Below are positions 1-64,000 of a DNA stretch of 64,000 nucleotides, in pieces. Below the pieces are notes generated by a model. The model saw only the letters and a program-made list of their open reading frames with translations. It made no database searches and was not told the origin of the DNA. Each line of letters opens with the position of its first letter. The first letter of the stretch is position 1. Source of the stretch: an uncultured Planctomycetota bacterium (GTDB lineage: Bacteria > Planctomycetota > Planctomycetia > Isosphaerales > Isosphaeraceae); the NCBI GenBank assembly GCA_963845755.1, contig CAWJTV010000029.1, positions 96,001 through 160,000 on the forward strand. The letters are read 5' to 3'. The position numbers and the translations under genes are program-made.

Positions 1-1377
1 TCTTCTGGAAGAAGCGGATGGAGTTCACCGGTCGGACCACCGACCCCACCCCCAACCGCCGGCCTGCGGGTCGGGCGGACTTCTTCGGATCCCCGAACGC
101 GATCACCGATGATGCTCAGCTCAAGTGCAAAGACCGCATGATCGTCTTCACCGACCGGGAAGTCCCGCTCGGTGAGCTCGGCTCGCTGTCCAAGGGCTCT
201 GAAAAGACCGGGGGGGCCGATGCGGCTGCCTCGGACGGCGACGGCAAGGCCAAGGACGAGCCCCGGGTCAACCTGGCGCATCATCTACTGCTATGGAGAA
301 ACCGTGGCCGTCAGCCGAAAGATCGATCCCGACTTTCCCCTCGTGCTCGAGCAGCAGACCATCCTTGCGGAGCGCGAGCTCCACTACAACCGCCTGACCG
401 GTGATTTCCGGGTGATCGGCCCGGGGCAAGTTTACAAGTGGGATCGGAGCGACGACTCGAAGGAGACGAAGGACGGCCCGGTCGCGGAGGAGGCGAAGGC
501 CCAGGATGCGGACCGTGTCGGTCGCCAACCCCAGCGCGACGGCCGGGCGACCGTCCCCGCGCGATCCGTCACGCCCACCTCGGGTCGCGCCGTGACCGGC
601 GCTAACGGATCGGCGGGCGCCGGACGACGGACATCGGCAGGCAGCCAGCGCCCGACCCGCGCCGGCGCACCCGCCTCCCGCAACGCCTCGCGCGTGTCCC
701 AGCCGACGACGCCCCCGCAATCTCGCAAGATCCCGCCGTTGGTCCTGACGCAGATCTTCTTCGAAAGGGAGATGCAAGGTCGATTCTTGACCGGCCAGGA
801 AACCGATCAGTCCCGGGAGCGAAGGGCACTCTTCTTCGGCGACATCCAGTGCCGGCGCGCCCAGGTCAACGGCGTGGACGAGTCCTTCGACTTCGACCAG
901 CATTTGCCCGAAGATGGCTTCTACATGACCAGCCAGATCCTGCGGCTCATCCAGGAACCGCCGCCCGCGGGCTCACCGGAGTCGACACCCGCCCGGACCT
1001 TCATCAAGGCCTGGGATGACGTCATCGTGAACAAGGGCGAATCGGCGGTCGTCCAGTCCGACATCGCCACGTATGACTCCGATAGCGACAAACTCTATGC
1101 CTACGGAGAAGGCGACCGAGGTGTCGCCCTGGCGCAGCAGTACGGCGTCGGCCAGCCGGCCTCGCCGGCGTACGGCAAGGCCGTGCAGTTCAACGTCAAG
1201 ACGGGTACCTTCCGCTTCATCAACAGCGATGCCGTTCAGTTCTTCGACAAGAAGACCGGCTCGCGGCCCGGGAAGGTCCCACCGCCCGATCCCAACACTC
1301 CGAAGAAGAAAAAGAATAAGCAACTCTTCAAGGTCCCGAACCAGAACGTGGAGCGCAGGGGCTTCACGGGACAGTAA
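1..1377 (+). CDS. Large hypothetical protein, 5'-truncated by the window; possibly OstA/LptA-like beta-rich; frameshift near 285
   Basis: Protein-like sequence in ORF 18..404 up to ...DEPRVNLA continues in ORF 172..1377 (IIYCYGETVAVSRK...NVERRGFTGQ*). The fold suggestion is only a guess. Confidence 0.55.
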
Positions 1378-1500
1378 CGCACTGATGGAAAGAGACGACA
1401 GGCTATCCAGTCCGGCTATCGGGCTCCCCGCGCTGGAACGCCGGTCCCGCGCCGGGCGCGGGACCGGCGTCCGGGCCGGGAACCCGTCCCTATTCAGCCG

Positions 1501-3415
1501 CTATGCTAAATGCTCAGCGATGGCCGGCTCCTCGATTCTCTTGTCGATCCGATCGTCGGACTTTGATGGATCAGGCCCCGTTCCCCGAGACCTTCGCGCG
1601 CGTCCCGCAACGATCTCGAAGCGCCGCATAGTATCCCAGGTGAACAATGCCGCGACTATCATGTAAATCAACAGGCTCATGATACTGAATATGGTCAACC
1701 AGCCGAGGCCCTCGTCGAGGTCCCAGATCCGCCAGAACCGCGGCCAGTCGGTGCGCGAGAGCCGTTCCAGGATGTCGGGGCCCACGATCAATTTGCTGAC
1801 TTCGTACGGCGTGAACCCCGGCCACAACTGCGGAGCAAACCCGTGAGGCGAGAGCATGTTGAGAATCCCCTGGCCCACGACGTTGACCAGCAGGAGGCCG
1901 GCAATTGTCAGGAACTGCGCGCGCCAGGTGGAACGGAGCTGGATCGAGATCCAGGCTCCCAGCGCCGCCGCGAACCAGCCGTAAACGAGCAGTGCCAGCA
2001 GGGCCGCCGGGAGGCGCGAGCGGATGGAGCGACCCCAGTCCAACGCCGGTGAGCACCAGCAGGCCCAGTGCGGCACCCAGCCGGCGCGACCGCCACAACG
2101 AGCCCAGGATCTTGGAGAAGACGATCTCACGGCCGGTCAGGTCGGTCGCCGTCAGGCTGAGCCAGGTGTCCTCCTCATGCTCCGAAGTGATCCCCGCGGC
2201 AGCCGATCCGGCAATCGCAATGATCCCGAACAGATAGAGGAAGGGCACGACGAGCGTCAGGAACCCGTAGAATTGCCAGCGTTCCCGGGCCGCACCCGGA
2301 TTCGGCGGCCTGCCATAGCCGTATTGCCACAACTCGAAGTAAGCCATCAGGCCAAGCCATACGGTGTAATACGCCAGGAAGCCACCGACGATGAGCGTCA
2401 GCAGGCCCCCGACCAACCGGGCGAAACCCCGCGCGCCACCGGTATGCAGCTCCTTCCAGAGCATGGGGCGGTCGCGCATCGGCCGCGGCGATCCCCGTTG
2501 AACGCGACGCCAGGATCGCCCTCAGCCCGCGCGGCCGGCTCTCCGCGCCATCCTGCGCCGGAAGACCGGACGCAGTTGCACCGCCGCCAGCACCGCAAGG
2601 ACGATGCCCGCGGCCATCTGCCATCCCATCATCCGATTGATCATCTCCGCGTAGCTCGCACCCCTCCCGGAGATCACCAACGTCGCCCCGAACCGCCCGG
2701 CGGGTCCGCCGCTCAAGAGTACGTTGGAGACCTCCCAGAAGACGTCCACCGGGCTGCTACTCGCCAGCCAGGTGACGATGCGCTCGGTCGGGATATCGAC
2801 GATGGGATAGCCCGTCGGCAGCAGGCTCGCCAGGAGCGACGGCACGACCAGCCAGAGGCCCTCCAGTCCGTAGACGATGAACAACGCCTCGCGCGGTCAG
2901 CGCGCGATCGTCGAGACCCAGATCGACAGCGCCGCCAGCCACCACGCCGTGCTCAACGTCGCGCCGCAACTCAGCAAGACCAGCCACGGGTTGATGCCAC
3001 CCAGGAGTACCAGCAAGCTCGAAACCGGCACACTGACGCCGAGCAGCACGCCCACGTACAGCATCCGCACGAGCAGCTTGCCCACCACGATCTCGGCGCT
3101 GGTCAACCGGCTGGCCATCACGTAGTGCAAGGTCTTGCGCTTCTTCTCGTCGGCGATGACGCCGGCCACCAGGGCCGGCGTCAAGACCAGCACCAGGATC
3201 TCCTGACCGATCGCGATCCCCCCGAAGGCCGAGAACGCGAACCAGTTCACCATCTTCGCCGGCAGCTCGGCATTCTCGAAGCTGGACGACCACGCCGAGT
3301 AGATCGCCCACAGGACGATCAACAGGACCGCCCCGTAGAGTGCGCGGATCATGAAGAACCGGCCGTGCCGCGCGGTGGTGAGGAGCTCGAAGTGGAATAT
3401 CGGTCCGGGGAGCAT
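1501..3415 (-). CDS. ABC transporter permease (planctomycete ABC-2-like, two permease halves), several frameshifts
   Basis: MLPGPIFHFELLTTAR start; AGVIADEKKRKTLHYVMASRLTSAEIVVGKL and a second copy AAGITSEHEEDTWLSLTATDLTGREIVFSKI; many TM segments across ORFs 2897..3463, 2522..2884, 1571..2479, 1501..2130. Confidence 0.8.
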
Positions 3416-3640
3416 CGAGGAACCCTCAGCGGCCGAGGCGGCTTCGGTCCGACGGTGAGACACACCAGTCTCTGACGAACGTCCAAGATACAGGCCCGAC
3501 CGGCCCCGTGCAAAGACGAAGGATTTCGGTTTCTTGACCTGTTGCTCGAATCCGGCTCGGCGAAGATCCTGGAGAGGGCTCGAACGTCGCGGAAGGACCG
3601 ATCATTCCTGGCTCTCGACACTGGCCACCAGCCAAGACCC

Positions 3641-5372
3641 ATGACCGACTACTACAACCGAGTCAACCCGGACTTGTTGCGATTGATGCCCGTCGAGGCA
3701 CGGGTCGTGCTGGAGATAGGCTGCGGCGCCGGAGCCCTGGCCGAGGCGTACCGGAGGATCAATCCGGACGTGCGCTACTTCGGGATCGAGAAGGAAGCGG
3801 AGGCGGCCCGCATCGCGGAGGCAGCCGGCCGACTCGATCGTCTGGTTGTGGGCGACGTCGAGTCGATCGAGCTGTCGGCGCTGGGGCTACCCGATCCGGC
3901 AGAAGGCGCGGAGCCGGTCGTGGACTGCCTGGTCTTCGGAGACGTACTGGAACACTTGATCGACCCCTGGGAGGTGCTGGCGCGGCTGTCGCTGTCGGTG
4001 CGCGATGGGGGACAGGTCCTGGCGTGCATCCCCAACGTCCAGCATTACTCCGTGTTGGTCAACCTGCTGCGCGGCCGATGGGAATACCAGCAGGAAGGTC
4101 TGCTCGACCGCACCCATCTGCGATTCTTCACGCTCGCGGGAATCCAGGACCTGTTTGCCCGCGCCGGCCTTCACGTGTTCGAGATCGTGCCGCGGTGGTG
4201 GCCCAGCGCCGAGTTCGACCAGTTCCAGCAGTTAATGGCTCCGATCGTCCGCGCCCTGGGGATCGAGGCGTCAACGTTCGGGCACCAGACCCGAGCGGTC
4301 CAGTATATCGTCCGGTCGATCCGCGCGGGGCATGAGCCCCGGCGAATGCTGATCTGGTCGCTCCTGGGTTCCGCGATCGCCAGCGAGGTGCGCGTCGGTG
4401 AGCCGGGGGCCTTCCTTGGCACGATGCCGGGCATCCGCATCCTGACCGGCACGGGTCTCCAGTTCGATGACCTGGGCCGGACGTTCCCGGGTGAGGAGAA
4501 GGTCTTTGTCCAGCAACGGGTCATCATCTCTTACGCAGATCACCTACTTTTGCAGAGAGCACTCCTGAAAAATGAGTATCTCATCGTCGGCGAGTTTGAC
4601 GACGACCCCGCGCATTTCGCGGAGCTAGGCCGCACCGATTTCCTGGCCTTGCGCGGCTGCCACTGCATCCAGACATCAACCGACGTCATGGCCGAGTCGC
4701 TCCGCCCCCATAACCCCCACGTCCAGGTCTTCCCCAACCAGATCGCATCTCTGCCGCCGATACGGACCGCGGACCAGGCCGACTCCGGCCCGGTGACCAT
4801 CTTCTTCGGGGCCCTGAACCGCGAAGCCGACTGGTCGCCCATCTTGCCGACGCTCAACGGGATCCTCGCGACTCATGGTGCCCGCGCTCGCGTCCAGGTC
4901 GTCTACGATCGCCTGTTCTTCGACTCCCTCACGACCGACAACAAGGCGTTCGAGCCACTCTGCTCATATGAGCGGTACAAGGCCCTCCTGAGTCAGGCGG
5001 ATATTGCGCTGTTACCGCTGGAGCCGACGCCGTTCAACCGGCACAAGTCGGACCTCAAGTTCATCGAATCCGCCGCGCATGGCGCCGCCGTCCTCGCCAG
5101 TCCTACCGTCTACGCGGCACACGATCCGCCATGGCGAGACGGGCCTGATCTATTCTTCCCTCGAGGAGTTCGCCGCGCTCCTGGACCGGCTCATCCGCGA
5201 CGGGCCGTTCCGACGTTCGCTCGCCATCGCCGCCCACCGCCACGTCAAGGAGAACCGCCTGCTGGCGCGCCACGTCCGATCCAGACACGACTGGTACCGC
5301 GCGATGCTCGACCGTTGGGACCAACTCGACGCCGAGCTTCGCCGGCGCGTACCCGAGCTGAGCAGGCCGTGA
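3641..5372 (+). CDS. Class I SAM methyltransferase fused to a GT-B glycosyltransferase; frameshift near 5115
   Basis: VLEIGCGAG motif I, FGDVLEHL, GLLDRTHLRFFT; C-terminal ADIALLPLEPTPFNRHKSDLKFIE...A..G..VLASP, continuing as TIRHGETGLIY in ORF 5004..5372. Confidence 0.85.
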
Positions 5373-5417
5373 TCGAGCTGGCCCTCTGCGAGCCGATGAC
5401 CGCCCGAATCGACCGAA

Positions 5418-6350
5418 CTAGGAAGTGCCGATCATGGTCGACTCGCGATTCTTGCCAGAACGCCTACCCAGCGGCGAGGCGTCTTTGATGACGTGATTCA
5501 ACACGGCCGCAGCCAGCAACACGACGCTGCACAGCCAGAACCAACTCATCAGGACGACGATTCCGCCCAGCGATCCATAAGTCGCGGTGTAGTTGCCCCA
5601 GTTCTGCACGTAAACTCGGAACAGGTAGCTGACGAGCAGGACCACGGGCGTACCTAGCAAGCTGCCGGGCGTGATCCACTCCCAACGTTGATCGGCGTCA
5701 GGACCGAAGTACAGCGCGACGGCGAAACTGAGCAGGATCAGGAGAAAGACCGCAAGCCCATGGAGCACGGTGGCGAGGATGGCCGTCGAATGACTCAGGC
5801 CCAGCCAGTCGATGATCTGGGGCCAGATGAGGATCGTCGCCAGGGCGACGATCAAGATCGCAGCCTGGCTCAAGGTCATGAGCAGCGCAACGAGGCGCTG
5901 CTTCCAGATCGGACGCGTCTCTTCGACACCCATGATCCGATTCATGGCATCCATGATGGCGACGAACAAACTCGTCGAGAACCAGAGGATCGCGACTAAA
6001 CCGACGGAAATCACTCCACTGGAGGGTTGGTCCTGAAGCCGCCTCAGTTCCCGCGCGACGATCGAGACGGCATCGTCGGGGATGAGATTGCGAAGCGGCT
6101 CAAGTGGGCCGACGGACGCCGACCGGTCATCCCCCGCGACGCGCGGAATCCAGGGGAGGCAATATGCCGTCAACGTGATTACCAAGGCCAGAAACGGGAC
6201 CAGGTCCGCGATCGCGTAGAACGTAATGGCCGCCGCCCGGGTGAGGATTTCGTGTTCGATGATCTGCTGCCAGGTCCGGCGTGCGGCCTCTCGGATCGTC
6301 AGTCCGCCGAGGGTGATCGCCGACCAGAAGCGCGCAGTGAGGATGGCCAT
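5418..6350 (-). CDS. YihY/virulence factor BrkB family membrane protein
   Basis: AAAITFY, AMNRIMGVEETRP, YTATYGSLGGIVVLMSWFW motifs; about 6 TM segments. Confidence 0.9.
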   Translation of the reverse strand: MAILTARFWSAITLGGLTIREAARRTWQQIIEHEILTRAAAITFYAIADLVPFLALVITLTAYCLPWIPRVAGDDRSASVGPLEPLRNLIPDDAVSIVARELRRLQDQPSSGVISVGLVAILWFSTSLFVAIMDAMNRIMGVEETRPIWKQRLVALLMTLSQAAILIVALATILIWPQIIDWLGLSHSTAILATVLHGLAVFLLILLSFAVALYFGPDADQRWEWITPGSLLGTPVVLLVSYLFRVYVQNWGNYTATYGSLGGIVVLMSWFWLCSVVLLAAAVLNHVIKDASPLGRRSGKNRESTMIGTS

Positions 6351-6419
6351 CTTCGTCGGTAGTCCTTGGTACGTTGGCGTCTCTCTCCGCGATCCTGGGG
6401 CATGCCCGCGCCTGGTAGC

Positions 6420-6630
6420 TCACCAGGGCTTCAGTTTCCAGCCCAGGAAAAACCCGATCCCGAACGCCCAGGCCGCAAAATGCACGGGTTTCGTCCGCCG
6501 CGCACTCCTCGAGGGATTCCACCACAGAACGGACGGTCTGTTCCGCCCAGTTATCCTCCGGGCCATTCCCCATTCGGCTGGCTCGGACCATGTCGTCGGG
6601 GTAATGAGTCAGGTTGGAAGCTGTTGACAT
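6420..6630 (-). CDS. Small hypothetical tail-anchored membrane protein (ElaB/DUF883-like C-terminus); frameshift near 6500
   Basis: MSTASNLTHYPDD...VVESLEECA, then after a 1-nt shift RTKPVHFAAWAFGIGFFLGWKLKPW* (stop TCA at 6420-6422 on +); lies directly upstream of yihY. Confidence 0.65.
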
Positions 6631-6998
6631 GTCAGGGATCCTCCAGGAGTTGCCCAAAGATCTGGCCGATTTCCGCAGGCCATGCCTCGGATGTTCACCA
6701 CCACCGAATTCGATCGTTGGTTCCGTGAGACCAGGCTTGGTCGAATCATCGATCACCGGGATAAGGAGCAAATGTGATGCCGCTCTTTCGAACGCCGCCT
6801 CGCCGGCGCGGAGCGGATCCGGAATCCGTCGCCCTCGTTGCCTCGAGCGGCAATCGCGGCCGGTTGGGTGTTGAACTGGACCGCTGATTGCGATGGAATG
6901 ATCGACAAGGTCAACAACCCACAAGGATAACGACGATCCGTACCGTCGGAGATCCCGGCTCGAGCCCGCCACCCACCCCACCGCAAGGATGCCCTGAC

Positions 6999-8399
6999 AT
7001 GGCGATTACCTCCATGAATCGACCTCGATGCAATGCTCCGCGTCGTACTCGCCGCGCTTTCCTGCGAACAAGCGTCCGGGCCTCCGCGGCCGGCTTCGCA
7101 TTCCCCGCGATCGTCCCGGGCTCGGCGTTGGGCCTTTCTGGGGCCGTCGCGCCGAGCAACCAGGTCACGGTGGGGATCATCGGGACGGGCAATCAGGGCT
7201 TCAACGATATCAAATCGTTCCTTGGCGACCCCCGCGTGCGAATCGTCGCGGTCTGCGACGTCAATCGCGAGGGCCCCGGCTACTGGGAAGGGAAGGTCGG
7301 CGGTCGAGAACCGGCCCGGCGGCTGGTCGAGGAGCGTTATGCGGAGCTGCGCCACGCCGGGACCTACCGCGGCTGTGAGGCCTACGTGGACTACCGGGAG
7401 ATCCTGGGTCGGGATGACATCGACGCAGTCGAGGTCTGCACGCCGGACCACTGGCACGCGATCCCGGTGATCGCGGCCTGCAAGACCGGGAAGGACATCT
7501 ACTGCCAGAAGCCGTTGTCGTTGACCATCGCGGAAGGCCGCGCGATGAGCTACGCGGTGAACGCGTCCCACGTCGTCTTCCAGACCGGGAGCCAGCAGCG
7601 ATCCGACCATCGATTCCGCCGGGCCTGCGAGCTCGTCCGCAACGGCCGGATCGGGGACCTCCGCCGGGTGCGCGTCGGCATGCCCAAGGGACGGACCGAT
7701 TATGCCAAGACCGGAGACCACAAGAAGCCCGAGCCGGTCCCCAAGGGCTTCGAGTACGACCTCTGGCTCGGCCCGGCCCCCGACGCCCCTTATGCACCGG
7801 CGCGATGCCACGTCAATTTCCGATGGATTTATGACTACTCCGGCGGCCAGGTGACCGACTGGGGCGGCCACCATCCCGACTGTGCCCAGTGGGGCATGGG
7901 CACCGAGATGACCGGCCCGATCGCGATCCGAAACGCCAAGGGCGCCTTCCCTCCGGATGTCCTCTGGAATACCGCCACCGAGTATTCCTTCGAGGCCGTC
8001 TACGAGAACGGCGTGACGATGCTCGTCTCCAACAAGGAGAAGATGGGTGTCACCTTCGAGGGGAGCAAGGGGACGATCTATGTCGACCGCGGCAAGCTGG
8101 AAGCCGACCCCAAATCGCTCCTGGACTCCCAGATTGGTCCCTCGGAAATCCACCTGTACAAGAGCGACGATCACTTCAAGAACTTCATCGACTGCGTCAT
8201 CTCCCGGCAGCCAACGGCCGCGCCGGTGGAGGTCGCCCATCGTTCGATCACGATCTGCCATCTCGGCAACATCGCCATGCGCTTGGGCCGCGAGACGCTG
8301 CGATGGGATCCTCGGACCGAACAGATCATCGGCGACGACGAGGCGGCGAAGATGCTCGGCCGTCCCTATCGCGCGCCGTGGTACCTGCCGCAAGTGTGA
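6999..8399 (+). CDS. Gfo/Idh/MocA family oxidoreductase with Tat signal
   Basis: TRRAFLR twin-arginine motif, GIIGTGNQG, TPDHWH, GKDIYCQKPL, QTGSQQRS, DWGGHHPD. Confidence 0.92.
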   Translation: MAITSMNRPRCNAPRRTRRAFLRTSVRASAAGFAFPAIVPGSALGLSGAVAPSNQVTVGIIGTGNQGFNDIKSFLGDPRVRIVAVCDVNREGPGYWEGKVGGREPARRLVEERYAELRHAGTYRGCEAYVDYREILGRDDIDAVEVCTPDHWHAIPVIAACKTGKDIYCQKPLSLTIAEGRAMSYAVNASHVVFQTGSQQRSDHRFRRACELVRNGRIGDLRRVRVGMPKGRTDYAKTGDHKKPEPVPKGFEYDLWLGPAPDAPYAPARCHVNFRWIYDYSGGQVTDWGGHHPDCAQWGMGTEMTGPIAIRNAKGAFPPDVLWNTATEYSFEAVYENGVTMLVSNKEKMGVTFEGSKGTIYVDRGKLEADPKSLLDSQIGPSEIHLYKSDDHFKNFIDCVISRQPTAAPVEVAHRSITICHLGNIAMRLGRETLRWDPRTEQIIGDDEAAKMLGRPYRAPWYLPQV

Positions 8400-8438
8400 C
8401 CCCGACTGCGTCCTCCTCGATCTCAAGGAAGGGAACCC

Positions 8439-9032
8439 ATGGAGCGCCCGCAATTCACGATCGCTCGTCTGATGCTCGCGATACTGATCATTGCCATCAA
8501 TGCCGGGTTGATCCGCGCCTTCTCCCAGGGGATGTTTTCGGGCGTCCTTCTGTTCTTCTTCGCAATGCAGGGCGGGCTCTTCCTCGTGTTACGAACCAAG
8601 GGGCGAGCCCGACGTTTCTGGATCGGATTCGAAGTGGGCGGGGTCGCCGTGTTACTCGCGCTATTCTGGCTCGAGTTCTTCCCCGATTCCGCCTTGAGCG
8701 AGTGCGTGTCCGACTCAATCAGCTTGGCCATGGACAGCGTGGTCGAATCGCCTCACATCCCTGTACCTGTTTCCAGCTTTTTCCTGTACCAGCCGGATGT
8801 ACTCTACGCGGCGTTGCTTTTCCCCCCGGAATTCGTTTTGGCCTTGCTCGGCGGGTTGTTGGCCATGATAGTAGGTCCCGGTCTGCGACGCCCCCTGTTG
8901 AGCCCGGATCCTCGCAGTTCTCGTTGTCCACAACCTTCCGACGTGTTACCTTCGAACGGCTGCGATCACGATCGACGTGTCATTCGTGATGCTCGCAGTC
9001 GTATGTACAGAAGGCCTGACCACGTTAACTAA
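8439..9032 (+). CDS. Hypothetical membrane protein
   Basis: RBS-like GGAAGGGA, N-terminal PQFTIARLM typical of planctomycete membrane proteins, 4 hydrophobic segments. Confidence 0.6.
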   Translation: MERPQFTIARLMLAILIIAINAGLIRAFSQGMFSGVLLFFFAMQGGLFLVLRTKGRARRFWIGFEVGGVAVLLALFWLEFFPDSALSECVSDSISLAMDSVVESPHIPVPVSSFFLYQPDVLYAALLFPPEFVLALLGGLLAMIVGPGLRRPLLSPDPRSSRCPQPSDVLPSNGCDHDRRVIRDARSRMYRRPDHVN

Positions 9033-9051
9033 GAGACTGTCCGAGAACCCG

Positions 9052-9113
9052 GTAGGGTGGGTGAAACCCACCAGGAATCGGCCCCCGATCCTGGTGGGTT
9101 TCACCCACCCTAC
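9052..9113. repeat. GTAG-type REP doublet (REPIN-like inverted pair)
   Basis: GTAGGGTGGGTGAAACCCACCAGGA ... TCCTGGTGGGTTTCACCCACCCTAC inverted repeat; another single copy at 28179-28202. Confidence 0.85.
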
Positions 9114-9134
9114 AACGGCCGGATTTTTCGTTTC

Positions 9135-9997
9135 ATGACGAGCACGATGAGCAATCAAAGAACCGTGAGCGGGACTCCATCGTTTGTGAACGTCGAGCTG
9201 CCCCAGCCACTGGAGCCGCGCCCCGAGATCAGCCATGTCCTGTTCGACTTCGACGGGACGCTGTCGCTGATCCGCCAGGGCTGGCCCGAGGTGATGGTCC
9301 CCATGTTCGTCGAGGTCCTGCCCCGTCAACCGGGCGAGACCGAGGACGCCCTCCGCGAGATGGTCCTCGACGACATCATGCGGCTCAACGGTAAGCAGAC
9401 GATCTACCAGATGATCCAGCTTACCGAGCGGATCCGCGAGCGCGGCGGCGAGCCGAACGAGCCGCTCTGGTACAAGCACGAGTATCTGCGACGGCTGGAC
9501 CAGCACACCGGTGCCCGCACCGACGGGCTTGTGGGCGCACCATCGCGCCCGACGAGCTGCTCGTCCACGCGGCCCGGCCACTGCTGGAACACCTGCGAGA
9601 GCTCGGGTTGCCGATCTACCTCGCCAGCGGCACCGACGAGTTTGCCGTCAAGCGCGAAGCCGATCTTCTCGAAATTACACGATATTTCGATGGCCACATC
9701 TATGGGGCCCTCGACGACTACAAGCAGTTCTCGAAGAAGATGGTGATCGACCGCATCCTCCGGCAGCATGGGATCACCGGCCGGCAACTGCTCTCCTTCG
9801 GCGACGGCTACGTGGAAATCGAGAACACCAAGCAGGTCGGCGGCCTGGCTGTGGCCGTCGCCAGCGACGAAGCGCATAATGGATCGGGCCGAGTGGACCA
9901 GTGGAAGCGACAACGCCTCCTGGGCGTCGGTGCCGACGCCGTCATGCCGGACTTCCGGGACGCGATCCCGTTCGTCGATTACCTGCTCGGCCGTTGA
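9135..9997 (+). CDS. HAD family hydrolase (phosphatase); frameshift near 9530
   Basis: HVLFDFDGTLS motif I, IYLASGTD motif II, FGDGYVEIE motif IV. Confidence 0.85.
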
Positions 9998-10008
9998 AGG
10001 AAGACCCC

Positions 10009-11115
10009 GTGACCGTCCAGCCGCTCGACCTGACCAAGCTGAAGATTTTCCCCCTGGCATCGCGTCGGAGCCTGACGCGGGCGGACGAGATCCTGATCGA
10101 TCCCGACGCATCGCCGCCGCCATGTCCGGAGCGAGTCGACGCGCTCGTCGAGGGCGCCGCGCGAGCGATCCACGCGGCCCGCCAGCAACACGCGGCCGTG
10201 GTCCTGATCTACGGCGCCCACTTGCTCCGCAACGGCGCCGCTCGGCTGCTCGAACGGATGATGTCCCGCGGCTGGCTGACCCACCTCGCCACCAACGGAG
10301 CCGGCACGATTCACGACTGGGAATACGCCTGGCTCGGGGCCTCGACCGAGTCGGTCGAGCAGAACGTGGCGACGGGCACATTCGGCATCTGGCAGGAGAC
10401 GGCGACGAACATCCACCTTGCGCTGCTGGCCGGTGCGCTCGACGGCCTCGGCTACGGCCGGTCGATGGGCCGCTTCATTCTGGAAGACGGCGCGATGCTC
10501 CCCGACCCCGACGCGCTGGCCGTCGCGATCGCCGCGGAGCCGCGTCATCCGCTCACGGCCGCCCGGGCCGAGCTGCTGCGGGTGATGGAGGATCAGCATT
10601 GGCCCGCCGGACGGATCGCGGTCGAGCATCGCTGGAAACACGCATCGATCCTCGCCCAGGCGTTCGGTCACGGAATTCCGATGACCGTACACCCCGGCAT
10701 CGGCTACGACATCATCTCCAATCACCCGGTATTCAACGGCGCGGCGATCGGTCGCGCGGCGGAGTGGGATTTCAAGCTCTTCGCCGGCTCGATCCGAAGC
10801 CTCGAGGGAGGCGTGGTGCTGTCGATCGGCTCGGCCATCATGGGCCCACAGGTCTTCGAGAAGGCCCTGAGCTGCGTCAATAACCTACGATTGCAGGAGG
10901 GGCTCGACGTCGTCCGCGGCCACAGTTTCTACGTGGTCGACCTCCAGGACGGCGGCGGCTGGGACTGGACGCGTGGTGAGCCGCCCAAGACGAATCCGGC
11001 CTATTACCTGCGGTTCTGCAAGAGTTTCTCCCGGATGGGCGGAGCGTTGAACTACGTGCAGTGCGATAACGTCACGTTCCTCCACCATCTCTACCGACGA
11101 CTGGCCAGCCGATGA
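10009..11115 (+). CDS. Conserved hypothetical protein, deoxyhypusine-synthase-like fold
   Basis: GAHLLRNG, THLATNGAGTIHDWE, TVHPGIGYDII, SIGSAIMGPQVFEKALS; GTG start after AAGGAAGA; overlaps the next gene (ATGA). Confidence 0.6.
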   Translation: MTVQPLDLTKLKIFPLASRRSLTRADEILIDPDASPPPCPERVDALVEGAARAIHAARQQHAAVVLIYGAHLLRNGAARLLERMMSRGWLTHLATNGAGTIHDWEYAWLGASTESVEQNVATGTFGIWQETATNIHLALLAGALDGLGYGRSMGRFILEDGAMLPDPDALAVAIAAEPRHPLTAARAELLRVMEDQHWPAGRIAVEHRWKHASILAQAFGHGIPMTVHPGIGYDIISNHPVFNGAAIGRAAEWDFKLFAGSIRSLEGGVVLSIGSAIMGPQVFEKALSCVNNLRLQEGLDVVRGHSFYVVDLQDGGGWDWTRGEPPKTNPAYYLRFCKSFSRMGGALNYVQCDNVTFLHHLYRRLASR

Positions 11116-12131
11116 ACGTCGATCGCTTTCATGTCACCACGGGGCGGTATCCGGGCCTGCGCATCGCGGTCGTGGGCGACTTCTTCCTCGACCGATACCT
11201 GGACATCGACCCGACCAAGGACGAAACGTCGATCGAGACGGGCCTGACGGTTCACAACGTGGTGGCGGTCCGCAGCCAGCCGGGCGCCGCCGGGACGATC
11301 CTGAACAACCTGGTTACCCTGGGGGTCGGCGAGGTGCACGCCGTCGGCTTCTGCGGCGACGACGGCGAAGGCTACGAGGTGCGCCGGGCGCTCGCCACCC
11401 GGCCTGGCGTGATCGTGTCGGATTTCCTCACCACGTCGTCGCGCCGGACGCCGGTCTACTGCAAACCCATGGTGATCGAGCCGAACCGGCCGCCGAGGGA
11501 ATTGAACCGGTTCGACTCCAAGAACTGGACCCCAACGCCCGACGACCTCCAGCACGACCTCGCAGACCGGGTTCTCGCCCTCTCCCACAAGGTCAACGCC
11601 CTCGTGTTGCTGGACCAGGTCGATCGGCCCGGGACCGGGGTCGTGACCCATCGGGTAAAGCAAGCAGTCCGTGCGGCCCTGGAAAAGAACCGCGCGCTCC
11701 TCGTCCTGGCCGATAGCCGGCAGGGCTTGCACGACTTCCCGCCGATGGGCTTCAAGATGAACGCCGCCGAGCTCGCCCGGATGACCGATTCGGCACCATC
11801 GGGACTCGACGCCGTCAACCATCAAGCCTCCGAGCTGACCCGACGGACCGGTCAGCCGGTCTTCGTCACGATGGCCGAACACGGCATCGTGGGCGCCTCG
11901 TCGGGCCAGGGTCCCGAGCATGTCCCCGCGTTCCCCATTCGCGGCCCGATCGATATCGTCGGCGCCGGCGACGCCGTCGCCGCCAACCTCGCAGCCGCCC
12001 TGGCTTCCGGAGCGGGGCTCCGCGAAGCCATGGAGCTGGCCATGGCCGCCGCGTCCGTCGTCATCCATCAACTCGGGACCACGGGGACGGCCTCGGTCGC
12101 CCAGATCGCCGAGTTGCTCGATATGGTATAG
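11112..12131 (+). CDS. PfkB family carbohydrate kinase (RfaE/HldE kinase-domain-like)
   Basis: IAVVGDFFLDRY, PGAAG, DIVGAGDA anion-hole motif, VIHQLGT. Confidence 0.88.
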   Translation: MNVDRFHVTTGRYPGLRIAVVGDFFLDRYLDIDPTKDETSIETGLTVHNVVAVRSQPGAAGTILNNLVTLGVGEVHAVGFCGDDGEGYEVRRALATRPGVIVSDFLTTSSRRTPVYCKPMVIEPNRPPRELNRFDSKNWTPTPDDLQHDLADRVLALSHKVNALVLLDQVDRPGTGVVTHRVKQAVRAALEKNRALLVLADSRQGLHDFPPMGFKMNAAELARMTDSAPSGLDAVNHQASELTRRTGQPVFVTMAEHGIVGASSGQGPEHVPAFPIRGPIDIVGAGDAVAANLAAALASGAGLREAMELAMAAASVVIHQLGTTGTASVAQIAELLDMV

Positions 12132-12218
12132 AATCAGGCATCAGCGCCTCATGTGCCTCGTTTCAACGATGCCGGAGATCGACGCGAACGAACCTGTGAT
12201 TGGATGAGGAGCACAGCC

Positions 12219-12524
12219 ATGAACGCGATCAGGGCGACGATCCGGTCGAGAAAACTGGAACTGCAGGCACCAGCCGACTGGCCGCACGGGACGGAGGTGC
12301 TGATCGAGCCGCTGAAAGACCTGTCGGAAAAAATCGGCATCGATGAATCCGAATGGCGGGATGATGTTGCCAGCCTCGCCGACTGGGAGGCGTGGATCAA
12401 GACAATTGAGCCGCTGGAGTTCACACCCGAAGAAGCTCGGAGGATGGCCGAGTTCGACGAGCGGATGCGCGCGTACAATCTCGAAGCGGTGAATCGCCAG
12501 ATACGGGAAGGGACTGGCGGATGA
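12219..12524 (+). CDS. Putative antitoxin (small acidic protein)
   Basis: GAGGAG RBS; MNAIRATIRSRKLELQAPADWPHGTEVLIEP; stop overlaps the start of a PIN fragment (ATGA at 12521). Confidence 0.6.
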   Translation: MNAIRATIRSRKLELQAPADWPHGTEVLIEPLKDLSEKIGIDESEWRDDVASLADWEAWIKTIEPLEFTPEEARRMAEFDERMRAYNLEAVNRQIREGTGG

Positions 12525-12679
12525 CGCGGTACCTGCTTGACACCGGCATCGCCCAGGACTTCATCAACCACCGCAACGGGGTCCGAGACCGAGCCGATCT
12601 GGTGCGGCACCATTGGGCCTGCCGCCGGAATTGGTGCTCACAGAGCACCCTACAAACCCACGCGCAACCCAAAACGTGA
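12521..12679 (+). pseudogene. Truncated PIN/VapC toxin
   Basis: MTRYLLDTGIAQDFIN matches the PIN N-terminus (YLLDT), but the ORF ends after 52 codons. Confidence 0.7.
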
Positions 12680-12772
12680 GCCGCGTGTTGTCGATGTTGG
12701 GCGAGGGTCTCGTCACCCCAGCCGTTGCTGGACGGAAGGTCTCCCGATTTTGGTCCGCCCCGCATGGGCTCC

Positions 12773-12892
12773 TTTTTTCGACACTCCTCGCCGAACACCA
12801 CCACGGGAAGAAGGCGGCCCACTCTCGTTCCCACGCGGGGCGTGGGAACGAGGAGGCAACCGGCGGTGGTGTTGAGCGAGGAGTGTCAAAAA
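12773..12892. mobile_element. MITE/REP-like element with terminal inverted repeats and a central REP hairpin
   Basis: GACACTCCTCGCCGAACACCACC (12780-12802) vs GGTGGTGTTGAGCGAGGAGTGTC (12865-12887); central perfect 13-bp stem CTCGTTCCCACGC-GGG-GCGTGGGAACGAG (12824-12852). Confidence 0.75.
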
Positions 12893-12922
12893 TCTCACGC
12901 GCCAGACTTCACCCTTCTTCAT
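12890..12922 (-). pseudogene. PemK/MazF-like toxin N-terminal remnant
   Basis: MKKGEVWRVRF resembles the MazF start (MxRGEVWxV), overlaps the antitoxin 3' end, and runs straight into the repeat element. Confidence 0.55.
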
Positions 12923-13127
12923 CCGTGAATTCCTTTTCCGCGATTCGTTCCACGAGGACCAGAGCCTCCGCACTACCTAACGACCAGGCATCGAACTCCG
13001 CTTGGAGCTCCGGCGGAACAACGAACGTCTCCTCCGGCAGAGCGATGTCCACCTCCAAACCCTCGGGGAGTCGGGTTTGAGGGATAATCTTGCCTTCTTT
13101 GACGATGCCGCGGATCAAGGTTGCCAC
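12909..13127 (-). CDS. Putative antitoxin (small protein)
   Basis: GGAGG RBS, GTG start, ATLIRGIVKEGKIIPQTRLPEGLEVDI; overlaps the MazF-like start. Confidence 0.6.
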   Translation of the reverse strand: MATLIRGIVKEGKIIPQTRLPEGLEVDIALPEETFVVPPELQAEFDAWSLGSAEALVLVERIAEKEFTDEEG

Positions 13128-13316
13128 GTGCCAGCCTCCATGACTTGATTTCGCTCCAACGACAATACTACTTTGTCGGATAGGAGGCTGTCTATCCGAA
13201 GCCCGTGCTTCAACGACCACGGTGTCGCCCGAGGCTCTTTCACACCCTTGCCCACGTCAGTATCATCCAGATATGGACGGGGCACTCGATGAGCCGACTC
13301 CCACCTCTCGTCAGAC

Positions 13317-15612
13317 TTGAGTGAGCACGACAGACGGAGCCAGCCCCGGCCGCCACCAGGGAAAGGACAACGTCCGGATGCCGCTCAAGCACCTCTGTGT
13401 CTCTACGTTCCTGCGATGGCTCAGGCGCTCATCACCTTCGATCTCGGGCCCGAGCCGGCGACGGATGCGGCCCCTCCGGAAATCCTCGAACCGCGACTGG
13501 CTCTGGTCGGCGGCATCACGACTTACACCTGGACCGCCCTGGGCGACGGAATGAGCTGGAGTGACCCGAACAATTGGAGTCACCTCGGGTTCATCCCCGG
13601 GTTCGGCGTGACGGGCGTCCCGACCGCCGGATCCAACATCGTCTTCCCACCTTTCTACAATTTACCCGCGAATAGCCCGACGACGATCAACTTCAACTCC
13701 CCTTACGGCAGCTTCCCGATCGGCCTGTTCACCATCGAGGGTTCCTACACATTCGACGGCAATCCGATCACGATCAACAACGCGATCATCGTCGTGAATC
13801 CTCTGGGCGGCCTGACCGACTCGACGCTCCTGCTCAGCGGCTTGACCATGGGGCCGCAGTCCACGATCTACACGTACTCGGGGAGCACGCTCAACATCGC
13901 CGACGCCGACGATCCCACCGGCCTCAAGCTCATCCTGCCAAACGGGGTCACCAAGGGGGGAAGCGGTCAGCTCCTCATCGACACACAGAACGTCCTGGCC
14001 CCATACGTCGGATTCAGCCTCCAGCCGTTCGAGATTGCCGGCGGGTCGGTCACGATCGGCGCCACCTCGACCTACACCGGCTCGCGTTTCGTGGTCGATC
14101 CCGGCGGCGGCCTGGACGTGTCCGACGACGCGGCACTGAGCATCGGCGCACTCTCCGGATCGGGGACGGTCGATCTCGGCGGCACCAGTGCCGCTGGCGA
14201 TACGACGAGCCTGACGGTCTCGGAGCCCGCCGCGCAGGCCGACGTGTTCAGCGGCTTGATCGACGGCCTGGGTCAGTTCATCCTGAAGGGGAACGGCACG
14301 CTGACGACCGGGGCCATCGACTTCGGCGACGCGGGCGGCATCCAGGTGCTATTGGGCTCGCTAAACGCCGATGGGGCGGTGAGTGTCGGGACCCTCTCGG
14401 TCCAGAATGGCGCATCGTTCGGCGGTGTCGGAGCCTGGTACTTCGCCGGGCCGGTCGTCTTCCAGTCCAACACGAACTTCAACGTCACGCTCGACGGCCT
14501 CACAGCCGGCACCCAGTACACCCAGCTCGTCGACGCCGACACGACGACCGGGGTCAACCTCGGTGGCAGCGCGGTGAGCGGCTCCGTCAACTACGAGTAC
14601 CAGGCGGGCGACACCTTCACGATCGTCACCGGCCCGCTCCTCCAGGGGTTCTTCCGGAACGTCGTGAACGGCTCGGTGTTCCTGGGAAACAACGTACCGT
14701 TCGCCGTGGGCTATTCGAGCACCTCGGTGACGCTCACGGCGCTTCAATCCGTGTCGACGACCCGATTGATGAGCTCGGTTAATCCGAGCAATCCCGGCCT
14801 GCCGGTCACGTTCACCGCATCGGTGAGCACCCGGACGGAATCGGTCACCGCCGGGTCCGTCAGCTTCCAGCAGGGGAGCACGGTCCTGGCGACCGTCCCT
14901 CTGGACGGCACGGGGACGGCGTCGTACACCACGTCATCGCTGCCGCTGGGGGGCACGACGATCACCGCGGTGTACAATGGGGTCTCCGGCATCGTCGGCT
15001 CGAGCAGCCCGGCCTTGTCGGAGTCCGTGGTCCCGTACACCACCGCGACGTCCCTCGCCAGCTCGGCAAACCCCAGCCGCACGGGGCAACCCGTGACGTT
15101 CACCGCGACGGTCATCGCCGGCGGGATGCCGGTCACGTCCGGAGCCGTCAAGTTCACGCGGGGCAAGCAGCTCCTGGGGACCGCCGCGCTCGGACGCCAA
15201 CGGCACCGCTAGGCTCACCGTTTCCTCCTTGCCGAAGGGCAGCGTGAACATCCAGGCCCTCTTCGAAGGCACGATCGACGACTTCCCATCGACGAGCCCC
15301 GCAGTACCCCAGCGAATCGACAAGTTCACCACGGCGACGGGCCTCACCTTCGCGACCCAGCTCCAGCCCAACGGCCAGATGCGCGACATCCTGGAGGCCG
15401 ACGTCATCGCGATCGGAGGCGCCGGCATTTCACCCGTCGGACAGGTCGTCTTCCGACGGAATGGCAGGACCATTGGCCGGGCTCGCCTCAACAACGGCAG
15501 CGCCTTGCTGATCCTCGGCCGACGTATCCCGGCGCGAGGGAAATTCGTCGCGGCGCTTCAGGGCGGCTCCGAGTTCAACACCAGCCGCTCCGCGCCACTG
15601 AGAATCCCGTGA
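13317..15612 (+). CDS. Extracellular protein with beta-strand repeats and C-terminal bacterial Ig-like (group 3) domains; frameshift near 15195
   Basis: EILEPRLAL planctomycete extracellular signature, WSDPNNW, TKGGSGQL and LKGNGTLT repeats, SSVNPSNPGLPVTFTASV and SSANPSRTGQPVTFTATV Big_3 repeats. Start codon uncertain. Confidence 0.8.
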
Positions 15613-15859
15613 TGAAGGGTCTTCGCCCTTCGCAATAGACTCGCCTCCAGGCGAATCCCGCTCCTTCAAGATCCGATGTGACCAGGACTCCGACTCGGGC
15701 AGAGCCCGAAGTTCAGGCCGACCCCCTGTCCAATGCATCCCTTATCTGGTTAGGATGACAAACTCTTGCCGCCTTGATCGGGGCGGCGCGATCCGACGCC
15801 GGTAATCATGCGGGAGTTCCGCATCCGGCGCGGTCCTCTTTTCCCTCGAGGCCAACTTC

Positions 15860-16614
15860 ATGAGACGCATTTTCGTCGCGCTCTTCACAACAATCCTCCT
15901 GACGAGCCCAGTTCACTCGACCCGGGCGGATGACAAGGATCCGCAGGCCGTCATCGACAAGGCGATCAAGGCCCTGGGGGGCGAGGAGAAGCTCAAGAAG
16001 GCCGACATCTCGACCTGGAAGACCAAGGCGACGCTTACCTTGGGTGGCAATGAGAATGACATCACGATCCATTCAACCATCCAGGGCCTCGATCATTATC
16101 GCGCGGAGGTGGAGGGCAAGTTCGGTGAGAATGAGTTCAAGGGAACCGTCATCCTGAACGGAAACAAGGGCTGGCGAGTGTTCGGTGAGAAGATGGAGAT
16201 GGATGACGACTCCGTCTCGAACGAGAAGCGCCACGATCTACCTCCAGGTCATCCCCAACAGGATCCTCCCCTTGAAGCAGAAGGAGTTCAAGGTCGAGGT
16301 GGTCGGCGAGGAGAAGGTGGGAGACAAGCCGGCCGTCACCCTCAAAGTGACCCCTCAGGATGGCAAGGACTTCACGCTCACTTTCGATAAGGAGAGCGGC
16401 CTGCCCGTCAAGATGGTGGCCAAGGTGGTCGACTTTCAAGGTGACGAGTTCACCCAGGAGACCTCCTACAAGGACGTACAAGGAGTTCGACGGGATCAAG
16501 AAGGCCACCAAGACCGAGAGCAAGCGCGATGGCGAGGACTTCATCAAGTCCGAGATCAGCGAGTTCAAGGTCCTGGACAAGGCGGACCCCAAGACTTTTG
16601 CCGAGCCCGAGTGA
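15860..16614 (+). CDS. Secreted hypothetical protein (LolA-like fold suspected), paralog 1; frameshifts near 16230 and 16475
   Basis: Signal peptide, then DDKDPQAVIDKAIKALGGEEKLKK ... FDKESGLPVK ... YKEFDGIKKATK ... KTFAEPE*. Confidence 0.75.
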
Positions 16615-16853
16615 GGATCGGGCATCAGGCCGGGGCCTGGGGCATCGCAAGCCCGAGCGGGATTCCCCATTGGGACTTCACCGCGGCCTCGGCCCGCGAT
16701 CGGAGCGAGAAGAGCCCGACGCCCCCTGTCGCTCACGCCTCGCGCCGCGTAGGATGAGGAACTCATGCCGGCGCGACCGCGGCGGCGCGATCCCACGCCG
16801 GGACGTGACACAACCGCGTCCGGCGACTTCCTCTCACTCGTGAGGCCATCTCG

Positions 16854-17614
16854 ATGAAACGGTTCCTCGGTGCGACCCTCGCAACTTTTCTCTTGGCGAT
16901 CCTGGGCAGCCCCGTCCAGGCCGATGACAAGGATCCGCAGGCCGTCCTCGACAAGGCGATCAAGGCCCTCGGGGGCGAAGAGAAGCTCAAGAAGGCCGAG
17001 TCGATCACCTTGAAGACCAAGGGGACGATCACCTTCGGTGGTAATGACAGCGAATTCAAGTCGAACGTAACCCTCCAGGGGCTCGACCACCTCCGGTCGG
17101 AAATCGAAACGGAATTCAACGGCGAACCCCGTAAGTTCGTCAGAGTGCTGAGCGGCGACAAGGGCTGGATGAAGTTCGGGGAAGAACCGATGGAGAACTG
17201 GAAGAGGACGCCCTCGCCAACGAGAAGCGACGCGCCTATCTCGAGGTCATCCCGATGACGCTGGTCGCACTGAAGGGGAAGGCGTTCAAGGTTGAGACGG
17301 CCGATGAGGTGAAGGTCGACGACAAGCCGGCCGCCGGCATCAAGGTCACCGGACCGGACAAGAAGGATTTCACGCTGTACTTCGACAAGGAGAGCGGGCT
17401 ACCGGTCAAGCTGGTCGCCACGGTCGCCGGCTTCGGAAACGGCGAGGATTTCTCGCAGGAGACGACCTACAAAGATTACAAGGACTTCGACGGGATCAAG
17501 AAGGCCACCAAGGTCGAATCCAAGCGCAACGGCGAAGCCTTCATCAAGTCGGAGATCACCGAGTTCAAGCTCGTGGATAAGGTCGATCCCAAGACCTTCT
17601 CCGCGCCGGAGTGA
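16854..17614 (+). CDS. Secreted hypothetical protein, paralog 2; frameshift near 17200
   Basis: Same motifs as paralog 1: DDKDPQAVLDKAIKALGGEEKLKK, FDKESGLPVK, YKDFDGIKKATK, KTFSAPE*. Confidence 0.75.
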
Positions 17615-17697
17615 TCGGTCTGGAAGGATGAAACGTGAAGGCGGAAGGCGGAATCAATCCAGATCCGATTCCGCCTTCCGCGATCCGAAGAAGCTCG

Positions 17698-18147
17698 TTA
17701 CGCCTTGCGACCGCCAACCTTGATCTGCCGCGGCTTGGCCGATTCGGACTTGGGCAGCGTCAGAGTCAAGACGCCGTGTTCGAATTGCGCCTGGGCCTTG
17801 TCCGAGTCGACGGGCGTGCCCAGAGTGATCGATCGCTGGAACGAGCCGAACCGGCGCTTGCGCAGGTGCCATCGCTCACCCTTCTTTTCCTCCTCCGCCT
17901 TGCTCTCGCCCTGGATCGTCAGGGTGTCGCTATGAACGGTGATCTGGACGTCCTCGGGCTTCACGCCCGGCAGCGATCCTTTGACCACGAACTCGTTCTC
18001 ATTCTCCGAGATATCGAGTGGAAGCGTGGCGAAACCGCCCGATCCCCCTCCATTCGAAGGTCGGACAAAGCTGTCCTGGAACAAGGTGTTCATTGCATCA
18101 CGGAGGCTGACGGCCTCACGGAACGGGTCCCAACGTTCGATCGTCAT
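17698..18147 (-). CDS. Hsp20/alpha-crystallin small heat shock protein
   Basis: MTIERWDPFRE, PLDISENENEFVVKGSLPGV, RRFGSFQRSITL, AQFEHGVLTLTLPK; GAGGAG RBS. Confidence 0.93.
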   Translation of the reverse strand: MTIERWDPFREAVSLRDAMNTLFQDSFVRPSNGGGSGGFATLPLDISENENEFVVKGSLPGVKPEDVQITVHSDTLTIQGESKAEEEKKGERWHLRKRRFGSFQRSITLGTPVDSDKAQAQFEHGVLTLTLPKSESAKPRQIKVGGRKA

Positions 18148-18246
18148 GGAATAGGTCTCCTCATCGCCCGCAGTCGGAAGAGCCCGGCCCGATCGCCCCT
18201 GCGTCGCCTGCCGCTCCTCCTGGACTTCAGTCTCTTCAAGGAGATG

Positions 18247-18261
18247 GCAAGCCTTGTGCCA
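18247..18261 (-). promoter_or_regulatory. sigma54 (-24/-12) promoter of hsp20
   Basis: Minus strand TGGCAC-AAGGC-TTGC matches the TGGCAC-N5-TTGC consensus exactly, about 100 nt upstream of the ATG. Confidence 0.8.
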
Positions 18262-18324
18262 ACGCGTTGAGAGAAAACATAAGTAGTTACACAATAAGGC
18301 ATTGCAACAGAAGGAATCTGCGAC

Positions 18325-18415
18325 TGCCAATTCGGGTACTGCCAATTTGGCATAGAAAACCTGAGCGAGTCGCATAGATGCCGATTTGGCAGTCGAGATA
18401 AGTGCCGATGTGGCT
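18325..18415. promoter_or_regulatory. Putative upstream activator sites for a sigma54 enhancer-binding protein
   Basis: Four related 13-mers: TGCCAATTCGGGT (18325), perfect palindrome TGCCAATTTGGCA (18340), TGCCGATTTGGCA (18379), TGCCGATGTGGCT (18403). Confidence 0.65.
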
Positions 18416-18528
18416 TTGCACTTTTTTGGGCCCCTTCACTTTTTTCGGGGGGCTTGCATCTTAATTCAGTCACCCCGATCCCCATCAGAGGCGTACGTAG
18501 AGTATGACCTGCCGCCTATTATGGCGAA

Positions 18529-18742
18529 TTTTGCGCCGCATGGCGCAAAAAATAACCCCGCGATGCCCGTTAGGGTCAAAGCGGGGTGAGTAAACGCTAC
18601 GCACCACCCATGAAGAATAATGCGAGGCGAGCAGACAGCCAACGCAAACCTGATAGCTATAGCCATCAGGTCGCATCGGGCCTCACGATGTCCTGGGGGA
18701 TCAAGGTGAGGTGAGTACCCAATAGTATCGGCTGGTCGCCTC
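18529..18742 (-). ncRNA. Putative structured RNA in the 3' region of the NYN gene, with two covarying 37-nt repeats; the distal copy may double as intrinsic terminator
   Basis: Repeats at 18556-18592 and 18681-18717 show compensatory changes; long-range stems 18624-18630/18736-18742 and 18636-18642/18728-18734; hairpin 18648-18671; TTATTTTTT follows the distal repeat on the minus strand. Confidence 0.5.
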
Positions 18743-18754
18743 TCAATCAATAGC

Positions 18755-19372
18755 TCACCATCGCTTTTCTGTCCGGTCGCTAAATGGTTTTTCGAGCCAC
18801 ATACCATCCATGAATGATTCATCAATGACCAGGTGATCGTTGGCGGCTTCACGCATGAGTCGGATGGTGCGATGATCCGAAGGGTTCGCGACCACATACG
18901 CCAGCATGACATACGCATCGACCTCCCTGGCGAGTTGGATTGCTGGGAGATAGTCGTTGTCATTGGCGACCAAGACGAGCAGGTCTGCTCGCCTCAAACA
19001 AGCGGCAGAGACCAAAAGAGTTGCCGCGCGGACATCCGTCCCCTTCTCGACATGGGTATTGAGCGGACGGTGGCAATGGCGGCATGAATCATTATGAGTA
19101 CGATGTTGGCCCTTGGAAACGGTCACATTCTCCATCCGAGCGAGCCGATTGAACGTGCGTTGCTGACGCTGTCTCATCCCACTCCGGTGTGGGTCTTGCG
19201 ACTGGACGTAATCGGCGGTGCAGAAATAGGTATGGAGGAGCTGGGTTCCACGTGACAGCGCCGCGAAGAGCTTCGTGTAATCGACATCACGAGTGTCGAT
19301 CCCTTCGGAGAGTCGATGGTCCAAATTGGTCCCGTCGATAAAGAGGAGCGAAGTCGGTAGATCTATCGGCAC
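18755..19372 (-). CDS. NYN domain (LabA/DUF88, PIN-like) ribonuclease
   Basis: LFIDGTNL, EKGTDV, VLVANDNDYLPAI...AR, LMREAANDHLVID; acidic catalytic residues present; internal CxxC (SCRHCH). Confidence 0.88.
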   Translation of the reverse strand: MPIDLPTSLLFIDGTNLDHRLSEGIDTRDVDYTKLFAALSRGTQLLHTYFCTADYVQSQDPHRSGMRQRQQRTFNRLARMENVTVSKGQHRTHNDSCRHCHRPLNTHVEKGTDVRAATLLVSAACLRRADLLVLVANDNDYLPAIQLAREVDAYVMLAYVVANPSDHRTIRLMREAANDHLVIDESFMDGMWLEKPFSDRTEKRW

Positions 19373-19427
19373 GTATTAGCTCCGTTGGTCAAGGGGACGC
19401 TGTATCAGTCGCGGCCCTTTCGCTACG

Positions 19428-21169
19428 TCACTTGAGGTTGCGAGGCCATCGCTTGACCGCCAAGTCGGCCAGGCGCCTCTGGCGTTCCTCGATTAGTCCG
19501 ATCGTCCACTTGTCCGGGTCCCTTCTTCGTGCGCTCGATTACATCGGCGGTTAACAAGATGTTGCTGGACCTCGAGATGACGGGCCGCTTCTCCGAGAAT
19601 GGCTTATCGTTGATTCCGCCGTTGTCCTTGGCTTTTAGCAGCACCATGTTCCCCAGCCGATTGCAATAAAGCTTCCGCTGTTCGTCTGTGAAGTGCCCCC
19701 ATCCTCTTATGACCGCCGGATTCTTGGGGAGGATATGTTCCAAGCTGAGCATGGTGGTATCTGCAACAGGCCTTAACAGTTCATCTGGGCTGCCTCCATG
19801 CGCCTCCTCCTCCAGCCTTGCGCAGGAAGAATCTCGCCTGTCTGCTGGATGTCAAGGTCTTCCTGCAAAATGCCGCATAGAACTTGGGATCGCTCGGTAT
19901 AACCTTATCGACACTGTGCTGGCGAGTTGTTTCGCCGTTTTGATCTCGTCCATCCTGATAGCGTGCGCTGCATTGCCTGAGAGCTGATTCGGCCGCGCCG
20001 CTCCGGCTCCCACCCGCGATCAGGAAGCGGACGACCCATGAGACGAGCAGGCGGAATGCCTTCTGTGCCTCCGAAGGAGTGAAACGTGCGGCGATAGACA
20101 GCGTGAGTGGCCGAATGAAGCTCATCTTTAGCTCTTGGGAAATTTGATCAACGCAAATGCTAACCTGCTGTTGATATTGTCCCCACTTCGCATGTCGGCC
20201 GGATTCAGGATCGCGGCGTAGTCGCTCGCATAGTTCGCCAAGGCTTCCAGGAACTGAAGCGATGGCGCCCTGCCGACGATCTTGTCTTCCATGTAATCAA
20301 ATATATTGTCTAATTTAATCGGCCCGAAGAACACGATGCTGACGTGGTGCAGATATGCTAGCAAAGGGTCTCCGTCGAAGGGCCGAATGACCCCCTCAAT
20401 CGAACTCCGCATGGTTGACCATTTTGCTTGAGCCTCATCGACGCGATTCGTCGGCATGTTCAAATAGATGATTCTTAATCATATCTGCCTGAGTAGTCCT
20501 CTGCACTCGGTCGTTCTGCGTCTTGAACATCTGATATGCACGAGACGCATTCTTGGCGGTGAGCCTCGCCACCACGGCCTTGTTATCGATGAAGTCAACC
20601 CAGGCGTTTAACGCATCCACTTTGCCGGAGTCGCTGTCGGCGTTGGCCATGATCGTGCGGACCCTGTCGGCGGCGATCTCTGTCGCCCCATCGATGAGAC
20701 GATGCGAATAGAACCGCTTCGTCGGTTCGTCCTTCCTGTCCCCCTCGCGGACCAGTACGCGAGCCATCATGTACTCGCGGTCATCGGTGTTGAGGGTAAG
20801 CCTTGGGACGTTCTCTCGAATTCTCCGGTCGCGCTTGAATAGAAAATCGTCTTCGATCGACTTGGCTTCTTCGACTTGGCCGAGACGAAGAAATGCGTCT
20901 CGTACGGCCGCGAGAAAGATGCTGGTCGTCGCGAGTCGTTGCTGACCGTCAACGACGCTTGGCGGGGACCCCTGCGTCAACACGATGGTCCCGAGAAAAT
21001 AAGGGACGCTCTTCGAGACAGCCTGATTCAGATCGTCAAACAACTTCTTTACACGTACATCTTTCCATGAATATTCGCGCTGGTGATTCGGAACGCGCAG
21101 AGGCCCATTCCGGAGGGCGCCTCCTAGGGTCTCCCGAACCACATCGATGAATTGTTCGGCCTCAGTCAT
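19428..21169 (-). CDS. DUF262 + DUF1524 (HNH) GmrSD-like type IV restriction/defence protein; several frameshifts
   Basis: VPNHQREYSW, VVDGQQRL, FKTQNDR (DUF262); LEHILPK, NRLGNMVLL...N (DUF1524); pieces in ORFs 20435..21169, 20128..20463, 19781..20125, 19423..19752. Confidence 0.85.
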
Positions 21170-21403
21170 CGGAACCCCCCTCGCTGGGCTTCATGAATGC
21201 TACCGGCTCCCCGACATTGTCTAACTCTCGAAATGCCGCACAGCGCAAAGACGCTCCCGAACCCATACAGATAACGGGACTCCTGCGATTTCTGCCGCTC
21301 GCGCGAAAGCCACCTTTTCCGTCGCGGCAATGCGCAGGTTGAACGGCACGTCCTTTTTGTCGCGCGAACGACCCTTGCCCGATTTGTGTCTTGAGGTATC
21401 CAT
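21162..21403 (-). CDS. Small ribbon-helix-helix (DUF1778-like) regulator; 3' end uncertain because of a frameshift (stop as read at 21221)
   Basis: MDTSRHKSGKGRSRDKKDVPFNLRIAATEKVAFARAAEIAGVPLSVWVRERL fits the RHH pattern; the shifted frame continues AAFRELDNVGEPVAF toward the DUF262 start. Confidence 0.7.
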
Positions 21404-21409
21404 AGCCCG

Positions 21410-21438
21410 ATTGTAACGCAATTCAATTTACAAGTCAA
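21410..21438 (-). promoter_or_regulatory. sigma70-type promoter, leaderless configuration
   Basis: Minus strand TTGACT-N17-TACAAT followed by CGGGCT then ATG (21403); no Shine-Dalgarno. Confidence 0.75.
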
Positions 21439-21450
21439 GCAAAAAATCTG

Positions 21451-21475
21451 ATTGTAACGCAATTTGCGTTACAAT
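21451..21475. promoter_or_regulatory. Perfect palindromic operator
   Basis: ATTGTAACGCAA-T-TTGCGTTACAAT; the 13-mer ATTGTAACGCAAT recurs at 21410-21422 over the -10 box. Confidence 0.7.
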
Positions 21476-21562
21476 TGGTGTGGGTAAAGAAAAACTCCGG
21501 CCGGCTGTTAGAAGCAACCAACCGGGGGTCAGACACATCCGGGTGGGAATCCGAATGGCTGT

Positions 21563-23015
21563 CTAGATGTCCGTTTCGTAAATCGCCCGCCAGTTTTCGG
21601 GGATCTGGACAAGCCACGTAGTTTTTGAGATCAAAGGGATATCGTTTCGGAGATTTCCTCAAGGCTCCTCCATCACGGATGTCACCGATGCCTTTTCCCT
21701 TCGCAGAGACGGTCTCACCGACGGACGCCCAGCGCGCTCAACTGGAGGGGCTGGTTCGTGCCAGGTCCACGCCCCAAGCCTTGGCCTTCCGCTGTCGCTT
21801 GATCCTTCGAGCTGCTGAGGAAGACCAGCCGACCAACCTCCAGATCGCCGCCGAGTTCCACTGCGATCGCCACACTGTGGGCGACCTGGCGGAGCCGCTA
21901 TCTGGTTCACGGTTTGGCCGGGGCTTCAAGATGCTCCGCGGTCGGGCCGACCGCGGAGCTTTTCCCCCCTCGGAACGGCTCGATGTGATCTCCTTGGCTA
22001 GCAGCACCCCGGGCCCACCGGATACCCCGGCCACGCGGTGGGCTCTCGATGACTTGGCGGCCGCCCTCATCAACCGGGCCGCCCATGACCGTGCCATGAG
22101 TCGCTCGACGATCTGGAGGACCCTGGACCAAGCCGATCTCAAGCCACACCGCAGCGTCTACTGGCTCAACAGCCACGATCCCGACTTCGACGCCAAGGCC
22201 CTGGCGATTTGCAAGCTCTACCTGGAAGCACCCGTGATGTACCAACGAGGACGGCTGCTGATCTGCTGTGACGAGAAGACGGGGATGCAGGCGTTGGGAC
22301 GGACTCATCCCACCCAACCGGCTCGGCCGGGCAAGCCCGCCCAGGCGCGAGCAAGACTACATCCGCTATGGGACACGGGCCTTGATCACCTCGTTCATCG
22401 TGGCGACCGGTGAAGTGATCGGCGATTTGGGACCGACCCGAACCAGTGTCGATTTCGCGGCGCATTTGGGACACGTCGCGGGCCAGTTCCCCGAAATCTT
22501 CGGGTGTGACTGGGTCGTGGACAACCTCAACACGCATTGGAGCCGGGACGTCTGCCGGCTGATGGCGGAACTCTGCGGTGTCCCGTTCGTGGCGGCGGAA
22601 TTGCGCACGGGCCGGCAACGGCGCACCTTCCTGACGGACCCGACTCACAAGCATGTATTTCATTTCACCCCGACGCATGGCTCCTGGCTCAATCAAGTGG
22701 AGTTGTGGTTCAGCGTGCTGACGCGACGGTTCCTCAGACACGGCGATTTCGCGTTCGATGGCGGATTTCGAGGCCCGGCTGCTCGGCTTCCTCGAGGACT
22801 ACAACCGGTCTCATGCCCATCCCTACCAGTGGACCTACAACGGGAACGCCGTTGGTTCGCGGGATTCCGTTCAGTCAGACACGTCGCCAACAACAGCAGG
22901 GACATGCCTGGTTCAGCCCACGGCCGCAACGGTTTCAACGGGACCTTTACCCTCCAAGGCCCTACAATCGACGACTCAAGAAAACTGGCTAAGAACTTAC
23001 GAAACGGACATCTAG
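21563..23015 (+). mobile_element. IS630 family insertion sequence
   Basis: Perfect 19-bp terminal IRs CTAGATGTCCGTTTCGTAA / TTACGAAACGGACATCTAG (TA in CTAG context); HTH part LAFRCRLILRAA, DDE part CCDEKTG, VVDNLNTH, FTPTHGSWLNQVELWFS; TTTTCCCCC slippery run near 21960 plus further frameshifts. Confidence 0.93.
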
Positions 23016-23177
23016 TAGTACTCCGTTAGATTTCCAGGCCAAAGGACGCGAGTCGGCTTTCACACAAGACTCATGGCATCGAGGCAATTTGATGCATCAA
23101 GTCTGCTTGATGTCATAAGTCATTATCCACAAATAGGTAACGTCAAAATGTCCTCTCGATCTAACGGAGTAGTACTA
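23013..23177. mobile_element. Putative 165-bp MITE abutting the IS630 right end
   Basis: TAGTAGTACTCCGTTAGAT (23013-23031) and ATCTAACGGAGTAGTACTA (23159-23177): 19-bp IR with one mismatch; AT-rich non-coding interior. Confidence 0.65.
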
Positions 23178-23326
23178 ACCCCGTCCCTCTCGGCGGGGTT
23201 TTCCTTAGACCCGTCGAATCCGGATAAAAGTGCAGAATCGCCTTCTGGACATTTATTCAGTAGTTTTCCGGGACAAAAGTGCAATGCCTCGAAAAGAGGG
23301 GGATTGGCAGTTGGAATCACGTGCAT

Positions 23327-23962
23327 TCAGCGTCGCGATGATGGGGAGCCCGCCCGGCGAGTGAGTACCAGTTCCATGATCAGCCGTTCCTTGCCGTCGG
23401 CGGTGGAGTTGTACTGACGATGAACGATACGTTCGGCCGATGTCCTCGATCCGGCTGACGGTCCGCGAGGGTGGCGGACCTGGCCCCTGGCCGTTGGCGG
23501 TGGCACGATCATCCAACGACTGGCTGAACAGGACGATCTGCTTTCCGTCGAATGGCTCGCGGCTCTGCCGGAACGACATCCGGGTCTGGCGAGAATCGGT
23601 CCAGACGGTGGTGAAGCGGCCCGTCTGAGGATCGAAGCCGGTGAGACCCAGCCCCGATGTCTTGCGGCCGTCCTGCTCGAAGACGAACTCCGACTGAAGG
23701 AACCGGCCGTCGTGGATCATCGTCTGGCGGCAGGTCCCCGGCGCCGGGACGGCGCGCCGCCGGATCGCGGATAGAACGTCTTGACGACGTCCCATTCCCC
23801 GACGAATGCCTCGAGGTACTTCTGGCCCGCCCCCGGACCGGACCGAAGCTCGTAAGCTGGACTGAGCATCTTTGCTCGCCTTGGGCTGCTGCACCGAACG
23901 GCACCGGCAGAACACGTCAACGTAGCGACCAAAATTACCGCCATCCGGTCACGGTATCTCAT
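23327..23962 (-). CDS. DUF1579-like secreted protein; several frameshifts
   Basis: PGAGQKYLEAFVGEWDV, MIHDGRFLQSEF, GLGLTGFDPQTGRFTTVWTDS, GKERLIMELVLTR. Confidence 0.7.
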
Positions 23963-24159
23963 GATCCAGGCCCTCCTTCTGGGCTCTCATTCTATCCTCA
24001 AACCCCGCTAAGCTCGATCGTTTCGCGTCGGTGCGATGAAGAACTCGGTCGGTCACCTTGGTCGGCTTGGGGTTTTCCACCCAAGGCCGAGATGGTAGAT
24101 TTTGATGGACTTTTGTTGAATACCGCTGTGGGCTCCTGATCGCGGAGGCGGGAATACGC

Positions 24160-26514
24160 ATGATGACCCGCTGGACGGCCTTCACCCTGATCCTCTTGAT
24201 CCCGCCCTGTTCGAATGCGTGGGCCGGCGGTGCCGGGTCAGACGACGACCCCGAGGACTTCTTCGAGCGCAAAGTCCGCCCGATCCTCGCGGGTACGTGC
24301 GTGAAATGCCACGGGCCCGTGAAGGCCAGCGGCGGGCTGCGAGTCGACTCGCGCGAGGCGATACTCAAGGGCGGTGAGACGGGGCCGGCGGTCGTGCCCG
24401 GCGACGCCGAAGAGGAGCCTCTTGATCCAGGCAGTCCAGCACGAAGACGAATCACTGGAGATGCCGCCGGGCAAGTGGCTGCCGGGTTCGGTGCGGGCCG
24501 ACCTCGCCGCCTGGGTCGCCGACGGCGCAAGGTGGCCGAAGCCGGTCCCGTCGACTCGGTCGATCTCCGGACAGAAACATTGGGCCTTCGAGCCACTGGG
24601 CGGCGTCGTTCCACCCGACGATCCGACCGGATGGGCCGAGCGACCGCTCGATCGGTTCATCGCATCTGGCCATCGTCATTACGCACTGCGACCCGCTCGC
24701 CCAGCCAGCCGCCAGGCGCTGATCCGCCGCGCCTTCCTTCGACCTGATCGGCCTGCCGCCGACTCCGGAGCGGGTCGAGGCGTTCCTCGCCGACAACCGC
24801 CCCGACGCCTACGAACGCCTGGTCGACGAATTGCTCGCCTCGCCCCATTACGGCGAGCGCTGGGGTCGTTACTGGCTCGACCTCGCCCGCTACGCCGACA
24901 CCGCCGGGGATAACTCCGATTACCCCATCCCCCAGGCGTACCTCTATCGCGATTACGTCATCGACGCGTTCAACGCCGACGTCCCTTATAACCGCTTCCT
25001 CCACGAGCAGCTCGCCGGAGATATCCTTGCCGCCGACGGCCCGCCCGGGGATTACGCCCGACAGGTCATCGCGACCGGTTTCATCGCCCAGGCCAAGCGG
25101 TTCGGAACGAACAAGCTGGAAGACATCCACCAGATCATCGAGGACACGCTGAACACGACCGGCCAGGTCGTTCTCGGCCTCTCGTTCCGATGCGCACGAT
25201 GCCACGACCACAAGTACGATCCGGTCACGTCGCGCGACTATTACGCCCTCTACGGCTTCTTCGCCAGCACGAAGTATCCGTTCGCAGGGGCCGAGGAATT
25301 GAAGAGCCCGAGCGACTTCGTGCCGCTGGTCCCCCCCGCCGAGGCGAAGATCCGCCAGTCGAAGCACGCCGAGGCGATCTCACAATTGAAGGCCAAGATC
25401 GAGCGGACCGATAACCCGACGAGCCTCAAGGCGCTGCGCGCGGAGCTGGCCCGCAAGGAGAAGGAGACGCCGATTGCCGGCGCACTCGTGGCCTATGCCG
25501 TCCGCGAAGGCCCAGCCGACCGATGCGAAGCTCCAGAAAGGCGGCGATCCGCACAACCTCGGCGCGGTCATCCCTCGCGGAGTGCCGAAGTGCCTCGACC
25601 CGAATCCTTCCCTGGCGATCCCCGAGGAGGCGAGCGGACGGCTCCAGCTCGCCCGCTGGCTGACCGAGGGTCCACCGCGCGCCCTGACCGCGCGGGTGAT
25701 GGTCAACCGGATCTGGCAGCACCACTTCGGCAAACCGATCGTGGCGACGCCGTCCGATTTCGGACTCCGCGGTACGCCACCGACCCACCCCGACCTACTC
25801 GACTGGCTGGCCCGTGCGTTCATCGACTCCGGCTGGTCGGTCAAGGCGATGCATCGGACGATCATGCTCTCGCGGACGTACCAGCTCGCCGCGGAAGGCG
25901 AGACGTCCAACGCCGAGACCGACACGGGCAACGCCTGGTACTGGCGATTCGACCGTCGTCCGCTCGATGCCGAGGCGCTTCGCGACACCCTCCTCGATCT
26001 CGCCGGCCGCCTCGACCGATCCCGACCTGGCCCCCACCCCTTCCCGGCCGCGACCTCCTGGGGATTCACGGCCCATCACCAGTTCAAGGCGGTGTATGAC
26101 TCGGATCACCGCAGCGTCTACCTGATGGTCCAGCGCCTCCACCCTCACCCGTACCTCGCGCTCTTCAACGGCCCCGACACGAGCCTGTCCACCGCCGTGC
26201 GCGACGACGCGTTCTTGCCACTCCAGGCCCTCTTCCTCTTGAATAGCCCATTCGTCCACGAACAAGCCGCACGGTTCGGGCGGTCGTTGATCGAACGGGA
26301 ACCCGACGCCAAGGAGCGAGTCCGCCTGGCTTACCTGCGCGCCTACTCGCGACCGCCATCGGGACAGGAAGCGGGCCGAGCATCCGACTACCTGCAGCGC
26401 TACGAGAAACTCCTCGCCGAGGAGGGCATCCCCGCCGACCGTCGAAGCCTGGAATCCTGGTCGAGCCTGGTCCGAACGCTGTTGGCCTCGAACGAATTCC
26501 TCTATGTTGATTAG
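24160..26514 (+). CDS. PSD1 and planctomycete cytochrome c domain protein (DUF1549/DUF1553); frameshifts
   Basis: FFERKVRPILAGTCVKCHG, HWAF, LLASPHYGERWGRYWLDLARYADT, CARCHDHKYDP, ARVMVNRIWQHHFG, PTHPDLLDWLA, LLASNEFLYVD. Confidence 0.92.
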
Positions 26515-26569
26515 ACGCAATCTCTCACCACGGTGACCGCGAACTGATGGAGAGAAGGATCGAACTCAT

Positions 26570-26720
26570 TCACCACAGAGTCACAGAGCACACAGAGAAC
26601 ACCAAGCTGCGTCGTAGTCCCCGAGCGCACGAGGAATCGTTTCCTCCCGCAACTTTGGACCGAAATGCAGTATTCATAGGATTTTCTGTATTCTCGGTGT
26701 TCTCTGTGACTCTGTGGTGA
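26570..26720. repeat. Inverted REP-like element (CACCACAGAG/CACAGAG family)
   Basis: TCACCACAGAGTCACAGAGCACACAGAGAA (26570-26599) vs TTCTCGGTGTTCTCTGTGACTCTGTGGTGA (26691-26720). Confidence 0.8.
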
Positions 26721-26757
26721 GTAATCCGAGTTAGACCGGTGACTGAGGACCTGCACC

Positions 26758-28134
<1,377 letters not shown>

Positions 28135-28178
28135 ACCGCGTACCGTAAGAAACGATCCGACAACAACATCCGGCCTTT

Positions 28179-28202
28179 GTAGGGTGGGTGAAACCCACCA
28201 GG
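28179..28202. repeat. Single GTAG REP copy
   Basis: GTAGGGTGGGTGAAACCCACCAGG, identical to the arm at 9052. Confidence 0.8.
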
Positions 28203-28243
28203 TATTCGCCCGATCTTGAACTCGGCAACCATGAGCGCCGAGG

Positions 28244-28608
28244 TCACGGTTGATAGAGCGGAACGCCCACGGCTTGGGCGGAGGCCTTGAGCGGGGCGTC
28301 GAGTGTGGCAATCGGCAGACCTTGCTGTAGCGCCAGCTCGAGATACGAAGCGCCGCATGAGGTCAGCCCGAGCGGGCGGTCAAGGCTGATGGTGTCGGAC
28401 CAAGCCCGTGCTTCGGTCTGACTGTCCAACACGACCGGCATCGGGGAGAGGTACGACAGCCACTTCCCGCTTCTCGACGGTCTCGGGCGGGACCAGCATC
28501 GCCACGGGATCGCCCCGATTGGTGATGAGAATCCGCTCCCCTTGGCCACCCGCTCGAGGAGCCCGCTGAGATGGGTCTTCGCTTCGAAAATGTGCCAGCG
28601 CTGGTCAT
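28244..28608 (-). pseudogene. Collapsed Phd/YefM antitoxin - VapC (PIN) toxin module
   Basis: FEAKTHLSGLLERVAKG.RILITNRGDPVAMLVP (Phd N-terminus) joined directly to WLSYLSPMPV...ASYLELALQQGLPIATLDAPL (PIN C-terminal half); the middle is missing. Confidence 0.75.
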
Positions 28609-28668
28609 GGGGCCTCCAGAGAGCGAGTTTACCAAAACTAGTTTATACTGCGCGTGGCCTCTGGGGAC

Positions 28669-28728
28669 ACTAACCCGAAGCGTGAGCGAGGGCGTCAAAC
28701 CGTTGCCTCGTTGACACTTCGGGTTGGT
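28669..28728. repeat. REP-like inverted repeat (AACCCGAAGCGT..GCGAGG family)
   Basis: ACTAACCCGAAGCGTGAGCGAGG ... CCTCGTTGACACTTCGGGTTGGT imperfect inverted repeat. Confidence 0.75.
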
Positions 28729-29355
28729 ATGGAATGTCTCATTTCTGACCGCGTGCGGTATATCATGGTCATCGGCCAATTCCGTTCCTCGTTCAGGAAT
28801 CCGTGGTCGGGATAGCCCCGAGGAACATCAGCGCCGGGTGTTTTGGATCCCCATTGCACCGGGCGGTTCGGGCCATGCGGCGTTCCACAGTCCCCCGCTC
28901 TTTTTTTTCTTGCAATTTTTTTATCTCCTGCCCAGATCGAGAGTTCGGAAGCGCAGATACCCCAGTTCGGCACTAGGTGCATTAACATTTTTTGAAAGTT
29001 GAGGCATCCTGATAGATAGGAAGACTTACCATGCCTTCAACCCATCAAGAAACCGGACCGGACCGTCCCGGGACTCGCTTGTCCCGAACTCGTTTCAGCC
29101 CAAAGAGATCGGCCACGGCGGCCCGTCGAAATGTTGTCACATTTATGCCAGCGCGTGCCGCGATCCGCGGTGGGCGATGTCCCTCTTCCGGCCGATGGCG
29201 AAGCGTTGATCTCCAAGGACTCCCGACTCCGATCCCTTTGCAACCCGGATCCTTCGCGATCGGAGGGTCAGGATGTTGCCCGCCGGCGACTTGCGTGGCA
29301 GACTGTGGGCTCTGCGGCGGTTCAGCGTGATCGGGCCTCAGGGAGAAGATGAGCC

Positions 29356-31476
29356 ATGAGACGAAGCACAGGCATCGCGATCGTTCTGACGGCGTTCGGG
29401 GCGGCTTCGGCCACACCCCTATCGAGGGCACAATCGCCCGCGGAGTTCGTGCAGACGGCGGCGTTCGCGGCCGCTCAACAGAACCAGGACGGCGGCTTCG
29501 CCGCCAAGGCCGGAGGGCCATCGAGCCTGGGTTCGACCAATGCCGGGCTGAGGGTCCTCCGCCACGTGGGGGGCTCGGTGCCGGACGTCCTGGCCTGCGT
29601 GAGGTATGTCAACTCATGCCGGACCGCCGACGGCGGATTCTCCGCCACGCCCGGCGGGAAGTCCGAGTTCATCACCACGGCCCTCGGCCTGCTGGCCGCC
29701 TCCGAGCTGAAGATCACCGACCCGAAGATGATCCGTGGGGCCGTCGCCTATCTGGGCCGGCACGCGCGGAGCTTCGAGGAGGTCCGGATGGCCGCGGCCG
29801 GGCTGGAGGCCATCGGCGTCGCCTCGCCCGATATCCCCAGGTGGTTCACCCAGATCCAGGACATGCGGAACCCGGACGGGACCTTTGGGGCGGGGCCGAA
29901 CCAGGCGTTCCTCACGGGCGGGGCGACCGCCGCGATCCTCCGGTTCGGCATGAGGGTCGACCGGCGCGAGGCGATCGTCGCGGCGATCAAGGCCGGACAG
30001 CGGCCCGAGGGCGGCTGGTCCAAGGATGACGGCCCGCCGGACCTGTCGAGCAGTTATCGCGTCATGAGGGCGATGTACATGCTTCGCGAGAGGCCCGACA
30101 TCGACCGGCTCATGGCGTTCGTCGCGAGCTGCCGGAAGCCGGATGGGAGCTACACGAGCACACCGGGGGGCGCCGGCGACCTCGGCGGCGCCTACCTGGG
30201 GACGATCCTCATCCACTGGACCCGACAGCTCCTCGGCCTGCCCGCGGTCGTCGAGACGGCCGGCTTTGCCCCGCTCGTCAACGGCGACCTGGCCGGTTGG
30301 GAAGGGGACACCCAGCTCTGGTCAACCCGGGACGGCGTGCTCATCGGCCGATCCCCGGGGCTGGATCATAACGAGTTCCTGGCCACCAACCGCGCCTACG
30401 GCGACTTCATCCTCTCGGTCAACTTCCGGATGCGCGACGGCAAGGGGAACAGCGGCGTCCAGTTCCGCAGCGTCCGGATCCCCGGGCACGAGATGAAAGG
30501 CTACCAGGCCGACCTCGGCGAGGGCTTCTCGGGCGCCCTGTACGATGAATCGCGCCGGAACATGGTCCTGGTCTACCCCAGGTCCGATGCGATCCGGACG
30601 CTGAACCGTTCCGACTGGAACCGATACGTCATCCGCGCCATGGGCGACCGGATCACGCTGACGCTCAACGGCCAGGACTCGGTCCGGGATTACCATGAGG
30701 CCGATTCGGGGATCGATCGATCCGGCCTCCTGGCCGTGCAGATCCATGCCGGCGGGCCGATGGAAATCCAGTTCCGAGACCTGATGATCCAGGCCCTGCC
30801 CACCCCCACGGCGGAGAATCCCAACCAACCCGGTTTCCACCTGCGGACGGTCAAGACCGACCAGGGCGATCGGAAATACACAGTCTACGTGCCCGAAGGC
30901 TACGACGGCTCGAAGTCCTTTCCCGTGATCCTGTTCCTCCACGGCGCCGGGGAACGCGGCGACGACGGGATCACCCCGGCCCAGGTGGGGCTCGGTCCGG
31001 CCATCCTCAATCGTCCGGGCGGCATTCCGGCGATCGTCGTGTTCCCGCAGGCGCGCCGCACCTGGTCGGCCGGCTCGCCCGATAGCATCGCCGCCCTCAA
31101 GGCCCTCGATGATGTCCTCGGCGAGTACAAGACCGAACGGAACCGTGTCATCTTGACCGGCCTGTCGATGGGCGGACATGGGAGCTGGGACCTCGCCACC
31201 GCGCAGGCCGACCGATTCGCCGCCGCCGTCCCGATCTGCGGGCCCGGCGAACCCGAGGCGGTCAACCGGCTCAAGGCGCTGCCGATCTGGACGTTCTGCG
31301 GTGACGCCGATCGCGATGAGACTGTGCTCAACCTTCGCTCCATGGTCGAATCTCTCCGGCGCGAGGGCGCCTCGGCTCGCCTTACCGAGTATCGCGGCGT
31401 CGGTCACAATAGCTGGGACCGTGCCTATAATAATCCTGAGCTGATCGAGTGGATGCTCGCCCAGCGACGGCCCTGA
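29356..31476 (+). CDS. Secreted multidomain protein: prenyltransferase/squalene-oxidase-like repeats + DUF1080 + alpha/beta hydrolase
   Basis: Signal peptide; QNQDGGF, CRTADGGF, RNPDGTF, QRPEGGW, CRKPDGSY repeats; GNSGVQFRS, GYQAD, QIHAG (DUF1080); LFLHGAGERG, TGLSMGG, HNSWD (hydrolase). Confidence 0.85.
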   Translation: MRRSTGIAIVLTAFGAASATPLSRAQSPAEFVQTAAFAAAQQNQDGGFAAKAGGPSSLGSTNAGLRVLRHVGGSVPDVLACVRYVNSCRTADGGFSATPGGKSEFITTALGLLAASELKITDPKMIRGAVAYLGRHARSFEEVRMAAAGLEAIGVASPDIPRWFTQIQDMRNPDGTFGAGPNQAFLTGGATAAILRFGMRVDRREAIVAAIKAGQRPEGGWSKDDGPPDLSSSYRVMRAMYMLRERPDIDRLMAFVASCRKPDGSYTSTPGGAGDLGGAYLGTILIHWTRQLLGLPAVVETAGFAPLVNGDLAGWEGDTQLWSTRDGVLIGRSPGLDHNEFLATNRAYGDFILSVNFRMRDGKGNSGVQFRSVRIPGHEMKGYQADLGEGFSGALYDESRRNMVLVYPRSDAIRTLNRSDWNRYVIRAMGDRITLTLNGQDSVRDYHEADSGIDRSGLLAVQIHAGGPMEIQFRDLMIQALPTPTAENPNQPGFHLRTVKTDQGDRKYTVYVPEGYDGSKSFPVILFLHGAGERGDDGITPAQVGLGPAILNRPGGIPAIVVFPQARRTWSAGSPDSIAALKALDDVLGEYKTERNRVILTGLSMGGHGSWDLATAQADRFAAAVPICGPGEPEAVNRLKALPIWTFCGDADRDETVLNLRSMVESLRREGASARLTEYRGVGHNSWDRAYNNPELIEWMLAQRRP

Positions 31477-31522
31477 CCGGCATTCGTGGTCGGCGGTCGG
31501 TTTGAGGAGGGGGGAGGCAACG

Positions 31523-32605
31523 ATGTATCGGCAAACGGAGAACCTGGGGCGAGGAATCCTGGCTCGGGCCACGATCCTCGCCCTGACCATCGCAATCATC
31601 CCACCGGCGATGGTCGGCTCGGTCGTATGGGGGCAAGAAGCGGCCCCCGCGTTCCTGGGGGCTTCCTCGGATATCCGGGACAAGGCCGGCCTGTTCGGCG
31701 CCGACGCGATCGCGTCGGCACGGAAAGACTTGTCGGCGATTGAGCGTGCCACCGGCGCGGCGACTATCATCGAGACGATCGACACGCTCGGGAACGAGTC
31801 CGCGGACAAGCTCGCGCTCAAAGAGGCCGAACGCTCGGGGATTCATGGGCTGTTCATTCTGATCGCCAAGAAGGAGAGGAAACTGGAGGTACTGGCCTCC
31901 CGCCACTATCGCGAGATCATGTCAGAAGACCACCGAGTGGCGATTCGCAAGGCGTTCTTCGAAGGCTTCCAGCACAAGGACTTCAATGAGGGACTGAAGC
32001 TGGGGGTGGCAGCGATCCGCAAGGTCGTGGCGGCCGCCCGCCATCCGGAAGCCCTCACCCGGTCGGGGACAACGGCGGGTGCCTCGGCCGGCTCGAACTC
32101 CGATTCGCCGCTGGTCGTGCGCAACCAGGTCCGGTTGACCCTTGCCGGCGCCCAGGCGATCCTGGCCGGCGCCGAAGCGAAGGCCCATGTGATGGGTCTG
32201 AAGTTCAACATCGCGGTCGTCGATGAGGGCGGTCACCTGCTCGCCTTCGAGCGGATGGACAGGGCGCGGCCGGCCAGCGCCTACACGGCCATGTCGAAGG
32301 CCACGACCGCCGCGACGTTCCGACAACCGACCGGGCCGATCCCGCCCGGCTCGGAGCATCCGGACCCCCTGCTAAACCTGGCCCTCGAACATGCGGCGGC
32401 GGCCAGCGGCGGTAAGATCACGACCCTCCGCGGCGGCTTGCCTATCGTGATCGACGGCCAGGTCATCGGCGGGGTGGGGGTCGGCGGCGGTTCCGGCGAG
32501 CAGGACAGCCAGGTTGCCCAGGCGGGCTTCCAGGCGTTCTCCGATCGGATTGCCGCGCACCCAGGCGCACCCGCACCCGCACCCACTGGCAATGCTCGGC
32601 CTTGA
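31523..32605 (+). CDS. TPM domain + GlcG/HbpS (DUF336) heme-binding domain fusion
   Basis: IRDKAGLF...GLFILIAKKERKLEV (TPM); NIAVVDEGGHLLAFERMD, KATTA, GGLPIVIDGQVIGGVGVGG (GlcG); GGAGG RBS. Confidence 0.85.
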   Translation: MYRQTENLGRGILARATILALTIAIIPPAMVGSVVWGQEAAPAFLGASSDIRDKAGLFGADAIASARKDLSAIERATGAATIIETIDTLGNESADKLALKEAERSGIHGLFILIAKKERKLEVLASRHYREIMSEDHRVAIRKAFFEGFQHKDFNEGLKLGVAAIRKVVAAARHPEALTRSGTTAGASAGSNSDSPLVVRNQVRLTLAGAQAILAGAEAKAHVMGLKFNIAVVDEGGHLLAFERMDRARPASAYTAMSKATTAATFRQPTGPIPPGSEHPDPLLNLALEHAAAASGGKITTLRGGLPIVIDGQVIGGVGVGGGSGEQDSQVAQAGFQAFSDRIAAHPGAPAPAPTGNARP

Positions 32606-32965
32606 GGTCCCCTTGCGGAGGATCTGACCGCGAGACGGGCGAATGGCTCATTGCGGGCGTGCAGATCACCTGCAAATTGCCAGGAGAAGGCGGTGAAGTC
32701 GTGTTGCGAATCCGCAATAATAGCACAGGCATCCCCCCGAGATGCTAACGCAGCCGCGACCTGCTGGTGCAGGCGGGGCAACGCGTGCCGTGCTCCCAGG
32801 ATGGGGTTGGCATCGTGCCGCCCCTCGATCTGGTACGTTGTCGAAAGACATGGCGGGACCGTTGTGGCCGACCGTTCGCGACCCGGTGCAGGCGAGGAAT
32901 GCGTCGTCTGCCGCGCGTACGGATAGCCCGGGGAACGGCACCCGCCAGCGAAGGAGCCCGACCGC

Positions 32966-33406
32966 TTGAGCCATTCCGCACTTCGACATCGTGTGCTGGT
33001 CGTGGACGACAACGTCGACGCGGCTGTGAGCCTCGGCATGTTATTGAAGTTGGCGGGCCAGGAGGTTCGCGTCGCCTACGACGGGCCGGCTGCCCTCCGA
33101 CAGGCGGTCGAGTTCCGTCCGGGTCTGGTCCTGCTCGATATCGGCATGCCGGGTATGGACGGCTACGAAGTCTGCCGCCGGCTCCGACGCGAGGTCAGCC
33201 TGGGGCCGATGACCCTCGTCGCCCTGACCGGCTGGGGCCAGGATGAGGATCGCCGCCGCTCGCACGATGCCGGCTTCGATCACCACATCGTCAAGCCGGT
33301 GGAACCCAGTGCGCTGCAACGGCTGCTCGCCGAGCTGCCGGTCGACCCCCGCCCCGGCCATGATCCGGCCGGCGATGCGGGAAATACCCCGAACGAATCG
33401 CCCTGA
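32966..33406 (+). CDS. Stand-alone response regulator receiver domain
   Basis: VLVVDDN, LLDIGMPGMDGYEV, ALTGWG, AGFDHHIVKPV; TTG start after AAGGAG. Confidence 0.88.
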   Translation: MSHSALRHRVLVVDDNVDAAVSLGMLLKLAGQEVRVAYDGPAALRQAVEFRPGLVLLDIGMPGMDGYEVCRRLRREVSLGPMTLVALTGWGQDEDRRRSHDAGFDHHIVKPVEPSALQRLLAELPVDPRPGHDPAGDAGNTPNESP

Positions 33407-33480
33407 CACACCGGGCATCGATCCACAAGACAGTCCGCGGAGGCCATCTCCCGGACTGGCTGACAACGGGAGGAGCCTCG

Positions 33481-36400
33481 ATGGGGCGTGTTGTCCATTT
33501 CGTGAGCATCGTCCTGACCCTCGCGATGGGAATCCGATGGGTCACGACCGGTTCGAACGCCTTCGCCCAGGAGAGACCGGCGCCGGCCGCCCTGATCCCG
33601 CACGGCCAGGATCGAGCCCCAAACGCCCCCCGCTCTCCGGCCGAAGCGATCCGGGCCATGACGGTGCCACCCGGCTTCCGCGTCGAGCTGGTGGCCGCCG
33701 AGCCCGATATCGTCAACCCGGTCGCCATGACGTTCGACGAGCGCGGCCGGATCTGGATCACCGAGAGCCTGGAATACCCGCGACGTCGAGCGGGCCCAGG
33801 CCGCGACCGGGTCAAGGTCATCGAGGACACCGACGGCGACGGCAAGGCCGACAGGTTCCGGGTCTTTGCCGACGGGTTGAACATCCCCTCGGGGATCGCC
33901 GTTGGTCACGGCGGTGTCTGGGTCGCCAACTCGCCGGATCTTCTCTTCCTCCAGGATCGCGACGGCGACGGCAAGGCCGACTCCCGGGAAGTCGTCGCGA
34001 CCGGCTTCGGCCGCTCCGACACCCACGAGTTGCCCAACTCGCTGACCTGGGGCCCCGACGGCTGGCTCTACGGCTGGAACGGCGTATTCAACCCCAGCAA
34101 GGTTGCCTCCAAGAATGGCAAGACCTACGAGTTCACCTGCGCGATCTTCCGCATCCATCCCAGGACCCGGGTCTTCGAGGTCTGGTGTGAGGGGACCAGC
34201 AATCCCTGGGGCATCGCGATCGACCCCGAGGGCTCGTTCTTCTCCAGCGCCTGCGTGATCGATCACCTCTGGCACCTGGTCGAGTCCGGCTATTACATTC
34301 GCCAGGGTGGGCCGTATCCGCCGTATACCTGGCCGATCGAGTCGATCGTCGATCACGCTCATCAAAAGGCCGCGTACTGCGGCATCCACTACTTCGACAG
34401 CCCGGCGTATCCCGCGGAGTATCGCGGCCGGCTCTACATGGGCAACATCCACGGCAACTGCATCAATGTGGACGTCCTGAATCGCAGAGGCTCGACCTAC
34501 AACGCCGAGCCCGCGCCCGACTTCCTCCAGGCCAACGACTCGTGGTTCATGCCGGTCTCGCAGAAGACCGGGCCCGATGGCAGTCTCTATATCCTCGACT
34601 GGTACGATCAGTATCACTGCTACCAGGACGCCAACCGCGACCCCGCAGGCATCGACCGGCTCAAGGGACGGCTCTACCGCGTCCGCTACATGGAGACGCC
34701 CCGGCGCTTCGGTTTTGATCTGGCGAAGTCGACCGATGACGAGCTGATCGAATTCCTGCGCGATCCCAATGTCTACGTGCGCGATATCGCCCAGCGGCTC
34801 TTGACCGAACGCGCCTCGCCCGCACTCCGGAAGAAGCTCGAGGCGCTCGTGCTCGACGACGAAGCCGCGCGTTCGGCCCGGATGCACGGCCTGTGGGCCT
34901 TGATCGGATCGGGGGCGCTGGATCTTGACTTCCATCTCAAGCTCTTATCTCATCACGAGGCGACGTTTCAGGCCTGGGGCGTCCGGGCGGCGGGGAACCA
35001 GGGGCGTGTTGCAACGGCGATCCGCGATCGGGTTTGCAAGCTGGCCCGTGATTCCTACCTCGAGGTCAAGCTCCAGGTGGCCATCGCGGCGCGGAAGTTT
35101 CCGGATGTGGACCCGGTGCCCGTGCTAGTCGATGTCTTGCTGAACTCCGTCGATCCGCTCATCCCCCACATCGTCTGGCAGAACCTCCACCCGCTCCTGG
35201 AGAGCCGTCAGGCTGATGTCGTCCGGCAATTCCAACGCGCACAATCGCGGAACTTCGGGCTCAGTGCCATCTCTCCCAGGGCCCTCGAGCGCATCCTGGA
35301 CAGTCCCAAGGCGGACCCGGAAGCCGTTCGGATCCTGATGGCCTCAACGCATCGCGAGGGCGACCTGCGCCAGGCGCTCGACGTCCTGGCCGCTCATTTC
35401 CGCGAACGCGCCCTGCCGCCGGAGATCGAGAAGAGTTTGCACGCGGTGCTGATCCGCCTCTTGAACGAGGCGGCTTCGACTCCCGGCGAGGACTCACGCT
35501 GCCCTCGAATACCGAATCCTTCTGGCCTACTGCGGCGATCAGGCGAGTGTGAAACAGTGCTGGGAGATCGCCCGCACGATCCGGCAGGGAGATGACCCTG
35601 CCTCGTTGGCTCGCCGGGAAGAACTGAGGATGCGTGCGGTCGACGCGATCCTCTACCGAAGGATCCAGGGAACGATTCGTTCACTGGTCGCGAGCATCCT
35701 CGCCGAGAACGACTCGGAAAGCTCGGTCGCGTTCCGCGGCAAGATCCTCGACGCGCTCGACGACCTCGACGACGACGAGGTGGCGCCGACCGTGCTCAAA
35801 TCCTATGACAACCTCACGGCTTCCCTGAAGCCCCGCGCCATCGACCTTCTGACCCGTCGTGCCGAGTGGGCGAAGGTCTTGCTGGCCGCCGTCGCCGAGA
35901 AGCGAGTCCCCGCCACGGCGCTGAACGTCACCCAGCTTCGCAAGCTCCAGCAGAGCAAGGACCCCGAGGTTGCCCGCCGGGTCAAGGCGATCTGGGGGAC
36001 GATCCGGGAAGGCCGCAATCCTCGGCGCGAGCTGGTGGTCGACCAGATCCGCCGGTCGCTCCGCCGGATGACCGGCGATCCGGCCGCCGGTCAGGCCGTC
36101 TTCAACAAGCTCTGCGTCCAGTGCCACAAGATCTACGGATCAGGCCAGGACGTCGGCCCCGACATCACCTCCAACGGCCGCAACGAATTCAACCAGCTCC
36201 TGTCCAACGTCTTCGACCCGAGCCTGGTCATCGGCCCCGGCTACCAGGCGACGACGATCGCCACCCACGACGGCCGCGTGCTCAGCGGCCTGCTGGCCGA
36301 ATCCGGCAAGGACCGCATCGTCCTGAAGCTTCAGGGCGGCAAGCTCGAGACGATCCCGCGCGACCAGGTCGACCAGATGAAGACCGCCGATGTCTCGCTC

Positions 36401-36541
36401 ATGCCCGAGGAGGTCGAGAAGCAGCTCTCACCGCAGGAGATCGCCGACCTGTTCGCGTTCCTCTGCCTGGATAAGCCGCCTTCGGATCCCTCCGCCCGGC
36501 CCCTGCCCGGCGCCGGCCCCATCCTGCGGCGAGCCCGATGA
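33481..36541 (+). CDS. PVC-type heme-binding CxxCH protein (membrane-bound dehydrogenase-like propeller + HEAT-like repeats + cytochrome c); frameshift near 35500
   Basis: VPPGFRVELVAAEP, EDTDGDGKAD, WGPDGWLY, NPWG, GPDGSLYILDWY; C-terminal CVQCH...GPDIT...SLMPE. Confidence 0.9.
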
Positions 36542-37258
36542 GCCCACAAGACTCCCCACCCTTCCGCCGGCCCAGCCCGCATGGAGGAAACCGACGAGAC
36601 CGATCACCTCGCCGATCAGAAACAACGGCCACGGGAAGGGGTTCGGCATGCCGCCTGATGCGATGTTCCGCCAGTCCCAGCAGAAAGAGCCGACCAAGAT
36701 CAGTCCGCCCAGGACGATCACCGTCCAGTCCCACCGCGAAACGCGGAACGGCCGGCCCGATGCCTCCCGGACGATCACGGCCGAACCGGCCACGACCATC
36801 GACGCGGCCACGATCGCCGGCGCCAGCACGGGCGCGGCCCACGGGACCGGGATCAGGAACAAGATATCCCACGTCCAGACCGACGCCGGCCAGCCGAGCA
36901 GCAGCTTGAGGGACAGGTAATAGCTCAGGTCCCAGATACCGAAAGCGGCGAGAAAGGCCGAGAACCGTTGCAGAGACGTCCGGCCGGCCGCCAGGCCGAT
37001 CCCCGCGAGCATGACCAGGGTCGCAGCCTCGCGAATCACCTCGATCTTCATCAATCGCGCGGCGACCGGATCGGCCTGATCCAATCGCTCGATGGGGATC
37101 ATGGGGAAAATCTCGCCCGCCGAAAGCGGACCGGTCCAGCCGGCAGCCGGACTCAGGATCGCGCGGAGGTCAACCACCACAACCGCCTCGACGAACCCGA
37201 AGCCGATGCCGAATAGCACAAGCCCGGCCAGTAACCAGCCCGGTCGAAACGGCGTCAT
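36428..37258 (-). CDS. Hypothetical membrane protein (3' end uncertain)
   Basis: FGFVEAVVVVDLR, EVIREAATLVML, FGIWDLSYY, WDILFLIPVPW conserved-looking motifs; several TM segments; downstream of ispH. Confidence 0.7.
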   Translation of the reverse strand: MTPFRPGWLLAGLVLFGIGFGFVEAVVVVDLRAILSPAAGWTGPLSAGEIFPMIPIERLDQADPVAARLMKIEVIREAATLVMLAGIGLAAGRTSLQRFSAFLAAFGIWDLSYYLSLKLLLGWPASVWTWDILFLIPVPWAAPVLAPAIVAASMVVAGSAVIVREASGRPFRVSRWDWTVIVLGGLILVGSFCWDWRNIASGGMPNPFPWPLFLIGEVIGLVGFLHAGWAGGRVGSLVGSSGSPQDGAGAGQGPGGGIRRRLIQAEEREQVGDLLR

Positions 37259-37290
37259 AGCGAGATCCTCATGCCATCGTTGATGCTCAT

Positions 37291-38230
37291 TCACGAGCTT
37301 ATGGAATTTGGAGATCCGGGATTTCGGATCTCGAATCCGGAATCGGGAATCTCGAATCCGGAATCGGGAATCTCGAATCCGGAATCCACGCCGATCCGGA
37401 CGAGGGCCCGATGGACCTCATCGATGGTCTCGGGCAAGGTCGAGGTCCCCGCGGTCAGGCCGACGGTGGCGAACCCTTTGAACCACGCGGCGTCCAGGTC
37501 GGCCGCCGACTGGACATGCAGCGCCGGCTTGCCCCGCTCGCGACAGCGGGCGGCCAGCTCGCGCGTATTGTTGGAATGTTGCCCGCCGACGACCACCACC
37601 GCCTCGACCCGATCGATCAGTCGATCGAGGGCGCGCTGATGCTCCTTGGTCGGCAGGCAGACGGTGTTGAACGAACTGGATCTCGGCACCCGGATTGCGC
37701 TCCGCGATTGCGGCGCGGATCCCCGCGACGCGGCGTTCCGTGGCGGTTGTCTGGCAAACGACCCCCAACCGGCGGTGCGGGTACCCGGCCACCTCGTCCA
37801 CCGACTCGATCACATCGTAGTGGTCCAGGTCGCCGACGATTCCCTCGACCTCGACATGTCCCCTCCGGCCGATGACCAGGACATGATAGCCTTCGGCCTG
37901 GAGGTTCTGGGCCGCCTGGTGGACCCGCGCGACCAGGGGACACGTCGTGTCCACCAGACGCTTGCCGGCGGAGGCCAGCCGCTCCCGCTCCCGGTCGCTG
38001 ATCCCATGAGCCGTGACCAGTACGGCCGGCGTCGCCGGCAGCGAGTCCGCCCGCTGCGCCTCGCTCCTCATCGCGAACCCACGGGCCTGGAGCTGCGACT
38101 CGACGATCTCGTTGTGGACGAGCTGCCCGTGGATCGTCACCGTGGCCGGTTCTTCAATCGCGTCGATCACCTCCAGAGCGTCGCGGACCCCGAAACAAAG
38201 TCCCAACACCTCCGCTCGAATCACCCGCAT
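37291..38230 (-). CDS. ispH: 4-hydroxy-3-methylbut-2-enyl diphosphate reductase; frameshift near 37675
   Basis: GLCFGV, LVHN, TAHG, DTTCPLV, HVEV, QTT, NTVCLPT, VGGQHSNNT, GLTAGTST; the three Fe-S cysteines are present. Confidence 0.92.
37310..37387. repeat. GAATC-type tandem repeat (21-bp unit made of heptamers)
   Basis: ATCTCGAATCCGGAATCGGGA repeated about 2.8 times. Confidence 0.85.
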
Positions 38231-38299
38231 GAAGCCTCCTTCCGCCCTCGGGAGTAACGATCCTGGCGATCGAGAAAGCGAACCTTGGAATCAACAACG

Positions 38300-38316
38300 A
38301 CTTGGTACGACAAAGT
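38300..38316. promoter_or_regulatory. Putative operator upstream of ispH
   Basis: ACTTGGTACGACAAAGT imperfect palindrome, similar to 39492-39508; TTGACG on the minus strand just upstream. Confidence 0.5.
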
Positions 38317-38409
38317 TCACACGTCAAGAATCGGTGCCCGTCTCGTGGTCGGGACGTCCACATGATCGGGATTCACCCACAGGACGGGAGTCCGAGTCGG
38401 GCCACACGA

Positions 38410-38814
38410 TCAAGCGGGCGACCATCCCTCGGCGAGATTGGGATTGCCCGCCGGGGCGGGCTCCGTCCGCGCGGCGTTCAGGGCGTCCTCGACGACGGTC
38501 TCCAGGACGTTGATGTACTCCAGGAACCGTCAACGTCCCCGGTCGGTCATCCGGCAGAGGGTCTGCGGACGGTTGTGGTGGAAGCCCTTCCAGATCTCCA
38601 CGAATCCGGCCTCATGCAGGACCTGAAGATGACGGCTGAGGTTTCCGTCGGTGAGGTGGCAGAGCTCCTTCAACTCGGCGAAGATGACACCCCGGGGATG
38701 GTTGACCAGGGAGGTCATGATCCCGAGCCGGGCTTTCTCGTGGAAGACGCGCTCCAGACCCTCGTAGGCGAATCGACCGGTCGGCTCGACCGCCTTGGCT
38801 TTATTCGGCGGCAT
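38410..38814 (-). CDS. Winged-HTH transcriptional regulator (MarR-like HTH_34); frameshift near 38530
   Basis: GLERVFHEKARLGIMTSL, FAELKELCHLTDGNLSRHLQVLHEAG, RPQTLCRMTDRGR then RFLEYINVLE. Confidence 0.85.
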
Positions 38815-39425
38815 GATCGCACTCCAACGTACGATAAAGGATGACAGCGGCCAGGAGCTGGCCCACGCCGAATGGCAACCCCATGGCCCATGGGGAGAGC
38901 GCCGCATCACCGTGTGCCAGCGTCAGGACAGCCAGCCCGGAACCGAGATAGAAGACCGCCACCCAGAAAGTTGCGCGGGGCAACAGCCGGCAGGAGGCGA
39001 AGATCCCCAGGCTATACACGACCTGCCAGAGCCCCGGCAGCATCCAGAGGCTCGCCGTTGAGGTCCGGACCACCACCAGCGTCAGCAGGCGCGCCGGCGA
39101 CCAGGCACGGACAGAATTGTTCCAGCGCCAGCCAGGTCAACTCGCGCGTCAGCGGCGTGCCGGCATTTCGCGCCCGGACCACCATCTCCAGCCCCGCCGC
39201 CAATCCGCTGATCACCGCCGCGCCGATCCACAACACCAGGTACGGGCCGATCTGCAAGATCGGGTCGGCGATCGTCAACGCCTGGAGCACCGCCGCGACC
39301 ACCGCCACGACCCCCGAGAATGCCACGGGCATCGCGCGGTAGCCGCGAAAGACCTCCGTCCGTGCCAGTTGCAGCCGGATCTCCGTGATCTGTGTCAGGG
39401 CCTCACGCAGTTCCATCAATGTCAC
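38801..39425 (-). CDS. Hypothetical membrane protein overlapping the regulator; frameshift near 39085
   Basis: MELREALTQITEIRLQLARTEVFRGYR, LPGLWQVVYSLGIFAS, MGLPFGVGQL; about 6 TM segments. Confidence 0.75.
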
Positions 39426-39491
39426 CCTTCCATCTCAGGTCCCAGGTTCCCGCGACCCTCGATCCGACAGCGACCCGACACTCCCCTCTTC

Positions 39492-39527
39492 GCTTTACAT
39501 CGTAAAGTTCCCGTGGTGGGGCGTCAA
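39492..39527 (-). promoter_or_regulatory. sigma70-type promoter with an overlapping palindromic operator
   Basis: Minus strand TTGACG-N17-TACGAT; palindrome CTTTAC-ATC-GTAAAG (39493-39507) covers the -10 box. Confidence 0.65.
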
Positions 39528-40352
39528 GAGCGATGAGATCCGCGGCCGGGGATTCCGCGGGTCTGGGCCGCTTGGCGAAGGCGTTGCCATTGTGCGTTGC
39601 CGACCTCGATGATCCGGGAATCCGGCCACTTTTCCAGGTAAGCGTAACGGGGATGCCGTGAGTCCTTGTATGGGTCGTTTCGCGCGGCGTTGTAGCAGCC
39701 GATGAGAGCCCAGCGCGGCTCGTCGCTACGGTTGCGGTCGGAGCGATGCAGGAGGTTACAGTGGAAGAAGATGGCATCACCGGGCTCGAGCGGACACTCG
39801 ACTCGCTCCAGGCGCCGGAGTGCCGCCTCCACGCGCTCGGGGTCGGCACCGGTCTGATCGCCGACAGGTCCATGATTGAGCCGTCCGAGGCGGTGCGAGC
39901 CCGCGAGAACCTGAAGGCATCCATTATCGTGAGTCGCCCGATCGACGGCAATCATGCAACTGGCCAAATCGGGGAACAGGCAGCCGGTCTCATACCAGTA
40001 GCCGTAATCCTGGTGCCACTCCCAGGCGCCGCCGATCTGGGGTTCCTTGAGGATCATCTTGTGATGGTAATGGTAGACTTCTCCGTCGAGCAGCCGTTCC
40101 ATCGTGTCGACGATCTGCCGGGAGCGGACGAACGCGCGTATAGATGTCGTCGTCCAGCGCATTGCGGACGGAGAGCCGGACGATACCCCCTTCGCCATCG
40201 CGACGGCCGGCGGACTGCTGCACCATCTCATGATCGGCACGAGCAATCCGGCCGAGCAGGTCGATTTCCTCGCGGCCGAACAAACGGTCAACGATCAGGA
40301 AGCCGTCCCGCAGGAACCGGGCGAGCTGCGGATCGCTCAGAGTGAACGCCAT
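39524..40352 (-). CDS. Phytanoyl-CoA dioxygenase (PhyH) family Fe(II)/2OG dioxygenase; frameshift near 40140
   Basis: FLRDGFLI, WHQDYGYW (HxD), NGCLQVLAGSH, PGDAIFFHCNLLHRS..NRS. Confidence 0.88.
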
Positions 40353-40751
40353 GGTGATACTCCGCGGGAGATCGAGCCTGGGAAACGGGTCCTCTGAGGG
40401 TGCCAGGAGCGGCCTGGCAGATCGCGAGCCCGCCCCTCGATCCCTGGTTTTGCACGTCCGCTCGAAACAGCGATGTCCTTGGTATAGCACGAGTTCGGAC
40501 ACTCCTCCAGGGTGTATCGCTGGAGCTCCGGCGATCCCCGAGAGCCGCGAGCCGTTCGGGGGACCAGACCTCTCGGAATCTACCAACGGGAGAATTCGGG
40601 AGTGTTAACGCGACGCAATTCGGTTAGAATCACGACCTTTGCGGGAAAGCATCGGCGCCGGCACGATCTGAGGGATACCGGGTCCGCGGATCCCGCGGCC
40701 TTCCCAGGATGCCGGCGCGAGCGACCGCAGTGAGGCCGGATTTCGACCGTC

Positions 40752-42125
40752 ATGGGATACATCGAGATCCTGATCATCGCCGGTCTGATCCTGATCAACG
40801 GGTTGTTCGTCACGGCCGAGTTCGCCCTGGTGAAAGTCCGTGCGACTCAGATCGACGAGCTCGCCGAAAAGGGGAACTGGGCGGCCAAGCTCACCAGCAA
40901 GGCCCTCGATCGCCTCGACTTCTACCTGTCGGCTTCCCAGATCGGCATCACAATGGCCAGCCTGGCGTTGGGGATGGCGATCGAGCACTGGGTTGCGCCG
41001 CTGGTGAAAGCGGGTTTCGAAGCCATCCGAATTCCCTCGCACCCGATCACGGTATTCGGATTCTCGATCGCCATCGTCCCGGTGGTTTCCCTGGGCCTGA
41101 TCACCTTCTTGCACATGGCACTCGGTGAACAGGCACCCAAGAACCTGGCCATCCGCGCCCCTCGGGCCCTCGCGCTGCTGACGGCACCTCCTCTGGTGAT
41201 CCTCTCCTACATCTTCTCGCCGCTCATCTGGTTGTTGAACAAGGCGAGTAACCTGACGCTCTGGGTTGTGGGGCTGGGTCAGACGAGTGCCTCGGAACTG
41301 GCGCACTCCGAGGAAGAACTCCGCCTGATCGTCGCCGAAAGCGTGGCGGGCGGCCACCTCTCGCGCAACGAGCGGATCATGATCGAGAACGTCCTCAACC
41401 TGGAGGAGAAGACCGCGCGGCGGGTGATGGTTCCCCGACCCGACATCGTCTATCTGAGCCTGGCCCGGCCTATCGAGGAGAACTTCCGCGTGGCCCGTCA
41501 GGCCGGGCACACCCGCTTCCCACTCTGCGAGGACGACCTGACCACGGTCATCGGCATGATCCACGTCAAGGATGTCTTCCGCGCCGGGTCGTACCAGAAC
41601 GGTCGCGTCGAGCTTCGCCAACTGGCCCGCAAGGTCCCATTCCTGCCCGTGATGCTCCGGCTCGACCAGCTCCTGCTGGAATTCCAGAGAAACCGCGTGC
41701 ACCTGGCCATGCTGCTGGATGAGTACGGGAGCGTCGTCGGCATGGCGACGCTCGAGAACGTGCTGGAAGAACTGGTCGGTCCGATCCAGGACGAATTCGA
41801 TCGGGAGACGCCGCCGATCACACCCCTGGGCGAGAATGCGTTCGAGGTCGAGGCCTCCTGCCCGCTCGACGTGCTGGCCGAGACCTGCCAGATGGAGATC
41901 CCCGAGACCGATGCGGAGACCGCGGGCGGGCTGGTCCTCGACCTGCTGGGCCGGCTGGCCCGGCCGGGAGACTCGGTCTCGATCAACGGCCATCGCCTCA
42001 CCGTCCTCCGCGCCGATCCCACTCGGATCCGACGGATCCGCGTCGAGCCCGCGGTCCCCGAAGTTCCCGCAGCCCCGTCCGAAGGCTCCTCGGAACAGGC
42101 CGGCCGGAACGATCACAACGCGTGA
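40752..42125 (+). CDS. Hemolysin family protein (CNNM/DUF21 + 2 CBS + CorC/HlyC)
   Basis: NGLFVTAEFALV, QIGIT, GEQAPK, VMVPRPDI, HTRFP, LDEYGSVVGMATLENVLEELVGPIQDEFD. Confidence 0.92.
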   Translation: MGYIEILIIAGLILINGLFVTAEFALVKVRATQIDELAEKGNWAAKLTSKALDRLDFYLSASQIGITMASLALGMAIEHWVAPLVKAGFEAIRIPSHPITVFGFSIAIVPVVSLGLITFLHMALGEQAPKNLAIRAPRALALLTAPPLVILSYIFSPLIWLLNKASNLTLWVVGLGQTSASELAHSEEELRLIVAESVAGGHLSRNERIMIENVLNLEEKTARRVMVPRPDIVYLSLARPIEENFRVARQAGHTRFPLCEDDLTTVIGMIHVKDVFRAGSYQNGRVELRQLARKVPFLPVMLRLDQLLLEFQRNRVHLAMLLDEYGSVVGMATLENVLEELVGPIQDEFDRETPPITPLGENAFEVEASCPLDVLAETCQMEIPETDAETAGGLVLDLLGRLARPGDSVSINGHRLTVLRADPTRIRRIRVEPAVPEVPAAPSEGSSEQAGRNDHNA

Positions 42126-42159
42126 ACTCCACGCTCGGCTCGGCTCGGGCGATGGCGCC

Positions 42160-43049
42160 TCAGTCGTCGAGGAATCTCCGGGTGATCGGCGCATAGGCGT
42201 CGATGCGACGATCGCGGAGGAACGGCCAGTTTCGTCGGGTCTGCTCCAGGAGTTGGGGTTGGCAGGTGGCGATGAGGACCTCCTCGGCGTCCGGACCGCG
42301 CGCACGACGACGCGACCGAAGGGGTCCGCCAGGAAGGAGCCGCCCCAGAATTCCAGACCGCCGCCGGACGGGCCTTCGTGCCCGACCCGGTTGACGGCCG
42401 CGACGTAGACCCCGTTGGCGATCGCGTGGGACCGCTGGATCGTCTCCCAGGCCGAGGCCTGCGCCTCACCGAACTCGGCCTTCTCGGAGGGATGCCAGCC
42501 GATCGCCGTGGGGTAGAAGAGGATCTCGGCGCCGCGCAGGGCCGTCAAGCGGGCCGCCTCGGGGTACCACTGGTCCCAGCAGACGAGGGTCCCCACGCGG
42601 GCGTATGCGGTCTCGAACGCCAGGAATCCCAGGTCGCCGGGCGTGAAGTAATACTTCTCGTAATAGAGCGGGTCGTCGGGGATGTGCATCTTGCGGTAGC
42701 GTCCCCGGAGCGTGCCATCGGCATCGAGGACGACCGCGGTGTTGTGATAGACGCCGGCCGCGCGGCGCTCGAACACCGAGCCGACCACGACCATGCTCGT
42801 CTCGTGCGCCAGCCGGGCCAGCGCCTCGGTGGTCGGACCGGGGACCGGCTCGGCGAGATCGAATCGCGCGGCGTCCTCGACCTGGCAGAAATACTCCGAG
42901 CGGAACAGTTCCGGCAGACAGGCGACTTGCGCACCGCGATCGGCCGCGGAGCGGAGCAATGCAGACGCCCGGCGCAGGTTATCCTCCGGGTCGTCCGAGC
43001 ATCGCATCTGGATCAGGCCGACGGTGAACGGGCGGGACTCACGGCTCAT
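42160..43049 (-). CDS. aguB: Carbon-nitrogen hydrolase, N-carbamoylputrescine amidase-like; frameshift near 42295
   Basis: LPELF, YRKMHIPDDP.YYEKYYF, CWDQWYPE (E-K-C triad), YPTAIGW; shifted end RRNWPFLRDRRIDAY. Confidence 0.75.
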
Positions 43050-43066
43050 GGCAACCTTCGGGCAGT

Positions 43067-43499
43067 TCAACCATGGAGATACTTTCGCATCTCCGCGACC
43101 AGCGACTTGAAAACCGTGTCACTCGGCTCGACTCTCTTGATCACGGGCTCGGAGACATCATCCGAGAACAGAGCCAGGACTCTTCCGTCGTTGCAAGACT
43201 CGACATGGACCTTCCTTCGACCCAGTCGATGCGTGGTCGCGACACCTCCGACTGCGGACGGCGCTAATCGCGTCGGCTCGAAGTTCTCTTGCAGGAGGAC
43301 GTCGAGAAAGCCCCTGGCCGCCAGGATGGCTCGCTCGGTCGGGGCCGCCGCGGCATATCCGTTCCACCCCTCCCGCAGTTGCGAGAACTTGGAGAGTGTC
43401 GCATCCCAAGCCGCAGCTTTTATTGGACTCTGTCGTGCAGCTCCGTCCCACCCGCGTCCGGAGTGATCGCGAGCGTTTGTCCGTCGTGTGGGCCATCAA
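43067..43499 (-). CDS. Hypothetical protein with a GWNGY..AP motif (not in the ORF track in this frame); frameshift near the 5' end
   Basis: Manual translation: AAWDATLSKFSQLREGWNGYAAAAPTERAILAARGFLDVL...LAPSAVGGV...HVESCNDG...EMRKYLHG*; the start MMAHTTDK is in another frame. Confidence 0.55.
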
Positions 43500-43764
43500 T
43501 GATTTTCAGGGCGATTTCTCCTCATCGTGAGTCCCTCCCGATTTTACATCAATCGGCGTCACATCGACCAGAGCGCGCGGCGTCGAGTCTCGGAGGCGGG
43601 TGATCGCGGCAACGTTGCTCGACTGCGGCGGGATGCCGCGATCGCGGTGCCGGCGGTCGCGGCTCCGCGCTGTTGATTTGGCCGCGACCAGCCGTTAGTG
43701 TTGGCTCCATGGTCGGTTGGAGATCGTGACCGAATCCACGACACCCGAGGAGAGGACGCTTGTC

Positions 43765-44226
43765 ATGGGAGCCGAGGCCCGCCTGATCGAGTTGAAGCTG
43801 GAATTGCCCCCCGCGCCCAAGCCGGTAGCTACTTATGTGACGGCCATCCGTCATGGCGATTTGCTCTACGTCTCGGGCCATGGTCCCTATCGATCCGATG
43901 GGACGTTGATCGTCGGCCGACTGGGCGACACCATGGACGTGCCGGGAGGTCAGGCGGCGGCACGGCAGACGGGCCTGGCGATCCTGGCCACCCTGAAGCT
44001 CCACCTCGGTTCGCTCGACAAGGTCGTTCGCCTGATCAAGACGCTGGGCATGGTCAACTCGACGCCCGAGTTCCCCGATCAGCCCAAGGTGATCAACGGC
44101 TTCTCGGACCTGATGAAAGACGTCTTCGGTAACGCGGGCGTCGGGGCCAGGAGCGCCGTCGGCATGGGCGCGCTACCGGCCGGAATTGCCGTGGAGATCG
44201 AGGCCATCTTCGAAGTGAAGGATTGA
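43765..44226 (+). CDS. RidA/YjgF family protein
   Basis: LPPAPKPVATYV, LYVSGHGP, VINGFSDL, ARSAVG..LP....VEIE. Confidence 0.9.
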   Translation: MGAEARLIELKLELPPAPKPVATYVTAIRHGDLLYVSGHGPYRSDGTLIVGRLGDTMDVPGGQAAARQTGLAILATLKLHLGSLDKVVRLIKTLGMVNSTPEFPDQPKVINGFSDLMKDVFGNAGVGARSAVGMGALPAGIAVEIEAIFEVKD

Positions 44227-44230
44227 GCCC

Positions 44231-45079
44231 GTGGAACGTCCCGGCCGGCTCGACGGCCGCACCTGCCTGATCGTCGGGGGAACCAGCGGAATCGGCCTGG
44301 CCGCGGCGCGACGGTTCCTCCAGGAAGGCGCGAGGGTCGTCGTCGCCGGACGGTCTCCCGAGATCGGGAGATCGGCGATGGCGCAGCTCGCTCCGCTGGG
44401 CCAGGTCTGGGAATACACGCTCGAGCTCGGACGCGGCGAGTCCGAGGTTCTCCTCCTGTTCGCGTATGCTGTGGATGTCCTCGGCGGGCGGCTCGATATC
44501 CTCCTCCATGTCGCCGGGATCAGCGGGAGGAAGTTCGGCGACGGTCCCCTGCACGAATGCTCGAACGAGGGCTGGGAACGGGTGATTCAGATCAACGCCT
44601 TCGCCGTATTCCTCACCAACCGCGAGGCCGTGCAGATCATGCTCCAGCAACCACTCGACGCGACTGGCCTGCGCGGGACGGTCGTGAATGTGGGCTCGGT
44701 CCTGGACCGATCGCCGGCGCCGACGCATTTCGGGACGATCGCCTACGCGGCCAGCAAGGGGGCCGTCCGCGCGCTGACGACGTCGGCCGCCGCATGCTAT
44801 GCCCCGGACCGCATCCGGTTCAACCTGCTCGTTCCCGGCCTGATCGACACCCCGATGGCCGCCCGGGCCGTCAACGACTCGCGGATCCGGCCGTACCTGG
44901 CCGCCAGACAACCCCTGGCCGGCGGCCCTGGCTCGGCCGAGGACGTCGCCGAGGCCGCACTGTATCTCTGCGAGCCGGCTTCGCGGTTCGTCACCGGCGC
45001 CGAGCTGGTCGTGGACGGCGGCTGGTGCGTCTCGGAAAGGGGAATCGATCAACCGGAATCGACCGAGCCCGGGCCATGA
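44231..45079 (+). CDS. SDR family oxidoreductase
   Basis: GGTSGIG, YAASKG, PGLIDTPM, VTGAELVVDGG. Confidence 0.92.
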   Translation: MERPGRLDGRTCLIVGGTSGIGLAAARRFLQEGARVVVAGRSPEIGRSAMAQLAPLGQVWEYTLELGRGESEVLLLFAYAVDVLGGRLDILLHVAGISGRKFGDGPLHECSNEGWERVIQINAFAVFLTNREAVQIMLQQPLDATGLRGTVVNVGSVLDRSPAPTHFGTIAYAASKGAVRALTTSAAACYAPDRIRFNLLVPGLIDTPMAARAVNDSRIRPYLAARQPLAGGPGSAEDVAEAALYLCEPASRFVTGAELVVDGGWCVSERGIDQPESTEPGP

Positions 45080-45858
45080 GCGATCGAACCGATGTCCTTG
45101 CCCAATACCTGGCCGCCGTCCGGTCGGCGATCGACGGCATCGAGGCGACGCAGTTGCCCGCGATCCGCCAGGCGTCGGCACGCTTCGCGGCGACGATCCT
45201 CAAGGGCCGCCTGGTCCACGTTTTCGGGACCGGCCATTCGCGCATGGCCGTCGAGGAGATGTTCCCCCGCTACGGATCGTTCCCCGGCTTCCATCCGATC
45301 GTCGAGCTGTCGATGACGTATCACAACCCGGTCGTCGGCGCCAATGGCCAGCGCCAGGCGATGTTCCTGGAGAACGTCCAGGGATTCGGCCCGGTGCTCT
45401 GGCGGAACTTCGCGACCTCGCCCGACGATGCCTTGCTGGCCATCTCCACCAGCGGCTGCAACGCCGTGACGATCGACGTGGCGCTCGAAGCAAGGCGGCG
45501 CGGAATGCCTGTCGTCGCCCTGACCTCCCTGGCCCACGCCGGTCAGTCGACGTCGCGGCATGAATCCGGGAAGAAGTTGCACGAAGTCGCCGAAGTGGTG
45601 CTCGACCAGCAGGCTCCGGCCGGCGACTCGGCGGTCTGGATCGCGGGCCTGGAGACGCCGGTGGCGCCGCTATCGAGCGTCACGGGTTGCGCGATCATCA
45701 ACCTCGTCAAGGCCGAGGTCGCCCGCTTGCTGACCGAGGCCGGCTCGCCCCCGAAAGTCCTGACCGCCGCCTGCCACCTCGGCACCGATCGCGCGACTCA
45801 GCTCTTTGAAGAGACTTACGATGAATACCGTCGACGAGTTGGAGTGTTGTATCAGTAG
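45076..45858 (+). CDS. SIS (sugar isomerase) domain protein
   Basis: HVFGTGHS, ISTSGCN, VVALTS; ATGA overlap with the SDR gene. Confidence 0.85.
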   Translation: MSDRTDVLAQYLAAVRSAIDGIEATQLPAIRQASARFAATILKGRLVHVFGTGHSRMAVEEMFPRYGSFPGFHPIVELSMTYHNPVVGANGQRQAMFLENVQGFGPVLWRNFATSPDDALLAISTSGCNAVTIDVALEARRRGMPVVALTSLAHAGQSTSRHESGKKLHEVAEVVLDQQAPAGDSAVWIAGLETPVAPLSSVTGCAIINLVKAEVARLLTEAGSPPKVLTAACHLGTDRATQLFEETYDEYRRRVGVLYQ

Positions 45859-46146
45859 GTAGTAGGCAGTAGGCAGTAATCAGACAACCCATCTGTGGGC
45901 GAGTTTTCGAGCAAGCCCGATTGTCGAACTGAGGTTGTCGTGAGCTTTCGTTCCTGATCCCTAACGCGGCCTTCGGCCGCAACCCCATCGGGATTCCCGA
46001 TTCGAGATTCCGGATTCCCGAAGGGGAATGATCCGGGAATCGGGAATCGCGAATCCGGAATTCGGAATCCCCAGAGGCGCGGGGATCCTACCGAGGAAGA
46101 CTCTACTGACTACTACGTCCTGACCACGACTTCCTGACTACTGACC
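45853..46146. repeat. Composite nested repeat region between convergent genes
   Basis: Outer GTAGGCA-like arm (45853-45877) and CTACTGA-like arm (46103-46146); hairpin GCGGCCTTCGGCCGC (45966-45980); inner GATTC arm vs GAATC arm (45989-46071). Confidence 0.75.
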
Positions 46147-47088
46147 ACGAGGCACGAAGACCTTGACGTCCGGGTGCATGGTGTACAGTCGATCCTGCCC
46201 TTCCGGGGTCCGGACCAGGATGGCGCTGGAGCAATTGTTCTGAATGATCGGGTTGCCGGGATACTTCTCCCAGCGGACCAGATCGCGCGACCGGGCTACG
46301 CAGGTCGTCCAGTCTTTCCAGGGACGCTGGCGATTGGCATGGTAGAACGCGTAATACCAGCCGCCGCGCTTGACGATCTGATTCAGTGCCACCGCGGCGC
46401 GGTCATAGGGCTCGGGCCCCATCGCGATCACGGGGTCGTCCTTGACGTTGGTCCAGACTTTCCGATCTTTCGATGTGGCCAACCAAACACCCAGATCGCC
46501 ACGTTCGTAATAGAGGTACCAGGTTCCCTCCTCGAACCAGGCGGCGGGTGTTCCGTAGGGCCCGGCATCGATCGATGTTCCATCGGTCTTGCGGATGTCC
46601 AGAGATCCGTGATCGGTCCATCGAATTCCGTCATTTGAGGTGAGGAGATGAGCGATGTCGTTCTTGCCCTCGGCGAATAGGAAGTAAGTTCCGTCCTGCT
46701 TGACGACACAAACATCCTCGACCCACGCACCGTGGGTGATCGGATTGGCCGGGTCGCGGGCCCAGTGAATGCCGTCGTGCGACGTGGCGTGTCCCAGGGA
46801 CATCGTCGGAGGCTTGTCGGCGGCATATCCTGTGTACCAGAGATGATACGTCCGATCATCGCCGACCAGGATGTAGCCACGCTCGCGGATCTTACGGTCC
46901 CAGGTGTCGCGGTCCGTGCCGGCGAAGACGGGGTTGTCGGGGATGGGTGACCAGGAGACAAACATCCATGAAGCAGCGGCCGGGGGGCTTTGTAGCTGTT
47001 GCGCCCCGGTGGGCGGTGTTCCGGCCAGGAGGGCCAGAAGGACGGTCAGGCTGCGGCAGGCCGCGTGGAACGCGCGTCTCCGAATCAT
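46138..47088 (-). CDS. Secreted five-bladed beta-propeller glycoside hydrolase-like protein
   Basis: RRRAF signal; YHLWYTG, GHATSHDGIHW..DPANP, LTSNDGIRW, ARSRDLVRWEKYPGNP repeats. Confidence 0.8.
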   Translation of the reverse strand: MIRRRAFHAACRSLTVLLALLAGTPPTGAQQLQSPPAAASWMFVSWSPIPDNPVFAGTDRDTWDRKIRERGYILVGDDRTYHLWYTGYAADKPPTMSLGHATSHDGIHWARDPANPITHGAWVEDVCVVKQDGTYFLFAEGKNDIAHLLTSNDGIRWTDHGSLDIRKTDGTSIDAGPYGTPAAWFEEGTWYLYYERGDLGVWLATSKDRKVWTNVKDDPVIAMGPEPYDRAAVALNQIVKRGGWYYAFYHANRQRPWKDWTTCVARSRDLVRWEKYPGNPIIQNNCSSAILVRTPEGQDRLYTMHPDVKVFVPRGQ

Positions 47089-47249
47089 GGTGGTGTCCTT
47101 AATCGTGTGTTGGACCGGAGTTGTGATCCTGGTCCGGCCGTCCGTTCCGTGGGGGAACCCATCGTCCACGGCATCGGGTTGTCCATCGTCATGATACCTT
47201 GTGTTCGGAAGGCCGTGAGGTTAACCTAGGTGGGTCGTGTGATCCGATT

Positions 47250-47322
<73 letters not shown>

Positions 47323-47414
47323 TTGTTCACCACGATATCCCTCCGGCTCCCTAATGCAAGCTCCGTTCGGGTTCGACCTCCTCGCCGATTCAAATCCGGC
47401 CCGAGTGACCATCT

Positions 47415-50400
47415 ATGGTACGCGCGCTCATCTCGTGGAGTCTCCACAATCGCTTTATCGTCCTGCTGGGGACGGTTGGGCTGATCTTCCTGGGGATCTA
47501 CTCGTACAGCAACCTCAATATTGAGGCATACCCGGACCCGACCCCGCCTCTGGTCGAAGTCATCACGCAGAAGCCCGGGAGCAGCCCCGAGGAGATGGAA
47601 CTCCTGATCGGGATCCCAATCGAGACGGCCCTCAACGGCATGCCGGGCTTGAAATACCTGCGGAGTATTTCGCTGGCGGGGCTCAACGATGTCAAGTGCC
47701 AGTTCGAGTACGGGACGGATTACTGGGCGGCCCGGCAAGAGGTGATCAATCGCCTGGGCATGATCAGCAACCTTCCTCCCGGGGTCACCCCGGGGCTGTC
47801 CCCGTGGAGTCCGATCGGCGAGATCGTCCGCTATGTCCTGGAAGGGGACGGCTATACCTTGAACCACCTGAAGGCGGTCCAGGACTGGGTCTTGAATCGG
47901 GCCTTCAAGACCGTGCCGGGCGTGATCGATGTGACCGGATTCGGCGGGACCGTCAAGCAATACCAGATCCTGCTGGATATGCAGCTCATGAGGCGGTACG
48001 ACATCACCTTGCAGATGGTCACCGACGCCATCGCGCAGTCCAACGCCAATGTGGGCGGCGACATCCTCTCGCTGGGTCAGCAGGCGCATAACGTCCGGGC
48101 CAAGGGTTACCTGGGCGAGGGGAGAGACGCGCTCGAACCGACCGTCGCGGAGCACGCCTACACGATCGAGGTCGAGAAGCTCGAGGATATCCAGGATGTC
48201 AAGGTAGCCACCTACAACAATATGCCGGTCTACATCAAGCAGATCGCCAAGGTCGTCATCGGCTATCAACCGCGGCTCGGGGTCGTCGGCCGCAACGGTG
48301 ACAACGACGTCGTCGAGGGCATCGTGTTGATGCGCAAGTACGAGAAGTCGCTGCCGACCTCGGAGGCGGTCGAGAAGAAAATCCACGAGATCAACGTCGG
48401 CACCCTCCTGCCCAAAGGGATGAAGATCGTTCCATTCAACCAGCGGACCGACCTCGTGAAGGTGACGACGCACAACGTCGTGCACAACCTCGTCGTCGGC
48501 ATGCTCCTGGTCATCCTGATCCTGTTCATATTCCTGGGAGACTTTACCAGCGCCCTGATCGTGGCCCTGATGGTCCCGCTGGCGCTGTTGTTCTCCGTGT
48601 CGGTCCTCTTCCTCCAGGGGAAGTCGGCCAACCTGCTCTCCATCGGCGCGGTCGACTTCGGGATCATCGTAGACAGCTCCGTGATCATCGTCGAGAACAT
48701 CTACCGGCACATCACGGCGCACGACGCGGACCGGACGCGGCCGCTCATCGAGCGGATCATCGAGGCGTCGCACGAGATCGAGCGCGCGCCTGTTCTTCTC
48801 GACGCTGATCATCGTCTGCGCGTTCATCCCGCTCTTCTCGATGACCGGGCCGGAAGGGGCGCTGTTCGGTCCGATGGCCAACACGTACGCGTTCGCCATC
48901 TGCGGGGCGCTCACCCTGGCGGTGACGCTCACCCCGGTCCTCTGCTCCTTCCTGTTCCAGAACAAGAAGGAGGAGAAGGAGACCTTCATCGACCGGATCA
49001 TGAAGCTGCGATACCTGACCATGCTCGACCGGGTGCTGAGGAATCGATTCCTGGTCCTGGCGGGGATGGGGGGCCTCCTGGCCTTCACGATCTTCCTGAT
49101 CCCCACGCTGGGCGGGGAGTTCATGCCGCCGCTCGAGGAAGGGAACCTCTGGATCCGGGCGATCCTGCCCCGGACCGTGACCCTCCAGGAAGCGGCGCGG
49201 ATGGCCCCGCGGCTGCGCGAGGTCATCGGCTCGATCCCCGAGATCAAGGGGGTCATGTCCCAGGTCGGCCGCCCCGACGACGGCACCGACGTGACCAGCT
49301 ACTTCAACCTCGAGTTCAATGCCCCCTTGATCCCGATGGAGCACTGGCGGACCAAGCCGGTCTCGATCCTGGGACACGAACTCTGGCAGCGCGCGATCAC
49401 CCGCGAGGAGATCCAGGACGAACTCATGGAGAAGTTCAAGGGGTTCCCGGCGGTGAACTTCAACTTCTCGCAATTGATCCGCGACAACGTCGAGGAGGCG
49501 CTCTCGGGGGTCAAAGGGGCCAACTCGATCAAGCTCTTCGGCAACGATCTGGATGTGCTGGAGCGGAAAGGCCAGCAGGTCGTGAACATCCTGAACAAGG
49601 TCCCGGGGATCGCCAACGTGGGGCTGTTCCACATCCTCGGCCAGCCCAACCTGGAGATCCAGATCGATCGTCACGAATGCGCCCGCTACGGGATCAACGT
49701 CTCGGACGTCGAGGCCGTGGTCCAGGTGGCCATCGGCGGGCGGGCGTTCACCCAGATGGTCGAGGGGGAGAAGAAGTTCGACATCGTGCTCCGCCTGCCG
49801 GTGGACCAGCGCGACGACCCCGAGGTGATCGGCCGGATCCCCGTCGATGCTCCCCCCGGCCAGGACGGCAAGCCCGGTGCGCGGATCCCCTTGAAGCAGC
49901 TCGTCACCGTGATCGACCCCCACAAACCCGGCGCCACGTATATCTACCGCGAGAACAACCGCCGGTATATCCCGATCAAGTTCAGCGTCCAGGGTCGCGA
50001 CCTGGCCTCGACCATCCACGAAGCCGAGGAGAAGGTGCGCGACAAGAACTATGGCGCCCAGCTCCCGGACGGCTACAGCATCGATTGGGCCGGCGAGTTC
50101 GCGCAAATGCAACAGGCCAACCGGCGGCTCATGGTCATCGTCCCGATCTCCATCGCGCTGATCCTGATCCTGCTGTTCACGGCTTTCAACTCGATGAAGG
50201 ATGCGCTCCTGGTCATGGCCAACGTGGTCGCGGCCACGATGGGAGGAGTCTGGGCGCTGAAGCTCACCGGAACGCCGTTCTCGATCTCGGCCGCCGTCGG
50301 CTTCATCTCGATCTTCGGCGTCGCCGTCCAGGACGGAGTGCTGCTCATCTCGTACTTCAACCAGATGCGTGCCGCGGGCCTGCCGGTCAGGGAGGCGCTG

Positions 50401-50727
50401 CTGCGCGGGGCCGAGCTGCGGGTCCGCCCGGTGGTCATGACGTCGCTGACCGCGGCGCTGGGCTTGCTCCCGGCCGCCGTCGCGACCTCGATCGGCTCGC
50501 AGGCGCAGAAGCCGCTGGCCATCGTCGTGGTGGGCGGGATGCTGGTCACCCTGTTCTTGACACGCTATCTCATGCCCGTCCTCTACTCGTTCTTCCCCGC
50601 ACCCGCCGGCCATGGTCAATGCCAGACGGACCTGATCATGGGCTCGCACTACACCGACCGGTTCCTTCACCCCCCGGGTAGTCCGCCCGAACGGTATGAC
50701 CACGGCCACGACACGCACGCCGGCTAA
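47415..50727 (+). CDS. czcA: CusA/CzcA family heavy-metal RND efflux permease; frameshift near 48788
   Basis: IEAYPD, ANLLSIGAVDFGIIVDSSVIIVEN, GPEGALFGPMA, EFMPPLEEG, GRPDDGTD, SISAAVGFI, RVRPVVMT, QKPLAIVVVGG. Confidence 0.9.
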
Positions 50728-50776
50728 CCACGACCGATCCCACTCGGAAGGGATGGCTCCTTGGAGGCTCGAAGCC

Positions 50777-52133
50777 ATGAAGATGAACTGGAAACTCCTG
50801 ATATCCCTGTTGGTGATCGCCGGCGGCGCGACGGGCCTGACTCTCAACAAAGGGGCCCGCGCCCACGTGCTTGGCGTCTGGCACCGGTTGGCCCAGTCGT
50901 CGGCTCACGGCGAGGAGCCCGCGCCGGACAAGTCCTGGACCGAGAAGCCGAAGACTCCCTGGGACCGCACGCTCAGCCTCACGGAAGGCGAGATCAAGTC
51001 CATCGGCCTGGAAAAGGTCCCCGTGCTCGAGCAGACCGATCCGAGCGCCCTGCCCTTATTCGGCACAACCCATTATGTTCCGTCCACGGTGACGCTCGTT
51101 CGTACGCTCTTCGACAACTGCCGTGTCGAGGAGGTCCTCGTCGACCTCGGTGCGACGGTGAAACAGGGCGACCCGCTGCTCAAGGTGTTCAGTACCGACC
51201 TGGCCGCGGCCAAGAGCGAATACGAGATGGCATGCAGCCAGCATAAACATGACAAGGCCGTCTACGATTACAAGGGCCCGCTCGCTAAGGACAATACCCT
51301 CGCCAAGAAAGAGTTGTACGAGATCGAGAACGACGAGCAACAGAGCCGCCTCAAGATGAAGCTGGCCAAGGACAAGCTCCTGGTCTACGGCATGACGGAG
51401 GAGGAGATCCTGGCCGCGCCGAACGAGGATGGCGCGCAGAAAGCCAAGATGATCCTGCGGTCGCAAGGCGATGGGGTTGTGGTCAAGAAGACGGTCGTGA
51501 AAGGGAACTTCTACGACTCCAAGGACGAGTTGATGGTCATTGCCCCGCTCGATCAGCTCTATGTGGAAGGAAACGTCAGCGAACTCGACGCCGACAAGGT
51601 CCAGGTCGGGCAGTCGGTGAAGGTGATCTTCCCCTTCTCGGATTCCGATCGCGAGGTCAACGCCAAGATCGATTACATCGATAAGGGGATCGATCCCGAC
51701 ACGCGGTCCGCGAAGTTCCGCACCCAGATCCCCAACCCCGGGGGTCGGGTGAAGGCCGGCGCAATTCGTGAAAGTCCAGGTGAAGATCCCCCCCAAGCCC
51801 GGCTTCACCGTCATTCCGCGCACCTCCATGGTCTCCGTCAACCGCTACGACTACGTCTTCGTCCGCAAGCCAGGTAAGGCCGACATCTACGAGCGACGGT
51901 CCATCCAACCGGCCAAGGAGGGTAACGACATCGTGGTCGTGGCCGCGCCGGCGGAAGGCCACCGCGAGCTCAAGCCCGGCGAGGAAGTGGTGACCACCGG
52001 CAGCCTGATCCTCGAGCAGTTGTTCGAGGACAAGGTCATGTCCGAGGGCGGTCTCCTGGTCTCGCAACCTGCCCAGGAGCGGCTCGATCGCTTCCGGAAG
52101 AACCCGATGATCATCTCCACCAACGCGCCATGA
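50777..52133 (+). CDS. RND efflux periplasmic adaptor subunit; frameshift near 51765
   Basis: VDLGATVKQGDPL lipoyl half-motif, IDPDTRSAKFR, LKPGEEVVTTGSL. Confidence 0.85.
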
Positions 52134-52524
52134 CGCGATCGAATCCTCGCCGGAAACCGTCGCTTGAGGGAGCGCGGCGCGACCGGCGCAGACAAATTCG
52201 GATCGGCGTAACTCCATAATTTGCAAGCCATTATGCCTGAAGATCCTCCTCGACTGTGATCGCCCTGCGCACCGGCATAACCCCTCCGCACCGACCTTTC
52301 GCGCCGAACCACGCGGCCCTCGCCTTCACTCTCTTGGTTCCGGCTGGTCCGGTCCCACCGACTTTGACGAATACTCCATGAGCGCGGGGATTTCAGATTC
52401 GAAGTGTGGGAAGCCGAATTGCGATAGCAGCGGTCGTTGCAACCCTGAGGAATGGGACACCTGGTCTCGATGAGCCAGGGTCCCCCTCGTCGGGCGCGAT
52501 CCCGAATCCAGGCGGAAAGCGGGA

Positions 52525-54197
52525 ATGCCTATGCTCTCGATCCAGGCAAGGAACGCTTCCCAGGCGTTGAGGCGGTCCGTTCGGCACGGTTGGAATGTCC
52601 TGATCCTGAGCGGTCTGGCGCTGGCCGGACCGGCGCATGGCCAGGCTCCCACGGTGGATTCGAGCATACCCGCCTTACCCGGCGGAGTTGGATCGATGCT
52701 GGGTTCCAGCCCCGGCGCCGGGATCTCGATGTTGGGGCCATCGCCAGGAGCCGGAGGCAGTACGCTCGCCAACTCGCCGGTCTCCGCGGGCATCCTGGGT
52801 GGCCGGGCCGGCCCACAAGCTCCCAAGGGCGTTCCCACCTCGGTCGCGACACCCGGAGCCGGCCAGGGACCGACCGACTTGCAACGCCCGATCGCGGCGC
52901 CACAGCCGGAGCCCGTCTCGCCGACGACCCAGCCTTTCTATGGAACCTTGGACCTCACCACGGAGGAGCAGGAGGAGCCGCCCGACGGCCTCACCCTGGA
53001 CATAGCCATCGAGCTGACGCTGCAGCGCAGCATCGACCTCCGCGCCAAGTTCCACGAGATCCCCATGGCGCGCGCGGATATCCTCCAGGCGAACCTCCGA
53101 TCCAACCCGGTCTTCTACCAGGACGGTCAGCTCTTGCAGTACAAAGGCGAGCCGTTCAGCCGCGCGCGACCCGGCGGCCCACAACAATTCGACACCAACA
53201 TCATCTACCCCCTTGATCTTTCGCACAAGCGCCAGGCGCGCACCATCGTGGCGACCCGCGCGAGAGGGTCCTGGAGGCCCAGTACCAGGAGGCCGTCCGC
53301 CAGCGGATCGACGATGTTTATGACGCGTTCGTCCGGGTGCTCGCCACCCGGCAGACCGTCTGGTATGCGCGAAAGAGCACCGAGAACCTGCGCGCCCTCA
53401 CGGGCCGTGAAGAGCGACTCTTCCGAGGGGGAGAGGTCAAGCGCCTCGAGTACATCCGGGTGAAGAATCAGTTGCGCACCTCCGAGCTCTCGCTCATCGA
53501 TGCCGAGGCCACCGACCGCAAGGCCCGGCTCGAGCTGGGAACGCTCATGAACTTCACGTTGGAACAGAGCGCCCAGATCAAGATCAAGGGCAAGATCAAT
53601 GTGGAGGCGCCCGCGCCTCCGCCCCTCGATGAGCTACGGAGCCTGGCCGTGGCCGAGCGGCCCGACGTCGCTTCATTCCGGCTGGGGATCCAGCGGGCCT
53701 CCGCCGACGTCCGGCTAGCGCGAGCCAATGCCTATAATGATGTCTATGTCCTCTGGCAGCCTTACACGTTCCAGGATAACAGTCCCTACGGCGTGAAGAG
53801 CGCCACATCTTGGGCCCTCGGCCTGACCGTACCGCTTCCGATCTACAATCGCAACCAGGGTGGAATCGAGCGGGCCAGGCTCAACGTCCATCAGTCGCAC
53901 CTCGAACTGGCCGATGCCGAACGACAGGCGCAGCTCGATGTTGCCGAAGCCCTCCAGGAATACGAGACCACGCTTCGTCAGGTGAAGGAGCTGAAGGAGG
54001 AAGTGATTCCCGAGGCGCTGCTGGCCCGCAACGAAGCCTTCACGCTCATGAATCAGGGGGCGCAGAGCGTCCTCGATTACATCCCGGCCCAGCTCGAATA
54101 CAACCAGGTCGTCAAGCAGTATCTCGACACCGCGATTCGCCATCGGCGGAGCATGCTCTCGATCAACACAGTCGTGGGAAAACGGATCATGCCCTGA
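52525..54197 (+). CDS. TolC family outer-membrane efflux protein; frameshift near 53265
   Basis: ADILQANLRSNP, ERPDV, LTVPLPIYNRNQGGIERA. Confidence 0.85.
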
Positions 54198-54200
54198 CCC

Positions 54201-54371
54201 CGATTCCAGGATTCCCGATTCCAGCTTGAAATCGAGGCGTTCTCTTCGTTCCGGAATCGGGAATCTCGAATCGGGAATCGGGAATCTCGAATCGGGAGTC
54301 TCGAATCGGAATCGGGAATCTCGAATCGGGAATCTCGAATCGGGAATCTCGAATCGGGAATCTCGAATCCG
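54201..54371. repeat. GAATC heptamer tandem array with a short opposing GATTC arm
   Basis: About 17 GAATCGG/GAATCTC units (54254-54370) preceded by three GATTCC units. Confidence 0.92.
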
Positions 54372-54407
54372 ATCGCGGCTCAGCCGTGCCAGGGAGGAGA
54401 GGAGAGA

Positions 54408-55139
54408 ATGGGACGACGAAACCATCGCAGAGTGAGGCTGAACCTGGAAGCGTTCGAGGACCGCGTCCTGCTCTCCGCGATCACGGATGTCTTGAGCGCC
54501 CACAGCCTCACCGCCGGCCCGACCGGGGGATTCTCGTCCTCGATCTCGCTCGGCCCCGCGACGCTCAATCAAGGGCCGCTCCTGAATCCCGACGGATCGA
54601 TCAATAACATGGCACTGGCTCCTTCAGGCACCCCCAAGCCGGGAGAGGTCAAGAGGGCGGAATTCGCGGCCCGATATGTGGGCCCCTACAGCGTGGTGCC
54701 CGGTAAGACCACGACCCAGGCCCTCCAGACCCTGATCCAGGGGGCCGGGACCGCGAATACCATGCTGCACTCCGACATCCAGATTCGGCTCGTCACGCCG
54801 AGCGACCCGAGCCTGCCAATCGGCGGCGTCCTCACGATCTTCGACCGCAATATCAACACCAACACGGTCCTCGGCCTGGACCTGGCGGCCTCCCAATCCG
54901 ACGTCGACTCCGCCGGGCGCCCCAACTTCATCCCGACCGTCTCGCTGGACGCCAACATCAGCTCGGGCACCTACATCGAGGGCTACGCGCAGGGCGTCGT
55001 CAAGATCCGCTACATCCCCGGCGGTCGCCGCACGATCCCCGGCGCGATCAGCCAGGGGACGGCCATCGTCACGATTCATGCTCATATTTACACTGCCAAC
55101 ACCAGCTTCCTCCTCCGCAACGTCAGCATCAATCCCTGA
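54408..55139 (+). CDS. Planctomycete extracellular hypothetical protein
   Basis: Strong RBS; basic N-terminus plus LEAFEDRVLLS signature. Confidence 0.75.
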   Translation: MGRRNHRRVRLNLEAFEDRVLLSAITDVLSAHSLTAGPTGGFSSSISLGPATLNQGPLLNPDGSINNMALAPSGTPKPGEVKRAEFAARYVGPYSVVPGKTTTQALQTLIQGAGTANTMLHSDIQIRLVTPSDPSLPIGGVLTIFDRNINTNTVLGLDLAASQSDVDSAGRPNFIPTVSLDANISSGTYIEGYAQGVVKIRYIPGGRRTIPGAISQGTAIVTIHAHIYTANTSFLLRNVSINP

Positions 55140-55848
55140 GCCGGCGATCACGAAGCGAGCGGGGAGTTGCGGACATGAGACGATCCAGGCCGTCGACGAT
55201 CGAGAACCCGCCGGTCGGTGTGGCCGCGACGTAGGTCCAGGCCACGGCGTTCGATATCCGCGTCACGACGGGAACCTCATCGCCGTTGACGTAGCCGGTC
55301 GAGAGAAGAAACTCCCGACCGCGTCGGCTGGCGTCCAGCTCCACCGGCAGGTTGGTGAGCTGAGCGAGCAGGATCAGGTAGAACAGGCCGATCGCCAGGA
55401 CGATCAAGCGTAACATGCCCAGCCAGACCCCCGCCGCCAGGAGGATCCACACGACCTGCGCGCCGAGGTTGGTCCAGGGCACGATGACGTTGCGGACGGC
55501 CAGACCCGGATAGCCCGCGGCTTCCTGGATGGCGTGTCCCGCCTCGTGGACCGCCGCGCCGACCGCGGCGAGAGAGCCTCCCTCGTGGACGGCCCGCGAC
55601 AATCGCAGGACGTTGCGGTCGGGATCGAAGTGGTTGCTCAATTCGCCGGTGGACGGCGCGATCTCCACGTCGGTCACTCCGCCGGCGAGCATGACTTCCG
55701 ACGCGGCCTCGGCGCCGGTCAGACACGAAGTAGACGCGATCCGCCAGGCCGCCCGATAAGCCCGCGCGATCCGGATGTTCGCCCAGAGCGAGAGCAGGAT
55801 CCCCGGCAGGACGATCATGACATAGTCGAACCAGATCAGGTTCATCAT
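55129..55848 (-). CDS. Membrane zinc metallopeptidase (YugP/Zn_peptidase_2 family)
   Basis: TGAEAA, LSNHFDP, AAVHEAGHAIQ (HExxH), LPVELDASRR, AWTYVA. Confidence 0.88.
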   Translation of the reverse strand: MMNLIWFDYVMIVLPGILLSLWANIRIARAYRAAWRIASTSCLTGAEAASEVMLAGGVTDVEIAPSTGELSNHFDPDRNVLRLSRAVHEGGSLAAVGAAVHEAGHAIQEAAGYPGLAVRNVIVPWTNLGAQVVWILLAAGVWLGMLRLIVLAIGLFYLILLAQLTNLPVELDASRRGREFLLSTGYVNGDEVPVVTRISNAVAWTYVAATPTGGFSIVDGLDRLMSATPRSLRDRRLRD

Positions 55849-57003
55849 CACCTCGACATCGGGACCAGTCCAAGTCGCCGACTCCAGCACCGTTCCTGCT
55901 GAATCGAACGCGCGTGGCAGATGGCGGAGGACTCGCCGCTGGCGAACACCGTCAAAACGGGCTCTCCGGCCTCGACGATCGTCCCGGGACCGGGGACGTC
56001 GGCGATCGAGGGTACGGCGAAGAGGTCCTCGAGTCCATCGGGGTCGATCCCCGCCGGCACGACGAGACGCCGCGAAGCATAGATCACGCGCTTGGCGATC
56101 ACGCGCGTGGGGCCGGGTTCCGGAGGAGCGGGGCCAGCGTGGAAACTCCCGGCTCCCTCACAGGCGCGACGATGCTCCTCCATCAGCGAGCGACCCGACG
56201 CCAGCTCGTGGATCTCGAGCGAGGCCGTATACGCGCGGGTTGACCTCGACCGGCCAGGGGATGCCATCTCGCAGGACGTAATCCACGCCGAACCACCCGA
56301 CGAGATTGTAGGCGGCCACCAGCCGGTTCCCCAGCGCCTTGAGGCGTTCCGCCAGTTCGGGAACGATCGGACACGGCCCGATGCTCCCCCGATACGCGAA
56401 CGGATGACCCGGAATGCCGATCCACTGCCTCGTGATGCCGATCAAGTGTGCCAGGCCGGCGCGGCCGATGAACAAAGCCGAGTAACTGGGCCCGTCCACG
56501 CGCCGCTGAAAGTAGACCGGTAACGAACTCGGCCCGGATTGAGACTTCAGAGGCTCGATCCCGCGCCCTCCTCCCGAGGCCCTGGGCTTGACGAGCCAGC
56601 TCCCATCGCGGGGGAGCCCGGAGGGATCGAGGCGCACCTCGGGCGCCGGGAGGCCGGCCTCATCCAAGGCGCGCGCGACCGCGATGGGGTCACGGACCGC
56701 GCGCAGAACCTCAGCCCCGACGCCCCAGAGTTGATGTCGTCGGGAAATCCGTTCGACGAGGTCCGGATGATTTTCCAATCCCCCTGTGTAGAACCAGGGA
56801 GTTTCTCCCAGAGCACGAGAGAAAGCGTCGGACCACCGCTCGAAAGCCTGATGAGTCTCAGTCCCGACCGGTTCGACCGGGCAGACCGCGGCCAGATCGC
56901 GGTCAGCGAAGCAGTCCACGCAACGCGGACGCAGCCCGCACCGCAACGCGGTGAACGCGGCGGCCCGGGTGCTCACACCCATGATCAAGACATTGTGTGA
57001 CAA
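55848..57003 (-). CDS. ATP-grasp domain protein (OrfY-like, associated with H4MPT C1 clusters); frameshift near 56230
   Basis: GVSTRAAA, DCFADRDL, WLVKPRASGGGRGI, GWFGVDYV, EVNPR then YTASLEI, ADVP..G. Confidence 0.8.
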
Positions 57004-57123
57004 GGCGGTAACAAAAGGGCCTCGCCAGGCGAGAGATGCCCGGCGAGGCGCATTTCGGGAGGGAGAATCTCACCAGGACACCGTCGATGACAGAATCCGG
57101 GGATGGCGAGGTTGCCGATCCAC

Positions 57124-57474
57124 TCACTCCTCGTTCTTCTCGATCTTCTCGGCCGTGAAGACGAGCTTGCCATCCTCTTCCTTGCAGGTCCCGACGATCT
57201 TCACCTTCGCCGGCTTGTCCTTCTTGGCCCCGCAGAAGCCGATCTTCTGATGGGCGTCCTTGGCGACCTTGTCATGAACGATGTAATACGTCTTCTTCAC
57301 GCCATCTTTCGTCACGATGACGACGTTCTGGCAATCGGTCTTCTCCTTCAGGGCGCACTTGGCGCACATGCCGTCGCCCTTGAGGGTGAGCTTTTCACCC
57401 TTGTCATCCGCCCTCAGCAGACCCACGCTCGAGAACAGAATGCCAACCACCGCGAGCGCCAACAGTTTCCGCAT
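57124..57474 (-). CDS. Small secreted Cys-containing protein (DUF6370-like)
   Basis: Signal peptide; CAKCALK..DCQN, YYIVH, H...C motif. Confidence 0.7.
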   Translation of the reverse strand: MRKLLALAVVGILFSSVGLLRADDKGEKLTLKGDGMCAKCALKEKTDCQNVVIVTKDGVKKTYYIVHDKVAKDAHQKIGFCGAKKDKPAKVKIVGTCKEEDGKLVFTAEKIEKNEE

Positions 57475-57765
57475 GATCGTTCTCCAATAAAGGATCAAGA
57501 CTCCAATCACGCACCCGAATCCCTGGGATTGGTGCGACACACCCGATTGTCGAAATGTTATTGAACCACCTCGACCGGGCAAGAACAATCTCTTAGTCCG
57601 CGAAAACCGGCCGAGACCGGCGTGCCGGGTAGCGTGGGGGTTGCCCGCAGCCGCTCCGTCGTCGTATGATTCGGGTCCAATATCGTCGTACGCCGCACGG
57701 AGCCCGGGCCGGGGCGAGAGCCGGAGTACGCATCCGCAGATGGCTCAACCACGGAGAACCACACC

Positions 57766-58272
57766 ATGGCCAGCAACATCCTCATGAATGTCGGCGAGGC
57801 CCTCGTTGGAGAGGGGAATGAGATTGCGCACATCGACCTGCTCATCGGCGACAAGACGGGGCCGGTCGGGACGGCGTTCGCCAATGCGCTGGCGAATCAG
57901 TCGGCCGGCCACACCAACCTCCTGGCCGTGCTGACGCCGAACCTGATCGCCAAGCCGGCCACGGTCTTGATCACGAAAGTGACCATCAAGGGGATGAAGC
58001 AGGCCGTGCAGATGTTCGGCCCTGCGCAGTACGCGGTGGCCAAGGCCGTGGCCGACTGCGTCGCGGACAATACGATCCCCGCCGCCCAGGCCGACGACCT
58101 GGTGATCGTCTGCGGCGTCTTCATCCATCCCGACGCGGACGACAACGCCAAGATCCTCAAGTACAACTACGAGGCCACGAAGCTCTCGATCCAGCGCGCC
58201 ATGAAGAGCCTTCCCACGGCGGCCGAGATCACCGCGCAGAAGGATACGGTCAAGCATCCGTTCGCGGGCTGA
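57766..58272 (+). CDS. fae: Formaldehyde-activating enzyme
   Basis: VGEALVGEGNEIAHIDLLIG, GHTNLLAV, KVTIKG.KQAVQMFGPAQ.AVAKAV, VFIH, YNYEATK, HPF. Confidence 0.95.
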   Translation: MASNILMNVGEALVGEGNEIAHIDLLIGDKTGPVGTAFANALANQSAGHTNLLAVLTPNLIAKPATVLITKVTIKGMKQAVQMFGPAQYAVAKAVADCVADNTIPAAQADDLVIVCGVFIHPDADDNAKILKYNYEATKLSIQRAMKSLPTAAEITAQKDTVKHPFAG

Positions 58273-58373
58273 CCGCGACCCGGGAACCACGCGGCGCCGA
58301 TCCTTCGGACGGGCGGGCCTCGACCGATCGTCTCGGGCGGAGCCGCCCTCCCTCGCCGCGCGGGGGATGAAAG

Positions 58374-58522
58374 GGAATCGGATAGAAGATTGAAAATTCA
58401 AGATTCCATCAAGGTAATACCTTGTGCAGACGGGGTTTTTCGGATTTCTCTGATCTCGAAATCTCGAATCTCTGAATCTCGAATCTCTGAATCTCGAATC
58501 TCGAATCCTGAATCGAGAATCG
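58374..58522. repeat. GAATC heptamer-type tandem repeat
   Basis: ATCTCGAATCTCTGAATCTCGAATCTCTGAATCTCGAATCTCGAATCCTGAATCGAGAATCG with a degenerate opposing arm upstream. Confidence 0.8.
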
Positions 58523-58554
58523 ATAGTTCACGGCCTCACGGCGGAGGGTCACCG

Positions 58555-59431
58555 ATGGCCACCATGAAGCCGAAGATCCTGATCCAGCTCGACACCGACC
58601 CCCAGCCCAGCGTCTTCGATGCGGTGGTGGCGGCCGACGCCGGCGCCGACCATCTGTTCCGGCACGGCGGGGTGACCGCGGAGAATGTCCGTGACCTGGT
58701 ATACGGGGCCCTCTTCACGCGCGGGCCGGCCGACCTCGCCGCCACGGCCATCTTCATCGGCGGCTCGAACGTGGCGGCGGGCGAGGCGGTGCTCGGCACG
58801 GTGAAGCAGACCTTCTTCGGGCCGTTTCGGGTCTCGGTCCTCTTCGACGCCAATGGCGCCAACACGACGGCGGCCGCGGCCGTCCTGGCCTGCTTGCAGG
58901 GCCGTGGCGGGTCGCTCCAGGGGGAGGCGGTGGCGGTCCTGGCCGCGACCGGTCCGGTCGGCCAGCGTGCCGCCAGGCTGCTGGCCCGACTGGGGGCGAA
59001 GGTGTCCGTCGGCTCGCGCAGCCTCGAACGCGCGTCGGAGCTCGCCAAATCCCTGCAACAGGCCACCGGTCAAGAGGTGTCCCCTTTCGCCACGACGCGC
59101 GATTCACGATCTGAGCAAGGCGCTGCGGGACAAGTCGGTCCTCATCAGCGCGGGCGCCGCGGGCGTCTCGATCCTGCCGGCTTCGGTCTGGAAGGCGTTA
59201 CCGGACCTCAAGGTCCTGATCGACCTGAACGCCGTCCCCCCGCTCGGCATCGAGGGAATCGAAGCCGACGACAAGGGGACCGATCGCGGCGGCGTCCATG
59301 CCTGGGGTGCCCTGGGCGTCGGCGGCTCCAAGATGAAGATCCACAAGAAGGCGATCCAGGAACTGTTCACCTCCAACGACAAGGTCTTCGACGCCGAGGA
59401 GGTCCTCGAACTGGGGCGTTCTCTGGGCTGA
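58555..59431 (+). CDS. mtdC: NAD(P)-dependent methylene-H4MPT dehydrogenase (MtdA/MtdC family); frameshift near 59100
   Basis: QLDTDPQPSVFD, FTRGP, TAIFIGGS, FFGPFRVSV.FDANGANTTAAAAV, ATGPVG, IDLNAVPP.GIEG, GALGVGG.KMKIHK. The subtype assignment is inferred from lineage. Confidence 0.8.
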
Positions 59432-59463
59432 CTGAGACGAGACCGAAACCGCGAGGCATCGCC

Positions 59464-60484
59464 GTGATCCGCGTCGTCGGCAGCGATCCCGGGACGAGCA
59501 GCCTCGACCTCGTCTTGCTCGTCGAGGGTTCGGTCGCCGATCAGGTGCGGTTCCTCCCCGCGCAACTCCGGGACGATCCCGAGATCCTGGCTCGGCAACT
59601 CAATCGATGGTCGCCGCTCGATCTCGTCGCGGCGCCCTCGGGCTACGGATTGCCGTTGGTTCGCGGCGACGCGTTCTCGGACGACCATCTCGATCAGATA
59701 TCGCTGGTCCGGCCGGACGAACGCGGGCGCGATTCCGGAGTCCTCGGCTTCCGGGCCTGGGTCCGCGGCTTTTGTCGGATCCGGCGTGCGCGCTGGTCTT
59801 CCTGCCGGGCGGCCTGCATCTGCCGACGATCCCCGCTCACCGGAAGGCGAATGCGGTCGACCTCGGCACCGCGGACAAGGTGGCCGTCGCCGCCCTGGCG
59901 TTGTGGTTTGACTCCATCGCGTGGGGCGGGTTTGATGTGTCGACTTTCGCGGTCGTCGAGATCGGCTCGGCCTTCTCGGCGATCCTCGTCGTGGACCGGG
60001 GAAGGATCGTCGATGCCTCGGCCGGGACGCGCGGTCCGATCGGGCTGCGTTCGGGAGGCTGCTGGGACGGGGAATTGGCTTACTGGCGGGCTCGGCTCTC
60101 GAAGGACGACCTCTTCCGCGGCGGCCTGGCCGACCTGGGCGCGAGTCGGCCCGGCGGCCATCCGCGAATCGCTGATCAAGCACCTGGCCGGCTTGAAGGC
60201 CGTCACACCCTTCGAGCGAATTTACGTCTCGGGACGTGGCCTGGAAGAGCCCGAGATCGCCCGGATGACGACCGAAGCCCTCGCCCGTTTCGGCGCGAGT
60301 CACCCCCCTGCCCTCGCTCCCCGCCGCCTGGGTCAAGCATGCCGCACAGGGCGCGGCCCTCCTCGCCGATGCCCTGGCCGGCGGCCGGTATGCTCCGCTG
60401 GCCGCATCACTGCAGTTCGCATCGGCTTCGGGGTCGGTCTGGGATGTGGTCCAGCCTCCGGAACCCCCCGACCGTGAAACGTGA
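59464..60484 (+). CDS. DUF1464 family protein (Orf9-like, ASKHA kinase-like; H4MPT/methanofuran cluster); several frameshifts
   Basis: VVGSDPGTSSLD, AAPSGYGLP, HLPTIPAHRK.N.VDLGTADK, VEIGSAFSA, WDGELAY, KHAAQGAALLADALAGG. Confidence 0.8.
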
Positions 60485-60523
60485 TCGGGTGCCTCGGGAA
60501 GCCTCGAAGAGAGTCGGCATCCC

Positions 60524-60895
60524 TTATTTCTTGGGCTGCACGAATTTGTTGGGCGTCCCCTCGAGCGGTCCACCCGGCTCGGGCCGCCACAAGACGACCT
60601 CCTCGATCTTGTGGGCCAGGGCGAAATCCTTGTCGGTGATTCCTCCTGCCGAGTGGGTCTTCAATTTGACCCAGACCTTGCCCCACGTGACCGCGAGATC
60701 CGCATGGTGCCAGGCCGCCTCGCACAGGTAGCCGATGGCGTTGACCAGCATCAGGGTGGTCGGCCAACCGTCGGTGTTGTACTTGCGACGGAGCCAGCCA
60801 TCGTCCAGGTTCCATTCTGATAGACCTTCCTCCTGAACCTTCGCAGCAACCTCCTCATCCGTGTAGGTTTTCGGTTTCTGCTTCGGGTCGCTCAC
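60524..60895 (-). CDS. Pterin-4a-carbinolamine dehydratase
   Basis: EAAWHHADL, THSAGGITDKDFALA. Confidence 0.9.
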   Translation of the reverse strand: MSDPKQKPKTYTDEEVAAKVQEEGLSEWNLDDGWLRRKYNTDGWPTTLMLVNAIGYLCEAAWHHADLAVTWGKVWVKLKTHSAGGITDKDFALAHKIEEVVLWRPEPGGPLEGTPNKFVQPKK

Positions 60896-61037
60896 GGTCA
60901 GCCTCCTTCGCCAATCGGGACGTGAAAAGAACCTTGATCCACGAGTACGGGCTGCGCAGCCGCTTCGAACTCCGGGACCGGGAGACCTGGGACAGACCGC
61001 CGGCTGAGATCCGCAATCCGCCGCCGGTGCTCGATCG

Positions 61038-61859
61038 TCAAGTCCTGCGGACCTTCGAACTCTTCCCTTCCGAGCGAGGTCGCTGCGCGGGCTTCGCCGA
61101 AATCTGCGTCGGACCGACTCCCCAGAGATTCTGGACCAGTTCGTAGGCGACCGGGTCGTGCTTCTTCAGCTCGGAACGGACGAACGGATAGAAGTCATTC
61201 GTCCCGAAGAACGCCTCGGTCGCCTCGGCGAAGTACTCCATCGGATTCGTTGCCGCGTAGGCCTTGTCGTCGCGACCGTTGATCCGCAGCACCTTCTCGT
61301 AAATCTTCGACTTCATGGCTCGATCGTAGGCCGCCTTCACACGCGAGTTCTTGAAGCCGTCATTGAGGAACTGGTGGTGATAGGCGTGGGATAGCTCGTG
61401 CAGGACCATCCACGGCTGTTCGAGGGTCCAATCGAGGAAGGTCCGGGCGTTGGCGAGCTCGACGCATTTCTGTTTGTCCGGATTCATGCCGTGCGCCCTG
61501 AGCCAGGCCGCCTCGGGATGGTACGCCATGCAGGGCGTGTTCGGCTCCTTCTCCTCGACCCAGATCCGAACCTTCCGCAGTTTCTTCACGGCCACGACCG
61601 GGACGCGCCGGACGATCTGATAGAGCTGGTGCTGCAACAGGGTCAACGTGCGGTCGGCCAGGCTGCGACGCCGTTGGAGGAAATCTCGGTTGACCAGGAT
61701 CGTCCATCCTTCGATCGGCCTCGTCTCGTACTGCTCGGAAGTTGCCTTGGTGCGGGCTCGATTCATCGGACCGGGGACCTGGGACTGGACCTGTCCATAC
61801 GATGGACCGAAGAGGAATGCCAATACAAGGGAACACGCGAATGGTCGCTGGAGCGCCAT
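61038..61859 (-). CDS. Secreted zinc metallopeptidase
   Basis: Signal-like N-terminus; VLHELSHAYH, YAATNPMEYFAEATEAFFG.NDFYPF. Confidence 0.85.
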   Translation of the reverse strand: MALQRPFACSLVLAFLFGPSYGQVQSQVPGPMNRARTKATSEQYETRPIEGWTILVNRDFLQRRRSLADRTLTLLQHQLYQIVRRVPVVAVKKLRKVRIWVEEKEPNTPCMAYHPEAAWLRAHGMNPDKQKCVELANARTFLDWTLEQPWMVLHELSHAYHHQFLNDGFKNSRVKAAYDRAMKSKIYEKVLRINGRDDKAYAATNPMEYFAEATEAFFGTNDFYPFVRSELKKHDPVAYELVQNLWGVGPTQISAKPAQRPRSEGKSSKVRRT

Positions 61860-61908
61860 GGCGGCTCCTGACGATGAGAGATCGGATGAGGAACGGACCG
61901 GAACGCTG

Positions 61909-61968
61909 AGGGATGAAGGATGAGTGGGATCGGATTCATTCATCCTTCCGCCTTCATCCCTCATCCTT
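61909..61968. repeat. GATGAAG/TCATCCT heptamer inverted repeat
   Basis: GGGATGAAGGATGAG ... TTCATCCTTCCGCCTTCATCCCTCATCCT; a related element lies at 17622-17680 (GAAGGATGAA..GAAGGCGGAAGGCGGAATC / GATTCCGCCTTCCG). Confidence 0.7.
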
Positions 61969-62770
61969 TCGAAGGCTCGCCCTTCCGCACTTGCGGCGCC
62001 TTCACCTTGATCATATGGTGGGTCTCCGCCTCGCGACCGATCGCATCCCGGCCCTGGAAGTAATCGCGCTGCCAGTCGTCCCCCTTGACCTGACCCTGGG
62101 CCTTCTGCTGGTGGAATTGCCTCCGCCCCATGTCCCATTCGTGGTAGGCGCGGTAGAGCTCGGGATCGTCGGTGAGCTGCTGGAACGTCACGTCGGCCTG
62201 TTCGAGGTCGGCGCAGATATTGCTCACCAGCGGGATCGTCTGGAAGAGCGGCTCGCCCTGCTCGAAGCGAACCGGCTGTTTCGGAGTCATAATTTTATAA
62301 TTCATCGTGAACGACATGCTGATCCAGTCGCTCTCGATCAGCGCGGTCAGGGGATGGGCGTTGGCCTTGAAGTAGTTCAACGGCCCGCAGACCAGGAGGC
62401 GCGATCCCTGGGGTTTCGTGCGGAAGAGGAAGGGCGTGTTCCAGGTGATGATCCCTTCGCCGAACTGGCTGTTGATCCACTGCGACCAGACCTCGCCCGA
62501 GGTGTCGAATTGGAAGTCGATCGAGCCGGGGTACGTCTCCCCGCGCCACGTCGCCGTGAACCCGACGGGATTCTTGACCCACCATCCCGTCTGATTGGCG
62601 ATCGTCAGCGGCAGGCAGCGGTAGGCATAGCGCTGCGGTGTGTTGTTCATCCACGTCCGCTGCCAGTCCGCCCACGACCACTCCCAGCCCGTCCCATCCG
62701 TGCGGTTCGGCTTCATCATGCTGGCGTCAGCGATCTGGTAGATATGAACCTCGAGCCGCGACTGATCCAT
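61961..62770 (-). CDS. DUF6065 family protein
   Basis: RTWM...AYRCLPLTIANQTGW, SQFGEGIITW..PFLFRT, GPLNYFK, IESDW..FTMNY, WQRDYFQG. Confidence 0.8.
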   Translation of the reverse strand: MDQSRLEVHIYQIADASMMKPNRTDGTGWEWSWADWQRTWMNNTPQRYAYRCLPLTIANQTGWWVKNPVGFTATWRGETYPGSIDFQFDTSGEVWSQWINSQFGEGIITWNTPFLFRTKPQGSRLLVCGPLNYFKANAHPLTALIESDWISMSFTMNYKIMTPKQPVRFEQGEPLFQTIPLVSNICADLEQADVTFQQLTDDPELYRAYHEWDMGRRQFHQQKAQGQVKGDDWQRDYFQGRDAIGREAETHHMIKVKAPQVRKGEPSKG

Positions 62771-62996
62771 GGATCGACCCTCGAAATAAGGGATCCCGGA
62801 AATGCCTGGGACATGGCGGAACCTGGCGGCAGGCTCAACGATGTCGCAAGGCGGACCTAGACTAACCTAACCGATCGATCAATTTCGAGCAATCGGGTCA
62901 TGTGGCCGGCACGCGCCCCGGAGAGTCGGCTCGCCGCGAATCGGTCCGCCGGAGGCCACACCGTGCCGATCCTTCGCGTGGCGCGGCTTGAAAGGC

Positions 62997-63819
62997 TCAT
63001 CGTTCATAACCGAAGCGTTCCATGAACTCCGTGATGGTCGAATTCGAGTACACCCTATCGAGTTGCTCATCCGCCAGCGTCGTCCGCCAGTGCGAGATCC
63101 GACTCGGGTCGAAACTCATGTGAATCCCGGTATCGAGATCGATCGTCGTCTGCCAGAGAAATCGGGCCGGGAACGGTCGCCTGAATGACTCCAGGAATCG
63201 CAACGAATGCGGCAGATCGAGGTGGGAATAGACGGTCCGCATCGTCATCTCGGGCCTGGAAAGCAGGTCTTCGTAACGGACGACCAGGATGTTGGGAGAA
63301 TTCAGGTGGGATTTCCAGGCCTGATAATTCTGGATGAGGTTGTCCCATCGTTCGACTTTCAGCTCCGGAGCGACTTCGGACTGGGACTCGATGCTGCCGA
63401 GAATCGCGCGGGTCGCGAACCGTGAAGATCAGCCGGTAGTTCGACGCCAGGTACTGGAGGAGTTCCGGACTTCGAAAGAAATCCGGATCCTTGTCCCCGA
63501 GTGCAAGGATATAGCTCTTCGAATACAATGCGGATAAGAGTGGAGACACCTGAGAAAACCAACTCAAGTAGCTCGCGATGTCGTCCTGCTTCTTCTCGTC
63601 GAGCAATCCGATGGTTTCCTCCAATGTCAGCCCATGGGCGACCATTCGATCGCAGTGAAGCCTCACGAAATAATCCCGGAAGAGCGCCCGATTGATCTCC
63701 GACTCACACAGGCAAATCGCGGCGGGATGATCATCGATGCAGCGGGCCATCAATGACGATCCGGTCCTCAGGGGGCCGACCACGAAGAACAACCCGGCTC
63801 GATAAAGATCGGTATTCAC
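62997..63819 (-). CDS. Sulfotransferase family protein; frameshifts near 63410 and 63260
   Basis: FVVGPLRTGSSL (5'-PSB-like), GDKDP, TVRDPR, C-terminal MERFGY. Confidence 0.8.
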
Positions 63820-64000
63820 GGGCCCCTCATGCCTCCACGGGATCAGTCATCATCGGTGAGGTCAACGCGACCGCCCCGCCTACCAGAAACGATCCGCAAT
63901 CTTTGCACCGGTCGATTCGGCGCCGGGAACTCGACCTTCGAACCCGAGATCCCCGAACGATACGGCCGCCGAGGTCTCGAGCAATTCGACGGATAGCCCC

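Follow-up and report, generated by a model that had tools for sequence, protein, structure and literature searches.

In type III toxin-antitoxin systems, a ToxN/AbiQ-type endoribonuclease is paired with an RNA made of two to five tandem pseudoknot repeats of about 34-45 nt. This RNA lies upstream of the toxin gene under one promoter, with a terminator between the two. The repeat RNA is cleaved by the toxin, whose activity is then blocked by the processed units that it binds. In eukaryotes, the NYN/PIN-like nuclease Regnase-1 (ZC3H12A), which carries a CCCH zinc finger, binds stem-loops, some of them in the 3' UTR of its own message. An NYN RNase termed HEC-09 was proposed as a defence candidate embedded in Hma systems; it gave no protection against any phage tested, and the HEC-09 and NYN passages of that report name no RNA partner, nor does its main text contain the words 'non-coding' or 'ncRNA' (bioRxiv 10.1101/2024.01.29.577857). 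According to the relevant passages of another report, Ssn GIY-YIG nuclease genes are flanked in 71% of homologues by their own NTS/SRM hairpin motif, which is probably their recognition site and acts as single-stranded DNA, dispersed in up to hundreds of copies (PMC11893778).

The locus analysed here lies in a window of 64,000 nt from an uncultured Planctomycetota bacterium, in which an NYN nuclease gene is followed on the same strand by a predicted small RNA (Table 1). The reads listed for this DNA come in small shares from three soil DNA runs of one study. Like the type III pairs ToxIN, CptIN and TenpIN, the locus joins a nuclease gene to an adjacent repeated structured RNA in an accessory, defence-like context, with a terminator at the RNA end. 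Unlike them, its candidate toxin has an NYN/PIN-like rather than a ToxN/AbiQ-like fold, its RNA holds two separated hairpins with other hairpins between them rather than tandem pseudoknots, and this RNA comes after the gene, with a promoter-like site of its own in most loci. Its layout is therefore not that of the type III systems to which a first, sequence-only reading of this DNA had pointed. HEC-09 resembles the window protein as a single-protein NYN defence candidate and perhaps also in its defence-island context. Ssn shares the small nuclease gene flanked by hairpin copies, whereas the present nuclease is an NYN protein, the motif occurs in one to three copies per genome and its signals are those of a strand-specific RNA. 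Regnase-1 differs in being eukaryotic, in its CCCH finger and in having no separate decoy RNA gene.

The NYN gene and the RNA that follows it

Table 1. Coordinates of the features at the NYN locus, numbered from the first letter of the window
Feature	Position	Strand	Remarks
Variable island, about 5 kb: RNA, NYN, GmrSD pieces, IS630-like transposase	18352..23327		Absent from sister species G046
NYN (LabA/DUF88-like, HEC-09-like) nuclease gene	18755..19372	-	ORF, 205 aa, with CxxC insert
Weak promoter-like site	18722..18750	-	TTGATT (18750-18745), 17-nt spacer, TACTAT (18727-18722); 8/12 consensus positions
Predicted small RNA, about 170 nt, four hairpins	18547..18716	-	Ends inferred from promoter-like site and T-run
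Motif hairpin a, first 37-mer	18681..18717	-	Paired part 18711-18681; R1 43.7 bits, E 7.4e-7 (whole genome)
Long 18-bp hairpin, window-specific	18639..18679	-	Fold; no counterpart in L091
Third hairpin, window-specific	18595..18629	-	Fold
Motif hairpin b	18555..18592	-	Second 37-mer 18592-18556; paired part 18587-18555; R1 46.1 bits, E 1.8e-7; intrinsic-terminator stem
T-run TTATTTTTT	18547..18555	-	Directly after hairpin b
Palindrome GCGCC-ATGC-GGCGC between T6 and A4 runs	18527..18552		Two-way terminator-like

The window gene is an intact NYN-fold nuclease gene in which the active-site residues are kept, and nuclease activity is predicted for its product. The protein matches Pfam NYN (PF01936) at E 2.8e-9, with 38.1 bits against a gathering cut-off of 24.2. 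Residues D13, K110, D113, D138 and D140 are invariant across 37 aligned NYN sequences, and we take these to be the catalytic positions, with the four aspartates as the acidic metal-binding residues. Three aspartates have been described as shared with MARF1 (bioRxiv 10.1101/2024.01.29.577857). An AF2 model of the protein (pLDDT 94.6) has a PIN-like alpha/beta fold; the closest solved fold is the LabA-like VPA0982 (2QIP; Foldseek E 6.4e-8, TM 0.77 on the target; profile E 2e-11), which is 15% identical and whose entry title mentions neither a CxxC insert nor an RNA partner. The PADLOC profile for HEC-09, which has no curated cut-off, covers residues 10-188 of the window protein at E 6.8e-19 and matches the NYN protein of another locus, L124, at E 2.2e-36. 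The window subfamily is distant from HEC-09 and rare, with six representatives at E<=1e-30 among 1.84 billion, and the closest proteins (P0001 to P0018) are up to 74% identical among the matches listed. In the sister species, the sequences corresponding to window positions 18351 and 23327 are joined with 88 bp between them. The window NYN gene adjoins a broken GmrSD gene and an IS630-like transposase (Pfam), and no Hma system was seen at this locus.

The sequence-only reading had reported two 37-nt repeats on the minus strand, 125 nt apart from start to start, with compensatory stem changes (CCTCAC/GTGAGG against CCCCGC/GCGGGG and TCC/GGA against CCC/GGG), a further hairpin and a terminator-like tract after the second copy, and each of these was recovered, the further hairpin at about 18649-18670. 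A 175-nt segment (18717 to 18543) folds into four separate hairpins, with z = -6.52 versus -2.89 on the opposite strand; these scores and the G-U pairs both favour the NYN sense strand. A longer stretch of 241 nt reaches -113.1 kcal/mol (z = -6.72), and none of 200 shuffles was equally stable. The multibranch closure that had also been proposed does appear in the minimum-energy fold of this longer stretch but is not conserved in homologous loci. Its closing helices, GAGGCGA (18742-18736) and CAGCCGA (18734-18728), coincide with the spacer of the promoter-like site, and pairs between the upstream sequence and the RNA body number 27 in the window versus 12, 4, 12, 0, 0 and 0 in six other loci, with no common pattern. 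This closure was thus rejected as a conserved feature and is specific to the window.

A degenerate pattern built from the letters shared by the two 37-mers occurs in the window at exactly these two places (mean of 0.00 matches in 100 shuffles). With up to three mismatches, the same two places were found in the whole 14.27-Mb genome, where a reversed control pattern gave none. The motif is therefore not a dispersed REP element unrelated to NYN genes. REP and BIME elements are likewise GC-rich imperfect palindromes at gene ends; the present motif differs from them in having two copies in the genome by pattern and by model, in belonging to one gene family and in its covariation. By blastn, the window copy of hairpin b is tied to a copy in genome G016, and the 261-nt stretch had no other match in its own genome. 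Searches against Rfam 15 gave tRNA alone in the window at the gathering score, no credible match over 18300-18900 at E<=10 and none in five homologous loci at E<=1. No conserved small ORF was seen within the RNA, either among the window ORFs or in homologous loci. Pairing of the RNA as antisense with the 5' region of its own NYN gene, judged by crude whole-length duplex energies in seven loci, was no better for cognate than for non-cognate or shuffled duplexes (z -2.46 to +1.77).

A promoter and terminator scan of the window called neither a promoter-like site nor a terminator, the latter because the hairpin stem has internal loops. The weak promoter-like site is the positional counterpart of a TTGAC-N17-GATA element in homologous loci, and the scan tool called these counterparts in L095 (10/12 consensus positions), L092 (9/12) and L011 (9/12). 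Sites of the form TTGAC(A/T/C)-N17 precede the RNA in nine of the 11 loci that carry it, seven of the 11 having at least 9/12 consensus positions, and a run of at least four T follows the last hairpin in all 11. The last hairpin is predicted to double as a transcription terminator. L124 has one hairpin, at the 3' end of NYN and lacking a promoter-like site, which would there simply terminate the NYN gene. Elsewhere, for the most part, the RNA has the look of a gene in its own right, preceded by a promoter-like site that would presumably act as a promoter, and of more than a mere 3' tail. The earlier placement of the RNA 3' of NYN thus holds in that it lies directly downstream; as an account of the family it falls short, given the separate-gene look in most loci and the three of 11 loci with no NYN gene beside the RNA.

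A covarying hairpin and its linkage to NYN genes

Each motif hairpin is built in tiers: a GC-rich basal stem of 6-7 bp, a pyrimidine-pyrimidine mismatch, a middle stem of 2-3 bp that always closes with a G-C pair, a bulge of A or GAA, and a short apical stem whose loop is free to vary. Ahead of each hairpin runs a conserved single-stranded flank, A/U-rich and then AC-containing. There are usually two copies per RNA and up to three in L091, with variable hairpins between them in some loci; in Class III loci the two copies lie about 48 nt apart. All 18 hairpins examined fold alone into the same three tiers.

Covariation was counted on the same sequences that gave the structure. In nine hairpins from seven loci, 96.7% of the cells are paired and six of ten pairs changed on both sides; 500 shuffles never attained four of the five measures, and pairing in slid controls was 30-42%. 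In a set of 14 hairpins, 96.4% of the cells are paired and 18 cells changed on both sides (0/500 shuffles); five of ten pairs did so (25/500 shuffles), and the slid controls reached 38-55%. L094 and L095 match at the DNA level solely over 54 nt of hairpin b (90.7% identity), and the NYN proteins are 37-54% identical across six loci (L095 left out), except L092 and L093 at 80%. As judged from these alignments, the RNA is constrained more tightly than the NYN gene. Hairpin class does not track NYN similarity neatly, L092 and L093 being nearer in protein to L094 than to L011, their hairpin-class mate.

A covariance model of the hairpin found 11 loci in nine Planctomycetota genomes, a small sample in which G595 and G597 have common flanking repeats and may be close kin. 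At eight of these loci, an NYN gene lies directly upstream on the same strand, and the RNA starts less than 100 nt past its stop codon. Seen from the protein side, close NYN homologues (35-47% identity) occupy nine loci, seven of which have the motif just downstream; L013 and L096, which make up the remainder, are identical in sequence, and their contig ends 75 nt past the NYN stop, inside a promoter-like site. Every evaluable close homologue thus carries the RNA (7/7). No credible hairpin match was found at 91 more distant NYN loci. Among 121 genomes of the family, credible matches occur in G000 and G016 only, the two with this NYN subfamily, and each of four further genomes (G521-G524) has exactly one match, adjoining an NYN gene. 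The covarying motif thus recurs right after NYN genes in other Planctomycetota and matches no Rfam family, as was anticipated when the locus was proposed to be an undescribed module of NYN and structured RNA; the opposite outcome, no conserved structure downstream of NYN homologues, was not what was found.

The RNA stands without an adjacent NYN gene at three of the 11 loci (L120, L121 and L123). The protein before the RNA at L120 matches the N-terminal nuclease region of LmuA (E 3.8e-6), so that the gene ahead of hairpin b is of one of three kinds, encoding a subfamily NYN, a HEC-09-like NYN or an LmuA-like protein. The copies at L121 and L123 keep what appear to be the last eight NYN codons, a remnant that is only suggestive because its E value is 0.33. 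In G597, the RNA is present and no NYN gene was detected by profile; the RNA may therefore have a role of its own. The NYN gene of L095 is frameshifted, and G595 holds two copies, 89% identical, of a 281-nt unit of promoter and RNA. Flanking genes differ at every locus, and those downstream are sometimes on the opposite strand. The pair of NYN and RNA is a conserved unit across these genomes, and since the RNA travels with NYN in several distant relatives, the two probably work as a pair.

Wider RNA searches, in a class-level sample round G522 (151 genomes), the order of G524 (45 genomes) and a class-level sample round G000 (151 genomes), gave nothing new. Several candidate matches were set aside. 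The core pattern in 37 viral contigs is about what chance would give, by a rough estimate, and the model found the full hairpin in none of the 37. Model matches in G048 (E 0.004) and G706 (30 bits) are coding-like sequence without NYN, the match at L106 is a plain GC hairpin, and blastn matches in G024 and G052 are short, the former inside coding-like sequence.

Candidate roles of the RNA

The reading that we favour, although we hold it tentatively and it may well prove wrong, is that the hairpins are the specific ligand of NYN and that the RNA restrains the nuclease, the two forming a type III-like pair outside that class. The locus would comprise two parts carried by a small variable island, an NYN nuclease and a dedicated small RNA after it on the same strand, and the hairpin with its mismatch and bulge would serve as a specific binding site for the NYN protein. 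The RNA would be made in excess from its own promoter and, in the window, where this promoter is weak, might also arise by read-through from the NYN message; by occupying the nuclease it would hold it in an inactive state. Should the RNA be lost or decay, for instance under phage shut-off of host transcription or after loss of the island, NYN would be released to attack RNA of the cell or the phage. We infer each of these steps: transcription from the promoter-like site, binding, inhibition and toxicity. Functionally, such a pair would resemble type III toxin-antitoxin or abortive-infection systems, from which it differs in fold and layout. The distribution agrees with that of a poison and an antidote, in that the nuclease was never seen without the RNA, the RNA sometimes stands without the nuclease, and one NYN gene is frameshifted.

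The same linkage and covariation would also arise if the RNA were a partner or substrate of NYN rather than its inhibitor: an RNA that is matured or cut, a ribonucleoprotein that activates, localises or aims the nuclease, or sites for feedback on its own message, of the kind that Regnase-1 exerts through its 3' UTR stem-loops. The conserved single-stranded flank before each hairpin and the promoterless hairpin in the 3' end of the L124 NYN gene are consistent with this. A guide role is unlikely, since variation is found in 4-nt loops and in lineage-specific hairpins and the 261-nt stretch is unmatched in its own genome, and the intact RNAs without NYN at three loci are easier to reconcile with an antidote or an independent RNA than with a substrate; on balance, we regard this account as rather doubtful. 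Those same three loci, G597, the duplication within G595 and the three kinds of gene before hairpin b would instead suit a small RNA or terminator cassette that shares mobile islands with nuclease genes and has no functional tie to NYN. That is unlikely in our view, given that eight of the 11 RNAs lie so close behind the stop codon of a same-strand NYN gene, with no other neighbour in common, that within the family the motif is found only where the NYN subfamily occurs, and that L121 and L123 seem to keep the NYN remnant, suggestive as it is.

It is much less probable that the hairpins act as DNA, either as single-strand sites for the adjacent nuclease in the manner of Ssn or as sites at which the cassette recombines or moves. 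The hairpin motif flanking Ssn genes and the mobile look of the present cassette speak for it; the motif is undispersed at one to three copies per genome, however, the fold is far stronger on one strand and uses G-U pairs, the orientation to the gene is fixed with a T-run always after and a promoter-like site usually before, and NYN is not a GIY-YIG protein. A cis-regulatory leader of the downstream gene, for example an RNA thermometer, is hardly credible. In the window, a heat-shock hsp20 gene does lie about 400 nt downstream of the RNA on the same strand, but downstream genes change from locus to locus in kind and sometimes in strand, the RNA ends in a terminator and matches no ROSE or thermometer family, and the sister species has hsp20 without the RNA.

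A broader possibility is raised by HEC-09-like NYN genes on small plasmids, whose leaders carry hairpins between a promoter-like site and a terminator-like element (A-tract/T-tract terminators read by eye, none being called by the scan tool); the leader at L172 is four tandem 33/29-nt hairpin repeats. HEC-09/LabA-like NYN proteins might then be the protein half of a widespread, unrecognised class of RNA-protein toxin-antitoxin or abortive-infection systems, in which each nuclease is silenced by its own hairpin-repeat RNA, a generalisation that we consider speculative and somewhat doubtful. Under it, the RNA would be placed after the gene in Planctomycetota and before it, in the order promoter, RNA, terminator, on small plasmids of enterobacteria, Leptospira and Photobacterium. 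If so, the null result for HEC-09 in defence could reflect a setting in which the balance was off.

If the RNA does restrain the nuclease, the pair would add a new fold and a new layout to the RNA-antidote systems and would be the first to join an NYN/PIN-like nuclease to a hairpin RNA. A whole group of 'single-gene' NYN defence candidates that have shown no activity so far would thereby gain a testable partner. As a protein-binding element, the compact hairpin, with its mismatch, G-C pair and bulged A, could be used as a specific RNA tag. To our knowledge, very few regulatory RNAs have been described in Planctomycetota, and even on a cautious reading of these alignments the hairpin RNA adds to this phylum a family of structured small RNAs that is new.

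The small RNA and its three-tier hairpin

The two 37-nt repeats that the sequence-only reading had noticed 3' of the NYN gene were found exactly where it placed them, 125 nt apart on the minus strand. The stem differences between the copies are compensatory, as it had claimed, and the second copy is followed by a T-run. The pattern of letters common to both has no other match in the window (0.00 matches in 100 shuffles), and with up to three mismatches it occurs only at these two places in the 14.27-Mb genome (49 contigs). The same two copies alone were recovered from this genome at E<=1 by R1, a covariance model of the motif hairpin. The 241-nt region folds with a z-score of -6.72 (0/200 shuffles as good), and the 175 nt spanning 18717-18543 form four hairpins with z = -6.52 on this strand vs -2.89 on the opposite one. 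The multibranch closure proposed earlier has helices that fall in the spacer of the promoter-like site, and it is not conserved in homologous loci. Rfam has no family matching the RNA of the window or those of five homologous loci, consistent with the earlier suggestion that it is undescribed. Just past the T-run, at 18527-18552, a short GC palindrome between T6 and A4 runs looks like a two-way terminator.

Scans for NYN relatives returned at least 80 loci from metagenomes and 12 from genomes. Downstream of the close NYN loci (35-47% identity), the same order was found each time: the stop codon, TTGAC-N17-GATA, one to three hairpins containing an internal mismatch and a bulge, and a T-run. The first alignment held nine hairpins from seven loci, and as the structure was assigned on these, its 96.7% of paired cells and 6/10 pairs changed on both sides refer to that same set. 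Four of five measures were reached by 0/500 shuffles and the fifth, further pair types, by 207/500; sliding the partners by 1-3 columns as a control gave 30-42% pairing. With added copies, the alignment grew to 14 hairpins in two classes, in which 96.4% of the cells pair and changes on both sides occur in 18 cells (0/500 shuffles). Folded alone, 18/18 hairpins give the same three tiers: a basal stem of 6-7 bp, topped by a pyrimidine mismatch (missing in two of the 18); a middle stem of 2-3 bp, in which the bulge-adjacent pair is always G-C; and, above a bulged A or GAA, an apical stem with a free loop.

Promoter-like sites were called by the scan tool at three homologous loci, L095 (10/12), L092 and L011 (9/12 each). 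A script with the same scoring gave matches of at least 9/12 in 7/11 loci; the TTGAC(A/T/C) hexamer with a 17-nt spacer is present in 9/11 and a T-run after the last hairpin in 11/11. In the window the best promoter-like sites reach only 8/12, and the scan tool calls neither promoter nor terminator there. Therefore, the RNA of this locus may depend partly on read-through from the NYN gene.

The NYN nuclease and its linkage to the RNA

The window protein belongs to the NYN/LabA family and is similar to HEC-09. It matches Pfam PF01936 (E 2.8e-9, exceeding the gathering score) and the PADLOC HEC-09 profile (E 6.8e-19), contains a CxxC insert, and has a confident AlphaFold model (pLDDT 94.6); among solved structures, LabA-like 2QIP is nearest. 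Residues D13, K110, D113, D138 and D140 are invariant across 37 aligned sequences. HEC-09 has been described as an NYN defence candidate embedded in Hma systems that gave no protection against the phages tested; no RNA partner is mentioned in the passages on HEC-09 and NYN, nor do the terms 'non-coding' and 'ncRNA' appear in the main text (bioRxiv 10.1101/2024.01.29.577857). The subfamily of close homologues is rare: a search of 1.84 billion proteins gave 6 representatives at E<=1e-30, and a word-indexed protein search gave 5 matches. Among 121 genomes of the family, E<=1e-5 returned the window's genome, G016 (47% identity) and G098 (27%); as the G098 copy is distant, 2/121 genomes have this subfamily. 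A phylum sample of 401 genomes yielded distant NYN relatives only.

R1 was run over 100 loci of NYN relatives and matched L011, L012, L091 (twice), L092, L093, L094 and L095, all of them close-subfamily loci; L013 and L096 are one sequence, whose contig ends 75 nt past the stop codon. The sole other match, at L106, was rejected as a plain GC hairpin. Across the family (121 genomes) R1 identified only the two genomes with this NYN subfamily, and a weak match in G048 was set aside, lying within coding-like sequence. Genomes G521-G524 contain one match each, adjoining an NYN gene, and the order around G522 (141 genomes) adds G533, with an NYN gene (38% identical) upstream of the RNA, G595 (three copies) and G597 (one copy). 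Three further samples (151, 45 and 151 genomes) provided no credible addition. In total, 11 distinct RNA loci were found in 9 genomes. In 8/11 an NYN gene in the same orientation immediately precedes the RNA, and seven of these eight genes belong to the subfamily. At L124 the upstream NYN is more typically HEC-09-like (28% identical, PADLOC E 2.2e-36), and a single hairpin occurs without a promoter-like site. The L095 NYN gene changes frame near residue 137 (locus ~2880-2900), through either a frameshift or a sequencing error, and its RNA is intact.

Three of the 11 loci (L120, L121 and L123) carry the RNA without an NYN gene. L121 and L123, both from G595, have a 281-nt unit in common (89% identity), and an upstream resemblance to the last eight codons of an NYN gene (E 0.33) is only suggestive of their retention. 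At L120, from G597, a 159-aa protein matches the N-terminal nuclease part of LmuA (E 3.8e-6); a profile search detects no NYN gene in this genome. Other flanking repeats are common to G595 and G597, which may be close kin. On the minus strand of L120, the stretch at ~560-1500, ~0.8 kb 3' of the RNA, contains an XRE-type HTH gene whose promoter region is palindromic, a 73-nt element of two hairpins that shares 93% identity with one found upstream of the L124 NYN, and a second, decayed copy of the last hairpin (R1 19.7 bits).

Between L094 and L095 the sole detectable DNA similarity is 54 nt of this last hairpin (90.7%). The NYN proteins of six loci compared (L095 left out) share 37-54% identity, the exception being L092-L093 at 80%. 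Judged by these alignments, conservation is stronger in the RNA hairpin than in the NYN gene. In addition, 58 loci of distant NYN relatives (25-30% identity; L017-L097) have a conserved stretch directly downstream and no hairpin RNA of this kind. The stretch read, at L097 from a Dehalococcoidales MAG, looks protein-coding; most of the other loci are metagenome contigs.

Genomic setting

In every locus the NYN-RNA pair has different neighbours (glycosyltransferase, ComM-like ATPase, dehydrogenase, efflux pump, AraC regulator, fucosidase and others), indicating that the pair is the conserved unit. The sister species G046 lacks the island that holds it in the window; there, only 88 bp separate the flanking hsp20 and DUF1579 genes. 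The island's GmrSD-type gene is probably decayed or affected by an assembly error, and the two ORFs between its terminal domains are without Pfam match. Outside the island, at 15860-17614 on the plus strand, two tandem paralogous genes encode secreted-looking proteins with an N-terminal motif in common; each is seemingly split over two frames, and neither has a Pfam match.

Features of the island around the NYN-RNA pair
Feature	Position	Strand	Description
Island (~5 kb)	~18352-23327		RNA, NYN, GmrSD pieces, IS630-like transposase
37-mer, second copy	18556-18592	minus	followed by T-run
37-mer, first copy	18681-18717	minus	
NYN gene	18755-19372	minus	ORF, 205 aa
GmrSD-type restriction gene	19423-21169	minus	split over four successive ORFs
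GmrSD C-terminal domain	19423-19752	minus	Pfam
GmrSD N-terminal domain	20435-21169	minus	Pfam
IS630-like transposase	21625-23029	plus	two overlapping ORFs: HTH_32, DDE_3

Possible roles of the RNA

The observation made in the sequence-only reading is confirmed and its interpretation is supported in part: a new small RNA family is tied to NYN. Type III toxin-antitoxin systems are closest in working to the pair as proposed, but their toxin fold is not that of the window NYN, their tandem repeat array is lacking in the window RNA, and their RNA lies upstream behind a shared promoter. Since the pair departs from type III systems in these three defining features, it is not filed there. A literature search, mostly of abstracts, gave no paper tying an NYN protein to an antidote RNA or to a small RNA of its own.

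The preferred reading, at somewhat less than an even chance, is that the three-tier hairpin is the specific ligand of the NYN protein and that the RNA holds the nuclease in check. The protein would bind the hairpin, the RNA would keep the nuclease restrained, and the pair would act much as type III toxin-antitoxin or abortive-infection modules do. This restraint is favoured by a linkage that is tight and oriented, by a constraint that weighs more on the RNA than on the gene, by intact catalytic residues and by the setting in a defence island; moreover, the nuclease was never seen without the RNA, RNA copies persist where the nuclease is missing, and one NYN gene appears frameshifted. Against it stand the RNA loci without NYN, the weak promoter-like site in the window, the negative HEC-09 phage tests and a small, partly related sample. 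The same linkage could also reflect an RNA that is a substrate, cofactor or feedback site of NYN, which is less likely. Slightly less likely again is an RNA independent of NYN that merely shares mobile islands with it, a reading to which loci without the gene lend themselves and the oriented linkage does not. Hairpins acting as DNA-level sites, by analogy with Ssn nucleases (PMC11893778), seem improbable, and a leader of the downstream gene is scarcely credible, with neighbours that differ in every locus.

Plasmid-borne relatives offer a further lead by analogy. Tblastn with the L124 NYN gave matches in 240 plasmid records, including many ColE1-type plasmids of 3.4-5.7 kb. Seven fetched loci (L172-L178) have a promoter-like site and 100-270 nt of hairpins before the NYN ORF, and by eye an A-tract/hairpin/T-tract element that stops 8-20 nt short of the start codon; these terminator-like elements were not called by the scan tool, and Rfam recognized only RNAI of the replication origin. 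For instance, the leader in L172 (170-360; E. coli 4.6-kb plasmid) consists of four tandem 33/29-nt hairpin repeats (TRF: period 33, 2.6 copies, 96% matches; period 29, 3.1 copies), and in the fourth both stem arms are changed in a way that, by eye, would keep pairing. This is a ToxIN-type layout with an NYN gene replacing the toxin, and such HEC-09-like genes with hairpin leaders may bear on the proposed restraint. Taken together, a new small RNA family is linked at this locus to an NYN nuclease of a rare kind, and the two most likely form a novel type of nuclease module under RNA restraint.
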